NCBI GenBank assembly: GCA_022601595.1
Contig: JAJACI010000004.1
Span: 1,345 to 65,344 of the forward strand
Direction of reading: 5' to 3'
Length of the DNA stretch: 64,000 nucleotides
Origin: Chlamydiia bacterium
GTDB taxonomy: Bacteria; Chlamydiota; Chlamydiia; Chlamydiales; 2-12-FULL-49-11
Shown: one piece after another, positions 1 through 64,000 of the stretch
How positions within the stretch are numbered: position 1 is the stretch's first letter
How the letters are laid out: every line of letters starts with the position of its first letter
The notes under the pieces: model-generated
Told to the model about the DNA's origin: nothing
Database searches by the model: none
Seen by the model: only the letters and a program-made list of their open reading frames with translations
Position numbers and translations under genes: made by a program

Positions 1-599
1 GAGATGGATGCGGAGAAAAAACACCATACAGAGGTAAATGCCTGAATATAGAAAAAGGCGGTTATTATTGCAGAGGCGCCTATTAGTATTCCTAGAATTT
101 TTATTCTCAGCGATTTTGCTACCAAAAATGGTACAATGGTAAATAGGAAATAAAACGAAACTCCCCATTTGTTAAATAATGGGTGGTGTATTTTGTAGCA
201 AATGCTGTGCTCGCACACCTGAAGGTGGAAGGAGGTGTGGTAGAAGAAAGGGGAGCCGTACAAGATGCATCCATAGATAAGTCCTAGAAAGGCAGCGACG
301 TAAAAGAATTTTTTCCTTGGGTGATCAAATACGCCAAGAGATAAAGGAACCCAAACAGGCCATAAAAAGAAGGCAAAAAAGAGGAATATGTAGGAGAGAA
401 GTTGGTCAAGGTTGGCATTTTTTCCCAAAAAGAGCCATACAAACCCTTCGCTCAATTGTTGGATCCCAAATAAAAGCGGAATCAAGGCTAAAAGCATAAA
501 AGAAAGATCCTTAGAGCTTAAGGTCTTTTTGATGGTATACACGCTTGTTCCTATTAAAACGGCAGCGGCGATAAAACTTGCTTCGGCTGAAAAACACAT
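1..599 (-). CDS. hypothetical multi-pass membrane protein, partial (C-terminus lies beyond window start)
   Basis: Absent from the ORF track because it is open at the window edge. Hand translation of the minus strand from ATG 599..597 gives MCFSAEASFIAAAVLIGTSVYTIKKTLSS... I checked every codon down to position 3 and found no stop. Several hydrophobic stretches. The + strand ORFs 317..499 and 412..636 are antisense to it. Confidence 0.5.
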   Translation of the reverse strand, partial: MCFSAEASFIAAAVLIGTSVYTIKKTLSSKDLSFMLLALIPLLFGIQQLSEGFVWLFLGKNANLDQLLSYIFLFFAFFLWPVWVPLSLGVFDHPRKKFFYVAAFLGLIYGCILYGSPFFYHTSFHLQVCEHSICYKIHHPLFNKWGVSFYFLFTIVPFLVAKSLRIKILGILIGASAIITAFFYIQAFTSVWCFFSASI

Positions 600-667
600 A
601 ACTTCACCATATATATGCCGCAGTTATTGTCTATAAAAATAAAAGATTTTTAGAATTACCCCTGGTC

Positions 668-699
668 AGGAGACTCTCCTTAAGGAACCTCTGAAAAAC
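668..699. repeat. degenerate F1 terminal-repeat fragments (ggagactctcc / ggaacctctgaaaaac)
   Basis: Matches the F1 terminal inverted repeat GGAGACTCTGA[AT]AAAC seen at the full copies; no element core is present. Confidence 0.4.
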
Positions 700-702
700 T
701 TC

Positions 703-775
703 GCGAGAGAAGGGGCTCGAACCCTCAACTTCCAGCGTGACAGGCTGGTGCTCTAACCAATTGAACTACTCCCGC
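703..775 (-). tRNA. tRNA-Asp (anticodon GTC)
   Basis: Reverse complement reads gcgggagtagttcaattggttagagcaccagcCTGTCACgctgg...ggttcgagccccttctctcgc. Acceptor stem is GCGGGAG/CTCTCGC, the anticodon loop CTGTCAC gives GTC, and a GGTTCGAG T-loop is present. Confidence 0.9.
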
Positions 776-786
776 AAAAGAGAATT

Positions 787-858
787 TGGGCGCAAGAGGA
801 TTTGAACCTCTGACCGCCTGTGTGTAAGACAGGTGCTCTACCACTGAGCTATACGCCC
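787..858 (-). tRNA. tRNA-Val (anticodon TAC)
   Basis: Reverse complement reads gggcgtatagctcagtggtagagcacctgtCTTACACacagg...ggttcaaatcctcttgcgccca. Acceptor stem is GGGCGTA/TGCGCCC and the anticodon loop is CTTACAC. Confidence 0.9.
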
Positions 859-946
859 AAAATCATATGTTTGATCGTTTGATCTGCTTCATATGAAATT
901 TGAGTAACATTGTAGCCTTGATCTAAATATTAATGCAAGTATAATT

Positions 947-1327
947 GTGTCCATGAAGACATATTTTACCATTTTATTCTTATTTTTAGTTTCCTGTAGT
1001 CCCTCAACCCTCTCTGAATGGAGGGTGGAGGGAGTTTCCATTGTAAAAGATTTAGTAGAAGAGCTAAAAGAAATTGATGATTTTAAATCGCTGCAGGCCA
1101 AAAAAGCTTCGATTAAAAAAAAGTATAACAAGCTTGTTGGGGTAATGATAGAAGCGGAAAAATATGAGCAAGAGCAAAACACCTTTTTGCCTGAAAGTTT
1201 TTATAGTGATGCTTTAAAAGCTCAATATATTCGCCTCTACCAAATAGAAGGGTGTAAGGAGCTTTTATTTGCTATTCAAAAGGAAAGTCTGCACAGATTA
1301 GATCTATCTATTACCAAGAAGCTTTAG
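947..1327 (+). CDS. hypothetical lipoprotein
   Basis: 126 aa ORF. The N-terminus MSMKTYFTILFLFLVSCSPS has a signal peptide with a lipobox-like LVSC. The stop codon TAG overlaps the first base of an F1 element. Confidence 0.6.
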   Translation: MSMKTYFTILFLFLVSCSPSTLSEWRVEGVSIVKDLVEELKEIDDFKSLQAKKASIKKKYNKLVGVMIEAEKYEQEQNTFLPESFYSDALKAQYIRLYQIEGCKELLFAIQKESLHRLDLSITKKL

Positions 1328-1486
1328 GAGACTCTGATAAACTGCACTTTTTAGAATTTCTTCAGATTTTTTGAAATACATTCTATTTTGGAGTAAGCGG
1401 CATCCCTCTCGGGATGGGGCGCCACGAAAAATAGAATGGATAAGAAATTTGGAAAATTATAAAACTGCTCGTTTTTCAGAGTCTCC
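1327..1486 (+). mobile_element. F1 MITE-like palindromic element, full copy (160 bp)
   Basis: Termini are ggagactctgataaac ... gtttttcagagtctcc (inverted repeat). The central hairpin is catccc-tctc-gggatg inside an outer stem cattctatttt/aaaatagaatg. It is wedged between the stops of two convergent genes (1327 and 1492). Confidence 0.85.
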
Positions 1487-1491
1487 TTAAT

Positions 1492-2301
1492 TTAGGTTTT
1501 TTTTGAAAAATGTTGTTTGTTCAGCTTTTCAAAGTCCTCTTTATGAAAACTATGGTGTCTGTGGTCTGTTAAATCTTGCACATGAATAGGTACGCAGGTG
1601 ATATATCCCTCTGTAAGAAGGTGGATGTCACTATTGTCCTCTTCATCGTGGTGATCCCACTCTTCTACTAAAGGGTAGCTTGAGGTGCCTTTTAAGCTGG
1701 TGTCACTGCCCACTTTCAAATCCCAAAAAGTTTTACCCTGTTTGGCTAGAGAAAACCCTTTTATGCCATCAATCTTATGAGAAGGAAAATTGATGTTCAT
1801 TAAGGTACCTGCTGGAATGGGGTGATCATGAAAATGCTGCACAATACTTGGGATAAATTTTTCTGCTTTGATAAATTTTTCTTCGTCTTCATCCCACATA
1901 GCGGAAAAGGCAATTCCTGGTACGCCCGCAAAAGTGGCCTGCACGACAGCACCTACAGTGCCGCTATACAAAACATTTCTCCCCGCATTGCTTCCATTAT
2001 TGATTCCAGATATGATAAAGTCCGGTTTTTTATCACACAGGTAATGAAGCGCAAATTTTGTGCAATCGGCAGGAGTTCCAAAGACTTTCCATACCTTTAC
2101 GTCCTCTCCTTCCCATGAGGTTTGCTCGGCCTCTATCATTCTTGATTTAGGTAGAGAGACCCCCACCCCTTTGCAAGATTGATCGAGTGCTGGCGCAACC
2201 ACCGTAACATTTGCAATAGTAGAGAGAGCTTTGTAGAGATGAAAGATGCCTGGAGCATCTACGCTGTCGTCATTGGTGATTACTATATTCCATTTTTTCA
2301 A
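1492..2301 (-). CDS. surE: 5'/3'-nucleotidase SurE
   Basis: 269 aa. N-terminal IVITNDDSVDAPGI and internal SGINNGSNAG / YSGTVGA blocks are typical of the SurE family. Confidence 0.85.
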   Translation of the reverse strand: MKKWNIVITNDDSVDAPGIFHLYKALSTIANVTVVAPALDQSCKGVGVSLPKSRMIEAEQTSWEGEDVKVWKVFGTPADCTKFALHYLCDKKPDFIISGINNGSNAGRNVLYSGTVGAVVQATFAGVPGIAFSAMWDEDEEKFIKAEKFIPSIVQHFHDHPIPAGTLMNINFPSHKIDGIKGFSLAKQGKTFWDLKVGSDTSLKGTSSYPLVEEWDHHDEEDNSDIHLLTEGYITCVPIHVQDLTDHRHHSFHKEDFEKLNKQHFSKKT

Positions 2302-2369
2302 GGGAGACTCCTTCTTATTATTTTCTGTTATTCTTTTAGATAGTACATTACAGAGTATAATAGAAGTAC

Positions 2370-3149
2370 TTATTTTCTCAGGGATTTATCACTGCCATAT
2401 TCTTTGAGGGCATGAAAGAGATTTACCTTTGCATTTGGAAAATGTTCTATCAGATTTTTGAGTATCTCTTTGACGTCCCTTCTCTTTGATTTTGCTCCAA
2501 CAGGGCATTGGCAGGTGAGGCGAAAAAATCCCTTTTGCTTGGCAAATTCTAAAATTTCTTTTTCTAGTACATAATATAAAGGTCTTACGATAGTGATCCC
2601 ATAATCATGCATAGGAACTTTTGGTAGCTGGGATGCAAATTCCCCTTTGTGAAGTAGATTGAGCAGCAGAGTTTCTAATGTATCATCTTTATGATGACCA
2701 AAAGCAATCTCTTTACAGCCCAGCTCTTTAGCCTTGTTAAAGATAAGCGAGCGCCGTTCTCTCGAGCAGGAGTAACATTCTAAGTTGGAGAGTGTTTTTG
2801 TTGATTCCAAAGTGATTAGAGGGGTATCCATTTCTTTGCAAAAAGCTTGAATGTGTGATTTAGCAATAGATGGGCCGCAGGAAAACTCCCCATCTACATA
2901 GATAGCATAGATTTTCAGATCCTTAAAGCCACGCCCTGCAATCTTTTTAAGCATATAAAGCATGGTTAAAGAATCTTTTCCTCCACTTAAGGCAACGGCA
3001 AGAGGGGAGGATTCTCCTATTTTATGAGCATAAAGCGCTTTTCTTACAAGACTTTCAAGTTTTTTTTCTAATCTAGTGGGAGCCACTTTTGCTATACTTT
3101 TAGTAGAATTCATGGTTATACTATACAGTGAATGTATTAATCCTTGCAA
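2370..3149 (-). CDS. ttcA: PP-loop ATPase, TtcA-like tRNA 2-thiocytidine synthetase family
   Basis: PP-loop SGGKDS, plus Cys motifs CYSCSRERR and CQCP as in TtcA-type tRNA thiolases. The start may instead be the internal Met at 3113 (MNSTKS). Confidence 0.7.
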   Translation of the reverse strand: MQGLIHSLYSITMNSTKSIAKVAPTRLEKKLESLVRKALYAHKIGESSPLAVALSGGKDSLTMLYMLKKIAGRGFKDLKIYAIYVDGEFSCGPSIAKSHIQAFCKEMDTPLITLESTKTLSNLECYSCSRERRSLIFNKAKELGCKEIAFGHHKDDTLETLLLNLLHKGEFASQLPKVPMHDYGITIVRPLYYVLEKEILEFAKQKGFFRLTCQCPVGAKSKRRDVKEILKNLIEHFPNAKVNLFHALKEYGSDKSLRK

Positions 3150-3194
3150 GGATAGTACTATTTAATGATAGTGAAATTAAGATAAAGGCTTGTT

Positions 3195-3446
3195 ATGACA
3201 GAAAAATGTGGAAGAAATGATCCATGTCCTTGTGGATCAGGAAAAAAATATAAGAAATGTTGCGGCGTTCAAAAAAAACTTGCCCAAAGAAATGCGACCA
3301 TTATGGATGCCTCATCTGCTGGATCTTTACTGGGTAGAATTAGTCATAGTAGCGGTATGAACACCCTTTCAGGAGAAAATCAAAAATCTCTTAAGGATAG
3401 AATTTCTAAAACAATAAATGACTCTGAGAATAAAAAAAGTGAGTAA
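3195..3446 (+). CDS. SEC-C motif domain protein
   Basis: 83 aa with N-terminal [19 protein letters not shown], the SecA C-terminal type zinc-binding motif. Confidence 0.7.
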
Positions 3447-3503
3447 TTGAAGAAAAAGATTGCCCCAATTTCTGATTATTGATAGAATTATCGTTTCCAT
3501 TTT

Positions 3504-3576
3504 GCTGGCGTAGCTCAACTGGTAGAGTACCCGACTTGTAATCGGATGGTTGGGGGTTCGAGTCCCTTCGCCAGCA
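3504..3576 (+). tRNA. tRNA-Thr (anticodon TGT)
   Basis: gctggcgtagctcaactggtagagtacccgaCTTGTAAtcgg...ggttcgagtcccttcgccagca. Acceptor stem is GCTGGCG/CGCCAGC and the anticodon loop is CTTGTAA. Confidence 0.9.
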
Positions 3577-3607
3577 AAATTTTCTCAAAATAGACTCTAT
3601 TTTGAGC

Positions 3608-3691
3608 GGGAGAGTCGCATAGTGGCCAATTGCAAGAGACTGTAAATCTCTCAACCTTCGGTTTACGTGAGTTCGAATCTCACCTCTCCCA
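3608..3691 (+). tRNA. tRNA-Tyr (anticodon GTA), long variable arm
   Basis: gggagagtcgcatagtggcc...agagaCTGTAAAtctct followed by a long extra arm (caaccttcggtttacg) and gagttcgaatctcacctctccca. This is the class II architecture typical of bacterial tRNA-Tyr. Confidence 0.88.
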
Positions 3692-3716
3692 TTTTCCATA
3701 AAACAGACCGTATATA

Positions 3717-3873
3717 TATAGTCATTACCGTTTCATATGACGCACTAAGCAAATTTTTGTAGCTTTTTGATAAATGCATCTCACTAATATTTAAAATATT
3801 AGCTCGCTGAACCCTCTAAAAATCCCTCAAAAATTCATTGAACAGTACGTCATAAGGAACGCTAACGACTATA
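3717..3873 (+). mobile_element. F2 MITE-like element, full copy (157 bp)
   Basis: Imperfect terminal inverted repeats of about 30 bp, tatagtcattaccgtttcatatgacgcact ... gtacgtcataaggaacgctaacgactata. Central palindrome ctaatatttaaaatattag. TA on both flanks. Lies 27 bp upstream of the CDS at 3900. Confidence 0.8.
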
Positions 3874-3899
3874 TCCACCAAAATCAAAGGGAGGTTATT

Positions 3900-5195
3900 T
3901 TGCAAGTAGCAGCAACAGTTCCAGTTATCGCAGAGGTGCCAACTCCAGTTAGTGCTGAGGTTAGTGCTGAGGTCAAGTGGATGGAGAGTCATAAGAAGAT
4001 TATAGGTAAGGGTGTTAAAGCAATAGGACCGCTTGATCTGACTATAATAGGGCAAGCATCTTCGGGTGAACCTATGATTGATCTTATCATTGGTGCAACT
4101 TTTCCTTTATTTTCAAAGGTAGTATTAAGTATCTATAAACCTATGGAACCGGATAGAGTGGTTGCCCTATATATAAATGACCGACTTGCCGATTTTTCCC
4201 CCGCAACTAATCTAGTAGAAGAAATTCGATCCCGTGTCTATTCATACTTACACGCTGTTCTGCAAGCAAAGACTGTACCTCAAGCTAAAAGGGTGCAGTT
4301 TTATTTACCATATGATGTTTGTAAGCAGGTTCTTGCTCAAGTGGAACCGTATCGAGACGCAAAAACAGCTCTTTTACCAGAAGTTCAACTTTCGACGATG
4401 ACACTTGATATGTTTAGGAAAAATGCTCTAAGTACAAATGATCCTGATGCTCTTATTGCTATGTCCAAATGGAAAGATCTCAAAGATCCCTCTGGCAGAT
4501 GGGAAGGGCCCTCTGCAAAAATGGTATCTATGCCTAATGTTGATTGGCTGTGCAAGGCTTATGAGCTTTGTTCAGAGGAAGAGTTAGATCAATTGGTAGA
4601 TGTTAGGAAATATTTTCCTGAGGATGATAGTATACCTCTACCCAGGCGTGTTGTTAGGCACAGTCAAGTGTTTGCTCCACATTGCAAACCAATTGCAACA
4701 TTTTTGCAAAAACTTCCCTCTCCCATTGGTATAGATCTTGTGTTGACAGAGCCTGCCAGTTTTGAACTTTTTTCTGACATTGGAAATTTTATGCAAGGAG
4801 CAAAGGCTATACATAGCATAAAATTCCATTTTGAGGGTCCAGGCAATAAGAGAATGTTAAAAAAAGCAGAGGTAGCCGCTCTTGCGCATGCAATAGTGGC
4901 GAGTAAAACTTTAGAAGAGATAGAGTTCAAGGGTTTTGCAATCCCAGAAGAATCTTTTGATCTGTTATTATCTGCAATTTCAGAAACACAGGCACCTATA
5001 GCTGCTCTTGTTTTTGACAATTGCTCGGCAGCAAAACTGGTAAAAAGATTCCAAGTATTTATCCAAAACAATCGTGGGATCATCTATGCATCAATGGAAG
5101 GGGCGAAAGGGGCAAAAGAAGGCTCCCTCGATTATATATCTCCAGATGATGAGGAAAAAGTTTATGACCTTGCTCAGGAAAATCGACCTTCATGA
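3900..5195 (+). CDS. hypothetical protein with LRR-like (RNI-type) C-terminus, paralog 1
   Basis: 431 aa. TTG start preceded by GGGAGG 7 nt upstream. Colinear similarity to 5656..6879: WMESHKK/WLESHKM, NVDWLCKA/NINWLCKA, LEEIEFKGFAIPEESFDLLLSAISETQAP/LEEIHFENFTLTKETFEMLLSAISKTEAP. Confidence 0.8.
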   Translation: MQVAATVPVIAEVPTPVSAEVSAEVKWMESHKKIIGKGVKAIGPLDLTIIGQASSGEPMIDLIIGATFPLFSKVVLSIYKPMEPDRVVALYINDRLADFSPATNLVEEIRSRVYSYLHAVLQAKTVPQAKRVQFYLPYDVCKQVLAQVEPYRDAKTALLPEVQLSTMTLDMFRKNALSTNDPDALIAMSKWKDLKDPSGRWEGPSAKMVSMPNVDWLCKAYELCSEEELDQLVDVRKYFPEDDSIPLPRRVVRHSQVFAPHCKPIATFLQKLPSPIGIDLVLTEPASFELFSDIGNFMQGAKAIHSIKFHFEGPGNKRMLKKAEVAALAHAIVASKTLEEIEFKGFAIPEESFDLLLSAISETQAPIAALVFDNCSAAKLVKRFQVFIQNNRGIIYASMEGAKGAKEGSLDYISPDDEEKVYDLAQENRPS

Positions 5196-5199
5196 TTAA

Positions 5200-5572
5200 G
5201 GAGACTCTGAAAAACGAGCAGTTTTATAATCTCCCAGATTTCTTATAAATCCTATTTTTCATTTCGCTCCATCCCGACAGGGATGCAGCTCACTCCAAAA
5301 TCGGATGTATTTCGTAAAATCTGAAAAATTCTAAAAAGTGCAGTTTATCATCGTCTCCTAAGAAGACTCTGATGAACGAGCAGTTTTATAATCTCCCAGA
5401 TTTCTTATCAATCCTATTTTTCGCTTCGCCCCATCCCGAGAGGGATGCAGCTTACTCCAAAATCGGATGTATTTCAAAAAATCTGAAAAATTCTAAAAAG
5501 TGCAGTTTATCATCGTCTCCTAAGAAGACTCTGAAAAACGAGCAGTTTTATAATCTCCCAGATTTCTTATAA
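5200..5572 (-). repeat. head-to-tail array of F1 elements (2 full copies plus 1 partial, period 162 bp)
   Basis: The units start at 5200, 5362 and 5524. Each begins with g[ga]agactctga[at][ag]aacgagcagttttataatctcccagatttctta. ORF 5372..5572 lies wholly inside the repeats. Confidence 0.85.
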
Positions 5573-5655
5573 ACCCTCAGAACGTGCTCCTCCTTGAAAA
5601 AAAGATCTTGTAGTGGTATGATCTTTACAAAAATCTACCACCAAAGGAAAGTATA

Positions 5656-6879
5656 ATGGAAGCAGTTACCCCAAACCTGCCAGTAAGAGCAGAGTCAGTT
5701 AGTGATGAAAGAAGGTGGCTTGAGAGTCATAAAATGGCAGGTCCCTTTAAGGTAACCGTATCAAATATAGAGCATGAACACCGTAAATATTTTAGCTTTT
5801 ATTTATTTCCAAAAGTCGAGGTGATTGCCTATGAATATTTATCAATGAACCATAATGTGTTAGTTACGACTATAGAGAGTCGAGTTGTTAATTATTATAA
5901 ATTATCTAATGAGCGTGTTGTTACTAAAATCATAGAAATAGTCAAGAGACATTTAAAACCAGCAGCTGTAGATTCTGCAGTGTGTTTTCCATATCATTTT
6001 TGTGAACAGATTCTTCAAGATCTAAAGTGCTATCGAGATACGGAAACTAACGTTTTACCTAAAATTTCTCTTTCAAGTATGACGCTTAGGCGGCTACAGG
6101 AAAGAGTGATCAGTCAAAGAGATGTTGATGGTGCTATTTTACTATCACGTCATAAGTGCAGATTCAGTACACAAATAACAGAGCCATTTAATATTAATTG
6201 GTTGTGCAAGGCGCAGCAATTTTTGGGAGAAAAAAGCATTAGTGAATTGGTAGATCTTGGTGTATATTTTCCTAAAATCCCAAAAAGTTCCCAGCATCCC
6301 AATGAGCATTGTACTTTTGTTCACGGTGAAATATTTCAACCAGGTTGCGCTCCTATTGTAGAATATGTGCAAACCCTTAAATATTTTACGCGCTTAGATC
6401 TAAGTTTGAGCGCTCCTTCTTATTTAGAGCTTTTTACGGGCATTACCAATTTTATGGAGGGGACAGGTCGTATAGAAAGTATATCTTTGACTTACCTCGA
6501 TATGGGATCTTCAAATCGCGTTCTAGAAGAGAATGCGATGGCAGTTCTTGCGCAAGCTATAACAGATAGTAAAGTATTAGAAGAGATACACTTTGAGAAT
6601 TTCACCTTAACCAAAGAGACTTTTGAGATGTTATTATCTGCTATTTCAAAAACAGAGGCGCCTGTGCGCTTTCTCACATTCAACAATTGCTCGACAGGCA
6701 AGCTAGTTGAGAGCTTTAAGACATTCCTTCAAGCTACCCCAAAAATCACCTATGCTACAATGAGAGGGATGAAAGCTGATGCTTTGGACAAAGATTCTGT
6801 GAACTATATCTCAAAGCAAGATGAAAATGAAATTTATCAGCTCTCCTTAGCAAATAAAGCAAATAAAGCAAAAAAATAG
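5656..6879 (+). CDS. hypothetical protein with LRR-like C-terminus, paralog 2
   Basis: 407 aa, colinear with 3900..5195 (see that entry). ATG preceded by aaggaaag. Confidence 0.8.
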   Translation: MEAVTPNLPVRAESVSDERRWLESHKMAGPFKVTVSNIEHEHRKYFSFYLFPKVEVIAYEYLSMNHNVLVTTIESRVVNYYKLSNERVVTKIIEIVKRHLKPAAVDSAVCFPYHFCEQILQDLKCYRDTETNVLPKISLSSMTLRRLQERVISQRDVDGAILLSRHKCRFSTQITEPFNINWLCKAQQFLGEKSISELVDLGVYFPKIPKSSQHPNEHCTFVHGEIFQPGCAPIVEYVQTLKYFTRLDLSLSAPSYLELFTGITNFMEGTGRIESISLTYLDMGSSNRVLEENAMAVLAQAITDSKVLEEIHFENFTLTKETFEMLLSAISKTEAPVRFLTFNNCSTGKLVESFKTFLQATPKITYATMRGMKADALDKDSVNYISKQDENEIYQLSLANKANKAKK

Positions 6880-6881
6880 AT

Positions 6882-7574
6882 TTACAAGATGTTTTTGTCG
6901 TTGGATAAGGTGAGTAGAATCCACGGCGTTTTAAGGGTGCACACTTGGTCAGGGTTTTGCCCTTCGTATATTTTTTCGGTGAGCTCTTGAGCACAGAGTA
7001 CTTTTTCGGGCCCTTGTAAGGTGGTGAGATGGGTAAGTTGTTGTAAAAGGTGGGTTTTCAGGCTTTGTTTGGAATAAAAAGCTAGGTTTTCTATCATTTC
7101 TTCAATTAAGATACTTTCAAATGGCGCGGCAAGTACAGCCTCTTCAATATCAGCTCTAGTACGTTTTTGAAAGGGAGCGTTTTGTGTGCTCTCTTTCCAT
7201 GGATCTTCTGCTAAAGCCGTTTCGATAAGGGGCGTAGAGGAGAGGGGAAAGTAAAGAAGTGCTTCTTCAGTAAGGTGTTTATGAATATGGATTAAGATGT
7301 TGGTCAGATCTTTTTCCAGGTGGAGGGTTCCCATGGAGTAGATGTTGGTAAAGTTCTTTTCAAGAGCAAATGAGGCAAGGTCGTGTGTCTGAAACGTTTT
7401 ATCTTGGTGCTGGCTATGTGCATTTCGTATTTTTGAGATAGAGGAGTCGATGGTGACGGTTCCTTTAGGGAGGGTATGAACAAGAGAGCTGTTGTAACCA
7501 ACCACCAGAATATGATCTTGCTCGCTAAAATCTTTATTTTGAAATATTTCGGTAGAAAGGGCTTTGTCGTTCAT
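6882..7574 (-). CDS. hypothetical protein
   Basis: 230 aa ORF with no motif I can name. Weak resemblance to a methyltransferase fold (ILVVGYNSS) but without a Gly-rich SAM loop. Converges on the previous gene with a 2 nt gap. Confidence 0.55.
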   Translation of the reverse strand: MNDKALSTEIFQNKDFSEQDHILVVGYNSSLVHTLPKGTVTIDSSISKIRNAHSQHQDKTFQTHDLASFALEKNFTNIYSMGTLHLEKDLTNILIHIHKHLTEEALLYFPLSSTPLIETALAEDPWKESTQNAPFQKRTRADIEEAVLAAPFESILIEEMIENLAFYSKQSLKTHLLQQLTHLTTLQGPEKVLCAQELTEKIYEGQNPDQVCTLKTPWILLTLSNDKNIL

Positions 7575-7638
7575 GATTTTATTTTAATAAGAAAGGTTTT
7601 CCTTGTCTATTTATTCCTTTGGTGTAATAGGTTGGTAT

Positions 7639-8928
7639 ATGCATATGACAAAAAAGGAACTCTTTTTAGGAATATTGGTCTATTTTTTAGCAGCTCTATT
7701 CCTTGTATATGAGATGGCTATACAGGTTTCTCCAAGTGTGATGACAGCCCAGCTGATGAGGGATTTTGGAATTGGTGCGGCAGAGCTTGGTTGGATGTCC
7801 TCTGTTTATTATTATAGTTATACGATCATGCAAATACCTGCGGGGTTATTATATGATCGATTTGGTCCTAGAACTCTTTTAACAACTGCATCTTGTATCT
7901 GCGCTTTTGGTATATTATTTTTCTCTTTGACAAAATCGGTTTATCCAGCGGCCGTGGGTCGTTTTTTGATGGGCATAGGATCGAGTTTTGCATTTATTGG
8001 AGTGCTGGTTGTTACTTCTAGGTGGTTTGACAAAAAGTATTTCCCCACCTTTGTGGGCCTTACCATGTTTTTAGCAACGGTTGGAGCTGTTGCCGGGGAG
8101 GTGCCACTTGCCGATGCGGTCGAAGCGTTTGGATGGCGTGATCTTATGTGGGGACTGATGGTAGCGGGTTTTGTTTTAGCAGGAATTTACATTCTTTTTC
8201 TGAGAGATCACCCAAGACATGAATTTGCAGATGGAAGTTCTCATGAGCATTCTATCTTGAATCATTTATGTAGAGTGATGAGAAAAGGGCAATCTTGGTT
8301 TTGTGCTATATATGCCTTTACCGGATATGGACCAATTATCATGTTCGCTGCTTTATGGGGCGTGCCTTATTTATCTGTTCGATTTGATTTAAGCGCGTAT
8401 GAGGCGGCTTTTGGAACGATGATGATGTGGCTTGGATGCGGTGTATCCTCGCCCTTTGTTGGTTTTCTCTCTTCTAAGATAAAAAGGAGAAAGCCTATTT
8501 TATGGGTAGGCGCTCTTTTGGGTCTGATTTCCTTTTCAGTGATTCTTTTTGTTTCGAGCTTGACCTTTGTCGCAGTAAGCACCCTTCTCTTTGTCGCAGG
8601 ACTGGGAACTTCAGCGCATATTTTGACCTTTGCGCTGGTAAGAGATAATAATCCTCCATCTATTGTAGGAAGCTCGTTGGGCTTTAATAATATGGCAGTG
8701 GTAATTGGCGGAGCTATTTTGCAGCCCATTAGTGGATTTATCTTAAACTTTTACTGGGATGGCATTACTAAAGTAAAAGGGGTTCCTGTTTATACTTTAC
8801 ATGCCTATGACCGCTCTCTTTTGTTGATTCCAATTTTATATGCGATAGGGTTCCTTGTCTCCTTCTTTTTTATCAAGGAAACCTATTGTAAGAATACCTA
8901 CAAAGACTTTGAAAAAACTATCGATTAA
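7639..8928 (+). CDS. MFS transporter
   Basis: About 12 hydrophobic segments and an MFS-like loop LLYDRFGPRT between TM2 and TM3. I prefer the ATG at 7639 (MHMTKKE) over the track start at 7603. Confidence 0.8.
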   Translation: MHMTKKELFLGILVYFLAALFLVYEMAIQVSPSVMTAQLMRDFGIGAAELGWMSSVYYYSYTIMQIPAGLLYDRFGPRTLLTTASCICAFGILFFSLTKSVYPAAVGRFLMGIGSSFAFIGVLVVTSRWFDKKYFPTFVGLTMFLATVGAVAGEVPLADAVEAFGWRDLMWGLMVAGFVLAGIYILFLRDHPRHEFADGSSHEHSILNHLCRVMRKGQSWFCAIYAFTGYGPIIMFAALWGVPYLSVRFDLSAYEAAFGTMMMWLGCGVSSPFVGFLSSKIKRRKPILWVGALLGLISFSVILFVSSLTFVAVSTLLFVAGLGTSAHILTFALVRDNNPPSIVGSSLGFNNMAVVIGGAILQPISGFILNFYWDGITKVKGVPVYTLHAYDRSLLLIPILYAIGFLVSFFFIKETYCKNTYKDFEKTID

Positions 8929-8961
8929 TCAAGAGCTTATTTATACTTGTGATTAGAAGTT

Positions 8962-9546
8962 ATGACTCATTTATTTTCTTTTTATCTTTTGGTGTTTACG
9001 GCTATGATAACTCCTGGTCCGAATAACCTACTTACCATGTATTCTGGATTGAATTTTGGCTTTAAAAGGACCTTCCCTTTTATTTTGGGTGTTTTATTTG
9101 GGAGCGGGATTTTACTTTTTGTAATAGGGCTCGGGCTTGGTTCCCTTTTTGAAAGTTTGCCGATGCTTAAAACGATCATGAAGGTAGCGGGTTCTTTATA
9201 TATATTATTTTTAGCATTGAAGATAGCTCTTATGAGTGATGTAAAAGGGCAAGGTCGCGCTTCTCCCATCTCATTTTGGGCGGCAGCCTTATTTCAGTGG
9301 GTCAATCCTAAGGTTTGGATCTTCTTTCTTACTTATGTCTCTATTTTTCATGTGACGAGTAATATTTGGGCAAATACTCTGATTTTGGTAGTATCTATTA
9401 TTATTTTAAACTTTCCTTGTTTAATGATTTGGACCTTTTGCGGCAAGCAAATTCAAAAAATCATGCATAACAAGAGGCAGGTAAAACTGCTTAATAGGTT
9501 GCTGGGCTTGGTTCTAGCAATGTCTGTGTTGCTCCTTTGGAAATAA
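8962..9546 (+). CDS. LysE/RhtB family amino-acid exporter
   Basis: 194 aa. N-terminal ITPGPNNLLTM motif and six-helix hydrophobic pattern typical of LysE/RhtB translocators. Confidence 0.75.
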   Translation: MTHLFSFYLLVFTAMITPGPNNLLTMYSGLNFGFKRTFPFILGVLFGSGILLFVIGLGLGSLFESLPMLKTIMKVAGSLYILFLALKIALMSDVKGQGRASPISFWAAALFQWVNPKVWIFFLTYVSIFHVTSNIWANTLILVVSIIILNFPCLMIWTFCGKQIQKIMHNKRQVKLLNRLLGLVLAMSVLLLWK

Positions 9547-9584
9547 ATCTTGTCTTTATCTGATATTAATAGTAAAATATTTTT

Positions 9585-11162
9585 ATGAAGCATTTATTTT
9601 TATCTATCATTTTAGCCATAAGTTCCTTAAGTTCGGATCCTTTCTTTTGGGGCGTGGCAATATCAGAATATCAAAATTCAGGGTCCCAAACGGTATCAAA
9701 TTGCAATTGGGCGGAGTGGGAAAAAAGCAGTGGCAAAGATTCAGGCAGTTCCAATAACCATTTTGAAAATTATGAGACTCATATTGCCGCGCTTGAAGAA
9801 TTAGGGTGCAATGCTTTTCGTTTTTCTGTCGAATGGAGTTTGATTGAAAAGAAAGAGGGTCAATTTGATCTGGCAGTTGTGCAAAGGTATAGAGAGGAAA
9901 TTTTAGCATTAAAAGAGAAGGGGATCACCCCTTTTGTTACCATGCACCATTTTACAGAGCCTTTATGGTTTACGGAAAAAGGCGGGTTTGAAAAGGAGGA
10001 AAACCTCAAGCTCTTTGAGGAATTTGCTATTTTTATTTTCAGGGAGCTGCATGAAGAGGTAACGTATTGGGCGGTAATCAATGAGCCTACGGTAAATGCA
10101 TACATGCCGTATCACTTGGGAAGGTGGCCTCCTGAAAAGGTGGATACTCAAAAAGGGTTCACGGTCTTAAAAAATCTTCTAGAAAGTCATGTAAATGTTT
10201 ATGAGAAATGTAAGGCGATAGATTCTTCTGCCAGGATTGGCTTTGTCCATAGTTTTTTAGCTTTTGAGGCCTATTATCCGTGGTTTCCCGTGGAAGCTGT
10301 TGCTGCCTATTATATGACGAAAAATTGGAATGAATCGGTCGTTAATTTCTTTTTAACAGGAGAACTTAAGGGATCGCTTCCTTTTGCAGGTGCTGTAGAT
10401 TTTAACGATGACCGCGCGCCATTTTCTTTTGATTTTGTGGGGGTAAATTACTATGCCACGCCGATCTTGGCTTTTACTCCTTTTGGAGATGAGTGGATGG
10501 ATGCCTCTTGTCATGAGGGGCAGGTAATGACTGATATGCCTTACCATATTGATCCAGAGGGGTTTTATGAAACCTTGATACGGTGCACCGCTTTTGATAA
10601 GCCTATCTACGTAACGGAAAATGGAATAGCTGATGCAAAAGACGATAGGAGAGCTTGTTGGATTAAGAGTTATACCGATGCTATGTTACGAGCAAAGAGG
10701 GATGGTAGTGATATTAGAGGCTATTTTTATTGGACGTTGTTTGATAATTTTGAATGGTCTGATGGGTATGATATGAAGTTTGGGCTCTTTGATTTGGATA
10801 AGCAAAGTGGAGCTATAAAGTTGAAAGAGGGAGCAAAAGCTTATCAGGAGATTATTCATTCAGGATTTTTCCCCCTTGCAGATATAAAAAAGGTATTTAT
10901 GAAAGATAAGAAAATAGCAGATGCGAAAGAAATGGTTTTATATGTGAAAAAGAGTTGTCCCTATTGTGTAAAGGTGCTCGATTTTTTAGAAAAGAACCAC
11001 ATCAAAATTACCGTGAAAGATGCAGCAGAGCAAGAAAATAGAGAGTATCTTTTAAAAAATGCTCATAAGACGCAAGTGCCTTGTCTTTTTATAAAGGACG
11101 AGCCTATGTTTGAGTCAGATGATATTATTTCTTTTATCAGATCCTCTATTAGCGGGCTTTAA
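9585..11162 (+). CDS. glycoside hydrolase family 1 beta-glucosidase fused to a C-terminal glutaredoxin domain
   Basis: GH1 blocks: FFWGVAISEYQNSG, FRFSVEWS, acid/base INEP, nucleophile YVTENGIAD, and YWTLFDNFEWSDGY. The C-terminal ~80 aa (from about 10917) reads KKSCPYCVKVLDFL...QVPCLFIKDEPMFESDD, a CPYC glutaredoxin. The N-terminus looks like a signal peptide. Confidence 0.85.
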   Translation: MKHLFLSIILAISSLSSDPFFWGVAISEYQNSGSQTVSNCNWAEWEKSSGKDSGSSNNHFENYETHIAALEELGCNAFRFSVEWSLIEKKEGQFDLAVVQRYREEILALKEKGITPFVTMHHFTEPLWFTEKGGFEKEENLKLFEEFAIFIFRELHEEVTYWAVINEPTVNAYMPYHLGRWPPEKVDTQKGFTVLKNLLESHVNVYEKCKAIDSSARIGFVHSFLAFEAYYPWFPVEAVAAYYMTKNWNESVVNFFLTGELKGSLPFAGAVDFNDDRAPFSFDFVGVNYYATPILAFTPFGDEWMDASCHEGQVMTDMPYHIDPEGFYETLIRCTAFDKPIYVTENGIADAKDDRRACWIKSYTDAMLRAKRDGSDIRGYFYWTLFDNFEWSDGYDMKFGLFDLDKQSGAIKLKEGAKAYQEIIHSGFFPLADIKKVFMKDKKIADAKEMVLYVKKSCPYCVKVLDFLEKNHIKITVKDAAEQENREYLLKNAHKTQVPCLFIKDEPMFESDDIISFIRSSISGL

Positions 11163-11177
11163 CAGGGGAGGGTTATA

Positions 11178-11540
11178 TTGTTACATTCAACTATTGAAAC
11201 TACCCTTTTTTTTTATGTGTCTACTAATAAAATAAAGGTTACTGAGTGTAATTCTTCTGGTTCAAGGTTTGTGAACGCTCTTGCTTTGCAAGCGGGATTT
11301 GAGCAAGTGAGTAGAATAGAAGAGGAGGTATTTCTATTTATTCGTTCAGCTGTTGGAAGTGTAGATCAAGGCAGAGAGATCTTCTTTGAGTGTTGTAGTG
11401 AAGGCACGGATTTCGAGAGTGACCTTTATACCATTTGCAATTATTATCTTTTTGGAAAATCTAGAGAGCTTGGGCAAAATTACACAAGCAAGTATGAAGA
11501 GTTTCACTATAAGATGATGCATCTTTTAAGGAGAGTCTGA
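11178..11540 (+). CDS. hypothetical protein (weak)
   Basis: 120 aa ORF with a TTG start and no recognisable motif. The last codons and the TGA stop lie inside the F1 terminal repeat (ggagagtcTGA). Confidence 0.3.
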   Translation: MLHSTIETTLFFYVSTNKIKVTECNSSGSRFVNALALQAGFEQVSRIEEEVFLFIRSAVGSVDQGREIFFECCSEGTDFESDLYTICNYYLFGKSRELGQNYTSKYEEFHYKMMHLLRRV

Positions 11541-11690
11541 TAAACTGTATTTTTTAGAATTTCTTCAGATTTCTTATAAATCCTATTTTTCGTGGCGCCC
11601 CATCCCGACAGGGATGCAGCTTACTCCAAAATAGGGTTTATTCGAGCAATCTGAAAAAAATATTGAAACCAGTGGTTATTCAGACTCTTC
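11530..11690. mobile_element. F1 element, variant/hybrid copy
   Basis: ggagagtctgataaactgt ... catcccgacagggatg ... ggttattcagactcttc. The right arm belongs to the gaataac/tggtttcaataa subfamily also seen at 34083. A further degenerate terminal repeat follows at 11694-11710. Confidence 0.7.
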
Positions 11691-11754
11691 TTTAGGAACC
11701 TCTGAATAACTATACCACTTGCATAATATTGGATATCTTTGTTTATCTTAGGGT

Positions 11755-11907
11755 ATGGCTATTGCATTTTTCTTCTTATTTCTATCTATTATGCTCAGCG
11801 CCTTTAGGTTACATGTCTATGCCTTGGTGCTTGCTGTATGTACTCTGTGTGTAGTTTCATCGCTTGCTTTAGTACTTTATATGTCTCTTCCACTGGGAGG
11901 AACTTAA
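11755..11907 (+). CDS. possible small membrane peptide (50 aa) abutting the dsbB-like gene
   Basis: Hand-translated as MAIAFFFLFLSIMLSAFRLHVYALVLAVCTLCVVSSLALVLYMSLPLGGT. Its stop TAA is immediately followed by the ATG of the next gene (TAAATG). Too short for the ORF track. Confidence 0.3.
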   Translation: MAIAFFFLFLSIMLSAFRLHVYALVLAVCTLCVVSSLALVLYMSLPLGGT

Positions 11908-12402
11908 ATGAGGGTTCTAGCTACTTTTAACGCTCTTATTCTATACGGTTTAGTCTTTGTAATGTGTTTTTCATATTATGTAGAGTATTCACTTGGATTA
12001 CCTCCTTGTCCGCTGTGTCTTTTGCAGAGATTTTTCATGATGGGTATAGGTACTTGTTTGATGCTTAATATATCAGGCAAGTTAGGCTTTAAAAATATTG
12101 CGGCGGCAATCCTTTCTTGTATTTTAGGATCTATCGTCTCCTTATATCAATGGTCGATGCTTTTGACAAACAATGGCATTTCTTATGCCCCTCAGCTATT
12201 TTCCCTACCACTATATATATGGTCAGCGGCATTATTTTTATCTACCTCTTTGGTTTTATTTATCATGCTCTTTTTCATGAAAGAGAGTGCTTGCGTCCCT
12301 CGAAATGCTTTTATAAACCTAGCATATGTCTTATTTTTAGTAGCTCTTATTTCAGAGGTGATAACGACCTATCTCTCTTCGGGCCTTTTTTTTACGGTTT
12401 AG
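11908..12402 (+). CDS. DsbB-like disulfide oxidoreductase membrane protein (atypical)
   Basis: 164 aa. LPPCPLCLLQRFFM after the first hydrophobic helix resembles the DsbB loop-1 CxxC. No Cys pair is visible in the second predicted outer loop. Confidence 0.55.
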   Translation: MRVLATFNALILYGLVFVMCFSYYVEYSLGLPPCPLCLLQRFFMMGIGTCLMLNISGKLGFKNIAAAILSCILGSIVSLYQWSMLLTNNGISYAPQLFSLPLYIWSAALFLSTSLVLFIMLFFMKESACVPRNAFINLAYVLFLVALISEVITTYLSSGLFFTV

Positions 12403-13185
12403 CATCTTGACGCCGCTTTGAGCTATATTAATAAGCAGAGCAAGCGCTGTGAATATAAAGGGGAAAAGAAGCATTTTTTCTACAGCAAAAAGGGAGAGGC
12501 AGGAGAGGATAAAGATAGAAAGAGAGGGAGCTAAACTCTTTTTCTCAAGGAGTATATAGACAGCAGCGGTTGAAATGAGTGTAGATAATAGCGTTCCCTG
12601 GGTGAGAGGCGCTAAATTATGGGTATAATAGGAAACAGGAAAGAGCAAGATTGGAAAGAGAGAGAGCATGGTGATTTTTGAGGGATATATTTTCTTTACG
12701 ATCAATAGGTAAAAAGCAGAGATAGGGGAGAGGAATGCAAAGAGTAGAGGCAGATTGTATCCGTAGTAATGTATGCTTATCAAAAGAGAAGAAAAGCAGT
12801 GTAGTAGCGCTATGAAAAATAGGGAGAAAAAGAGATGTTCTGATTGTTTTTCTTTATCAAAGGAGAGCGCTGTGATAATAAAGAATAAACCTAGGTTATC
12901 ATAGAAGAATGAAGGGGAGAGGAAGAGGTAGGAGAGGGTTAAGAGAAAGATGCTGGAGATAAAAAGTGATATTTTTGCTGCCGCGTATTTAATATAGAGT
13001 AGGAAAAGGGCTCCCACGAAAATAGAATAGGGGGAAAAGGAGAATATCTCCCTTGCTATGTTGTATACTCCCCTATATTCTATTACACTGAGAAAATAGG
13101 GGATAGATCCGTGTAAGGTCTTGCCAATATGCCACAGCGGAAGATATAAGATGAGAATAAGCGGGTAAAAATTATATCTCTTCAT
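12352..13185 (-). CDS. hypothetical polytopic membrane protein
   Basis: 277 aa, highly hydrophobic. Its start overlaps the upstream gene's stop (ATGA at 13182-13185), which suggests translational coupling. Its 3' end overlaps the convergent dsbB-like gene by 51 bp. Confidence 0.65.
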   Translation of the reverse strand: MKRYNFYPLILILYLPLWHIGKTLHGSIPYFLSVIEYRGVYNIAREIFSFSPYSIFVGALFLLYIKYAAAKISLFISSIFLLTLSYLFLSPSFFYDNLGLFFIITALSFDKEKQSEHLFFSLFFIALLHCFSSLLISIHYYGYNLPLLFAFLSPISAFYLLIVKKIYPSKITMLSLFPILLFPVSYYTHNLAPLTQGTLLSTLISTAAVYILLEKKSLAPSLSIFILSCLSLFAVEKMLLFPFIFTALALLINIAQSGVKMLNRKKKARREIGRYHL

Positions 13186-14054
13186 AGTATATCAATGTTG
13201 ATGTGCAGTTTATGATGGGTTCCACTTGGCGCTCGGGGATCTTTTGCCGATACTGGCTCTATACATACAAAGGTAGCATCTTTTGGATGATAGATCTGAA
13301 AGGCATTTTGTTCGCTATCTGCTTTATAGGTGATGCATAATTTTCTAGATGGGGTAGAGAGGGTTGCCTTGCCAGAAAAATCCTCTGTATTAGGAACAAA
13401 GCCAAAATCACTTTGCTGAGCAAGATTAAAATGTAAAAATCCTTTTTCGTTGAGCCAGCTATCAGGAATTGTTTTCCAGTTACCCAGATCGTTATATTCT
13501 TTTTTACAGGGGATTGTAACAAACCCTTCCTTCTCAGCAAGCGCTAAGTAGTAGTGAAGGCCAATAGTTGAGGGCTCCACCTCACTGTGAACATGGTATT
13601 TTATATCAAGCCCTGTACCGGTAAGGCGTGCTATAAAATCCATTTTAAAATCAAAACCCTCAAGACTTGCTAGGGTAACCCCTTTTTTTGTATCTAATCC
13701 ACATAGATGAGCGGTAACAGATGTAGATGTTTCATCCACATTCCAGCTGCTATATCTTCCTATCCCATGAGATAAAGGGTCGCCACCTTTTGAAAGGTCT
13801 AATTTTGCAATATGTGGGAAAATCGAGGCATCATTATTCCCTGGAATTTTTTCCTTTTTCCTATGATGAAAGTGCGGGCCAATAAGAGCTCCTAGTCCTG
13901 CATAACGTCTAAGAAATTCTTCTTTTGTATCCTGCGCGATATATTCAAGGCCGTCTTTTTTAAAGGAGAGTAGATTCATTCCATGATCAGGGGCAAAAAT
14001 AGCCTCTAATAGTTTGCCATCTTTGGTAAGATGCTGAAGATGTATTTTTTTCAT
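13182..14054 (-). CDS. aldose 1-epimerase (galactose mutarotase-like) family protein
   Basis: 290 aa. N-terminal pattern ...LLEAIFAPDHGMNLLSF, then HGIGRYSSW and C-terminal FVCIEPVS resemble mutarotase-fold proteins. Called by eye only. Confidence 0.5.
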   Translation of the reverse strand: MKKIHLQHLTKDGKLLEAIFAPDHGMNLLSFKKDGLEYIAQDTKEEFLRRYAGLGALIGPHFHHRKKEKIPGNNDASIFPHIAKLDLSKGGDPLSHGIGRYSSWNVDETSTSVTAHLCGLDTKKGVTLASLEGFDFKMDFIARLTGTGLDIKYHVHSEVEPSTIGLHYYLALAEKEGFVTIPCKKEYNDLGNWKTIPDSWLNEKGFLHFNLAQQSDFGFVPNTEDFSGKATLSTPSRKLCITYKADSEQNAFQIYHPKDATFVCIEPVSAKDPRAPSGTHHKLHINIDIL

Positions 14055-14140
14055 AATAATAATAAATTTAAATATTTTTTCACGTTATCAAATTTTTTTT
14101 AATATGGCAATCAAATCAAGGGGGATGTATTCTGGTTGCT

Positions 14141-15472
14141 ATGAAAAAAGAGACCATTACCATTAGAGATCTTACATCTACAGGGGAAGGAGTAGGAGCA
14201 GCAGGAGACCGAGTGGTTTTTGTTGACAAAGCTCTTCCCCAAGAAAAGGTAGATATTTCTATTACAGCGAAAAAAAAAAGCTATTCAAAAGGGGCCTTAT
14301 TAGAAATAATAACTCCATCTGAGCATCGCGTTACTGCCCCTTGTAAATACTTTGGTACTTGTGGAGGGTGTCAGTTGCAACATGCAGATAGTGCTTTGCA
14401 GCTGGAGGTTAAAAAAAATAGGGTGGTGCAGTCATTAAAAAGAATAGCGGGAATAGAAAATCCCCCTGTATCTGATTGCGTCTCTTCTCCTGATAGTTTT
14501 GGGTATCGTAATAAGATAACTATTCCATTATTAGATATAGGTGGAGAGAAAAAAATTGGCTTTTTCAAGAAAAGAAGTCACGATCTTGTTTCTATCGATA
14601 CTTGTTTGCTACATATTCCTTTTGCAGATGTAATCTATCAAAAAGTAAGGAGCATTTTGCTTACCTCTGACCTATCTTTTTATAATGAGAAAGAGAAGAC
14701 CGGACACTTCCAGCATTTAGTTCTTCGGACAAGTGAGCATGAAAATGCTGTTTTGATAGGAATTATCGGCTTGTATAAACCTTCCAAAATGCTCAAGCAG
14801 ATAGCCAAAGAGATATTTGCTATCCCTCATGTCAAAGGGGTTATCTATGGTCACAAGAGCAAAGCTAGCAATAGTATTTATCCAGAATATGAAGAGGTGT
14901 TAGAGGGCGAGGCGACGCTTACAGAAAACATCTTATCAGTTCCCATAGAAATTTCTTTGCTTTCCTTTTTTCAAGTGAACAGAAAATGCGCAGAGTTGCT
15001 GTATAAGAAAGCATATGATTTTGCCGATGTAAAAAAAGGGGATAAAGTGCTCGATGCCTATTCAGGTATTGGAAGTTTTGCTATTTTTCTAGCTAAGCAG
15101 GGGCTATCTGTGACTGGGATAGAGTCCTTTAAAAAAGCAGTGCTTGATGCAAAGTATAATGCGAAGAAAAATGGTGCCTCTCTCACTTTTATAGAGGGTA
15201 CCGTGGAAGATAAGGTAGCAGATCTTTCTGGATTTGATTGTGTTTTTATCAACCCACCAAGAAAAGGCGTTCATATTGATGTAATAGATGCTTTAGGAAA
15301 AATATCTCCTAAAAAGATCATTTATACTTCTTGTGACCCGGGAACTTTATCAAGAGATATTAAGCTACTTATGGAAAAAGGTTACACTTTAACATCTGCC
15401 GCCCCTTTTGACATGTTCCCTCAGACGATGCATGTTGAAACAGTAGCTTGTTTAACTCGAGACTCTACTTAA
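14141..15472 (+). CDS. rlmD: 23S rRNA (uracil-5-)-methyltransferase, RlmD/RumA family
   Basis: TRAM-like N-terminus, Fe-S Cys cluster CKYFGTCGGCQLQH, SAM site DAYSGIGSF, and catalytic FINPPRKG and YTSCDPGTLSRD. Confidence 0.85.
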   Translation: MKKETITIRDLTSTGEGVGAAGDRVVFVDKALPQEKVDISITAKKKSYSKGALLEIITPSEHRVTAPCKYFGTCGGCQLQHADSALQLEVKKNRVVQSLKRIAGIENPPVSDCVSSPDSFGYRNKITIPLLDIGGEKKIGFFKKRSHDLVSIDTCLLHIPFADVIYQKVRSILLTSDLSFYNEKEKTGHFQHLVLRTSEHENAVLIGIIGLYKPSKMLKQIAKEIFAIPHVKGVIYGHKSKASNSIYPEYEEVLEGEATLTENILSVPIEISLLSFFQVNRKCAELLYKKAYDFADVKKGDKVLDAYSGIGSFAIFLAKQGLSVTGIESFKKAVLDAKYNAKKNGASLTFIEGTVEDKVADLSGFDCVFINPPRKGVHIDVIDALGKISPKKIIYTSCDPGTLSRDIKLLMEKGYTLTSAAPFDMFPQTMHVETVACLTRDST

Positions 15473-15475
15473 TAA

Positions 15476-15493
15476 GGAGACTCTGATAAAAAG
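15476..15493 (+). repeat. solo F1 terminal repeat
   Basis: ggagactctgataaaaag lies 3 nt after the rlmD stop codon, with no core or second terminus. Confidence 0.5.
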
Positions 15494-15572
15494 AATGTAA
15501 AAAAATAGGTTGCTTGGATATCAGTATCTTGTTAAGATCCATTGTCAATTAACTTCTACAATTTAGGGTTTT

Positions 15573-16412
15573 ATGTTAAGGGGATTAACTTTCTTTGTAT
15601 TATATGTAGTATCGTTATCAGCATCTAATCATGATCGCAAACGGCAGATGCATTTTAATGAATACATTAAGTTTCTGAACGATAATAAACATCTTGGTGA
15701 GATGGGAAATTATAAAGATGGAAAAATTGAAATAGTTTTAGATAAGAAGACAGTGGAAAAAATCGAAGATACCCAAATGAAGCGTTATATTAAAGCAGGT
15801 GAGAACCCAGAAAAAGCACGCTCACATGCAAAGATTGGTATTGTAGCGCAAGATAAATATTGGGTATGGCTTCGTGATGCGGTAATTTATCCTTGTGGAG
15901 CAAGTGGAACATACAACAGACTTGTTAAAGCAGGGCCTCCTGAAGGGAGTGGAAATAATACGGTTGCCATTTTCCCTGTTAACAATAAAGGGAGAATTGT
16001 TCTAAATGTAACTTATCGCCACGCGGTTAGGGATTGGGTCTTAGAGCTACCTCGAGGGCGTATAAACTCAAATGAAGAGCCGCTTGCAGCTGCAAAAAGA
16101 GAATTACGTGAAGAGACAGGGATGGAGGCAGTTGACATGAGCTATCTTGGGGAGATTATACCCTATTCAGGAACGATTGCTTATTTAGTTCCCATATATT
16201 TTGCAAACGTCAAGAAAAAAGGATCTATCTCTCAAGACTATTCAGAGGCTATAATAGCATGTGTAGATTTTTCTGTAGCAGAGTTAAAGAAGGGTATCTG
16301 TAATGGTCATATGGATGTAACGGTTAATAAAAAGAAGATGAAAGTGAAAATCAAAGATGCCTTTCTCCTTTCCGCTCTTTTTTTAGCCGAAGAGAAAAAA
16401 CTTGTCAAATAG
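15573..16412 (+). CDS. NUDIX hydrolase with N-terminal signal-like segment
   Basis: Nudix box GRINSNEEPLAAAKRELREETGM (GX5EX7REUXEEXGU). Confidence 0.8.
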   Translation: MLRGLTFFVLYVVSLSASNHDRKRQMHFNEYIKFLNDNKHLGEMGNYKDGKIEIVLDKKTVEKIEDTQMKRYIKAGENPEKARSHAKIGIVAQDKYWVWLRDAVIYPCGASGTYNRLVKAGPPEGSGNNTVAIFPVNNKGRIVLNVTYRHAVRDWVLELPRGRINSNEEPLAAAKRELREETGMEAVDMSYLGEIIPYSGTIAYLVPIYFANVKKKGSISQDYSEAIIACVDFSVAELKKGICNGHMDVTVNKKKMKVKIKDAFLLSALFLAEEKKLVK

Positions 16413-16420
16413 TAGCTTTT

Positions 16421-16452
16421 AATTATAAAACTGCCGGATTTTCAGAGTCTCC
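16421..16452 (+). repeat. F1 right-arm fragment
   Basis: aattataaaactgccggattttcagagtctcc lies 9 nt after the NUDIX gene stop. Confidence 0.6.
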
Positions 16453-16456
16453 TTTA

Positions 16457-16616
16457 GGAGACTCTGATAAACTACACTTTTTAGAATTTCTTCAGATTTT
16501 TTGAAATAAATCCGATTTTGGAGTAAGCGGCATCCCTGTAGGGATGGGGCGCCATGAAAAATAGGATTTATAAGAAATTTGGAAAATTATAAAACTGCTC
16601 GTTTATCAGAGTCTCC
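16457..16616 (+). mobile_element. F1 element, full copy
   Basis: ggagactctgataaactacac ... catccctgtagggatg ... ctgctcgtttatcagagtctcc. The outer stem here is aatccgatttt/aaaataggatt. Confidence 0.85.
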
Positions 16617-16667
16617 TAAATGAAAGCTCTCCTCTTTTTTATAGTCTGTGTTATAGTCAATAATATA

Positions 16668-16704
16668 GGAGACTCTGATAAGCTGCTCGTTTTTCAGAGT
16701 CTCC
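16668..16704. repeat. 37 bp minimal F1 derivative (two terminal repeats only)
   Basis: ggagactctgataagctgctcgtttttcagagtctcc has 11 bp perfect inverted termini with a 15 nt loop. Confidence 0.7.
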
Positions 16705-16727
16705 TATAACTATGAATAAGGAAGTGC

Positions 16728-17954
16728 ATGATTACTCAAGTAAGTAATAGAAAGACAAGACTAGCAATTATTATTGCAGCAGTTTTAAAGGAACCTTTTA
16801 TTTGTATCTATGCTTTGCTCCCTTTTTTTCTCTTAAAAGATTTAGGGGCTATTTCGCTACAGATCGTTATTTATACGATGCTTAGACCAGTTAGTTCTAT
16901 TTTTTCTTTTTATTTAAGTGAGTTGATATCAAGAAATGCGATTACCTTAAAAAATGCACTATTATGGACTGGAATTCTAGCTCGTTTAAGCTTTATCCCA
17001 GCATTACTTACCGATAGCGTCTCCTTATATATTTTAGGCTCCACATTATTTATGATTTTTTCTCGTGCAGAAATTCCTGCATGGATGGAGATTATCAAAA
17101 AAAATATAGACAAGGAAAAATGGGAAAAATCCTTTTCTCTAGGTTCTATAATTAGCTATTCCTCAGGAGTCCTATTAACAGTATTTTTTGCAACATTTAT
17201 GGATGCGGGCCCCCTTGCATGGAAATATATTTTTTCAGCCTCGTTATTCCTTGGAGCCGCTGCTGTCTGTTTTCAAGCATTTTTAATAGAGAATGATCAA
17301 GTAGTTGCTGCCACTTCAAAACGATTGAAGAAAGGTATTACTCTACCAATAAAAAATGCGATCCTTCTAATGAGTAAAAAAAGAGAGTTTAGATCTTTTC
17401 AGATTGCTTTTATGATTGGGGGGTTAGGCTTGATGATTATTCAGCCAGTGATACCTATTTACTTTACAAGTATATTATCGATTAAGAAATCTGACATGAT
17501 GGTTGCCTTTTGTATATGTAAAGCCCTAGGCTTTGTCTTTACAACACCTATTTGGAATACAATGATAAAAAAAGTAGAGCCTGCCGCTTTTATTGTCTTT
17601 GTTCTTTTTGGCTTTGCTTTGTTTTCCTTCTTTTTAATTTTCTCCTCCATCTCTTTAAGTCTTATTTTTCTTGCTTACCTAATTTATGGAATAGCTCAAG
17701 CCGGCAGCCATCTCATTTGGCATTTATCAGGCCCTATGTTTTCAGGGGAAGAGTCTTCCTCCCGGTATAGCGGAGTTAATATTGTCATGGTGGGAATAAG
17801 AGGTTTAATAGGTCCTGTATTTGGCGGCGCTCTTCTGCTTTTTCTACATCCTATATATATATTCTTATTTAGTATGTTACTCTGTATAGGCGGGGGAATG
17901 TACTATTTAAGAGCAGAATGGGAAAGAGATTCTTTAGATGTGAATGCCTTGTAG
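16728..17954 (+). CDS. MFS-like multi-pass membrane transporter
   Basis: 408 aa with about 11-12 hydrophobic segments. No specific substrate motif recognised. Confidence 0.65.
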   Translation: MITQVSNRKTRLAIIIAAVLKEPFICIYALLPFFLLKDLGAISLQIVIYTMLRPVSSIFSFYLSELISRNAITLKNALLWTGILARLSFIPALLTDSVSLYILGSTLFMIFSRAEIPAWMEIIKKNIDKEKWEKSFSLGSIISYSSGVLLTVFFATFMDAGPLAWKYIFSASLFLGAAAVCFQAFLIENDQVVAATSKRLKKGITLPIKNAILLMSKKREFRSFQIAFMIGGLGLMIIQPVIPIYFTSILSIKKSDMMVAFCICKALGFVFTTPIWNTMIKKVEPAAFIVFVLFGFALFSFFLIFSSISLSLIFLAYLIYGIAQAGSHLIWHLSGPMFSGEESSSRYSGVNIVMVGIRGLIGPVFGGALLLFLHPIYIFLFSMLLCIGGGMYYLRAEWERDSLDVNAL

Positions 17955-18317
17955 GTATCTGATGGCCCCATTCTCTTTTTTAAATAGGCTTTTTTCTGTA
18001 AAGCTTATGTCCTTTCCTTCTCTGCTAAGATGAGCTGTAAAAGTAACGGTGTCGCTTGTATATTCTAATATGGTAAGTCCTTGAAAATGGGTATGCTTGC
18101 AAAAATCAAGGATGCTTTCTCTCCATTTGAATATATCGCTCTCTCTATGTGGAGACTGGCTGTGGGTGGTTTGAATGATGTAGGCAGCATTATGCATAGC
18201 ATAGGCGCAAAATCGTGATCGCATTAACTCGACAACACTTAACGGCTTTTGCCCTTCATGAAACTTTTTACAACAATTTGCATATTTTTTCTGGCTATAA
18301 CATGGACATAATGACAT
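17934..18317 (-). CDS. YchJ-like SEC-C motif protein (UPF0225)
   Basis: 127 aa. N-terminal CPCYSQKKYANCCKKFH is a SEC-C type motif, followed by an NTF2-like body as in YchJ. Confidence 0.7.
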   Translation of the reverse strand: MSLCPCYSQKKYANCCKKFHEGQKPLSVVELMRSRFCAYAMHNAAYIIQTTHSQSPHRESDIFKWRESILDFCKHTHFQGLTILEYTSDTVTFTAHLSREGKDISFTEKSLFKKENGAIRYLQGIHI

Positions 18318-18404
18318 ACAACTAGAATAGAGAATCTATAGAAAAATAACAAATAAATTGTATTCAATTTTTATATTGACGCGCTATCATAAGACTTATA
18401 GAAT

Positions 18405-19244
18405 ATGTCTATGAAGATTTTTTCATATGTAAGTTTCTTTTCTCTACTTTTTGTTTCTATGGTTGTTTTTACAAGCCTATTTTTTAAGCAACACCAAAAA
18501 AAAATAACTACGTATAACATGGAAGAAAACAATCTTTTAAGAAAAAAGAAATACCAAGATTCTTTTTCAGAGCTTGTTTGGATTGATGAAAATAAGGACT
18601 CTGAAAAAGAGTATGATATATACCAAATGCTAAAATTTTTAGAAGGAATCACTACTGGTGATTACTTAGATTACTTAGATCTATATTTAGGAATAGATGA
18701 GAAATTACGCCTTGGTTATGACGATTTTTTAGATCTACATAAAAAAATGGAGCAATTTGCGGAGCTAAGTGTTTTTACAAGGGAAGAGCTACTGGACATC
18801 TTAGCTTTTAGCTTAATTCTTCCTGAGCTTGAAAAAACCCCTGAGTTTAAAAAAAGAGCATGGGTATACAACACAGAGTCCTTGGTAGATGCTATTTTAA
18901 TGCATGATACCATTTTTCCATCTATGAAAAGGTTTACAAAAGAAGAGAAGAAGTTTCTTTGTCTAGTCCTAGAAAGCCTTCAGTTCTCCGGTTTTTTTGG
19001 TAGCTATCGGAACAATATTGCCTATAATATTTCTGATGAAGCTCCTTTTCTAAAGGATAACATGAAATATTTTGATTTATCCTTTTTGATGTTTATATGC
19101 AGGTTAGCTGGGAAATTTGGAAATATAGAAAAAAATATTCCTAGGTTTACATCGGGGTTTTATTCTTATTTAAATGCTTTTAAAAAGGATCTCCTTATCC
19201 ATATAGACCATTCAGTGAACAATAGCTCAGAGCAGAGCGGCTAG
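18405..19244 (+). CDS. hypothetical protein with N-terminal membrane anchor/signal
   Basis: 279 aa. The hydrophobic N-terminus is FSYVSFFSLLFVSMVVFTSLFF. No known motif. Confidence 0.6.
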   Translation: MSMKIFSYVSFFSLLFVSMVVFTSLFFKQHQKKITTYNMEENNLLRKKKYQDSFSELVWIDENKDSEKEYDIYQMLKFLEGITTGDYLDYLDLYLGIDEKLRLGYDDFLDLHKKMEQFAELSVFTREELLDILAFSLILPELEKTPEFKKRAWVYNTESLVDAILMHDTIFPSMKRFTKEEKKFLCLVLESLQFSGFFGSYRNNIAYNISDEAPFLKDNMKYFDLSFLMFICRLAGKFGNIEKNIPRFTSGFYSYLNAFKKDLLIHIDHSVNNSSEQSG

Positions 19245-20854
19245 TCTCCTTGTACACGCTTTTTAGCATTATTTAAACGCTCGATTTCTGTCTTGGTAAA
19301 ATTATCTTTTAGATCACTAAAATGGGTCATCAATACATCAAAGTCTTCTTTTTGGATGGCAAGGATTTTACAAGATCCAGAAGCTTTTATGGTAGCAGAT
19401 CTTTTCTTATCAGACATCAAAGCCATCTCCCCAAAGTATTCGCCTGCATGTAAGGTGGTTATTTTTACATCTTCTTTTATAACATCCACCTTTCCTTTTA
19501 CGATGATATAAAGATAGTCTCCTGTATCACCTGCATAAAAAATAGTATCTCCATCGGCATAGTGGAGGTTATCAAACCCTTTTTTAGGTTTTGATTTTAA
19601 CTGCACGGTATCTGTGGGAATGAGCATATCTAAAAACCAAGAAAGGGCAATTCGAAATTTTGCTGAAAAACCTGGAATTTTTAATAGATATATAAATCTC
19701 CATACGACCCATGCAATAACCCCAGAGAGTTTTACTCCTAATATCTCTGCAACCGCTCTTTTATGACCGAGAGCTGCCATTTGCCCAAGTGATTTAAAGG
19801 TAAAAGTCTTTCTCTTTCCGGTTAATAAACTGCTTTTGATATTATGTGCTAAAATAGGGGCTTGCCTTGTTGCAAATTGAGCCGTTGGCGGGGAATATTC
19901 TTCAGGGGTAGAGGGAGATTTTGGAATGAGTGCACAATCACCAACAGACCAAATATCACTGCGATTTTTTGCCTGTAGATGAGAGTCGCACTTAATTTTA
20001 CCAAATTCTTTTTCTAAGTTAAGCTGTTCTATCAAGGGATTTGCAATAGAGGGAACGGTGGAAACGATCGTTCTACTTTTTATCCTTATTTTTTCATCTA
20101 CAATCGCTTCGTTAGGGGTAGCAGAGGTTAGGCGGCTATTAAATAGTATCTCTATACCGCGCTTTTGCAAGAGCTTACCGCAATAGGTGCCAAGTGATGG
20201 AGAAAGCTCTCTGTCTACTAATCGATCTTTACTATGAACAAGAACCACTCTAATATTTTTTGGATCAATGGTTTTATAGGACTTGGCTTTTTTCCGAGCA
20301 AGGTCGTTGATTTCGGCAACCACCTCCACACCAGAAAAGCCACCACCGCCTACTACAAAAGTAAGAAGCGCTTTTCTCTCTTCAAGGTCAGGCTCTTGTG
20401 CCGCGGTCTCTATCACATCAATAATACGATTTCTCAGGGCGATTGCATCTGATAGATCTTTAAATGGAAGGGCATGCTCGGCAAGGCCTCCTGGACTAGT
20501 TCTAAAATCTGTCACCGAACCAAGTCCTAAAACAAGATGATCGTAGTTAATAACCAGATCTTTATGACTAAAATTAGGGGAGAGGGTCACTGTTTTCTCA
20601 TCAATATTAATCTCTGTCACCTCTCGTATATAGATAGAGGTATGTTTTAGAAGTGATCTAAGACAAGTTACCGAGTCTAAAATATCAATAGATCCACCCA
20701 CAACTTCCGCGAGCATAGGCTGATAGGTAAAATAATTCTCCCTGCTTACTAAGATGATTTCTATAGAATCACGGTATTTTTTCAACTGCTTTTCCAAATG
20801 TATAGCGGTATACACCCCGCCAAATCCGCCACCTAAAATTACTATTTTTTTCAT
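19241..20854 (-). CDS. ndh: type II NADH dehydrogenase (NDH-2) fused to a C-terminal cyclic-nucleotide-binding domain
   Basis: Two dinucleotide-binding motifs, ILGGGFGG and VVGGGGFSG, plus GDCA. The C-terminal ~110 aa has the cNMP-binding signature GEYFGEMALMSDKKRSATIKA. Confidence 0.8.
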   Translation of the reverse strand: MKKIVILGGGFGGVYTAIHLEKQLKKYRDSIEIILVSRENYFTYQPMLAEVVGGSIDILDSVTCLRSLLKHTSIYIREVTEINIDEKTVTLSPNFSHKDLVINYDHLVLGLGSVTDFRTSPGGLAEHALPFKDLSDAIALRNRIIDVIETAAQEPDLEERKALLTFVVGGGGFSGVEVVAEINDLARKKAKSYKTIDPKNIRVVLVHSKDRLVDRELSPSLGTYCGKLLQKRGIEILFNSRLTSATPNEAIVDEKIRIKSRTIVSTVPSIANPLIEQLNLEKEFGKIKCDSHLQAKNRSDIWSVGDCALIPKSPSTPEEYSPPTAQFATRQAPILAHNIKSSLLTGKRKTFTFKSLGQMAALGHKRAVAEILGVKLSGVIAWVVWRFIYLLKIPGFSAKFRIALSWFLDMLIPTDTVQLKSKPKKGFDNLHYADGDTIFYAGDTGDYLYIIVKGKVDVIKEDVKITTLHAGEYFGEMALMSDKKRSATIKASGSCKILAIQKEDFDVLMTHFSDLKDNFTKTEIERLNNAKKRVQGD

Positions 20855-20951
20855 TATTACCTCTTCTACAAGTCAACTATATATATAGAAAGGAAGAAAT
20901 CAACCTTTTTCCTAATAAGCTGATAGTGAATGCTATCAAAACCCTGAAAAT

Positions 20952-21413
20952 CTATCGTATAAATAAGAGAATGAAGGCCATAACTCCCATAAGGATATCT
21001 TCTACCAAGGTAAACCTTGTTAGGGGAACATTAATTTTAGCTCCCAGGCATGCGCATGATTTTTTATCTTTAGATAGTAGATTTTTGTAGATGCTGATGG
21101 TGCCTATGGTCATGATGATGATGGTAATCACTGCTGCGGGAATGATTATAAAATGGAAAAGAAAGCATATGGCTATAAAAAGCTCAATAAATGGATAAAT
21201 ATAGGCATAGACAGGATACTTTTTAGCAAGAAGGTCATAGGTGACAAAAATCTTTGTAAAACCAGTGATGTCTACCAGCTTTAAGACAGAAAGGATCAAG
21301 AAAATGATCCCCATAAAAATAAGCATGTACCCGTAATAAGATACTACCACCGCAATAGCAATTAAAAAAATAGAGAGTAAAATATCCACAATACCTCCCA
21401 ATTTAGTATTCAT
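20952..21413 (-). CDS. MauE/DoxX-like small membrane protein
   Basis: 153 aa with four hydrophobic helices. LKLVDITGF and CACLG motifs resemble the MauE family. Confidence 0.5.
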   Translation of the reverse strand: MNTKLGGIVDILLSIFLIAIAVVVSYYGYMLIFMGIIFLILSVLKLVDITGFTKIFVTYDLLAKKYPVYAYIYPFIELFIAICFLFHFIIIPAAVITIIIMTIGTISIYKNLLSKDKKSCACLGAKINVPLTRFTLVEDILMGVMAFILLFIR

Positions 21414-21457
21414 CTTAGAAATACTATATTATTTGGAAAAAGCAAAGAAGTATTTTT

Positions 21458-21520
21458 TATAGTCGTGAGCATTCATATGGCGCAGTGTTCAATAAATTTT
21501 TTAGAGTTTAGCGAGCTGAC
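21458..21520. repeat. F2 end fragment that overlaps the 3' end of dus
   Basis: tatagtcgtgagcattcatatggcgcagtgttcaataaattttttagagtttagcgagctgac aligns with the terminal ~60 bp of the F2 copies (compare 34195-34260). Confidence 0.6.
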
Positions 21521-22451
21521 ATGCCCTAAGCGCATCTATGCAATACTCAAAAAAAGCTCTTGGATCTTTTTCTCTATTGCGAAGCATATCTTTTCTTTTG
21601 ACAAGTAGTGCATCATTTCTTTGGAAAAGAAAGGAAAAGAGCCCCTTCATTTGACCTGTTTGGTTTTTAGGGGCGTAGAGGCAAACATTTTCATAAAATC
21701 TTTCTAAAAAGGTAAGGGTACGATCAAAATCTTCTATATGAGCATTTCCTTTGATCTCATGGAAGATCCAAGGATTAATAACAGCGCCCCTTCCTACCAT
21801 TAAGCCATCACAACCGGTGTATGCAAGCATATACTCGGCATCCTCTCGGCTTTTGATATCCCCATTTCCAATCAGCGGAATAGAGAGGATCTCTTTGGCT
21901 TTTTTTATCAAGTCGAGATTGGCAAAACCTTTATACCCCTCAAGTTTTGTCCTTGGGTGCAAAGTAAGGTGAGATATCCCAGCGCTTTCTGCGGCCAAGA
22001 GATTTTCTTCAAAGAGAGTGGTGTCAAGATATCCAGATCGTAACTTGGCGGTAAGAGGAACAGAAGAGACTTTCACCATCTTAGATAGGATTTTGTGAAG
22101 ATGTTCTGGATTTTGTAAAAGGGAAGAGCCTGAACCATTTCCTGTAACGGTATTGGATGGACATCCCACATTGAGCTCTACCCGCTTTGCACCTCTTGCA
22201 ATCAACTCTTCGGTCATAGCAGCTAACGTATCAGGGTCTGAGCCCATCACTTGCGCCGCTTGCGGGATAGGGTCTGTGTCCTCAAAGGAAAATTTTTTGG
22301 CAAGACTCTTTACATGAGCTCCTTTTGGCACGCTGATAAATTCTCTTGTCGCTTCATCAAACCCGCCGATAAGTGCAAGCGCGTTTCTAAAAGAGTAATT
22401 TCCCAGCCCCTCCATCGGAGCGAGATATAATTTAGGTGTTTTCCTTTGCAT
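21501..22451 (-). CDS. dus: tRNA-dihydrouridine synthase
   Basis: 316 aa. LAPMEG start, ELNVGCP flavin/TIM-barrel block and HPRT catalytic-region motif of the Dus family. Confidence 0.85.
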   Translation of the reverse strand: MQRKTPKLYLAPMEGLGNYSFRNALALIGGFDEATREFISVPKGAHVKSLAKKFSFEDTDPIPQAAQVMGSDPDTLAAMTEELIARGAKRVELNVGCPSNTVTGNGSGSSLLQNPEHLHKILSKMVKVSSVPLTAKLRSGYLDTTLFEENLLAAESAGISHLTLHPRTKLEGYKGFANLDLIKKAKEILSIPLIGNGDIKSREDAEYMLAYTGCDGLMVGRGAVINPWIFHEIKGNAHIEDFDRTLTFLERFYENVCLYAPKNQTGQMKGLFSFLFQRNDALLVKRKDMLRNREKDPRAFFEYCIDALRACQLAKL

Positions 22452-22458
22452 AAAGACC

Positions 22459-23928
22459 CTATTCTACCGTATCTGTGATATCAGGGTGCTGTCTATCTGA
22501 AACCGCACTCTGCCCCTTTAAAAGATCTTCTAAGAGCTCTTGGTGGGCAGACGCATCCTCTTTCACAATTTTGATATCTTTCCACTTTCCTTGTTTATAA
22601 CGAAGATAGACAACCAAAGTAGATAGACATCCGTAAACTACTTGAATGGCATAGGCATACAATATGGATGCCTTTGGAAGGTAGATTAAGAAGTAGGTAG
22701 GAATAAAGCAGAAAACCCAAAGAGAAAGGGTGCCAGCAATAAGCAAAAATACCGTATCTCCTGCTGCTGTTAATAGACCATTTAACGCCCACCTTATATT
22801 TTCAAATAGGATGTAGAAGAATATAAAATATAGGGAAGTCTTGATAAGACCTTGTGTTTCTGCAATGTATACAGGAGTATTTTCTTCTAGAAAATGGGAA
22901 CTATTAGAAAACAGATAGATCATTTGATCTGCAAACCCAAAGAGAATTACTCCTAAAAAAAGAGAAAAAATAGCAAGGAGCTTTACCGAAGATCTAAGCA
23001 CATTGTTTAATAAATGCGGCTTTTTTTGACCAATAAAATTACCTGCCAGAGCAACACACCCTTTTTCCAGCCCCCATCCCACAAAGAAGAAGAGGATAAG
23101 GATACTTTGGCAGACCCCTGCAACATATAAATGCTGCCCGCTCACCCCTTCCATCATAAAGTAAAAAAAGGTCCAACCAAAGAGCTCTACCGCAATAAAC
23201 ACTGCAGGAGGGATCCCTATTCGTAAACACGATAAGAAGATCTTTTTATCAAAAGTATAATTTCTTGTGCCAAATTCTTTGGCATTTTTCTTGCTGATAA
23301 AAAATAAAAAAACCACCGCAGCTTGTACTAATGTTCCAATAAGTGTTGCATAAGCAGCCCCCATCATTCCATAAGACGGAACGTATCCATCTATTCCAAA
23401 AATCAATATTGGGTCCAATATAACATTAACAACATTGCTGATAATAGCCATCCACTGGATCACTTTTGGGTAGCCCCTTCCTATAAAAAATCCCGCAACA
23501 GCACTATGAATACAAAATAGGGGACCTGTGTACATGAAAAAAGAAAAATACATATTTTCAAGCGGCTTGATATCTATGGGAAATACATAAGGAGTGACAA
23601 AAAGTGCAACTGGAATAAAAAAGGCAAAAGAAAAAAGGCAAAACCAAAGCATTTGCCATATAGGCTTTCCGATCTCTTTATTTCTGCCCGCCCCATTAAA
23701 TTGCGACACAAAAACCTCAGACATAGCAGCAAGCGTCATCCCCCCACATATAAAAGCCCAAGAGAAGGTCCCTGATGTTACAGAGGCATTAAGTGCTTGA
23801 GAAGAATAGCGAGCTAAGAAAAGTCTATCTACAAATAGCATTACTGATAGAGAAAGAAAGGAAATCATCATTGGATATGACATATTCCAGAGCTCTTTCA
23901 GAGAACCGGTTTTAAAAATTTTACTCAT
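22459..23928 (-). CDS. MATE family efflux transporter
   Basis: 489 aa, 12 hydrophobic segments. N-terminal LKELWNMSYPMMISFLS is typical of MATE/NorM proteins. Confidence 0.8.
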   Translation of the reverse strand: MSKIFKTGSLKELWNMSYPMMISFLSLSVMLFVDRLFLARYSSQALNASVTSGTFSWAFICGGMTLAAMSEVFVSQFNGAGRNKEIGKPIWQMLWFCLFSFAFFIPVALFVTPYVFPIDIKPLENMYFSFFMYTGPLFCIHSAVAGFFIGRGYPKVIQWMAIISNVVNVILDPILIFGIDGYVPSYGMMGAAYATLIGTLVQAAVVFLFFISKKNAKEFGTRNYTFDKKIFLSCLRIGIPPAVFIAVELFGWTFFYFMMEGVSGQHLYVAGVCQSILILFFFVGWGLEKGCVALAGNFIGQKKPHLLNNVLRSSVKLLAIFSLFLGVILFGFADQMIYLFSNSSHFLEENTPVYIAETQGLIKTSLYFIFFYILFENIRWALNGLLTAAGDTVFLLIAGTLSLWVFCFIPTYFLIYLPKASILYAYAIQVVYGCLSTLVVYLRYKQGKWKDIKIVKEDASAHQELLEDLLKGQSAVSDRQHPDITDTVE

Positions 23929-24017
23929 GATTTATCTATTTTTTTGGTAATACTCTATGATAACAGATGGCTAGGAAAGCAGCAATAGGAAAGGCATTTA
24001 TTTTTTTGGTAAACTTC

Positions 24018-24046
24018 TTGCTATAAATACAGCTTGCTGCTATATT
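24018..24046 (+). promoter_or_regulatory. candidate sigma-70-type promoter for the tRNA-Ala/tRNA-Ile pair
   Basis: TTGCTA, a 17 nt spacer, then TATATT, ending about 39 nt upstream of tRNA-Ala. Confidence 0.4.
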
Positions 24047-24084
24047 TTCACTTTCTCATATCTCGTTCCTTGAGATAATGATAT

Positions 24085-24157
24085 GGGGGTTTAGCTCAGT
24101 TGGTAGAGCATCTGGTTTGCAACCAGAAGGTCAGGGGTTCGAGTCTCCTAATCTCCA
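24085..24157 (+). tRNA. tRNA-Ala (anticodon TGC)
   Basis: gggggtttagctcagttggtagagcatctggTTTGCAAccaga...ggttcgagtctcctaatctcca. It has the G3:U70 pair characteristic of tRNA-Ala. Confidence 0.9.
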
Positions 24158-24164
24158 TTTTTTT

Positions 24165-24239
24165 GCGGGTATAGCTCAGCCTGGTTAGAGCGCAACACTG
24201 ATAATGTTGAGGTCCCTAGTTCGAGTCTAGGTATCCGCA
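24165..24239 (+). tRNA. tRNA-Ile (anticodon GAT)
   Basis: gcgggtatagctcagcctggttagagcgcaacaCTGATAAtgttg...agttcgagtctaggtatccgca. Confidence 0.9.
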
Positions 24240-24357
24240 AAATTTTTACTTTAAAAGAATAAGTAATTGATAAAACACGAGGGTTTATTACCTCTTTGTT
24301 AAAAAAATGATAAGTTGATATAATAGATTAAACAATGAAATATCAAGTATTTATTTT

Positions 24358-25563
24358 ATGGTCAACCCAACTAGCCCATTAACAGCCAGTAGTGTAGCAA
24401 ATACGCCTCCATCCTCAGGTACCAGGGATTTTAACAAGCGATCTGTTCAGTTAGTTCTGGCAAGAAACATATACCCCAATTGCTTCTTTTACCGCTCCAA
24501 AGCATCAAGGGTATTTTCCCGGATGGTTTGTGAAAATCCTATTTCTCAAGCACCTCAAGGCAATCAAAAAAAATATGTAAAAATAGAATGGTTTGGCTCT
24601 GGAATTATTCTAGGAGGGATCGCACATCCCTATACAAACAAAGATACCATAGGTGGTTTAATAGATAGGTTAACCGGCTATTTATTAGGGCCTAAAGGGA
24701 GTGCATACACTGGATATGATTTAAGTTTAGCGGAAGAGGAAGATGTTGATGGCAATCCTCATTTTACTAGTTTAGAGCGCAGTCATCCTTTACATTCCAT
24801 CGCGTACAAGACAGATATCCTTAATTTAGTAATTCTTAAGAGAAACATCTCTGATTCTGCATCTGTAGTAATCCGCAATCTAAGTTATGTTTTGAATAAT
24901 AACCCTTCACAAGATCAAATAGAGAGAATATTTGAGATAATTGATAAAATGCCTGATGTTCAGCAAAAGTTCAGTCTAATATTGAAAATAGATTTGACGT
25001 TCCCACGGTATAGGAATAGAACTCTTGAGGTTGTGCTTAATATGGAGGATCATTATATTAGAATGGAGCATTTATCTAGTAGGCTTATGCTGCCTCAAAT
25101 AACTCAACAGCAAGTAGGCAAGGTTCTGGATTGTATACTGCAAAATATAGAAGAAAACCTACTAGACGAATTCCATCCCGTGTGCATTAATATTAGACGG
25201 TACTTAGAACATAGAGGGCTTGATCCAGCTTCCATGAATAAGATTTTAGATATTATAATTCAAATGGATACTAGCAATTTTTCAAGTGTGTTTTTTATGA
25301 AACTTCTTTCAAGAGAGGATTTTCCGGTAGGGATTAAAGATTGTCGAATACTAACTTTAATTAAGAGAGCAAGTGGTGTGGATCAATGGCAAATGCTAAA
25401 TGCTATTTTCCAAAAACATTGTTTTGGAACCTCTGAAAAAAAAGCACAATTAATAGAGGTGCAGGAATTTATAGACCAAGTGCTTGAAGCTGAAACGTTA
25501 AATAATAGGGTAAAAGGCCCGTTGATTCGGTTTCGGGAAAAGATTACCCAAGATGGTAGTTGA
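24358..25563 (+). CDS. hypothetical protein
   Basis: 401 aa ORF with no signal peptide and no recognisable motif. It follows the tRNA pair. Confidence 0.6.
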   Translation: MVNPTSPLTASSVANTPPSSGTRDFNKRSVQLVLARNIYPNCFFYRSKASRVFSRMVCENPISQAPQGNQKKYVKIEWFGSGIILGGIAHPYTNKDTIGGLIDRLTGYLLGPKGSAYTGYDLSLAEEEDVDGNPHFTSLERSHPLHSIAYKTDILNLVILKRNISDSASVVIRNLSYVLNNNPSQDQIERIFEIIDKMPDVQQKFSLILKIDLTFPRYRNRTLEVVLNMEDHYIRMEHLSSRLMLPQITQQQVGKVLDCILQNIEENLLDEFHPVCINIRRYLEHRGLDPASMNKILDIIIQMDTSNFSSVFFMKLLSREDFPVGIKDCRILTLIKRASGVDQWQMLNAIFQKHCFGTSEKKAQLIEVQEFIDQVLEAETLNNRVKGPLIRFREKITQDGS

Positions 25564-25630
25564 GCTGTTTTTTACATTACATGGTATAAAATGTTTGATT
25601 TAATATAATCTTTATCATAACTGTAGTGTT

Positions 25631-26203
25631 ATGGGAAAAATAGTAAAAATCGTTGGGTATCTTGTAATCTTTTTAGTGATCATCCTAGGCATAGTTAGCT
25701 ATTTTGATTATGGAGGGGTTTCGGGGGTGAAAAAAGCCCTTTCTGGGCGTTGTAAGTCTTTTCATATGGATGTGGATAAGCAGAGTAAGGCTTATATTGG
25801 GGAAATTGTCACTACCATGGCAAATACCTCTACCATTGGTCTTGCTTTCAAGAGCAATCATTTAAAGGCAATTGGTAAGAAGGTGGATAAGAAGGTTCCC
25901 TCACCGCTTATGTTTTTAGCGGTTATTTTCGCTGACAAGAAGCTTGCTCATGATATGAAGATTGTCAAGCAGAGCTCTTTTAAGTATAACAACTTCTGTG
26001 AGGGGTTGTATAAGAATATGATGACCAGCTACCAAAACAAAGAGTGTTTTAAAAAAAATATTTACAGTTTTGCTAAACAGTTAAAAATCAATCCTGAAAA
26101 AACCTATACCGTGGCAGAAACATGCGGTAAGCATGGTGAAAATGGGAACAAAGACGCTTTTAGGCCTTTTGTAGACTATCTGATTCGGGAACTTGCTCAT
26201 TAG
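25631..26203 (+). CDS. hypothetical protein with N-terminal transmembrane anchor
   Basis: 190 aa. The N-terminal helix is IVKIVGYLVIFLVIILGIVSYF. Confidence 0.6.
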   Translation: MGKIVKIVGYLVIFLVIILGIVSYFDYGGVSGVKKALSGRCKSFHMDVDKQSKAYIGEIVTTMANTSTIGLAFKSNHLKAIGKKVDKKVPSPLMFLAVIFADKKLAHDMKIVKQSSFKYNNFCEGLYKNMMTSYQNKECFKKNIYSFAKQLKINPEKTYTVAETCGKHGENGNKDAFRPFVDYLIRELAH

Positions 26204-27116
26204 CATTTTTTTTCTTAATATAGCCAAGTCGTAGCTCTTCTCCATAAACAAGCCTTAGTCCTAGAAGGACAATACCTGTTGATAGTAGAATTACAGGGGA
26301 AATAGGCTCGCCTAAGATGAAATATCCATGAATGGATGCAAAGATTGGGGAGAGCAGTCCAAAAAAGGATAGGACCGTTGCTGTGTATTTCTTTAGAAGA
26401 TAGCCATAAAGGTTATAACAGATAACATTTGATATGATGGTGAGGAAAATGAGCAATCCTGAGAGGCTTGCCAAGCTTCCCTCAACTATTGGTACTGGGC
26501 TCCAGCTGTCTATAAATATAGAGACAAGCAGGGATAGAGCGCCGCCAATGAGCATAGAGATACCATTTGCAATGGGAGGCGATATTTGATTATCTTTTAC
26601 CACCATCTTGAGGACGATCCAGCCATAAATAGCGAAAAATACCGCAAAGAACATAGAGATTTCAGCAAGCGAGATAGAGAAAAAAGAGCTGATTGACCCA
26701 TCGCTAGAGGTCATTAACACCGGTATAAAGCCTAAGACCCCAATCAAGATCCCAACCCACTTTCTTGGGGTCATCTTTTCCCTAAAATGAAAGTAGGATA
26801 AAACAGCCGTTAGAAAAGGGGATAGACTGTATAAAAAGCATACTTTAGCGCTGGCAAGCTGCCTCAAGCTCCAAAATTCTAAAATATTGGAGAGGAATAT
26901 GCTAAAAAATCCTAAAATTCCAAGGGCTAGCCACCCCTTCGCAGAAATCTTTTGCAAACTCTTTCTTTGAAAAATAGCGGTGAAGCCTAATAAAACAACA
27001 GCGCCTAAAATCATTCTCGTACCTGTTAAAAACACAGGAGGGGAATATTCTAATAATTTCTTACCAACCGGAAAGGCTAGCGACCACAAAAAATATAATA
27101 GGCTAGGTAAAATCAT
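26160..27116 (-). CDS. EamA/DMT family transporter
   Basis: 318 aa, 10 hydrophobic segments in two similar halves, typical of the drug/metabolite transporter family. Confidence 0.75.
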   Translation of the reverse strand: MILPSLLYFLWSLAFPVGKKLLEYSPPVFLTGTRMILGAVVLLGFTAIFQRKSLQKISAKGWLALGILGFFSIFLSNILEFWSLRQLASAKVCFLYSLSPFLTAVLSYFHFREKMTPRKWVGILIGVLGFIPVLMTSSDGSISSFFSISLAEISMFFAVFFAIYGWIVLKMVVKDNQISPPIANGISMLIGGALSLLVSIFIDSWSPVPIVEGSLASLSGLLIFLTIISNVICYNLYGYLLKKYTATVLSFFGLLSPIFASIHGYFILGEPISPVILLSTGIVLLGLRLVYGEELRLGYIKKKNANEQVPESDSLQKA

Positions 27117-27197
27117 GCCTTAATTTTACCCTTAATGCACTATTGCAGTCAACATCCTAATCCTATTACTCAGAAAGGTTGTAAAGTAATTTCTTGG

Positions 27198-27215
27198 TTA
27201 CTACAATTGTAGTAA
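27198..27215. repeat. short palindrome ttactacaattgtagtaa, shared with 57347-57368
   Basis: The context atttcttggttactacaattgtagtaa recurs near 57340. Confidence 0.6.
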
Positions 27216-27311
27216 GCTTGTTTATTCTTTTTTTTACAAAAAAAGCAAAGAATAGGATTCCAAAGGATTTTGATCCATTGGTTGGGTTTAAGAGGGAAAT
27301 CCTTTACTTAG

Positions 27312-27471
27312 GGAGACTCTGAAAAACGGACAGTTTTATAATCTTCCAGATTTCTTATAAATCTTATTTTTCGTGGCGCCCCATCCCTTCAGGGATGCCG
27401 CTTACTCCAAAATAGGATTTATTTCAAAAAATCTAAAAAGATTCTAAAAGGTGTAGTTTATCAGAGTCTCC
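27312..27471 (-). mobile_element. F1 element, full copy
   Basis: ggagactctgaaaaacggacag ... catcccttcagggatg ... gtagtttatcagagtctcc. Its right end abuts the tgt stop codon (27472-27474). Confidence 0.85.
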
Positions 27472-28617
27472 TTAGATTTCATCGTTTAAGATGGCAGCGC
27501 GCTTTGCGTTCATATAGCGTACCATATAGTGGAGGTTGTGTATGGATGCGAGGCTATGCGCTGTGTATTCATGGGAAGCAAATAGGTGATTGAGGTAGGC
27601 TAGGGAGTAGTTTTTACAGGTATGACAAGGGCAGCCTTCTTCAGGAGGGGAAAAATTGTCTTTGTATATCGCTTTGGTGACTTTAATTCCTCCAGCAGCT
27701 GTGAAAAGCGTGCCGTGGCGTGCCGCTTTTGTTGGGTAGGAGGAGTCGAAGGTGTCTATTCCCAGGGGAATTGCTTCTTCAAGTGACGATAGATCTCCTA
27801 TGCCAAGTAGGTGAATAGGAAACTCTTTGGGAATTTCTGGCACTGTATTGTGAAGGATTTCCATCATCTCGGTTTTGTTTTTCCCAAGACTTCCGCCTAT
27901 TGCAAAGCCGTCAAATGGCTGCTCTCTTAAGATGTGCACACTTTTTTTACGAAGGTTTCCATCCAATCCGCCGTGTACCACATTATACATGGCTTGCTGT
28001 TTTGGATTTTTTAGGTGCTCTTTTAAGGATCGTATTTCCCATCTATGGGTCCTTTCAAATGATTTAAGCAGGTCTTTGTCGGATATGTGGTAAGGAGGAA
28101 GTTCATCAAAAGGGATGATAATATCGGCGCCTAATGACTTTTGTATTTGTATCGATGTCTCTGGGGTGAGCAGCACTTTGCTACCATCTCTATAGGAGCG
28201 GAAGAGAACACCATCTTCTGTTATCTTTAGTACCGATCCTCCTCTATTTTTATTGCCAGAGCTTTTCAGCTCTTTAGCAACGCCGCCATAGGCTAGGGAA
28301 AAGACCTGGAATCCTCCCGAGTCAGTGATTAGCGGCTTATCTCTATTCATAAAAGTGTGCAGCCCGCCCGCCTTTTCGATAACCTCAGGGCCTGGCTGCA
28401 ACAGAAGGTGATAGGTGTTACAGAACATCAACTCAATTCCAATCTCTTCCACCATTTTGCTATCCAGTGCTTTTATCGTTCCATTGGTACCAACGGCCAC
28501 AAATCCTGGAGTGTGGATCACTCCGTGGGGAGTATGAATTTTCCCGACGCGGGCCCCTGATTTTTTGGAGGTGTGGATCACTTCAAAGTGAAAATCGGTA
28601 AGTGTTTGTGTTGTCAT
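27472..28617 (-). CDS. tgt: tRNA-guanine transglycosylase (queuine tRNA-ribosyltransferase)
   Basis: 381 aa with DSGGFQ, GLAIGG-like FAIGGS, and the zinc site CPCHTC...H. Confidence 0.93.
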   Translation of the reverse strand: MTTQTLTDFHFEVIHTSKKSGARVGKIHTPHGVIHTPGFVAVGTNGTIKALDSKMVEEIGIELMFCNTYHLLLQPGPEVIEKAGGLHTFMNRDKPLITDSGGFQVFSLAYGGVAKELKSSGNKNRGGSVLKITEDGVLFRSYRDGSKVLLTPETSIQIQKSLGADIIIPFDELPPYHISDKDLLKSFERTHRWEIRSLKEHLKNPKQQAMYNVVHGGLDGNLRKKSVHILREQPFDGFAIGGSLGKNKTEMMEILHNTVPEIPKEFPIHLLGIGDLSSLEEAIPLGIDTFDSSYPTKAARHGTLFTAAGGIKVTKAIYKDNFSPPEEGCPCHTCKNYSLAYLNHLFASHEYTAHSLASIHNLHYMVRYMNAKRAAILNDEI

Positions 28618-29264
28618 GCTATTTTCCTTGTGAGTAGTTTTGTGGCAGGGGTCATTATTACAATGGTGATCACCTTTATCAGGTAGCTAAAAATGACAAT
28701 GGATGGAAGATTTTGCAATACTCCGGCAAGGGCGCCATAGGTAAAACAAAGAGTGTCTAAAAATTGGGTGATAAGAAGCGCTATTAACATGGACGACTGG
28801 AAGCCCACTTTCTTTCTAAGCTTTGCAAAAATCAAGGTGTCAAGTTTCTGGAAGGCGGTCATACATAAAACGGAGACAAAAAATATTCTTGATGAAGGGG
28901 CAAGTAGGTTCGTGTATAAATTGCTCATTGATGCACCCTCGATCGCAGGGGTATAGGCAAGCAAGAAAAATGACATGAGCGGTAAAAACAATATAGAAAA
29001 GAGCCCTATGAGAATACTCTTATTTGCCGCCTCTTTGCCAAAGCGTTCTCTTAACAGATTGAGTGTTATAAAGGATCCTATCGTGTAGCAGTCGGTTGTG
29101 GTTACTGTTAATCCAAAGAGCACCGCTTGCTTTAAGATAAATAGATTAGCAAAGATTAGCTGTAATACAAAAATAGCTGTAAGACCCACTTTTCCAAATC
29201 TAGAAAAGATATATACGGAAAAGAGTATCGCGCTAATATGAAAGAAAAAAATCAGCTCATTCAT
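28614..29264 (-). CDS. yhhQ: YhhQ/VUT (DUF165) family queuosine-precursor transporter
   Basis: 216 aa, six hydrophobic segments. The stop overlaps the tgt start (28614-28617). Family assignment is by overall pattern and synteny with tgt. Confidence 0.6.
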   Translation of the reverse strand: MNELIFFFHISAILFSVYIFSRFGKVGLTAIFVLQLIFANLFILKQAVLFGLTVTTTDCYTIGSFITLNLLRERFGKEAANKSILIGLFSILFLPLMSFFLLAYTPAIEGASMSNLYTNLLAPSSRIFFVSVLCMTAFQKLDTLIFAKLRKKVGFQSSMLIALLITQFLDTLCFTYGALAGVLQNLPSIVIFSYLIKVITIVIMTPATKLLTRKIA

Positions 29265-29560
29265 TGTTCGAGCAGAGCCTTTAACTTGCCGCTTTCATGC
29301 AGCTGCGTAATAATATCACAACCGCCAATAAATTCTTTGTTTACATATAGCTGAGGAAGGGTTGGCCAGTCTGAAAACTGCTTGATTTCCGATCTTAACT
29401 GATCAGAATCCAAAACATTTCTTGTTGCAAATTCTACGCCATAAGACTTTAGAATTTCCACAACGCGTGCGGAATATCCACACATAGGAATTTCTTTATG
29501 CCCCTTCATGTAAACAATTACTTTATTTTCTTCGATATCTTTACTTATCTGCTCGCGCAT
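29261..29560 (-). CDS. grxD: monothiol glutaredoxin (Grx4 family)
   Basis: KGHKEIPMCGYS active-site region and WPTLPQLYVNKEFIGGCDI. Confidence 0.88.
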   Translation of the reverse strand: MREQISKDIEENKVIVYMKGHKEIPMCGYSARVVEILKSYGVEFATRNVLDSDQLRSEIKQFSDWPTLPQLYVNKEFIGGCDIITQLHESGKLKALLEQ

Positions 29561-29786
29561 TTTCCCACTCCTCTTCTGTATATGTCTGAATGCTTAGCGC
29601 ATGAAGGCTCTCTGCAAAATGCTTTTCTAAAACTTTTTTTACCGCTCTATGTCTTTTCAGCAGTGACATATCATTAAAAGAATTTGAAATAACCTTGCAT
29701 ATTCTAGAGCATGACCCTTCTTGTCCCTCTAAGACAACCCTTGATTGATCTATTGATTCGACGATTTCTTTAACCCATTTTTCCAT
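29541..29786 (-). CDS. bolA: BolA family protein
   Basis: 81 aa. RHRAVKKVL...LHALSIQTYTEEEW matches the BolA C-terminal pattern. It overlaps grxD by 20 nt. Confidence 0.75.
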   Translation of the reverse strand: MEKWVKEIVESIDQSRVVLEGQEGSCSRICKVISNSFNDMSLLKRHRAVKKVLEKHFAESLHALSIQTYTEEEWENARADK

Positions 29787-29976
29787 GGGTTAAAGTATAC
29801 ATAGAGCGCCTTTTTAAGCAAAGAGTTTGTAGGGGATAGTGGCAGCTAAAGACTTTACAGAAAAGTTAAAATTTATTTTATCTCTCATCTGTGTTTTATT
29901 AAGAAATGATGTATATTTTATAGATTATAATTATATTAAGTGGTATTATTTTAGTAATTTTAATTGGAGATAACAA

Positions 29977-31360
29977 ATGACAGCGATTCATTATTTAGGT
30001 GTAGGAGCTGGTCCTGTAGGACTTGCCACTGCAATTCATACAAAATTGAAATGTTCTTTAGAAGGTAAGAAAGTATCGGTTATATTATTAGATAAAAGAG
30101 ATACGTATGTACGCACTCACGGGGTTAGGCTAGAACAAGCTGTTCTAGAGCAGCTTGTTTTAAACGTAGATACTATATCAAGATCTATACTTTCTGAGGA
30201 AAAGTTTGCGATGTATAAGGCGCTGATCCGAGAATATAACGCCATGATACTCGGTCTTAAAGGGAATAGACCAATAAAAGAGATAGAGGAGAGGCTGTCT
30301 GCATTTGCGGAACAAATTGATAGTCTTTCAACTTCAAATAGGATGGACGATGAAGGTTTTAAAATCTTACAGGGCCCAGAATATACAGTATCTGCAGAAA
30401 AACCTCTCTCTTCATTTATAACGGAATATAACCCAACGATCGTGGTTGCTGCAGGCGGATATCGTTGTGCTGCTACGGAGCAAGTATTTGGTGCTCACTC
30501 AGTGAGACGTGCTTTTGATAAAAGTGAGACGTGCTTTTGATAAAACATTAAGTTATTTGGTAAAATTGAGATACACTGTACCTGAATTACCTTCCAAAAA
30601 ATGGCAACCAAGAGTTGCAAAAATGAGTACAAGTATAAGAAGTGGGCGATTTATAAGTGCTCCGGTATATTGGAAAAACAAAAAAGAAGATGGAACCGAG
30701 GACGGATATTGCGGGCAAGCCTTTACCACCATCACCAAGGCAGAGGTAGAGTCGCTTGAAAATTTACCTAAAGATGCTAACGGAAACATTTATGGAAGTA
30801 ATCTATACCCAATTACTGGTGATGATATGGTAGGGCTCAATTCAGACTCCGTGCAAGCTAGTTCTCGGGGGTTAAATAATACAAGAAGAGTAATAGCTGC
30901 CGAGTTAAGAGAGCTTAAAGCCACAAATCTTTATGGGAATATAATTAAATTAAGCGCTTACCATAACAAGAATTATGTATGTAATTATGAATATAATGAC
31001 GAAGGTTCTGATGCAAGCGTTCCAGTGGTTTCTGTGGGAGATGCCTCAGGCGGGGTTCCTTTCCAAAGAAGCTTATGTGGTAGTTTTCAAGCTATTCCCC
31101 ATTTACCAACTCTATTATCAACCGTATCATCAGGAAAAGTAGCTTCTGATGGTTTGAATGATTATACCAAAAAAGTCGATGGAATTTGGAAAAAAGAAAT
31201 TCGTCGCGCTCTTGGGCAGTCAAGGAAACTGAATGTTGGGAATTTACTTATACATTGCGTTCATCAATTGATAAAACCTCTTTCCCTTGCGATTATCTTA
31301 TTAGCTTCCGTGGTATTTACGCTTTACCGTCGCTCTAATCGAATGCAAAGAGAAGTGTAG
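29977..31360 (+). pseudogene. FAD/NAD(P)-binding monooxygenase-like gene with a C-terminal membrane anchor, split by a 22 bp tandem duplication
   Basis: ORFs 29977..30540 and 30509..31360 both encode VRRAFDK at their junction. The DNA has agtgagacgtgcttttgataaa twice in tandem (30501-30522 and 30523-30544). Deleting one copy fuses the frames. GVGAGPVGLATA sits at the N-terminus, GDASGGVPF later, and a hydrophobic tail LSLAIILLASVVFTL at the end. Confidence 0.75.
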
Positions 31361-31431
31361 TTTTTAAGTAATTGGATTATAAGAAGTGCTTTGTTATAAT
31401 AGAAGGGTGAAATAATTAAGGAATTTATAGT

Positions 31432-32484
31432 ATGCAAGTATCAGGCCATAATGCAGTTACATTGAGAACAGAGTCACCCGTTTCTGTTCTGGTGGATATA
31501 AGTAAAGGTAAAGGTGTTACAAATATTGCGATCGAGGCGATGGAGCCTTTAAAGCCGTGCAAAAAAGGAAATGAGCGGGGTAATATCGAGATGCACGCAA
31601 AAAATGCAGCTTGCTCCCTTTCAAGAGGCGCTAGGGAGCAAGCAACATCATTAAAAAAAAGTATTGATCAACTAAAAAAAGGCTTAGTATCTCAAATTTT
31701 TGGAACAGAGAAAACTTGTAAAAAAACAAAAAAAGCAGATACAGAGAAGATGTGGCTGGGATTTGTCATAGATTTTTTAAAAGAGATCAGGGCAGAAGAA
31801 GTGAAAGTTTTAGTAGGGGATTCTTCAGTAATTTATACTGAGTATGCAAATATATTTGAAGTATATAAAAAGGTGATTCCTGATCCATCAGACTCTAAAA
31901 AGGGCTCAAAATACCATTTATTAAAAGCAGGCGGCGGCACGCTCATTTGCAATTTAAAAGACTTACTTTACAGGATCAATGTCCAAGTAAGTGAGAAGCA
32001 ACAACGGCTTCAAAATCACCTAGAAGAGAATGCCAAATTAGAAACTCTATTAGGTACTTTTGCAAAAAGAGATGAAAGCTTATCCACCTTGAATAGAGAA
32101 GTGGTAGCGATGTTGCTCCGTGATTTTAAAGGTCTTATAGAGTTATATTTTGAGGGATGGAAAAAAGGAGATTGTAAGGACCTTCCAGTGATGGAAACAA
32201 GCACTGAATTGAATCAGTATATAGAACGCGAGCGCATAGAAAGTATATGCAACAGTGCGAAGACGTTTTTTAAAAAATATAACTTGGGGGATTGTCCTCT
32301 CACTTTTTTAATAGATACACATGTATCCCATCTTATTATTGAAACTTTAGCTTATTTTAAGGATTCTCCACTCAAAGTGAGAGAGGATTTTTATAATGGT
32401 ATATCGAAAACAGATAGGAAAAAGGTAGTCCAATCATTGATTGAACATCTTTCGTCAGTTAACCTTTTATTGCATTATAAATAA
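31432..32484 (+). CDS. hypothetical protein
   Basis: 350 aa, hydrophilic, no recognised motif. Confidence 0.6.
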   Translation: MQVSGHNAVTLRTESPVSVLVDISKGKGVTNIAIEAMEPLKPCKKGNERGNIEMHAKNAACSLSRGAREQATSLKKSIDQLKKGLVSQIFGTEKTCKKTKKADTEKMWLGFVIDFLKEIRAEEVKVLVGDSSVIYTEYANIFEVYKKVIPDPSDSKKGSKYHLLKAGGGTLICNLKDLLYRINVQVSEKQQRLQNHLEENAKLETLLGTFAKRDESLSTLNREVVAMLLRDFKGLIELYFEGWKKGDCKDLPVMETSTELNQYIERERIESICNSAKTFFKKYNLGDCPLTFLIDTHVSHLIIETLAYFKDSPLKVREDFYNGISKTDRKKVVQSLIEHLSSVNLLLHYK

Positions 32485-33857
32485 CCTTCCTCTTCTACAA
32501 TCAGGTCTTGTTCCATTAAATACGCGGTAAGCTCGCTTTTATCTTTTTTGGAAAAGTAAGGTCTTAGATTCAATGCAGAAACAGATCTAAACCCCATATA
32601 AAAACAGGTGTAAAAATGGTTGAGGTAGGGGATAGATAAGGTATAGGCTTGTGGATTAAATGGTACAAGACCTATCATGGAGGCCTCAGGAGCAAAGGGA
32701 GTGCAGTATCCGTTTGTAAAACATCTTTCGTCGTGTAAATATACGGTGTGTTTATACTTTATTTTTTCAAGAGGATAAAGAGTGTTAAATAGGTTATACA
32801 AGACAAAAGCAAGTCTCACAGGATAATTCCATAGCCGAAAGTGGCCTAGAGAGGAGTCCTGATAAAAGAAAGGTTTTTTATAAAATTCTTTTTCGATATT
32901 TTGAATAAGCGTTTTATTATCAGGATGCTTTATTTTAAGCTTATCAATGATATCTAAAAGATTGTCTTTTAAATGCTCGTGTAAAACCATATATGGTTTA
33001 CTTGTAAGATACGTTTTGTTCACAAAAAGATTGATGTGGTAAATAAGCCTACTCATATGCTTTTTACCCATAAATTGCTTATCTACCGTTACCACTGGAT
33101 TGGATTCTGGTATTGCTCTTATCCTCATCCTGATTTTCCTTTGCCTTGTCTCGGAAAAAAAGCGATTAAAATCGGACAATTGCTCCATTTGTTTTGGGGA
33201 AATTTTTTTAAGCAGGGTGCTTTGCTTGCCAAATTTTTCTAAAAGCCTTAGTATTTGATCTACAATTGCCTTGTTCATCGCTCGATAGAGGGTACTTTGT
33301 ATAGGAGCTCTATCTCCTTTTTGAATTTGTTTGATAAGCTGGGTAAGGTTACAAGGACCGTTTAGCTCTCCGCCCACATAAGCTGTGAAGTGATACGGCT
33401 GCATCCTATGATAGGGTGATAAGAATCTTTTGTTGTTCATCCACTCTCGCGCTCTTATTGCTTTAATATATATATGCAAATCTTTTCTAATTTGTAAAAT
33501 GCTCGCCTTTTTGTCTTTTCTAATTTGTAAAATGCTCGCCTTTTTGTCTTTAAATGGATGGATGGAGTGCTTTTCTTCTATAAACAATATAAGTTTTTTC
33601 ATAGTTGTATCAAGAGCCCAGGCAAGGTTCATGCAAGTGGGTAAATGGGCGATTTTTTTAGCAGAGTCCCAAGTGTATAACATGGAGGTGTCCCCATCTG
33701 TTTTCCTATTCTTTGAGAGAATCTCTTTTTCTACTTGAGATATAGCGCTAGTTGTAATGGATTCAGCTAATATAAGAGCGTGGAAAGGTCCATCATGTTG
33801 AGAGCCTTTTGATTCCAGCTCGGAAGGTCTGGCGTTAGCACCTATTTTACAGGACAT
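32475..33857 (-). CDS. hypothetical protein with an internal 11-aa tandem duplication
   Basis: 460 aa. KDKKASILQIR occurs twice, encoded by a 33 bp direct repeat at 33481-33546. Confidence 0.65.
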   Translation of the reverse strand: MSCKIGANARPSELESKGSQHDGPFHALILAESITTSAISQVEKEILSKNRKTDGDTSMLYTWDSAKKIAHLPTCMNLAWALDTTMKKLILFIEEKHSIHPFKDKKASILQIRKDKKASILQIRKDLHIYIKAIRAREWMNNKRFLSPYHRMQPYHFTAYVGGELNGPCNLTQLIKQIQKGDRAPIQSTLYRAMNKAIVDQILRLLEKFGKQSTLLKKISPKQMEQLSDFNRFFSETRQRKIRMRIRAIPESNPVVTVDKQFMGKKHMSRLIYHINLFVNKTYLTSKPYMVLHEHLKDNLLDIIDKLKIKHPDNKTLIQNIEKEFYKKPFFYQDSSLGHFRLWNYPVRLAFVLYNLFNTLYPLEKIKYKHTVYLHDERCFTNGYCTPFAPEASMIGLVPFNPQAYTLSIPYLNHFYTCFYMGFRSVSALNLRPYFSKKDKSELTAYLMEQDLIVEEEGYL

Positions 33858-34082
33858 ATTGAACTCTTTTTACATAAAAAATAAACTTTACTTTTAAAGA
33901 ATTTAAAAATCAAGGGTGCGCTTTTAGTGAAGAAGATTTGAGGGGGTAAAAAAGGGGAGAGCAGTCGATGGGAAAATGGCTACCTTGCGGTGCTACTTTC
34001 AACCTTCGGTGTTGCTCTCCTAACCTAAATAAAAGGTACCTGCTATTTAAACACAATTGTTTTTTTACCTTTGAGAGGGTAA

Positions 34083-34397
34083 GGAGACTCTGAATAACTG
34101 CTGGTTTCAATAATTTTTTCAGATTTCTCGAATAAACCCTATTTTGGAGTAAGGCTCAGCCCTGTAGGGCTGGGACGCCACGAAAAATCTGATTTATAGT
34201 CGTTAGTGTTTCATATGGCGTACTGTTCAATGAATTTTTGAGGGAATTTTGGAGGGTTTAGCGAGCTAATGTTTTAAATATTAGTAAGATGCATTTATCA
34301 AAAAGCTACAAAAATTCGCTTAGTGCGTCATAAGGAACAGTAATGACTATATAAGTAAGCTGGACTAATTATTCAGCATGAGTTATTCAGAGTCTCC
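34083..34397. mobile_element. F1 variant copy interrupted by a nested F2 element
   Basis: ggagactctgaataactgctggtttcaataa ... cagccctgtagggctg ... then F2 (34195-34351) ... gagttattcagagtctcc. Confidence 0.75.
34195..34351 (-). mobile_element. F2 element, full copy, nested inside F1
   Basis: Reverse complement of the 3717-3873 copy along its full length. TA on both flanks. Confidence 0.8.
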
Positions 34398-34453
34398 GTA
34401 ATGCTCATAAAGTAGTTGTGGACAATAGGCTAGATGAACATAGTTGAAATTAA

Positions 34454-34612
34454 GGAGAGTCTGATAAACTGCACTTTTTAGAATCTTTTCAGATTTTTGA
34501 AATACATTCTATTTTGGAGTAAGCGGCATCCCTGTAGGGATGGGGCGCCTCGAAAAATGGAATGGATAAGAAATCTGGGAGATTATAAATCTGCTTGTTT
34601 TTCAGAGTCTCC
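34454..34612 (+). mobile_element. F1 element, full copy
   Basis: ggagagtctgataaactgcac ... catccctgtagggatg ... ctgcttgtttttcagagtctcc. Confidence 0.85.
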
Positions 34613-34616
34613 TTAA

Positions 34617-34776
34617 GGAGAGTCTGATAAACTACACCTTTTAGAATTTCTTCAGATTTTTTGAAATAAATTCTATTTTGGAGTAAGCTGCATCCCTGTA
34701 GGGATGGAGCGCTTCGAAAAATAGGATTTATAAGAAATCTGGAAAATTATAAAATTGTCCGTTTTTCAGAGTCTTC
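34617..34776 (+). mobile_element. F1 element, full copy
   Basis: ggagagtctgataaactacacc ... catccctgtagggatg ... ttgtccgtttttcagagtcttc. It lies 4 bp after the previous copy and 18 bp before the mdh start. Confidence 0.85.
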
Positions 34777-34793
34777 TTAAGTAGGGAGCAAAT

Positions 34794-35756
34794 ATGAAAA
34801 AAATCAAGGTTGCGGTATCTGGAGGGGCAGGGGCATTATGCTACAATCTGCTGTTTCGGATAGCAGATGGAGAGGTGTTTGGGATGGATACCTCTATAGA
34901 GCTTAGTATCTTAGAGATCCCACAGAGTATGCAGACGCTTTCAGGGGTGAGGATGGAGTTGCTAGATTGCGCCTACCCGCTACTTAGTTCTGTAACCATT
35001 AGCGATTCTGCCGATGCTGTTTTTGATGGAGCAGATTATGTATTTTTAGTGGGGGCAAAGCCTCGAGGTAAGGGGATGGAGCGTATTGATCTTTTAAAAG
35101 ATAATGGAAAGATCTTTATGGAGCAGGGAAAAGCGTTAAATAGGGCAAAAGAGGCAAAAGTGCTAGTTGTTGGAAACCCTTGTAATACAAATGCTTTGAT
35201 CTTAAAGTATGCGGCAAAAGATCTTTCTCCAAATAATATACGTGCCATGACAAGGCTTGATCAAAATCGCGCGGTATCCATTATTGCGGAAAAAGCGGGG
35301 GTACCTGTTTCTGCTGTATCTGATCTTGTCATTTTTGGTAACCACTCCTCAACAATGGTTGTTGATTACCTTCATGCCACTATTAATGGTCAAAGCCTTG
35401 TAGAGGTGATAGATGATATGACCTTTCTTCAGCAAGAGATGTTGCCTAAAGTACAGAATCGGGGAGCAGAAATCCTTGCCCAAAGGGGATTATCCTCTGC
35501 CGCAAGTGCTGCAAACGCTGCTATTGATGCGATGAAGGACTGGTTAGACACTGAATCAGAGGGGGTTACTTGCGCAGGAGTATATTCTAATGGAAATCCC
35601 TATGGTATCGCAGAAGATTTATATTTTTCCTTTCCTTTGAAACAGGGGGAAATCGTAGAGGGATGGACTTTTGACCCTTTTTTAGACGAGCAGATCAAGC
35701 TTTCTGAAAAAGAGCTGCTTGCAGAGCGTGATATGATACGAGAGTATTTGAAATAG
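34794..35756 (+). CDS. mdh: malate dehydrogenase
   Basis: 320 aa. VSGGAGALCYNL dinucleotide fold, VGNPCNTNALI, and MTRLDQNRA substrate-arginine block of the long (cytosolic-type) MDH group. Confidence 0.88.
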   Translation: MKKIKVAVSGGAGALCYNLLFRIADGEVFGMDTSIELSILEIPQSMQTLSGVRMELLDCAYPLLSSVTISDSADAVFDGADYVFLVGAKPRGKGMERIDLLKDNGKIFMEQGKALNRAKEAKVLVVGNPCNTNALILKYAAKDLSPNNIRAMTRLDQNRAVSIIAEKAGVPVSAVSDLVIFGNHSSTMVVDYLHATINGQSLVEVIDDMTFLQQEMLPKVQNRGAEILAQRGLSSAASAANAAIDAMKDWLDTESEGVTCAGVYSNGNPYGIAEDLYFSFPLKQGEIVEGWTFDPFLDEQIKLSEKELLAERDMIREYLK

Positions 35757-35797
35757 TTATTCAGGGTCTCTATTCTAAACGATAATGACTATATATA
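35757..35797. repeat. remnants of F1 (gttattcagggtctc) and F2 (aaacgataatgactatata) termini
   Basis: Both lie immediately after the mdh stop codon. Confidence 0.45.
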
Positions 35798-35867
35798 GAG
35801 TTTGACTTTGCAGAGCCTTTTACGGTACTATTTGATATGCCGCAAATGGCGGATATCAGGAGATATT

Positions 35868-36746
35868 ATGATGACTTTTTCAGAAATAGAACAAATATTC
35901 AATAGAGCTTTTTCAAAATCCTTTTGTAGAAAAAAGATTTTATTTCTATTTCCAATATTAGCTGCATGCGGGGTCCTAACGGTTTTTTGTAGAACGCTTT
36001 CCATTGGGGTAAATCACCATGTGTGGATGAGTCTATCTTTTCTTCCTCTCTTTTTATCTACTGGGATACTTCTTGCCGCAGGAGTTATGCTTATCAAGAT
36101 GTATGTTTTTGAGATAAAAGGGATGGATTATAAGATTGGTAAGTTGTTTGTGAGTTCTATGCAGATGGTTGTAGGAATATCCTATCTTTGCTTTCCGCTT
36201 ATTTTAGCCTACCTTGTTCTGTGGTCTGTGATGGGGGTGTTTTACCTTTTAAAGCAGGTGCCAGCCTTTGGTGATATATTTGGTACCCTTTTATCTTTTG
36301 GACCTTATTTGCTAGTCCTTGGATCTATTGCTTTGGCAATTGTTTCGATATTATTATTATTTTTTATCACTCCCCATGTTGCTCTTAAAAAAACATTACG
36401 GATGAATATTGCTGCAGAAGTAACACAGCGTATGAAAAAAAGTATTTTTGCCAATGGGGTACTGCTATTTACAGGGATGATCCCTTTAACGCTGGTATTA
36501 TTCTTTTTGATACTTGGAGCGGTAATGACAGGCGCGAGTTATTTTATGCCTCAAGATGCCCTTGCTATGGGTATTAGATGGCTAATGATGATGCTTCCTT
36601 TTTGTATGATTGTAACCCCTTTTGTAATCTTCTTTTTTAATTTCTCTTTAGAGAGTTATATGCTGTTTAAAAAGAGGGAAAGGGAAACTGGTAATGGTTC
36701 TACCTCTACCTTGGAAAAGAAAAAAGAGGAACCATGTCTTGTGTAG
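35868..36746 (+). CDS. hypothetical polytopic membrane protein
   Basis: I prefer the ATG at 35868 (AGGAG 5 nt upstream) over the track start at 35802. Six or more hydrophobic segments. Confidence 0.65.
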   Translation: MMTFSEIEQIFNRAFSKSFCRKKILFLFPILAACGVLTVFCRTLSIGVNHHVWMSLSFLPLFLSTGILLAAGVMLIKMYVFEIKGMDYKIGKLFVSSMQMVVGISYLCFPLILAYLVLWSVMGVFYLLKQVPAFGDIFGTLLSFGPYLLVLGSIALAIVSILLLFFITPHVALKKTLRMNIAAEVTQRMKKSIFANGVLLFTGMIPLTLVLFFLILGAVMTGASYFMPQDALAMGIRWLMMMLPFCMIVTPFVIFFFNFSLESYMLFKKRERETGNGSTSTLEKKKEEPCLV

Positions 36747-37621
36747 TTGTAGGTAGCGGTATAGCAGGTTTATCAGCCGCCTATTTTTTACAAAAGCGTG
36801 GACTTAAAGTTACCATATATTCTTCAGAAAAAAAGCTTGCTGCATCCAATATTTTTATAGGGATTTTGTATAGGTATCCGGGGCGATGGGGAAAGAAGAG
36901 CAAGTTTGCAGATGATGCCTATTTAAGCAGCAAACAATTAATTGATTTAGTAGAAAAAGAAAGCGGCCGTAAAGTGATTGTCTCCAAAGGGGTGATCAAG
37001 AAATTTGCTCCTCGGTTAAAGAAATTTGCTGATGTAAAAATGGAGGGCGGTGATGCCTATATTGATGATGCATTATCCATTGATATGAGAGAATATAGAG
37101 AGGGATTGAAAGACATAATAGGGAGAGATAACTTTGTGGAAAAGGAGATACGCTCTCTTTCAGAAATAGATGGGCCAAAAGTAATTGCTTGCGGGCATGG
37201 GGTAAAGGAGCTTGTTGCTTGCTCAGGTTTAATGTATAGAAAAGGGCAGCAGTATCAGGGAAGGAAGAAATTACCACATTCAGAGTATGGTAGTGTGGTA
37301 GGAAGGGGACACATTTCTTTTTTAGAGGATGATAGAGTTTGTTTGGGAAGTACTTATGAAACAGAGTTTGAGCATGATGGGGTGGACAAGGATTTTGCGG
37401 TAAGAGAAATTAATAAAAAAATAGAACCGTGGTATGGACCTCTTTCCGGCGCGCGCGATAAGAAATTTGTTTCAGGGGTTCGTGTGGGGCAGGACACTAC
37501 TTATCTCCCTTTGGTTGAAAAAATAGATAGAGATACTTTTTTATTCACCGGGCTTGGCTCGCGCGGCCTTTTATATCATGCTTACTATGGTAAAATACTT
37601 GCCAATCAGGTAGGATGGTAG
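36734..37621 (+). CDS. FAD-dependent oxidoreductase (DAO-like, short)
   Basis: N-terminal VVVGSGIAGLSAAYFLQKRGL dinucleotide-binding motif; 295 aa. Confidence 0.7.
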   Translation: MSCVVVGSGIAGLSAAYFLQKRGLKVTIYSSEKKLAASNIFIGILYRYPGRWGKKSKFADDAYLSSKQLIDLVEKESGRKVIVSKGVIKKFAPRLKKFADVKMEGGDAYIDDALSIDMREYREGLKDIIGRDNFVEKEIRSLSEIDGPKVIACGHGVKELVACSGLMYRKGQQYQGRKKLPHSEYGSVVGRGHISFLEDDRVCLGSTYETEFEHDGVDKDFAVREINKKIEPWYGPLSGARDKKFVSGVRVGQDTTYLPLVEKIDRDTFLFTGLGSRGLLYHAYYGKILANQVGW

Positions 37622-37624
37622 ATT

Positions 37625-38374
37625 ATGGGAAATAGATTACAATTATTAGGAACGGGTGGATCTACGGGGATACCTGTTGTGGGGTGTAAGTGCGCGGTAT
37701 GCAAATCAGATGATCCGGCAAATAAGAGGCTTCGCTCGGGGGCAATATTCCGCATAGGCAATAAAAATATTTTAGTAGACGCAGGACCAGATATTCGACA
37801 GCAGTCGCTGAAATATGATATAGATCATGTAGATGCTATTTTACTTACTCATTATCATGAAGATCATATTGGCGGCTTGGACGACTTGAGGGGGTTTTTC
37901 TATAATCAAGGGAAAAAACCAATCCCTGTTTACCTTTCAGAAAATACCTACGAAATGGTTGCTATACGTTTTGGATATTTGTTAGAGCGTTTTACCTTTA
38001 TAAAACTCAATGATCATATGGGCAAATTTGACCTGTTTGGAGAGAGATTTTCTTATTGCGCTTATGAGCAGGGGAGTGTTCCTGTTCTTGGCTTCAGAGT
38101 GGGTAAAGCCGCCTATTTAACCGATATCAAATATTATCAAGAGCAGATCTTCCTTTTTTTAGAGGGGGTGGAATCTTTGGTGGTAAGTGCCTTGAATTTT
38201 GAAGGGAGTCATATGCATTTTTCTATTGATGAGTCAGTCGCTTTTGGTAAGAAGGCTGGAGCTAAAAATACCTACCTTATCCATATGAATCATCAAGTGG
38301 AAGCAAAAAAAGTAACTAGAAGTTTAACAGAAGGGGTATCCCTTGCAATGGATGGAATGGAAATAGATGTCTGA
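37625..38374 (+). CDS. MBL-fold metallo-hydrolase (PhnP-like)
   Basis: HYHEDHIGG metal motif, with an N-terminal LGTGGSTGIP and GCKCAVC zinc-ribbon-like insert as in PhnP-type phosphodiesterases. Confidence 0.75.
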   Translation: MGNRLQLLGTGGSTGIPVVGCKCAVCKSDDPANKRLRSGAIFRIGNKNILVDAGPDIRQQSLKYDIDHVDAILLTHYHEDHIGGLDDLRGFFYNQGKKPIPVYLSENTYEMVAIRFGYLLERFTFIKLNDHMGKFDLFGERFSYCAYEQGSVPVLGFRVGKAAYLTDIKYYQEQIFLFLEGVESLVVSALNFEGSHMHFSIDESVAFGKKAGAKNTYLIHMNHQVEAKKVTRSLTEGVSLAMDGMEIDV

Positions 38375-39671
38375 TATAGAAAAGATAGAACAGCAGGATA
38401 GAGCCACTTTTGAAAGCATAAAAAAGGCGCTGCTTGTTGGCGTTCATATGTCTGGAGGGGAGTCAGAGCTGTGCCGCGAGCATTTAAAAGAACTTGGCGA
38501 GCTTGCTAAAACGTTAGGCGTAAAAGAGGTGAGAGAGATCTACTGCCCAGTAAAAAAGTTTAATGCGCCTACCTATATTGGATCAGGAAAAGTAGAAGAA
38601 TTTAGAGACATTGTTGCAGCAGAAGGGATCGATGTAATTATTTTTGATGATAGCATCACCCCCAACCAACAAAAGAATATTGAAAATGTCGCTAAAGTTC
38701 CTGTTATTGACAGAACAGAGGTTATCTTAGAGATTTTTGGACTTCATGCACGAACCAAAGAGGCGATGTTACAAATTGAGGTGGCAAAAATCCGCCATCA
38801 GCTGCCACGTCTTAAACGTATGTGGACACACCTGTCCCGTCAAAGAGGGGCAAGCGGAGGCGGTTCATCACGTGGAACTGGTGAAAAGCAAATTGAGATT
38901 GATAGGCGCCTTTTAAAACACAAATTACGCTCGGTTGAAAGGGAGATAAAAGATGTAGTCAGAGGCAGAGAGCAGACCAGAAAGGGGAGGCTACGCTCTG
39001 GTGTTCCTACTTTTTCTATTGTGGGATATACCAATGCTGGTAAATCCACCTTGCTAAATGCTCTTACCGGATCAGAGGTGCTTGTTGAAGATAAACTCTT
39101 TGCAACACTAGATACTACAGCACGGGCATATCAACTTCCTAATCGATCTAAGATCGTTTTGGTGGATACAGTAGGATTTATTCGAAAACTGCCACACTCC
39201 CTTGTAAAAGCTTTTAGAAGTACCCTCGAAGAGGTGTGTTATACCGATGTTCTTATCCATTTACTGGACTGCTCAAAAAAAGGATCGATGGCAAGGTTTG
39301 AAGCAACGATGCAGGTACTTGAAGAACTTGGTATAAAAGATAAACCAGTTATTGTGGTGCTAAATAAAATTGATCTGCTCAAAAGTAAAGAACATATCCG
39401 TAAATTTAATGTTTTATACGATAATGTAATTGCAGTATCTGCCGTGACACATGAGGGGTTTGATGATTTACTTTCCGCTCTGGAGATAGAAGCATCGCGC
39501 TTTTGTAAAAAAATGCACTTGCGTATCGACCAGAGCAATTATAAGTTGATTGATGAAATTACCAGAGAGGGGAGGGTAATTCATACCGATTATGAAGGAA
39601 ATGACGTTCTTTTAGAGGTGGCTCTCCCTGAGCATATGGAGAGAAAAGCAAAACCATTTCTTGTAGAATAG
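38367..39671 (+). CDS. hflX: GTPase HflX
   Basis: HflX N-terminal domain followed by the G-domain motifs GYTNAGKSTLLNALTG, DTVGF and NKID. Confidence 0.9.
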   Translation: MSDIEKIEQQDRATFESIKKALLVGVHMSGGESELCREHLKELGELAKTLGVKEVREIYCPVKKFNAPTYIGSGKVEEFRDIVAAEGIDVIIFDDSITPNQQKNIENVAKVPVIDRTEVILEIFGLHARTKEAMLQIEVAKIRHQLPRLKRMWTHLSRQRGASGGGSSRGTGEKQIEIDRRLLKHKLRSVEREIKDVVRGREQTRKGRLRSGVPTFSIVGYTNAGKSTLLNALTGSEVLVEDKLFATLDTTARAYQLPNRSKIVLVDTVGFIRKLPHSLVKAFRSTLEEVCYTDVLIHLLDCSKKGSMARFEATMQVLEELGIKDKPVIVVLNKIDLLKSKEHIRKFNVLYDNVIAVSAVTHEGFDDLLSALEIEASRFCKKMHLRIDQSNYKLIDEITREGRVIHTDYEGNDVLLEVALPEHMERKAKPFLVE

Positions 39672-39683
39672 CAAGTCTTTTTT

Positions 39684-41615
39684 TTATTGATTTGTTTCTC
39701 TCATCCGAGCTGTAAGGTTTACCAATCGAGCAATATTTTTTATCAAATAGTCCGCAGCAGTATTAGCTAAAAAGACATTATCTCTATAGGCTTCTTTATA
39801 AAATGTACTTATAGCCTTTGCGCACCTGCCATATGCTAGAGCAGATTCTTGAGGGGGGAGTACCTCTATTCCATCTTCATCTAGAATTTCTGAAAAATCT
39901 TCTTTTTTTATGTTAGGGAGTTCTTCATAGAAAGCAATCTCTAAACACTTTTTGGTATGTCGCCCTGTTTTTGTGTCTTTTATCGGCTCAAAAGCTTTAG
40001 GCATTTTTGCAAACCTAGAAATAAGAGCTCGAATATAGATGATTCTTGTCCAATTTGAAATAATACCTGATTGATAAGCCTCTGCTATTGTACGGCTCAT
40101 TAGCAGGAAATGAGGGTCATCTTTGGGCCAAACAAGCGAGAGTAGCTCTTGATGGTATGGGGTGTGTGTATCTAAAATACCCTTTATATCCTTACCAAAT
40201 TTAGAATCCGGCGCCTTTTGATAAAATACCTCATCTATTTCTTTCTTTAATTGCACTACATCGCCTATTTCAATAAGCCTTGGAATGATCACCTCATCTA
40301 AGATTTTACTTATGATTCCCTCGTTTTTGATAAGGTCTTTTCCATAAATTATTTCCTTTGCCTCGGCGGTATCTGCAGAGAGAAATCTAAGAGAGATACA
40401 CTGTATTAATTTTTTAAATGCATTATGGCCCTTAAATTCTATGGTTGCATTTATTTTTCTCAAAACCTCTACGTTTATATGCTCCTCTTCTGTAAATATA
40501 TGATCGGTAGTTCCTAATTGATCTAGATATGAGGTAACATTTTGATTACAAATGATGGCCCATTGAATCAGTTGATCCTTACCTCTGGCACTATTTAATC
40601 CTATATACATTTTTTTTTCTTTTTTCTTAGGAAGATTTCTACAATAGCTCATTACCTTTATGCAGGAAATAGTAATACGTCTAAGTTCTAATAGGGAAAG
40701 GCATTGTGTTTCTTTCTCTATATTATGCCCCCTATCTAAAAAACTTAAAGCGTGTTCACGAATAAAATCGTAGACTGCTTTGCAGCCGACTTCATCTAGA
40801 GGCTCACCAGTACTCATTATCTCTTTAAACTGCTTATTAGAGCAAGTGCCCTTGCATGCTTCAAAAATTTTATAAAATTGAGTTGAAAAATGAACGATAT
40901 CATCATGATAGAGCGGCAGTCTAGAATTATATATAAGCAGCATAAATGCTTTTTGTTCCTCTGAAAATTCTTTTGATTGATTAATCGAGTCTAAACAACT
41001 CTTTCGAAACTGATAAGACGATACAATGTGCATTAATCTTTGCTCTGGAGACAGCGCTTCAAAATCAGCTTTTTTTGCAGCTTTTGCAGCCTTCTTCTCT
41101 TGTTCTCTTGCTTTCCGTCTAGCTTTTTTTGCAGCCTTTTGTTCGGCTTGTGCAGCCGCCGCCGTCTCTTCTGCTTCAACCCTTTCTTTTTCTTTCGCCT
41201 CAAGTTTTGCTTTCTCTTTTTGCAAACGCTCTTCCTCGCCTTTTGCCTCTTTTTCTCCCTGCTCTATTTTTAGGCTCTCATCTCGTATGATCTGTTGGCA
41301 CTTTGTTTTAGCAAAAAACCTCCTTACGATACTTTGAATCTTAACAGAAGATGTTTCTTCTTTTTCCGCTTGAAGAGCTCTGCTTTTTTGTTCCTCTATA
41401 CGCCGCATCTTTTTAAGCACCGCTCTTATTTTCTTTCCACCCTCAGTCATAGTCCCTTCTTGGTTAGGAAACTTAAGACGAAGACCATCAAGCGTGTAGT
41501 ACAATGATCTTTCTTTTTTCTCTTCAGGGGATTGTGTAGCCCGCACCTCTGCATGAAGGTCCTTTGTCTGTACAGCAGCTTTTAGGTGTAGGGGCTGGTC
41601 AGTGCATCCATTCAT
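39684..41615 (-). CDS. IQ-motif / Lys-Ala-rich family protein, member A (643 aa)
   Basis: IQSIVRRFFAK (nt 41307-41339), then an E/K-rich tract and AAKKARRKAREQEKKAAKAAKKA, then a ~440 aa domain of unknown type. Paralogous to the next three genes. AAGGAG lies 8 nt before the ATG. Confidence 0.8.
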   Translation of the reverse strand: MNGCTDQPLHLKAAVQTKDLHAEVRATQSPEEKKERSLYYTLDGLRLKFPNQEGTMTEGGKKIRAVLKKMRRIEEQKSRALQAEKEETSSVKIQSIVRRFFAKTKCQQIIRDESLKIEQGEKEAKGEEERLQKEKAKLEAKEKERVEAEETAAAAQAEQKAAKKARRKAREQEKKAAKAAKKADFEALSPEQRLMHIVSSYQFRKSCLDSINQSKEFSEEQKAFMLLIYNSRLPLYHDDIVHFSTQFYKIFEACKGTCSNKQFKEIMSTGEPLDEVGCKAVYDFIREHALSFLDRGHNIEKETQCLSLLELRRITISCIKVMSYCRNLPKKKEKKMYIGLNSARGKDQLIQWAIICNQNVTSYLDQLGTTDHIFTEEEHINVEVLRKINATIEFKGHNAFKKLIQCISLRFLSADTAEAKEIIYGKDLIKNEGIISKILDEVIIPRLIEIGDVVQLKKEIDEVFYQKAPDSKFGKDIKGILDTHTPYHQELLSLVWPKDDPHFLLMSRTIAEAYQSGIISNWTRIIYIRALISRFAKMPKAFEPIKDTKTGRHTKKCLEIAFYEELPNIKKEDFSEILDEDGIEVLPPQESALAYGRCAKAISTFYKEAYRDNVFLANTAADYLIKNIARLVNLTARMRETNQ

Positions 41616-41646
41616 AGTTAGATCTCCTTATAGTGAAAAAAGAAAT

Positions 41647-41675
41647 AAGATACTATAGACAAAAAATTAGGTAAA
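41647..41675 (-). promoter_or_regulatory. conserved promoter-like block upstream of family member A
   Basis: On the minus strand: TTTACC, 17 nt, TATCTT. The same architecture lies upstream of all four paralogs. Confidence 0.4.
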
Positions 41676-41714
41676 CAGAAATAAATTATCAATTATTACT
41701 TATGAGAATCTCCT

Positions 41715-41873
41715 TTAGATGGAAGCTCTCATTTCCCTTTCTAGAATTACGCACCACCCTATTTTTTTAAATAATTCAGCTGCAGCAAAGAGCGCAGGAT
41801 GTAGATAATCAAGATATGCTTGATAGTGATCATTTATTTGATTTAATTTATCACCATATAAAATGTAAGGCAT
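41715..41873 (-). CDS. possible small ORF (52 aa) between family members B and A
   Basis: Hand-translated as MPYILYGDKLNQINDHYQAYLDYLHPALFAAAELFKKIGWCVILEREMRASI. AAGGAGA lies 7 nt upstream, directly after the stop of gene B. That SD-like sequence may only be a degenerate F1 terminus. Confidence 0.25.
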   Translation of the reverse strand: MPYILYGDKLNQINDHYQAYLDYLHPALFAAAELFKKIGWCVILEREMRASI

Positions 41874-41885
41874 CGTAGAATCTCC

Positions 41886-43871
41886 TTACGTTTGGGCGGC
41901 TTTCATTTGTTTTTCCATTTGGAGTAGTGGACCAATGGCTTTAAGAATAAATACCACCTGTGCCCTTAGATTGAATAAAGGAATACCTATATAATTGATA
42001 TGGATATGACTTATTCTAATTATGAGATCTCTATATTTCTCATAACTTTTTGTTTTTGTTAATTTCTCAATACTTCGATCACAAAGAGCAGGATTTAGAT
42101 ACGTTTCTTGGTTAAGGTTTAGCTTGCACATAAGCACAGCGGTAAGAGCTTTTGATACGATTTTTCCTGTTTTTTTAGCAACGCAGTCAGCTATCATAGA
42201 ATCCTTATCTTTTAAAGATAAAAGTATCGCGTGTAAAGAAAGTATTCTAGAATATGGGCTGATAGCACCAGCTTTATAGGCTTCGTCTATTGTATTTCGA
42301 AGAGCGTCTTCCATCACGTCTACCTTTGCCTCTTTTTCAACCAATTTATCAAGAAGAAGTTGATGGAATGGCTTAGGCTCTTGTAACATGGAATAAATTT
42401 TTTCTGCAAAAGGGGGGAGATCGCTTGTTTGTAAATATACCTTTTCTGTCCATATTTTAGTGAACTCTTCTATACTACCTAGATCTACGATTATTGGACT
42501 AATAGCCTGTAAAATATTGTGATATAACCCCCCTTTTTTCATGTCATCATTGAATATAGCACTTCTTGCTTGTATGATGCCTTGCTCTTTAGGATTTAAA
42601 GATAGAACCTCCGTAAGCATTTTATAAGATATTGTACCAGGTAAAGGAAGAAGTTTTTGTAAAACTTCTGAGAGAGACTGATCTGTTAGAACCCTTTGTT
42701 TTTTTAATCGTTTGATAGATGAGCTGATTTTTAATCTATAAGTTCTTGCTTCACTATTTAGGGTTTTCTCCCACGTTACTAACTTTTCCATTGCGGGGAT
42801 ATGGTGCTCAGAAGTAGTATTAGTAGCTTTATTAATAGATAGTACATTTTCACTAAGTTTATGAATGGTGTCTAGCATTTTCATATATATAGGCTTAATT
42901 TCTTGATAGGCAAGTGAAGGAGGTAGCGTTTCTGTACTCGTAGCTTCTTGAAGCAACTGCTCTATAAAAGTATAGACTTTACAAATCTTACCTCCTAGGT
43001 TTCCACTAACACCTTCATTCTCAGTCAATAATGCTTTAATCTTATCAAAATCCCCCCCTTTTTTCATCAATAAAATAATTAATTTGTAACATTTAAGAGT
43101 ATAAGGACTAATTAGTTGTGGAAACATAGGAAGCTTAGACATAAATATATGTTTAAGAAAATCCTTTTGCTCCTTATCAAAATCTTTATTCTTTAATCCT
43201 TCTTCATACACCTTTTTACGAAATTTTTCTGTAGATGCAATTTGAAGGAGTCTTTTATCCTGTTGCTCTTTTTCTAGTGGGGTGCTCGGTTGCGGTCTGC
43301 TTACTTTACTTCCACCACCCCCACCTTCTTTTGCTTGAGCAGCAGCAGCTCTTTTAGCCGCCTGTTTTGCTTTTCTTGCTGCTTTTGCTCGAGCTCTTTT
43401 AGCTGCCTTTTTTTCAGCCTGTGCCGCCGCTTTTGCTTCTGCTTCAACCTTTGCTTTTTCTTCCGCCTCTAATTTATTTCTTTGAGCTTCTAATTCCTTT
43501 TTAGACTCATCCACCTTTTGTAATTTCTCTTCTTCTTTCCCTTTGGTTTCCTGTTCACCTGGAAGTTTATCTATTTGTAATTTTTGGAGCTTTGTCACAG
43601 CAAGATATCTTCTCATAACACTTTGAATTTTAGCCGCCTGTTTTGCTTTTTTGCGAAGAGCTAACCTTATCTTTTTAGCCTCTTTTCTCTGAGCTAAAAA
43701 ACCTTTTCTCTCTTTTTCTTTGCGCTTTAAGGCAGTTTTTCTATGTAATTCGATAAAGAGCTTTTGTATTGTATCCCTATATTTTAATTTGAAACCTTGA
43801 AGCCTAAAATCTTTTGATCGCCCTTCAGGATTATCCGTAGCGGTAGAATTTCTATTCACGGTACTAGACAT
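41886..43871 (-). CDS. IQ-motif / Lys-Ala-rich family protein, member B (661 aa from Met16 of the track ORF)
   Basis: IQSVMRRYLAV (43596-43628), an E/K coiled-coil-like tract, AEKKAAKRARAKAARKAKQAAKRAAAAQAK, then GGGGGSKV. The C-terminal domain is similar to member A. I prefer the ATG at 43871 (AGAGG upstream) to 43916. Confidence 0.8.
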   Translation of the reverse strand: MSSTVNRNSTATDNPEGRSKDFRLQGFKLKYRDTIQKLFIELHRKTALKRKEKERKGFLAQRKEAKKIRLALRKKAKQAAKIQSVMRRYLAVTKLQKLQIDKLPGEQETKGKEEEKLQKVDESKKELEAQRNKLEAEEKAKVEAEAKAAAQAEKKAAKRARAKAARKAKQAAKRAAAAQAKEGGGGGSKVSRPQPSTPLEKEQQDKRLLQIASTEKFRKKVYEEGLKNKDFDKEQKDFLKHIFMSKLPMFPQLISPYTLKCYKLIILLMKKGGDFDKIKALLTENEGVSGNLGGKICKVYTFIEQLLQEATSTETLPPSLAYQEIKPIYMKMLDTIHKLSENVLSINKATNTTSEHHIPAMEKLVTWEKTLNSEARTYRLKISSSIKRLKKQRVLTDQSLSEVLQKLLPLPGTISYKMLTEVLSLNPKEQGIIQARSAIFNDDMKKGGLYHNILQAISPIIVDLGSIEEFTKIWTEKVYLQTSDLPPFAEKIYSMLQEPKPFHQLLLDKLVEKEAKVDVMEDALRNTIDEAYKAGAISPYSRILSLHAILLSLKDKDSMIADCVAKKTGKIVSKALTAVLMCKLNLNQETYLNPALCDRSIEKLTKTKSYEKYRDLIIRISHIHINYIGIPLFNLRAQVVFILKAIGPLLQMEKQMKAAQT

Positions 43872-43900
43872 AAACAACCTCTTATAATAAAAAAAGAAAG

Positions 43901-43929
43901 AAGATACTACAATCATAAGATTAAGTAAA
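43901..43929 (-). promoter_or_regulatory. conserved promoter-like block upstream of family member B
   Basis: On the minus strand: TTTACT, 17 nt, TATCTT. Confidence 0.35.
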
Positions 43930-44083
43930 CTCTGAAAAACGGACAGTTTTATAATTTTCCAGATTTTTGATATATCCTATTTTTCGTTTCGCCCCATCCC
44001 TACGGGGATGCAGCTTACTCCAAAATAGAATACCTTTCAAAAATCTGAAGAAATTCTAAAAAGTGTAGTTATTCAGAGTCTCC
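43925..44083 (-). mobile_element. F1 element, left terminus truncated/degenerate
   Basis: aaactctgaaaaacggacag ... catccctacggggatg ... gtagttattcagagtctcc. Shares the private variants cgtttcgcccc and aatagaatacctttc with the copy at 46199. Confidence 0.8.
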
Positions 44084-44117
44084 TTAAGTAAATTAAAACG
44101 ATGATCTACTTTTGCTG

Positions 44118-51870: not shown

Positions 51871-54009
51871 ATGGATCCATACCTTTCAAAAATAGAAAAA
51901 GCATTGCCCCATTTTACCAATCCACATGGATTTTTAGGTTTACAAGATAACAGGTTTATTTATCAATTTTCCCCTAATACAAAAGAAAATTTTCTTCTAA
52001 TAAAAGGCCAAAGAGTTGCTATGCAGCTTATTGATGCTCGCGGTATTTTTGTTTATGAAAGCCTTGAGAAAATTTCCCGCGATGACTATCAGGTGATTCA
52101 TTCAGATGGGTCGGTAGGATTGGATCCTTATTCTTTTTCGCCAAGTATATCTATGGTAGATGTTCATTTATTTGATGGTGGCGAGCATAGAGAATTGTAT
52201 AACCTGTTAGGCAGCCATTTTTGTATACATGATGGGGTGGAAGGGTGTAAATTTGCTGTATATGCTCCGTCGGCACGAGAGGTATATTTACGATGTGATA
52301 AAGGCGCCTGGCGTGAGAAGGTTTATCCCATGCGCAAGGTTTCTGATATGGGTATCTATGAGCTTTTTATCCCAGGGTGTAAAGACTCTATGATGTATAA
52401 GTTTTCTATGATTTCAAAGGATCATAAAGAGGTGCTTAGAAGTGATCCTTTTGGAAAAAAATATGAGCTACGTCCGAAATCAGCTTCTATGACATATAAA
52501 GAACAACCTTTTCAGTGGGCCGATAAGGGCTGGCTGCAGCAAAGAAAAGAGCAGACTCTTTCTCAGCCGGTAAATATTTATGAAATGCATTTAGGTGCCT
52601 GGAATAAATCTGGGATTTTTCCCAATTACCGGGAAATAGCTGCCGAGCTGGTTGGTTATATTAAGGAAATGGGGTATACTCATGTGGAGTTTTTACCAAT
52701 TACGGAGTATCCTTTAGATGAATCGTGGGGGTATCAGGTAACAGGGTATTTTGCTCCTACGTCAAGATATGGGACCGCTGCTGATTTTAAATATTTAGTC
52801 AATCATTTGCATGTGAATAATATTGGGGTAGTTTTTGATTTTGTCCCGGCGCATTTTCCTAAAGATGATTGCTTTTTATCAGCCTTTGATGGAAGTGCTC
52901 TTTTTGAAAACGATCACCCTTTGATGGGAACGCACCCTGAGTGGACAACCCATATTTTTGATTACTCTTCTAAGCAGGTGGTAAATTTTCTTATCGCTTC
53001 GGCATTATTTTGGATTGAACAGATGCATGTAGATATGATTCGTGTTGATGCAGTGCAATCTATTTTATACCTCGATCATCAGAGGGGAGAGGATTATGAG
53101 CCTAATCATTTAGGCGGTGTAGAAAATCTTGAAGGGATAGCTTTTCTGAGAAAATTAAATGGCACCATTAAAAAATATCACCCCGATGTTTTAGTGGCCG
53201 CTGAAGATCCCTCTTTATATGATGGGGTGACAAGAGATGTAGAAAATGGCGGCCTTGGTTTTTCTATGAAATGGAATATTGGTTGGAAACACGATCTGTT
53301 TCAATACCTCTCCTTATCAGATAAAGAAAAAAGAGAGAATCACAAAGTTTTGCTAAATAGCTATAAGGAAATTTTCCGTGAAAAATATCTTTTAACCCTT
53401 TCTCATGATGATGTATCTGGAGGTGAAAAATCTTTGGTAAATAGATTCTCTGATTGCAGCGAAGATAAATTTGCCTACCTTCGACTTGTTTACTCTGTAG
53501 CCATTGCTCATCCAGGAAAAAAGCTCTTTTTTATGGGCGCTGAGGTTGGTCAAAAGGAGCCGTTTAATGAAAAAGACTCTTTTCGTAAAAAAGCCCTTTG
53601 TGATCATGCTCAGATAAAACATAAATGCTTTACTGCGGCGATCAACCATTTCTACCTAAAAGAAAAAGTGCTTTCTGAGATAGATTTTGATGAGAAAGGC
53701 TTTGCGTGGATAGACTCAAGCGACTATAATAACTCTGTTATAAGTTTTTTAAGAAAAGGCGTTACAGGTAAGCTTTTAGTAATCCATAATTTTTCGCTGC
53801 TGTCTTTGGAAAATTATTTTGTCCCTATCCCTTTTGTTACCTCTATTACTGAGGTGATGAATACTGATAAGAGAAAGTATGGGGGAAGAGGAGGATTGAA
53901 TCCCCATATAAAAATCCACAAGGAGGGGAGGGGAGCCTATCTGAATGTGCCGCGACTCTCTACAGTTATATGCAAGGTGGTTCTCGATGATAAAAGGCAA
54001 TTCCTCTAA
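51871..54009 (+). CDS. glgB: 1,4-alpha-glucan branching enzyme
   Basis: GH13 blocks VEFLPITEYP, WGYQVTGYFAP, DFVPAHF, IRVDAV and AEDPS. The start is ambiguous (ATG 51871 or GTG 51847). Confidence 0.9.
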   Translation: MDPYLSKIEKALPHFTNPHGFLGLQDNRFIYQFSPNTKENFLLIKGQRVAMQLIDARGIFVYESLEKISRDDYQVIHSDGSVGLDPYSFSPSISMVDVHLFDGGEHRELYNLLGSHFCIHDGVEGCKFAVYAPSAREVYLRCDKGAWREKVYPMRKVSDMGIYELFIPGCKDSMMYKFSMISKDHKEVLRSDPFGKKYELRPKSASMTYKEQPFQWADKGWLQQRKEQTLSQPVNIYEMHLGAWNKSGIFPNYREIAAELVGYIKEMGYTHVEFLPITEYPLDESWGYQVTGYFAPTSRYGTAADFKYLVNHLHVNNIGVVFDFVPAHFPKDDCFLSAFDGSALFENDHPLMGTHPEWTTHIFDYSSKQVVNFLIASALFWIEQMHVDMIRVDAVQSILYLDHQRGEDYEPNHLGGVENLEGIAFLRKLNGTIKKYHPDVLVAAEDPSLYDGVTRDVENGGLGFSMKWNIGWKHDLFQYLSLSDKEKRENHKVLLNSYKEIFREKYLLTLSHDDVSGGEKSLVNRFSDCSEDKFAYLRLVYSVAIAHPGKKLFFMGAEVGQKEPFNEKDSFRKKALCDHAQIKHKCFTAAINHFYLKEKVLSEIDFDEKGFAWIDSSDYNNSVISFLRKGVTGKLLVIHNFSLLSLENYFVPIPFVTSITEVMNTDKRKYGGRGGLNPHIKIHKEGRGAYLNVPRLSTVICKVVLDDKRQFL

Positions 54010-55987
54010 AAAGGATTACAAAAAGTTAATAAAAGAAGTTAAAAGTCATGATAGACGGTACTATCAAGAATCAAGCCCCACCATCTCCGATTATGAATAC
54101 GATCTTTTAGTAAAAGAGATTGAAAGAATAGAGGCTGCTCACCCTGACTGGGCAGAGGAAAATTCTCCCACAAAAAATATTTCTACCGATACCACAGGAA
54201 ATTTTTCTGTAGCTACCCATAGAGTGCCCATGCTATCGCTTGCAAATACCTACTCTGAAGAAGAAGTGGAAGCGTTTATTCAAAGAGTTGAAAAGTTAAC
54301 AGAAAGAGAGAGTATACCTTTTAATGTGGAACTAAAAATGGATGGGGTGGCACTCTCTGTTATATATGATAAGGGAAAACTGGTTCAAGCGGTAACAAGA
54401 GGAAACGGCAGAGAGGGCGATGATGTTACAGCAAATGCTCGGGGCATTCATAATCTTCCTCATCAGCTAACAGGAAAGTTCACAGGCCCCCTCGAACTAC
54501 GAGGAGAGGTATACCTTCCTTTAAAAGAATTTAAGAGGCTGAATGAAGATAGAGAGCAGCAGGGGCTTGAGGTCTATGCCAATCCAAGAAATGCTGCAAG
54601 CGGCTCATTAAAATTAATCGATTCAGAAATGTCTCATAAAAGAGGTCTTGAGATTATGTTATATGATCTGGTTAACCCGCCAAAAGAAATAAAGCTACAG
54701 TCAGAAATAGCTCCCTACTTAAAAAAAATGGGACTCCCTGTTTTTACCAAAGAATTTACACATAGCGCCAAATCTGCAAAAGAGGTTTTAACTTTTGCAC
54801 ATAGTGTTGAAAAAAAACGAGCTTTCCTTCCTTTTGAAATTGATGGGATTGTAATTAAATTAGATGATCTAGACGAAAGATCTATTATAGGAGCAACTAA
54901 TAAATCACCGCGCTGGGCGATCTCTTATAAATTTGCAGCAGAGCAGGCAGAGACAGTTATTGAGAGCATTTCTGTGCAGGTGGGAAGAACAGGGATCTTA
55001 ACACCTGTTGCCAACTTAAAGCCGGTGCTCCTTTCTGGAAGCACCATAGCGCGTGCTACCCTTCATAATCAAGATGAGATAGATAGAAAGGATATTCGTG
55101 AAAATGATACGGTGATTATTGAAAAGGGGGGAGACGTTATTCCTAAAGTAGTCTCTGTTGTTAGTACAGGGAAAAAACGATCACCTGTTTGGAAAATACC
55201 TAGCACCTGTCCTCATTGTGGGGGAGATGTTATCCAAAAAGAGGGAGAGGTGGCGATCAGATGCAAGGCAGGAGCAAAATGTACCGGACAGTATATTGCA
55301 CGCGTCAAACATTTTATAGCCAAAGGTGCTATGAATATCGAAAATTTTGGGATAAAAGTGATCCAAAGATTTTATGCTCTTGGATTGATCGATTCACTTT
55401 CAGATATATATAGAATTGAAAAGGAGGATCTTTTAGAGCTCGAAGGCTTTGGCGATCGATCTATCAATGTGTTGCTAGAAAATATTGAAAAATCCAAAAC
55501 ACCTGAACTATACCGCTTTATCTTTGCTCTAGGGATTCCTTTTGTGGGAGTGGTCGCAGCACGTGTGGCCGCCGAATATTGTAGAGATATTAAAACGTTT
55601 CTTAAAGTATCAAAAGAAGAGCTACTTGAATTAGAAGGGGTAGGCGAGAAGGTTGCTGCATCCATTGTAGATTATCTTTTAGACCCTGTGCATAGAAAAG
55701 AGATAGAAGATTTGCTCGATTTAGGAATAACACCCACTTCTCCTGCAGAGAAACAATCAGGACATCCCTTTTCAGGTAAGAGCTTTGTGATGACAGGGAC
55801 TCTCGATGGATATAGTAGACTGGAGGCAAAAGAGATTATTGAAGCTCGTGGAGGAAAGATTATATCAAGTATCTCCAAACAGACAAACTATCTTTTACTT
55901 GGCAAAAATCCTGGATCCAAATACAACAAAGCTATAAAGCTGAATGTAGAAGTTCTAACAGAGAAGGACTTCAAGGATTTAATTTGA
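53987..55987 (+). CDS. ligA: NAD-dependent DNA ligase
   Basis: Adenylation motif VELKMDG, OB fold, zinc finger CPHCGGDV...C..C, HhH repeats and a C-terminal BRCT domain (GKSFVMTGTL). I prefer the ATG at 53987 (MIKGNSSK) to the track start at 53945. It overlaps the glgB end. Confidence 0.93.
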   Translation: MIKGNSSKKDYKKLIKEVKSHDRRYYQESSPTISDYEYDLLVKEIERIEAAHPDWAEENSPTKNISTDTTGNFSVATHRVPMLSLANTYSEEEVEAFIQRVEKLTERESIPFNVELKMDGVALSVIYDKGKLVQAVTRGNGREGDDVTANARGIHNLPHQLTGKFTGPLELRGEVYLPLKEFKRLNEDREQQGLEVYANPRNAASGSLKLIDSEMSHKRGLEIMLYDLVNPPKEIKLQSEIAPYLKKMGLPVFTKEFTHSAKSAKEVLTFAHSVEKKRAFLPFEIDGIVIKLDDLDERSIIGATNKSPRWAISYKFAAEQAETVIESISVQVGRTGILTPVANLKPVLLSGSTIARATLHNQDEIDRKDIRENDTVIIEKGGDVIPKVVSVVSTGKKRSPVWKIPSTCPHCGGDVIQKEGEVAIRCKAGAKCTGQYIARVKHFIAKGAMNIENFGIKVIQRFYALGLIDSLSDIYRIEKEDLLELEGFGDRSINVLLENIEKSKTPELYRFIFALGIPFVGVVAARVAAEYCRDIKTFLKVSKEELLELEGVGEKVAASIVDYLLDPVHRKEIEDLLDLGITPTSPAEKQSGHPFSGKSFVMTGTLDGYSRLEAKEIIEARGGKIISSISKQTNYLLLGKNPGSKYNKAIKLNVEVLTEKDFKDLI

Positions 55988-57216
55988 AGGTTTCCAAGTA
56001 TCTGCTATTTCCTGTTTTTTTAATCGTCTTTGTGGATAACTTTGGTTACGCTTTAGTTTTTAACTTGCTAAGCCCCCTCCTTTTGAAGCCAGAATATGGG
56101 ATGATGGGAGCGGCTACATCTGTTCACCTAAAAAATGCTATGCTAGCATTAACCTTTGGTATATTCCCTCTAGGACAATTTTTTGCCGCACCTATGATCG
56201 GAGAGTTTGCAGATATTCACGGAAGGAAAAAAGCCTTTTACCTCTCTTTATTAGGATTAACAGCAGGATTTCTACTCTCTGCCTGGGCGATAGCTCTTCA
56301 CAGCATCTGGCTTTTATTCTTTAGCCGCCTGCTGTCAGGGATCTTTGCTGGAAATATTAGCATCTGCATGGCAACCCTTGCCGATCTAAGCGTCGATGAA
56401 AAGATGCGGGCAAAGAATTTTTCTATGGTAACAGCACTCTTTGGAGTCTCATGGGTGGCCGCCATGATCGTTGGCGGATATATTGGTAACCCGCGACTGA
56501 TGGGCCATTTTGGTCCTGTCTTTGCCTTTCTTATCTCCACAGCACTCTCTTTCTTAAATTTAATCATCTTGATATTTATGTTTAAAGATACGGCGCCACG
56601 ACATCCTGATACAAAGTTCAGAATAGGTCAAGGCCTTGTAAATATCAAGCAGGTCCTTCTGCTTAAACCTACAAGAATATTCTTCGCCATCTATTTTGCC
56701 TGGTCGCTCGGATGGGTAATAGCGGTGCAGTGGTATCCATCCTTTTCTATGGAAGTGTTCAATGCAAGCGTTTATGAATTTACCTCCTGGTTTCTTATAA
56801 TGGGTATCACCTGGACCCTGGGAGCTTTTTTCGCCAAATACTTTCTTATCAATAAATGCTCCACCTTAACTGTTGCGACAATAGGATTTGGTGCGATGAC
56901 CCTGTGCCTGCTGATCATGCAGTTTATCCCTTCATTTACTATCTTCTCTATACTATTTGGCATAGCAGCCTTTTTCGCCGTCTTTGCAATGAGCTCCTCA
57001 CTAAACCTAATATCGACAGCAGCTCCAGCAGATGTTCAAGGAAAGATAATGGGCCTTTCTCAATCAGCACAGTCCATCGCCTTCGTACTTGTCTCCACCA
57101 TAGCCTTTCTTGTAAGCATCTACACCATCTCCATCCTCTTCTACTTTTCCGCAGCAATCTCCGCCCTCGGCTTCGCCCTGCTCTTATATAAGCAGGCTCG
57201 TAGAGACACCGTTTAA
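55984..57216 (+). CDS. MFS transporter (drug/H+ antiporter-like)
   Basis: 410 aa, 12 hydrophobic segments, with motif GEFADIHGRKK between TM2 and TM3. The TTG start overlaps the ligA stop. Confidence 0.78.
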   Translation: MKVSKYLLFPVFLIVFVDNFGYALVFNLLSPLLLKPEYGMMGAATSVHLKNAMLALTFGIFPLGQFFAAPMIGEFADIHGRKKAFYLSLLGLTAGFLLSAWAIALHSIWLLFFSRLLSGIFAGNISICMATLADLSVDEKMRAKNFSMVTALFGVSWVAAMIVGGYIGNPRLMGHFGPVFAFLISTALSFLNLIILIFMFKDTAPRHPDTKFRIGQGLVNIKQVLLLKPTRIFFAIYFAWSLGWVIAVQWYPSFSMEVFNASVYEFTSWFLIMGITWTLGAFFAKYFLINKCSTLTVATIGFGAMTLCLLIMQFIPSFTIFSILFGIAAFFAVFAMSSSLNLISTAAPADVQGKIMGLSQSAQSIAFVLVSTIAFLVSIYTISILFYFSAAISALGFALLLYKQARRDTV

Positions 57217-57275
57217 GGAGACTCTGAAAAGCCGGCAGTTTTATAATCTTCCAGATTTCTTATAAATCCTATTTT
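57217..57275 (-). repeat. F1 arm fragment directly after the MFS stop codon
   Basis: ggagactctgaaaagccggcagttttataatcttccagatttcttataaatcctatttt then diverges. A second degenerate terminus lies at 57294-57310. Confidence 0.65.
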
Positions 57276-57346
57276 TTCCCCCCCCTCCATCTAATAGGTG
57301 ACTCTGATGAATTTCTGCGATACAATGAAAGTGATAAAGATTTCTT

Positions 57347-57368
57347 GGTTACTACAATTGTAGTAACC
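57347..57368. repeat. perfect palindrome ggttactacaattgtagtaacc, shared with 27198-27215
   Basis: 10 bp arms with a 2 nt centre. The flanking atttcttggtt is also shared. Confidence 0.6.
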
Positions 57369-57482
57369 AGAGTAAAAATAGGAAAAAGGGAGTTACAGTT
57401 GTTACCATTTTAAACGGTAATGACTATATATAGATGAAGCGCTCTAAATAAAAAAAAGCCCTTCCCAACAGAAGCGCTCCAA

Positions 57483-57517
57483 ATAAAAAAAAGCCCTTCT
57501 GGTGGGAAGGGCTTTTT
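57483..57517 (-). terminator. Rho-independent terminator downstream of rpsI (bidirectional in form)
   Basis: Stem agcccttc/gaagggct with a 6 nt loop. An A8 run lies on the + strand side (U-run for the minus transcript) and TTTTT on the other side. Confidence 0.75.
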
Positions 57518-57540
57518 GAATTTTTGAAAATATTTCCAGA

Positions 57541-57939
57541 TTAACGTTTTGAGAACTGGAAAGATTTACGTGCACCAGGCTTACCAGGCTTCTTACGCTC
57601 TTTTCTTCTTGGATCTCTAGTTAGAAAGCCAGCTTCTTTAAGGGCAGCTCTTCTTTCTTCATCTTCGATTACTAAAGCACGTGAGATAGCATGACGAATA
57701 GCCATAGTCTGTCCTTGAGGACCGCCACCCTTTACATTAACAACGATATCTCTATTTTCGATATCACATAACTTAAGAGGGGATCTTACTGTTTCTTGTT
57801 GAAGGGAGATAGGAAAAAAGTCGTTTAGCTCTTTACCGTTTACTTTAACATTTCCTTTTCCTTCACGTAGATAGACTCTTGCCACAGCAGTTTTTCTTCT
57901 TCCGGCAGCATTAGATGTGTTGATCTCTTTTTTCTTCAT
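57541..57939 (-). CDS. rpsI: 30S ribosomal protein S9
   Basis: 132 aa with GRRKTAVARV, GGGPQGQ and the C-terminal KKPGKPGARKSFQFSKR. Confidence 0.95.
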   Translation of the reverse strand: MKKKEINTSNAAGRRKTAVARVYLREGKGNVKVNGKELNDFFPISLQQETVRSPLKLCDIENRDIVVNVKGGGPQGQTMAIRHAISRALVIEDEERRAALKEAGFLTRDPRRKERKKPGKPGARKSFQFSKR

Positions 57940-57953
57940 TGGGCTTTTCTCCT

Positions 57954-58397
57954 TTAAATATCTACTGATACTGGCTGTTGTGCTTCCATGTTATGAGTCG
58001 CGTCTGCAAAAACGTGAAGTTTCTTTCTCATAGCTCTTCCAAGTTTTGTTTTTGGCATCATACCATAAACTGCTTTTTCTAGAACTCTGGTAGGGTGTCT
58101 TTCCATAACTCTTTTAAAAGGAATTCTTTTCAGTCCGCCAATCCATCCTGTATGGTGGATGTATTCCTTTTGGGCTTCTTTATTTCCTGTCAATTTTACT
58201 TTTGCAGCATTAATAACTATAACGCTATCGCCAGTATCCTGATTAGGAGTATAGGTTGGTTTGTGCTTACCGCATAAGATTTTAGCGATTTCACTAGCAA
58301 GTCTTCCTAGTGTCTTCCCTTCAGCATCAAATAAGTAGTGAGCGACTTTATCTTTCTTTTTTGTAAAAAAGATCGTTCTGTGTTTGTGATTATTCAT
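57954..58397 (-). CDS. rplM: 50S ribosomal protein L13
   Basis: 147 aa with DAEGKTLGRLAS, GDSVIVINA and HTGWIGG. Confidence 0.95.
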   Translation of the reverse strand: MNNHKHRTIFFTKKKDKVAHYLFDAEGKTLGRLASEIAKILCGKHKPTYTPNQDTGDSVIVINAAKVKLTGNKEAQKEYIHHTGWIGGLKRIPFKRVMERHPTRVLEKAVYGMMPKTKLGRAMRKKLHVFADATHNMEAQQPVSVDI

Positions 58398-58469
58398 ATT
58401 TTCCTCTAAAAATCATTTAGTAAGAAGTAGTATACATGATAGGCACCTTTCTTGCAAATGGATTTTCTA

Positions 58470-58498
58470 TTGAAATTAGAAATAGTATGAGATATACT
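58470..58498 (+). promoter_or_regulatory. candidate sigma-70-type promoter for miaB
   Basis: TTGAAA, a 17 nt spacer, then TATACT, ending 30 nt before the preferred ATG at 58529. Confidence 0.4.
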
Positions 58499-58528
58499 TT
58501 CTCACTAAAATATAATAGGAATTATTTT

Positions 58529-59869
58529 ATGAAAGAAAGAAAAGAACCAAAAACTTTTTTTGTTCGTACCTACGGCTGTCAGATGAACGAGCTTGACTCA
58601 GAGATTATGATAGGACAGCTAGTAAATAGAGGTTTAAAGCGAGTCCACACGGAAGAGGAAGGCGATATTCTAATTTATAATACCTGTTCTATCAGAGATC
58701 TTGCCGAGCGAAAAGTGATGGGAAAGTTGGGGATTTTAGGGAGAAATAAAACGCGTGCGAAAATTATCGGTGTCACAGGCTGCATGGCGATGGCAAAAAA
58801 AGATAGTTTATTTAAAAAATTACCACATTTAGATTTTGTTTTAGGTACCAATAATATTTCTAATCTAGGAGCTGTTCTTGATGAGGTGATCCATACTGGC
58901 AAGCAAACGGCCATTACTGATAAAAAATTTGAAGAAGATTTAGACTATTTAGTAGCTAAAAGGGATTCAAATATTTCTGCACATGTATCCATTATTCGCG
59001 GATGTGATAAATATTGCACCTATTGCGTGGTTCCTTATACAAGAGGGCGCGAAGTATCCCGCCCTTATAATGATATAGTCGAGGAGGTAAAGCAGCTTGT
59101 TAGTAAAGGATATAAAGAAATCACCCTTCTTGGTCAAAATGTAAATAGTTATGGAAAAGATGAAAAAGAGTGGGGAGTACTATTTCATGACCTGCTTAGA
59201 ATGATAGATAAGACTGGCATAAAGCGTGTGCGCTTTTTAACCAGTCATCCTGTGGATATTACCAAAGAACTGATGGAAGCTGTACGTGATCTTCCATCCC
59301 TTTGTGAATTTGTGCACTTTCCCATGCAGGCAGGAAGTAATAGAATCCTCCGTAAAATGCATCGCATTTATACCTTAGAAGAGTATTTTGAAAAAGTGGA
59401 GATGCTTCGCAAAATCGTTCCTGGTGTTTCTCTTGGAACCGATATGATTGTAGGGTTTCCCACAGAGACAGATGAGGAGTTTGAAGAGACATATGCTAAC
59501 ATGGAAAAAGCAAATTATAGTACCGCCTTCTTATATACCTATAGCCCGAGAAAGGGGACTCCTGCTATGCGCTTTAAAGATGACATCTCTGATCAAGTGA
59601 AAGATGCCCGCCTGCAAAGGCTTATGGCGCTTCATAAAAGACAATCTGCAGAGCAGCGTACCCAGATGATAGGAAGCACGGTAGAAGTTCTTTTCGAAAA
59701 GCGAAATGATAGAGGACAGCTGAAAGGGCGTACCCGCTGCTGGAGAAAAATTATAGCAGAAGGTCCGGAGTCGCTGGTAGGAGAGATCGGCCATGTAGAG
59801 GTGGTAAGCTTTCATAATGAGACCTTGATTGGAAATCTTGTAGAGTCTGCGGCAAAAAGCTTAGTTTAG
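58529..59869 (+). CDS. miaB: tRNA-2-methylthio-N6-dimethylallyladenosine synthase
   Basis: MTTase N-terminal Cys triad (YGCQMN ... NTCSIR ... GCMA), radical SAM CDKYCTYC, and a C-terminal TRAM domain. I prefer the start at MKERKEPKTFFVRTYGC. Confidence 0.9.
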   Translation: MKERKEPKTFFVRTYGCQMNELDSEIMIGQLVNRGLKRVHTEEEGDILIYNTCSIRDLAERKVMGKLGILGRNKTRAKIIGVTGCMAMAKKDSLFKKLPHLDFVLGTNNISNLGAVLDEVIHTGKQTAITDKKFEEDLDYLVAKRDSNISAHVSIIRGCDKYCTYCVVPYTRGREVSRPYNDIVEEVKQLVSKGYKEITLLGQNVNSYGKDEKEWGVLFHDLLRMIDKTGIKRVRFLTSHPVDITKELMEAVRDLPSLCEFVHFPMQAGSNRILRKMHRIYTLEEYFEKVEMLRKIVPGVSLGTDMIVGFPTETDEEFEETYANMEKANYSTAFLYTYSPRKGTPAMRFKDDISDQVKDARLQRLMALHKRQSAEQRTQMIGSTVEVLFEKRNDRGQLKGRTRCWRKIIAEGPESLVGEIGHVEVVSFHNETLIGNLVESAAKSLV

Positions 59870-61378
59870 ATAGCGGTGCTCAAGGTAATTGATATAGTCA
59901 TCAGGGGTAAAAGGTTTTCCGGTGGCTTTTTCGATAAGTTCAAAAGGAAGGTATTTTCGTCCGTGCACATGCACTTTTTCTTTTAAGAACGCAGAGAATT
60001 TCGTAAAATCACCATCTGCGATATCTTTTGCCCAATTCACATTTGATTTGATAAACTTTGTAAAGAGTGATCCAGAGTACATGGAACCAAGAGCGTAGGT
60101 TGGGAAGTATCCAAAGCATCCTATAGACCAGTGGATATCTTGCAAACATCCCATAGCATCAGATGGGGGAATAATACCCAGCGATTCTTGCATCTTAGAT
60201 TTCCACAGCTTAGGTATCTCTTTTGGGTCGATAGAACCGTCGATGAGACCTTTTTCCAGCTCATAGCGAAGGATAATATGCAAGCAGTAGGTCACTTCAT
60301 CAGAAAAAATTCGTATCATCGAAGGTTTTACTTCTCGCACACGTCTTACAAAGTCACTCATAGAAACATTTCCTAGTGCTTCAGGGAATTTCTTCTGGAA
60401 CTTTGGGTAATAGTACTTCCAGAAGGGAATACTATTTCCAATACATGTTTCAAAGATTCTTGATTGACTTTCATGAATACCGATAGATGCCGCCTCTGCA
60501 AGCGGCGTACCAAAGGCATCTGCAGGAAGGTTGTTTTCGTATAGAGCATGACCCGCCTCATGAACGGCAGCTGAAAATCCTTGGAGGACATCCCCTTCAT
60601 GGTAGTGTGTGGTAATCCTCACGTCATTTGGGTGAAAGGGGATACAAAATGGATGGTGGGTGGTGGAAAGGTTATACTGATCGGGATGGACGCCTATTCG
60701 CTTGATTACATCGTGAGAGAGCTCTTTTTGTAAGTAGATAGGAAAATTACCAGATGGATTGGGAGCGGTTTTATTGGTGTTTTTATTGGTGATCTTTTTT
60801 AAGAGGGATATAAGTCTAGGTTTAAGCGCCCCAAAAATATCATCGAGCTGTCTGACCGTCATTCCAGGCTCAAATTCATTCACTAAAGCATCATATGGAT
60901 GTTCAAGATAGCCAAGCAGATCTGCTTTTTTTCTACACAGGGTGATAACTTTTTTAAGAGAGGGGAGAAATGTTTTGAAGTTGCTATTTTTATGTGCAGT
61001 TTTCCATGAATCGCAAGCAAGAGAAACTTCTTTAGAGAATTTTTTGACAAAAGATTTTCCAAGCTTTTGTTGCTTTTCAATATCACCTTTTAGTCTAAGT
61101 ACAATAATTTTTTCCTCCTCATTTAAGGAGGTGTCATTCTCGAGCTTTTCTAAGCTGCCGGTAAGCTTTTTTCCTGTTAAGATTTTATGTCTTTCCTGTG
61201 CGATAAAGGACATAATTTCTGATTTAGGACCTATGCCATCTTTAGGCATGTACGTCTCTTGATCCCAATTAGCAAGGTAATCAAGAGTTTGGAGGTATGC
61301 GGCCTTTTTGCATTCATCAAGAACGCGAGTGAGATCTTTATTAGTGTTTTTCATAAGTCGTATTATTTCAGACTTCAA
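59861..61378 (-). CDS. M32 family carboxypeptidase (carboxypeptidase Taq-like)
   Basis: HHPF, DVRITT, HEAGHALYE (HEXXH), HESQSR, IRIFSDEVTY and LQDIHWS, in the order typical of M32. Confidence 0.85.
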   Translation of the reverse strand: MKSEIIRLMKNTNKDLTRVLDECKKAAYLQTLDYLANWDQETYMPKDGIGPKSEIMSFIAQERHKILTGKKLTGSLEKLENDTSLNEEEKIIVLRLKGDIEKQQKLGKSFVKKFSKEVSLACDSWKTAHKNSNFKTFLPSLKKVITLCRKKADLLGYLEHPYDALVNEFEPGMTVRQLDDIFGALKPRLISLLKKITNKNTNKTAPNPSGNFPIYLQKELSHDVIKRIGVHPDQYNLSTTHHPFCIPFHPNDVRITTHYHEGDVLQGFSAAVHEAGHALYENNLPADAFGTPLAEAASIGIHESQSRIFETCIGNSIPFWKYYYPKFQKKFPEALGNVSMSDFVRRVREVKPSMIRIFSDEVTYCLHIILRYELEKGLIDGSIDPKEIPKLWKSKMQESLGIIPPSDAMGCLQDIHWSIGCFGYFPTYALGSMYSGSLFTKFIKSNVNWAKDIADGDFTKFSAFLKEKVHVHGRKYLPFELIEKATGKPFTPDDYINYLEHRYLN

Positions 61379-61390
61379 AAAAAAAGTCGA

Positions 61391-62374
61391 CTAAACTTTT
61401 TTAGAATAAGCAATATAAGGCGGAAAAATAAATAGAGATAGGGCGATGCTTATAAAAATTTGTGGGGATAAGATATTTGCTAATGCAAGTATTGCAGAGC
61501 ATTCTAAAAGGAAGAAAAAGAATAATGAGATTAAAATACAGAGGCACAGAGACGAGTAATATTTTTTTCTAAAAAAGGGAGAGAAACCTAAAATAGTAGC
61601 TAGTGATACAGAAAATATATTAAGAAAAGGAAGAGCTATCCTGTATGCAATGGTGGTAATTAAGGAGTCTTTATTCATTTTATCAGTGCCGGTACCGTCG
61701 ATAGCAATACAGATTAAGCTCCATAAGCTTTTAGATCTCTTGATTTTTGATTCATTTACAATGGACGATGGATGAATAGGCAGACGATAATTGGTAAGAG
61801 ATTTTTCTTTGACATAGCTCCTATTTTTTTTCACAAAATGGTCAAGGTAGTTGAGATGAAAACTATCGTCTCTAACCTCAGCCTGAGGGGAGTAGAAGAT
61901 CTCTTTATCCTTAGTAATATAGGTGAAATTTTTGTATCCATTTCTATAAAAGAGAGTGCCTGTATCTAAGTGGGTAACATGAAGGTTTTCGTTGTATGAG
62001 GAGAGGTAGGAATCTTTATTCAGAGCTTTTAAAGCATCGCCTAAAAAGAACGACCCCAGAAGTAATCCAAAGATGCTCAAGAAAAGAGAAAAGAGCAGCG
62101 GCCCGCGTATGATTTTAAAGGAATGGATTCCGCTCATGGATAAGGCAACATTTACATTTTGTTTTTCATAATTTTGGATGGTAAGAAGGGTGGCAAAGAG
62201 AAGAGAGAAAATAGAAAAGATGTTAAAGCGGTAGATAAAAAGGTGAAAAGCCATTTTTGCAAGACCGCTTGTGCTCTCTGAATGAAAATTCGGGGAAAGG
62301 ATAATAGATGAGAAGGTAAGAATAAATAGCATGAGCAGGTAGAGCTTTATCACTTTGAACAGGTAGTTTTTCAT
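61391..62374 (-). CDS. LptF/LptG (YjgP/YjgQ) family permease
   Basis: I prefer the start at MKNYLFKVIKLYLL (ATG 62374), which forms an ATGA overlap with the upstream paralog's stop. Three N-terminal helices, a large loop and three C-terminal helices. Confidence 0.75.
   Translation of the reverse strand: MKNYLFKVIKLYLLMLFILTFSSIILSPNFHSESTSGLAKMAFHLFIYRFNIFSIFSLLFATLLTIQNYEKQNVNVALSMSGIHSFKIIRGPLLFSLFLSIFGLLLGSFFLGDALKALNKDSYLSSYNENLHVTHLDTGTLFYRNGYKNFTYITKDKEIFYSPQAEVRDDSFHLNYLDHFVKKNRSYVKEKSLTNYRLPIHPSSIVNESKIKRSKSLWSLICIAIDGTGTDKMNKDSLITTIAYRIALPFLNIFSVSLATILGFSPFFRKKYYSSLCLCILISLFFFFLLECSAILALANILSPQIFISIALSLFIFPPYIAYSKKV

Positions 62375-64000: not shown

What the first reader, a model, noticed from the sequence alone, without database searches (positions are those of the whole stretch)
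1327..1486. F1: a dense family of ~160 bp palindromic TIR elements that sit against stop codons, with compensatory changes in the hairpin
I count about 11 full-length copies, starting at 1327, 5200, 5362, 11530, 16457, 27312, 34083, 34454, 34617, 43925 and 46199. There are also about 10 fragments in the 64 kb.

Structure:
- The termini are inverted repeats GGAGACTCTGA[AT]AAAC.
- The whole element is an imperfect palindrome with a central hairpin CATCCC-nnnn-GGGATG. The loop varies (tctc, gaca, gaga, tgta, ttca).

Signs of selection for a folded structure:
- In the copy at 34083 the inner stem reads CAGCCC-tgta-GGGCTG (34157-34172). That is a double compensatory change, T:A to G:C.
- The outer stem also differs in paired fashion between copies: cattctatttt/aaaatagaatg at 1327 versus aatccgatttt/aaaataggatt at 16457.

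Placement:
- Most copies lie close to a stop codon. Seven begin or end within about 15 nt of one (stops at 1327, 1492, 5195, 11540, 16412, 27472 and 46372). The fragments at 15476 and 57217 also follow stops directly.
- The junction usually reads TAA|GGAGACTC. This suggests either TTAA/TAA target preference or a terminator or RNA-stability role.

No transposase gene is present in the window.
Basis: partly seen in the sequence, partly recalled or inferred. Interest (0 to 1): 0.7.

Follow-up and report, generated by a model that had tools for sequence, protein, structure and literature searches.

The report
Chlamydial MITE family inserting at stop codons
The repeats are a real, previously undescribed family of about 160-bp non-coding mobile elements (MITEs) that has multiplied in a sponge-associated chlamydial genome. 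They often sit at gene ends mainly because their 4-bp TTAA-like insertion site contains a stop codon, so this is an ordinary kind of element in an unusual host.

Summary
The copy at 34083 is interrupted by a second nested repeat.

Each copy ends in the inverted repeat GGAGACTCTGA(A/T)(A/T)AAC. Most are flanked by a 4-bp direct duplication: TTAA most often, also TTAG, GTAA, TAAA and TATA.

Contig depth in the source sponge metagenome implies hundreds of copies. In syntenic DNA, a relative at 83% RlmD identity has one copy, at a different site. Three relatives at 60-65% have none. The family is therefore mobile and recently expanded.

The same termini, with CTAG/CTAA/TTAA/TTAG duplications, flank unrelated GC-rich elements in other phyla. 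They also resemble E. coli IS5 ends, which make a 4-bp YTAR duplication. An IS5-like transposase acting in trans is the likely driver, but none was found.

Stop-codon adjacency is real: 5-6 of 12 insertion blocks against 6% expected. It falls to marginal once the TAR-containing target is allowed for.

Compensatory pairs exist (about 8) but mostly define subfamilies. Orientation is random relative to transcription and there is no terminator signature. This is a new member of a known kind.

The parts
1327..1486 (+). Full F1 copy (160 bp), consensus orientation A. It lies between convergent ORFs. TA plus the first G of the terminus forms the TAG stop of ORF 947-1327. The SurE stop (1492-1494) is 5 nt from the right end.
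   Evidence: (174.6 bits)
5200..5358 (-). Full F1 copy, first unit of a 162-bp tandem array. TTAA abuts the TGA stop of ORF 3900-5195.
5362..5520 (-). Full F1 copy, second tandem unit. It shares the mutated ends (CGTCTCC / GAAGACTC) with the first unit, which indicates tandem duplication rather than an independent insertion.
5524..5577 (-). Truncated third tandem unit (HMM positions 107-160).
11530..11690 (-). Full F1 copy, chimeric: one arm is of the subfamily-2 type. The doubtful ORF 11178-11540 ends at the TGA inside the terminus.
15476..15491 (+). Solo terminus GGAGACTCTGATAAAA, directly after the TAATAA at the rlmD stop. It is absent from the orthologous spacer of L103.
16421..16452 (+). 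Right-end fragment (HMM positions 129-160), joined by TTTA to the next full copy.
16457..16616 (+). Full F1 copy in the NUDIX-MFS spacer. The orthologous spacer in L103 is 109 nt and empty.
16668..16704 (.). 37-bp mini-element consisting of the two termini only, flanked by TATA/TATA.
27312..27471 (-). Full F1 copy flanked by TTAG/TTAG. The right-hand TTAG contains the TAA stop codon of tgt (minus strand, 27472-27474).
34083..34397 (+). Subfamily-2 F1 copy (34083-34194 plus 34350-34397 = 160 bp, 99.8 bits) flanked by GTAA/GTAA. It is interrupted by a nested 155-bp F2 element (34195-34349). The central stem reads CAGCCC/GGGCTG.
34454..34612 (+). Full F1 copy in a divergent intergenic region. It shares a TTAA with the next copy.
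34617..34776 (+). Full F1 copy, 18 nt upstream of the mdh start codon.
43925..44083 (-). Full F1 copy flanked by TTAA/TTAA, between two co-directional large paralogous ORFs. It lies 9 nt from a start codon and 34 nt from a stop codon.
46199..46358 (+). Full F1 copy flanked by TAAA/TAAA, 13 nt from the stop at 46372.
57217..57290 (-). 74-bp fragment (HMM positions 88-160). It begins immediately after the TAA stop of the MFS gene, and that TAA lies in a TTAA.

Best explanation

**Proposed mechanism**
- A DDE transposase encoded elsewhere, most likely of the IS5 family (IS5 group), binds the 16-17-bp termini GGAGACTCTGA(A/T)(A/T)AAC. *This step is inferred.*
- It inserts the element at a 4-bp AT-rich target (TTAA, then TTAG/TAAA/GTAA/TATA). 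That target is a local version of the YTAR target of IS5 and is duplicated on insertion. *The duplication is shown; the link to IS5 is inferred.*

**Why copies sit at stop codons** *(inferred, with a statistical test)*
- YTAR contains TAA or TAG on both strands, so stop codons are themselves targets.
- The duplication leaves the gene its own stop codon. Insertion there is therefore harmless, whereas insertion inside genes or promoters is removed by selection.
- The result is the recurrent TAA|GGAGACTC junction.

**History** *(shown)*
- The family burst recently in this lineage. Copies have since decayed by tandem duplication, internal deletion to solo termini, and nesting of a second MITE family.

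**The hairpin** *(inferred)*
- The long hairpin and its paired substitutions are properties of the fold-back architecture and its subfamilies. They are not evidence of a host function.
For: **Termini and duplications**
- The terminal motif is hugely over-represented, and 11 full copies are recognised by a profile HMM.
- Perfect 4-bp flanking duplications include non-palindromic ones: TTAG at 27312, GTAA at 34083, TAAA at 46199 and TATA at 16668, plus TTAA at 34454/34617, 43925 and L029.

**Copy number**
- Word depth at the element in the source sponge metagenome is about 60,000-626,000, against about 470 for single-copy DNA.

**Mobility**
- Syntenic loci from relatives were compared by RlmD identity.
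- L103 (83%) has a single F1, at a site that is empty in the window. It has none at the window sites 15476 and 16421-16704, and none at the SurE 3' end.
- L104, L107 and L108 (65%, 63% and 60%) have none in 21 kb each.
- Another sponge chlamydial MAG has a full copy and a solo terminus, both with a gene's stop codon inside the flanking TTAA (L029).
- Subfamily-2 copies without the nested F2 exist elsewhere in the genome: a joint skips 155 nt, with 4 nt shared at the junction.

**Link to IS5**
- Eight or nine unrelated GC-rich 155-175-bp elements from other metagenomes, and one from an Acidobacteriaceae MAG, have the same 11-nt termini. They are flanked by CTAG, CTAA, TTAA or TTAG.
- E. coli IS5, read here, has ends GGAAGGTGCGAACAAGTCCC and GGAAGGTGCGAATAAGCGGG and a CTAA duplication. 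These match 13 of 20 positions with those elements and 10-11 of 20 with F1.
- The YTAR target of IS5 is documented in PMC5009759.

**Stop codons**
- 5-6 of 12 insertion blocks lie within 5 nt of a stop codon, against 6.3% of candidate positions (binomial p about 4e-5 for six blocks, about 5e-4 for five).
- 13-19% of TTAA/YTAR sites outside coding sequence touch a stop codon.

**Against a transcript-level role**
- Orientation relative to transcription is mixed: 3 copies one way, 5 the other.
- No terminator or promoter consensus lies inside the copies within 1-20 kb.
- There is no Rfam family match.
Against: - No autonomous element with these termini was found in the window, in the fetched loci or in plasmid records. 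The transposase family is therefore inferred only from terminus similarity and duplication length.
- A match of 10-11 of 20 positions to IS5 ends is weak on its own.
- Several copies have imperfect duplications: 1327 TTTA/TTAA, 16457 TTTA/TAAA, 11530 TTAA/TTTA. The tandem units at 5200-5577 are separated by 3 nt, not 4.
- TAAA, GTAA and TATA are not strictly YTAR.
- The stop-codon excess is not fully removed by the target model: p = 0.003-0.016 with six blocks, 0.017-0.06 with five.
- Paired double changes exceed the shuffles on cell-based measures.
- The A strand folds at -57 to -64 kcal/mol in every copy, while the opposite strand ranges from -40 to -59. Some constraint on structure is therefore not excluded.
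Confidence: 0.8

Rival explanations
1. F1 is, or has become, a host-selected structured RNA element at mRNA 3' ends. It would act as a transcription terminator, an mRNA-stabilising hairpin or an RNase III processing site, and the hairpin would be maintained by selection.
For: - The long hairpin is very stable (z about -8).
- 8 stem positions show changes on both sides, and cell-based covariation measures exceed all 500 shuffles.
- The central 48 nt and the hairpin are the least diverged parts (0.09-0.11, against 0.16-0.18 in the arms).
- In co-directional spacers, 6 of 8 blocks lie in the stop-proximal 16% of the spacer.
- A-strand folding energy is uniform across copies.
Against: - No stem followed by a U-tract lies in or at the end of any copy (sequence).
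- The A strand is the transcribed sense in only 3 of 8 co-directional cases, and folding quality does not follow the transcribed strand.
- Three copies sit between divergent genes (34083-34776).
- The same spacers in sister genomes work without the element.
- Copies decay to fragments.
- The measures that resist relatedness are marginal (reached by 20 of 500 and 32 of 500 shuffles).
- G:U excess on the A strand is mostly inherited: 13 columns against 7.
- Template-switch correction of quasi-palindromes can produce paired changes without selection (established knowledge).
- No RNA data exist to test this.
Confidence: 0.12
2. F1 belongs to the REP/BIME type of repeat, or to an IS200/IS605-like single-strand system, moved by a tyrosine (HUH) transposase that recognises the hairpin rather than the termini.
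For: - The structure is palindromic and the central GC-rich hairpin is conserved.
- Folding energy is strand-asymmetric.
Against: - Such elements make no target duplication and have no terminal inverted repeats. F1 has 16-17-bp terminal inverted repeats and 4-bp duplications, including non-palindromic ones.
- REPs are 20-40 bp with GTAG/CGTC heads (abstract of PMC3733652). F1 is 160 bp with no such head.
- The mini-element 16668-16704 keeps only the termini and still has a TATA/TATA duplication.
Confidence: 0.03

Closest known systems
IS5 (E. coli) and IS5-group insertion sequences, as the presumed autonomous partner type
   Same: - Both make a 4-bp target duplication at YTAR-type sites. IS5 in L105 is flanked by CTAA/CTAA, and its YTAR motif is documented in PMC5009759.
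- Both have ends that start GGA, with T at position 7 and GA(A/T)NAA at positions 10-15. F1 matches 10-11 of 20 positions. Elements from other phyla with the same first 11 nt as F1 match 13 of 20.
   Different: - F1 is 160 bp and non-coding, whereas IS5 is 1195 bp with a transposase gene.
- F1 prefers TTAA and also accepts TAAA, GTAA and TATA.
- No IS5-type transposase carrying F1 termini has been seen.
Correia elements (NEMIS/CREE) of Neisseria
   Same: Both are about 100-160-bp fold-back MITEs. Both occur in hundreds of copies in a small genome, are intergenic and often close to gene ends, and are co-transcribed as long hairpins (from my own knowledge, not tested here).
   Different: - The termini differ, and Correia elements duplicate TA rather than 4 bp.
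- Correia elements have documented promoter, IHF-site and RNase III effects.
- Nothing of that kind is shown for F1.
ERIC/IRU and YPAL elements of enterobacteria
   Same: Both are 127-170-bp imperfect palindromes that lie in transcribed intergenic regions near stop codons. Orientation-dependent effects on mRNA stability are reported for ERIC/YPAL (from my own knowledge).
   Different: There is no sequence similarity. ERIC duplicates TA. Function is untested for F1.
MITECca01 of the Cardinium endosymbiont (PMC9769881)
   Same: Both show a lineage-specific burst of a MITE in an obligate intracellular bacterium. MITECca01 has 169 copies, making 3.5% of the chromosome. F1-derived sequence makes up about 3% of this window.
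   Different: MITECca01 derives from an IS982-family element whose intact parents are present. The parent of F1 is unknown and its termini look IS5-like.
Tourist-type MITEs with PIF/Harbinger transposases (eukaryotes)
   Same: The transposases are IS5-related, the target is TAA/TTA, the elements are small fold-back elements, and they prefer gene-proximal sites (from my own knowledge).
   Different: These are eukaryotic with a 3-bp duplication. There is no sequence relationship.

Membership tests
Prokaryotic MITE | Short (under about 500 bp) and non-coding | tested here: met
   Copies are 159-161 bp. TGA, and TAA in the T variant, lie at terminus positions 9-14 at both ends. No ORF spans a copy.
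Prokaryotic MITE | Terminal inverted repeats | tested here: met
   GGAGACTCTGA(A/T)(A/T)AAC at both ends; 29 matches against 0.1 expected.
Prokaryotic MITE | Target-site duplication | tested here: met
   Perfect 4-bp duplications at 27312 (TTAG), 34083 (GTAA), 46199 (TAAA), 16668 (TATA), and 43925, 34454 and L029 (TTAA). Four copies differ at one position.
Prokaryotic MITE | Many dispersed copies | tested here: met
   11 full copies plus fragments in 64 kb. Depth ratio is about 130-1300 in the source metagenome.
Prokaryotic MITE | Presence/absence differences at orthologous sites | tested here: met
   L103 lacks the insertions at the window sites 15476 and 16421-16704 and carries one where the window is empty. 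L104, L107 and L108 have none.
Prokaryotic MITE | Autonomous element with the same termini that supplies the transposase | tested here: inconclusive
   None was found in the window, in 108 fetched loci or in plasmid records. The rest of the genome could not be searched.
IS5 family, IS5 group (as mobilising partner) | 4-bp duplication of a YTAR target | tested here: inconclusive
   TTAA and TTAG fit. TAAA, GTAA and TATA do not fit strictly. Elements from other phyla with the same termini have CTAG, CTAA, TTAA or TTAG. The IS5 reference has CTAA.
IS5 family, IS5 group (as mobilising partner) | Ends that begin GG and resemble IS5 inverted repeats | tested here: inconclusive
   F1 matches 10-11 of 20 positions. 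The bridging elements L095 and L099 match 13 of 20.
IS5 family, IS5 group (as mobilising partner) | DDE_Tnp_1-type transposase between the ends | not testable with these tools
   No full-length element is available.
Correia / NEMIS | 26-bp Correia termini and a TA duplication | tested here: not met
   The termini differ and the duplication is 4 bp. The Correia terminus sequence is from my own knowledge.
REP/BIME (RAYT-associated) | 20-40-bp palindromes with a GTAG/CGTC head, no terminal inverted repeats and no duplication | tested here: not met
   F1 is 160 bp with terminal inverted repeats and 4-bp duplications. The definition is from the abstract of PMC3733652.
Intrinsic (rho-independent) terminator | GC-rich stem followed directly by a U-tract | tested here: not met
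   None of the 29 terminator-like sites in 1-20 kb lies in an F1 copy. The central hairpin is followed by GGGCGCC or CCGCTTAC.
Any Rfam family | Score at or above the gathering threshold | tested here: not met
   Only tRNAs reach the gathering score. At E up to 1 there are only far sub-threshold matches to plant miRNA-precursor hairpins, the best at 36.8 bits against a threshold of 119.

The most novel reading that the evidence does not exclude
The F1 hairpin may be under strand-specific structural selection. The A strand folds at -57 to -64 kcal/mol in every copy, whichever way the copy faces its neighbouring genes. The centre is the best conserved part, and paired substitutions occur.

On this reading, one of two things would hold:
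- The element propagates through a single-stranded intermediate of fixed polarity, despite having terminal inverted repeats and target duplications.
- It has been recruited as a general 3'-end RNA structure in an intracellular bacterium whose convergent genes otherwise abut or overlap with no room for terminators.
Probability: 0.1. Interest if true: 0.6.

Novelty: new member of a known kind. Interest (0 to 1): 0.3.

Why it matters
- **First of its kind in this phylum, as far as I could find.** The full-text searches returned no paper that appeared, from title and abstract, to describe a MITE in Chlamydiae. The genome paper for sponge-associated chlamydiae contains none of the words transposon, palindrome, insertion sequence or mobile, and uses "repeat" only in an unrelated sense.
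- **A recent burst in a small genome.** Hundreds of copies, about 3% of the sequence here, show that these reduced intracellular genomes can still undergo bursts of mobile DNA.
- **Practical consequences.** The element breaks assemblies: the NCBI contig ends inside a copy. Gene callers can also mis-set 3' ends at these sites.
- **Use as markers.** Insertion differences could serve as strain markers among sponge symbionts.
- **A simple account of stop-codon adjacency.** A YTAR/TTAA target contains a stop codon on both strands, and the 4-bp duplication leaves the gene's own stop intact. This explains why such elements hug gene ends without invoking a function.
- **A wider group.** The same termini and duplications in unrelated elements from other phyla point to a widespread, uncharacterised IS5-like group.

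Tried and rejected
**Scans that failed or were wasted**
Only L029 (a Chlamydiia MAG) and L030 were relevant.
- The metagenome scan with the terminus plus interior found nothing.
- The scan for a pair of termini found same-terminus elements in other phyla, but no chlamydial copies and no insertion sequence.
- The viral-contig scan found nothing.

**Search for an autonomous partner**
- Inverted terminus pairs 0.8-3.5 kb apart in the 90 chance loci gave no convincing insertion sequence.
- BLAST of 40-nt termini against plasmids gave only chance hits.
- ORFs next to the elements in L098 and L101 do not look like an insertion sequence.

**Literature and RNA data**
- A literature search for the terminus string returned only primer sequences.
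- The single candidate RNA run does not cover the window. Transcript ends could not be examined.

**Empty sites from read data**
- Related low-coverage marine metagenomes gave contigs too short to be useful. Orthologous loci fetched through RlmD homologues worked instead.

**Ideas rejected**
- *A TA duplication with a one-base-longer terminus (IS630-like).* The non-palindromic 4-bp duplications rule it out.
- *The left flank of site 1327 as an orthologous empty site.* The ORF there is not homologous to the L103 neighbour.
- *ORF 11178-11540 as a real glutaredoxin gene cut by the element.* It shows no real similarity to the orthologues.
- *Strand asymmetry of G:U pairs as evidence for an RNA of fixed polarity.* It is mostly inherited from the founder.
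Full report
**Source of the window**

The window has about 38% G+C. It carries ordinary bacterial genes: surE, an rlmD-type methyltransferase, NUDIX, MFS transporters, tgt, mdh, rpsI and dsbB. Identical proteins and DNA are found in a sponge-metagenome assembly (GCA_022599525.1 contig JAHZIM010085833.1; ENA ERZ23492364) and in three sponge-metagenome runs. RlmD homologues named by their sources are from Chlamydiia. The window is therefore a chromosome segment of an uncultured sponge-associated chlamydia.

Yes.

- GGAGACTCTGAWAAAC occurs 29 times at up to 2 mismatches, against 0.1 expected.
- A profile built from the copies recovers ten intact 159-161-bp copies at 138-175 bits in one orientation. 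The opposite orientation scores only 53-66 bits. The element is therefore an imperfect palindrome with a definable polarity, which I call A.
It is a 160-bp copy of a second subfamily, flanked by GTAA/GTAA. A 155-bp member of another repeat family (F2) is nested at 34195-34349. Removing F2 restores a full match of 99.8 bits.
- The source metagenome holds contigs that join 34194 to 34350 directly, with 4 nt shared at the junction.
- Fragments include a truncated tandem unit (5524-5577), a 74-bp piece (57217-57290), a 32-bp right end (16421-16452), a 37-bp mini-element made of the two termini only (16668-16704, flanked by TATA/TATA) and a solo terminus (15476-15491).
- Both strands fold into a single long hairpin with z about -8.

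**Copy number**

In run X1, single-copy parts of the window have word depth of about 470. Positions inside F1 sum to about 60,000-626,000. That corresponds to hundreds of copies. The figure is rough, because contigs from more than one carrier genome may be summed. Within the window, F1-derived sequence makes up about 3%.

**Mobility**

Most copies are flanked by 4-bp direct repeats. The informative ones are non-palindromic:

- TTAG/TTAG at 27312
- GTAA/GTAA at 34083
- TAAA/TAAA at 46199
- CTAA/CTAA in the related element of L098

These exclude a 2-bp TA duplication with a longer terminus. TTAA is the commonest duplication. Four copies differ at one position.

Orthologous DNA gives direct evidence of movement.

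- L103 is from a relative whose RlmD is 83% identical. It is collinear with window 1-20.8 kb and has exactly one F1, between the tilS-like and SEC-C genes, where the window has none.
- L103 has no F1 in the rlmD-NUDIX spacer: TTTTTAA|AGAAT, against TAATAA[GGAGACTCTGATAAA]AAGAAT in the window.
- It has none in the NUDIX-MFS spacer: 109 nt, GCTTTTCAATGAAAGC, against 315 nt in the window holding a fragment, a full copy and a mini-element.
- It has none at the surE 3' end.
- Three more distant relatives (65%, 63% and 60% identity) have none in 21 kb each.
- A different sponge chlamydial MAG (L029, from Haliclona oculata by its sample name) has a full copy flanked by TTAA/TTAA and a solo terminus.

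The family is therefore confined to a narrow clade and expanded strongly in the window's lineage. The 5200/5362/5524 array shares private end mutations and a 162-bp period, so it arose by tandem duplication rather than by three separate insertions.

**Which transposase?**

None is in the window. I could not retrieve an autonomous element.

Indirect evidence points to the IS5 family, IS5 group.

- A scan for the 11-nt termini in inverted orientation 123-153 nt apart found elements in JGI and other metagenomes with completely unrelated, GC-rich interiors.
- Those elements share the termini GGAGACTCTGAT(C/T)AAGT and have 4-bp flanks CTAG, CTAA, TTAA or TTAG, which is YTAR.
- An Acidobacteriaceae MAG holds a similar 217-bp element with CTAG flanks.
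- I read E. coli IS5 from an annotated genome. It is 1195 bp, with ends GGAAGGTGCGAACAAGTCCC and GGAAGGTGCGAATAAGCGGG and the duplication CTAA. Its YTAR preference is documented (PMC5009759).
- The metagenome elements match IS5 ends at 13 of 20 positions (GGA...T..GAaCAAGT). F1 matches at 10-11 of 20.

This similarity is a lead, not a proof. Other families also make 4-bp duplications (IS701, from my own knowledge).

**Why next to stop codons?**

I grouped the copies into 12 independent insertion blocks.

- Five of them (1327, 5200, 15476, 27312, 57217) have an end within 5 nt of the stop codon of a credible gene.
- A sixth (11530) touches the stop of a doubtful ORF.
- Only 6.3% of candidate positions (intergenic positions plus stop codons, with elements removed) are that close. 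The binomial p is about 4e-5 for six blocks and about 5e-4 for five.

The target explains much of this. YTAR is Y followed by TAA or TAG, and the same holds on the other strand. In-frame stop codons are therefore targets, and a 4-bp duplication leaves the gene's stop intact. Several junctions show exactly this:

- The tgt stop lies in the right-hand TTAG of 27312.
- The MFS stop lies in the TTAA at 57217.
- Both L029 junctions have a stop inside the TTAA.
- In L103, surE and its convergent neighbour overlap in a single CTAG that holds both stops.

Among TTAA, YTAR or observed-type 4-mers not wholly inside coding sequence, 13-19% touch a stop codon. The remaining excess is modest: p = 0.003-0.016 for six blocks, 0.017-0.06 for five. 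Selection against insertions on the promoter side of short spacers would explain it. In co-directional spacers, 6 of 8 blocks lie in the stop-proximal 16% of the pre-insertion spacer.

**Is the hairpin selected?**

On 12 copies, 8 of 59 predicted pairs show changes on both sides, against 3.6 +/- 1.2 in shuffles (0 of 500 reach it). On 15 copies, the count of such pairs is 8 against 4.9, reached by 20 of 500 shuffles, and pair types are reached by 32 of 500. Cell-based measures still exceed all shuffles, but those are the measures that relatedness inflates.

It is one inherited event.
- The two outer-stem doubles (A:U to C:G and C:G to U:A) separate haplotype groups. Intermediates with G:U or a mismatch are present.
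- A-strand folding energy is uniform (-57 to -64 kcal/mol), while the other strand varies (-40 to -59). However, G:U pairs on the A strand are mostly fixed founder features: 43 cells in 13 columns, against 8 cells in 7 columns for the reverse type.
- Folding quality does not follow the transcribed strand.
- No terminator-like or promoter-like consensus site falls in a copy.
- No Rfam family matches. Only sub-threshold hits to plant miRNA-precursor hairpins appear, which reflects the long-hairpin shape.
- No usable RNA data exist.

I conclude that there is a tendency to keep the fold-back. It cannot be assigned to RNA-level selection. DNA-level correction of quasi-palindromes, and descent from a few master copies, are sufficient alternatives.

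**Comparison with known systems and novelty**

- In kind, F1 is a bacterial MITE. It resembles Correia, ERIC/YPAL, RUP and the Cardinium MITECca01, which has 169 copies making 3.5% of its genome.
- It fails the definitions of REP/BIME elements and of intrinsic terminators.
- Full-text searches returned no paper that appeared, from title and abstract, to describe a MITE in Chlamydiae. The sponge-chlamydiae genome paper contains none of the words transposon, palindrome, insertion sequence or mobile.
- It is therefore a new family in a new host group, of a well-known kind.

**Verdict**

The structural-selection and terminator reading is not demonstrated. Interest is modest.

Noticed in passing
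window 3717-3873, 34195-34349, 50082-50238: A second MITE-like family (F2) of about 155 bp, with inverted ends TATAGTC(A/G)TTA..GTT.C.TATG.CG and TATA-type flanks. The copies are 85-92% identical. Interior depth is about 41,000-75,000 against 470, so roughly 100 copies. One copy is nested inside an F1 copy.
   Followed up: partly
L094-L102 (JGI and other metagenome contigs) and L030:4084-4300: Unrelated GC-rich 155-217-bp elements from other phyla carry the same 11-nt termini (GGAGACTCTGA, then T(C/T)AAGT). They are flanked by CTAG, CTAA, TTAA or TTAG. This suggests a widespread IS5-like transposon group with these ends.
   Followed up: partly
window 39684-48270: Four consecutive minus-strand ORFs of 632-676 aa (39684-41615, 41886-43916, 44118-46115, 46372-48270) have no Pfam match. 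A 76-nt stretch is 86% identical between the first and the last (41301-41376 / 47956-48031). This looks like a tandem paralogue family, with F1 copies in two of its spacers.
   Followed up: no
window 3900-5195 and 5656-6879: Two ORFs without Pfam matches flank the F1 tandem array and share a 123-nt stretch at 72% identity (4875-4997 / 6541-6663). This region differs in gene content between the window, L103 and L104.
   Followed up: no
window 684-699 and about 11694-11709: Two sequences, GGAACCTCTGAAAAAC and GGAACCTCTGAATAAC, resemble the F1 terminus with the same two differences. One lies next to tRNA-Asp and the other directly after the F1 copy at 11530. They may be remnants of a related terminus variant.
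   Followed up: no
window 24084-24240: tRNA-Ala(TGC) and tRNA-Ile(GAT) lie side by side with no rRNA gene detected anywhere in the window. This pair usually sits in the rRNA spacer.
   Followed up: no
L106:13574-13861 (NCBI contig JAHZIM010085833.1, its end): The public contig ends inside a pair of adjacent F1 copies, so the element is breaking short-read assemblies of this genome.
   Followed up: partly
window 9585-11162: The precomputed Pfam hits for this 525-aa product in the public assembly include glutaredoxin/GST_N domains. In the relatives L103, L104, L107 and L108, glutaredoxin is a separate gene of 105-139 aa at this position. This may be a gene fusion or a mis-call.
   Followed up: no
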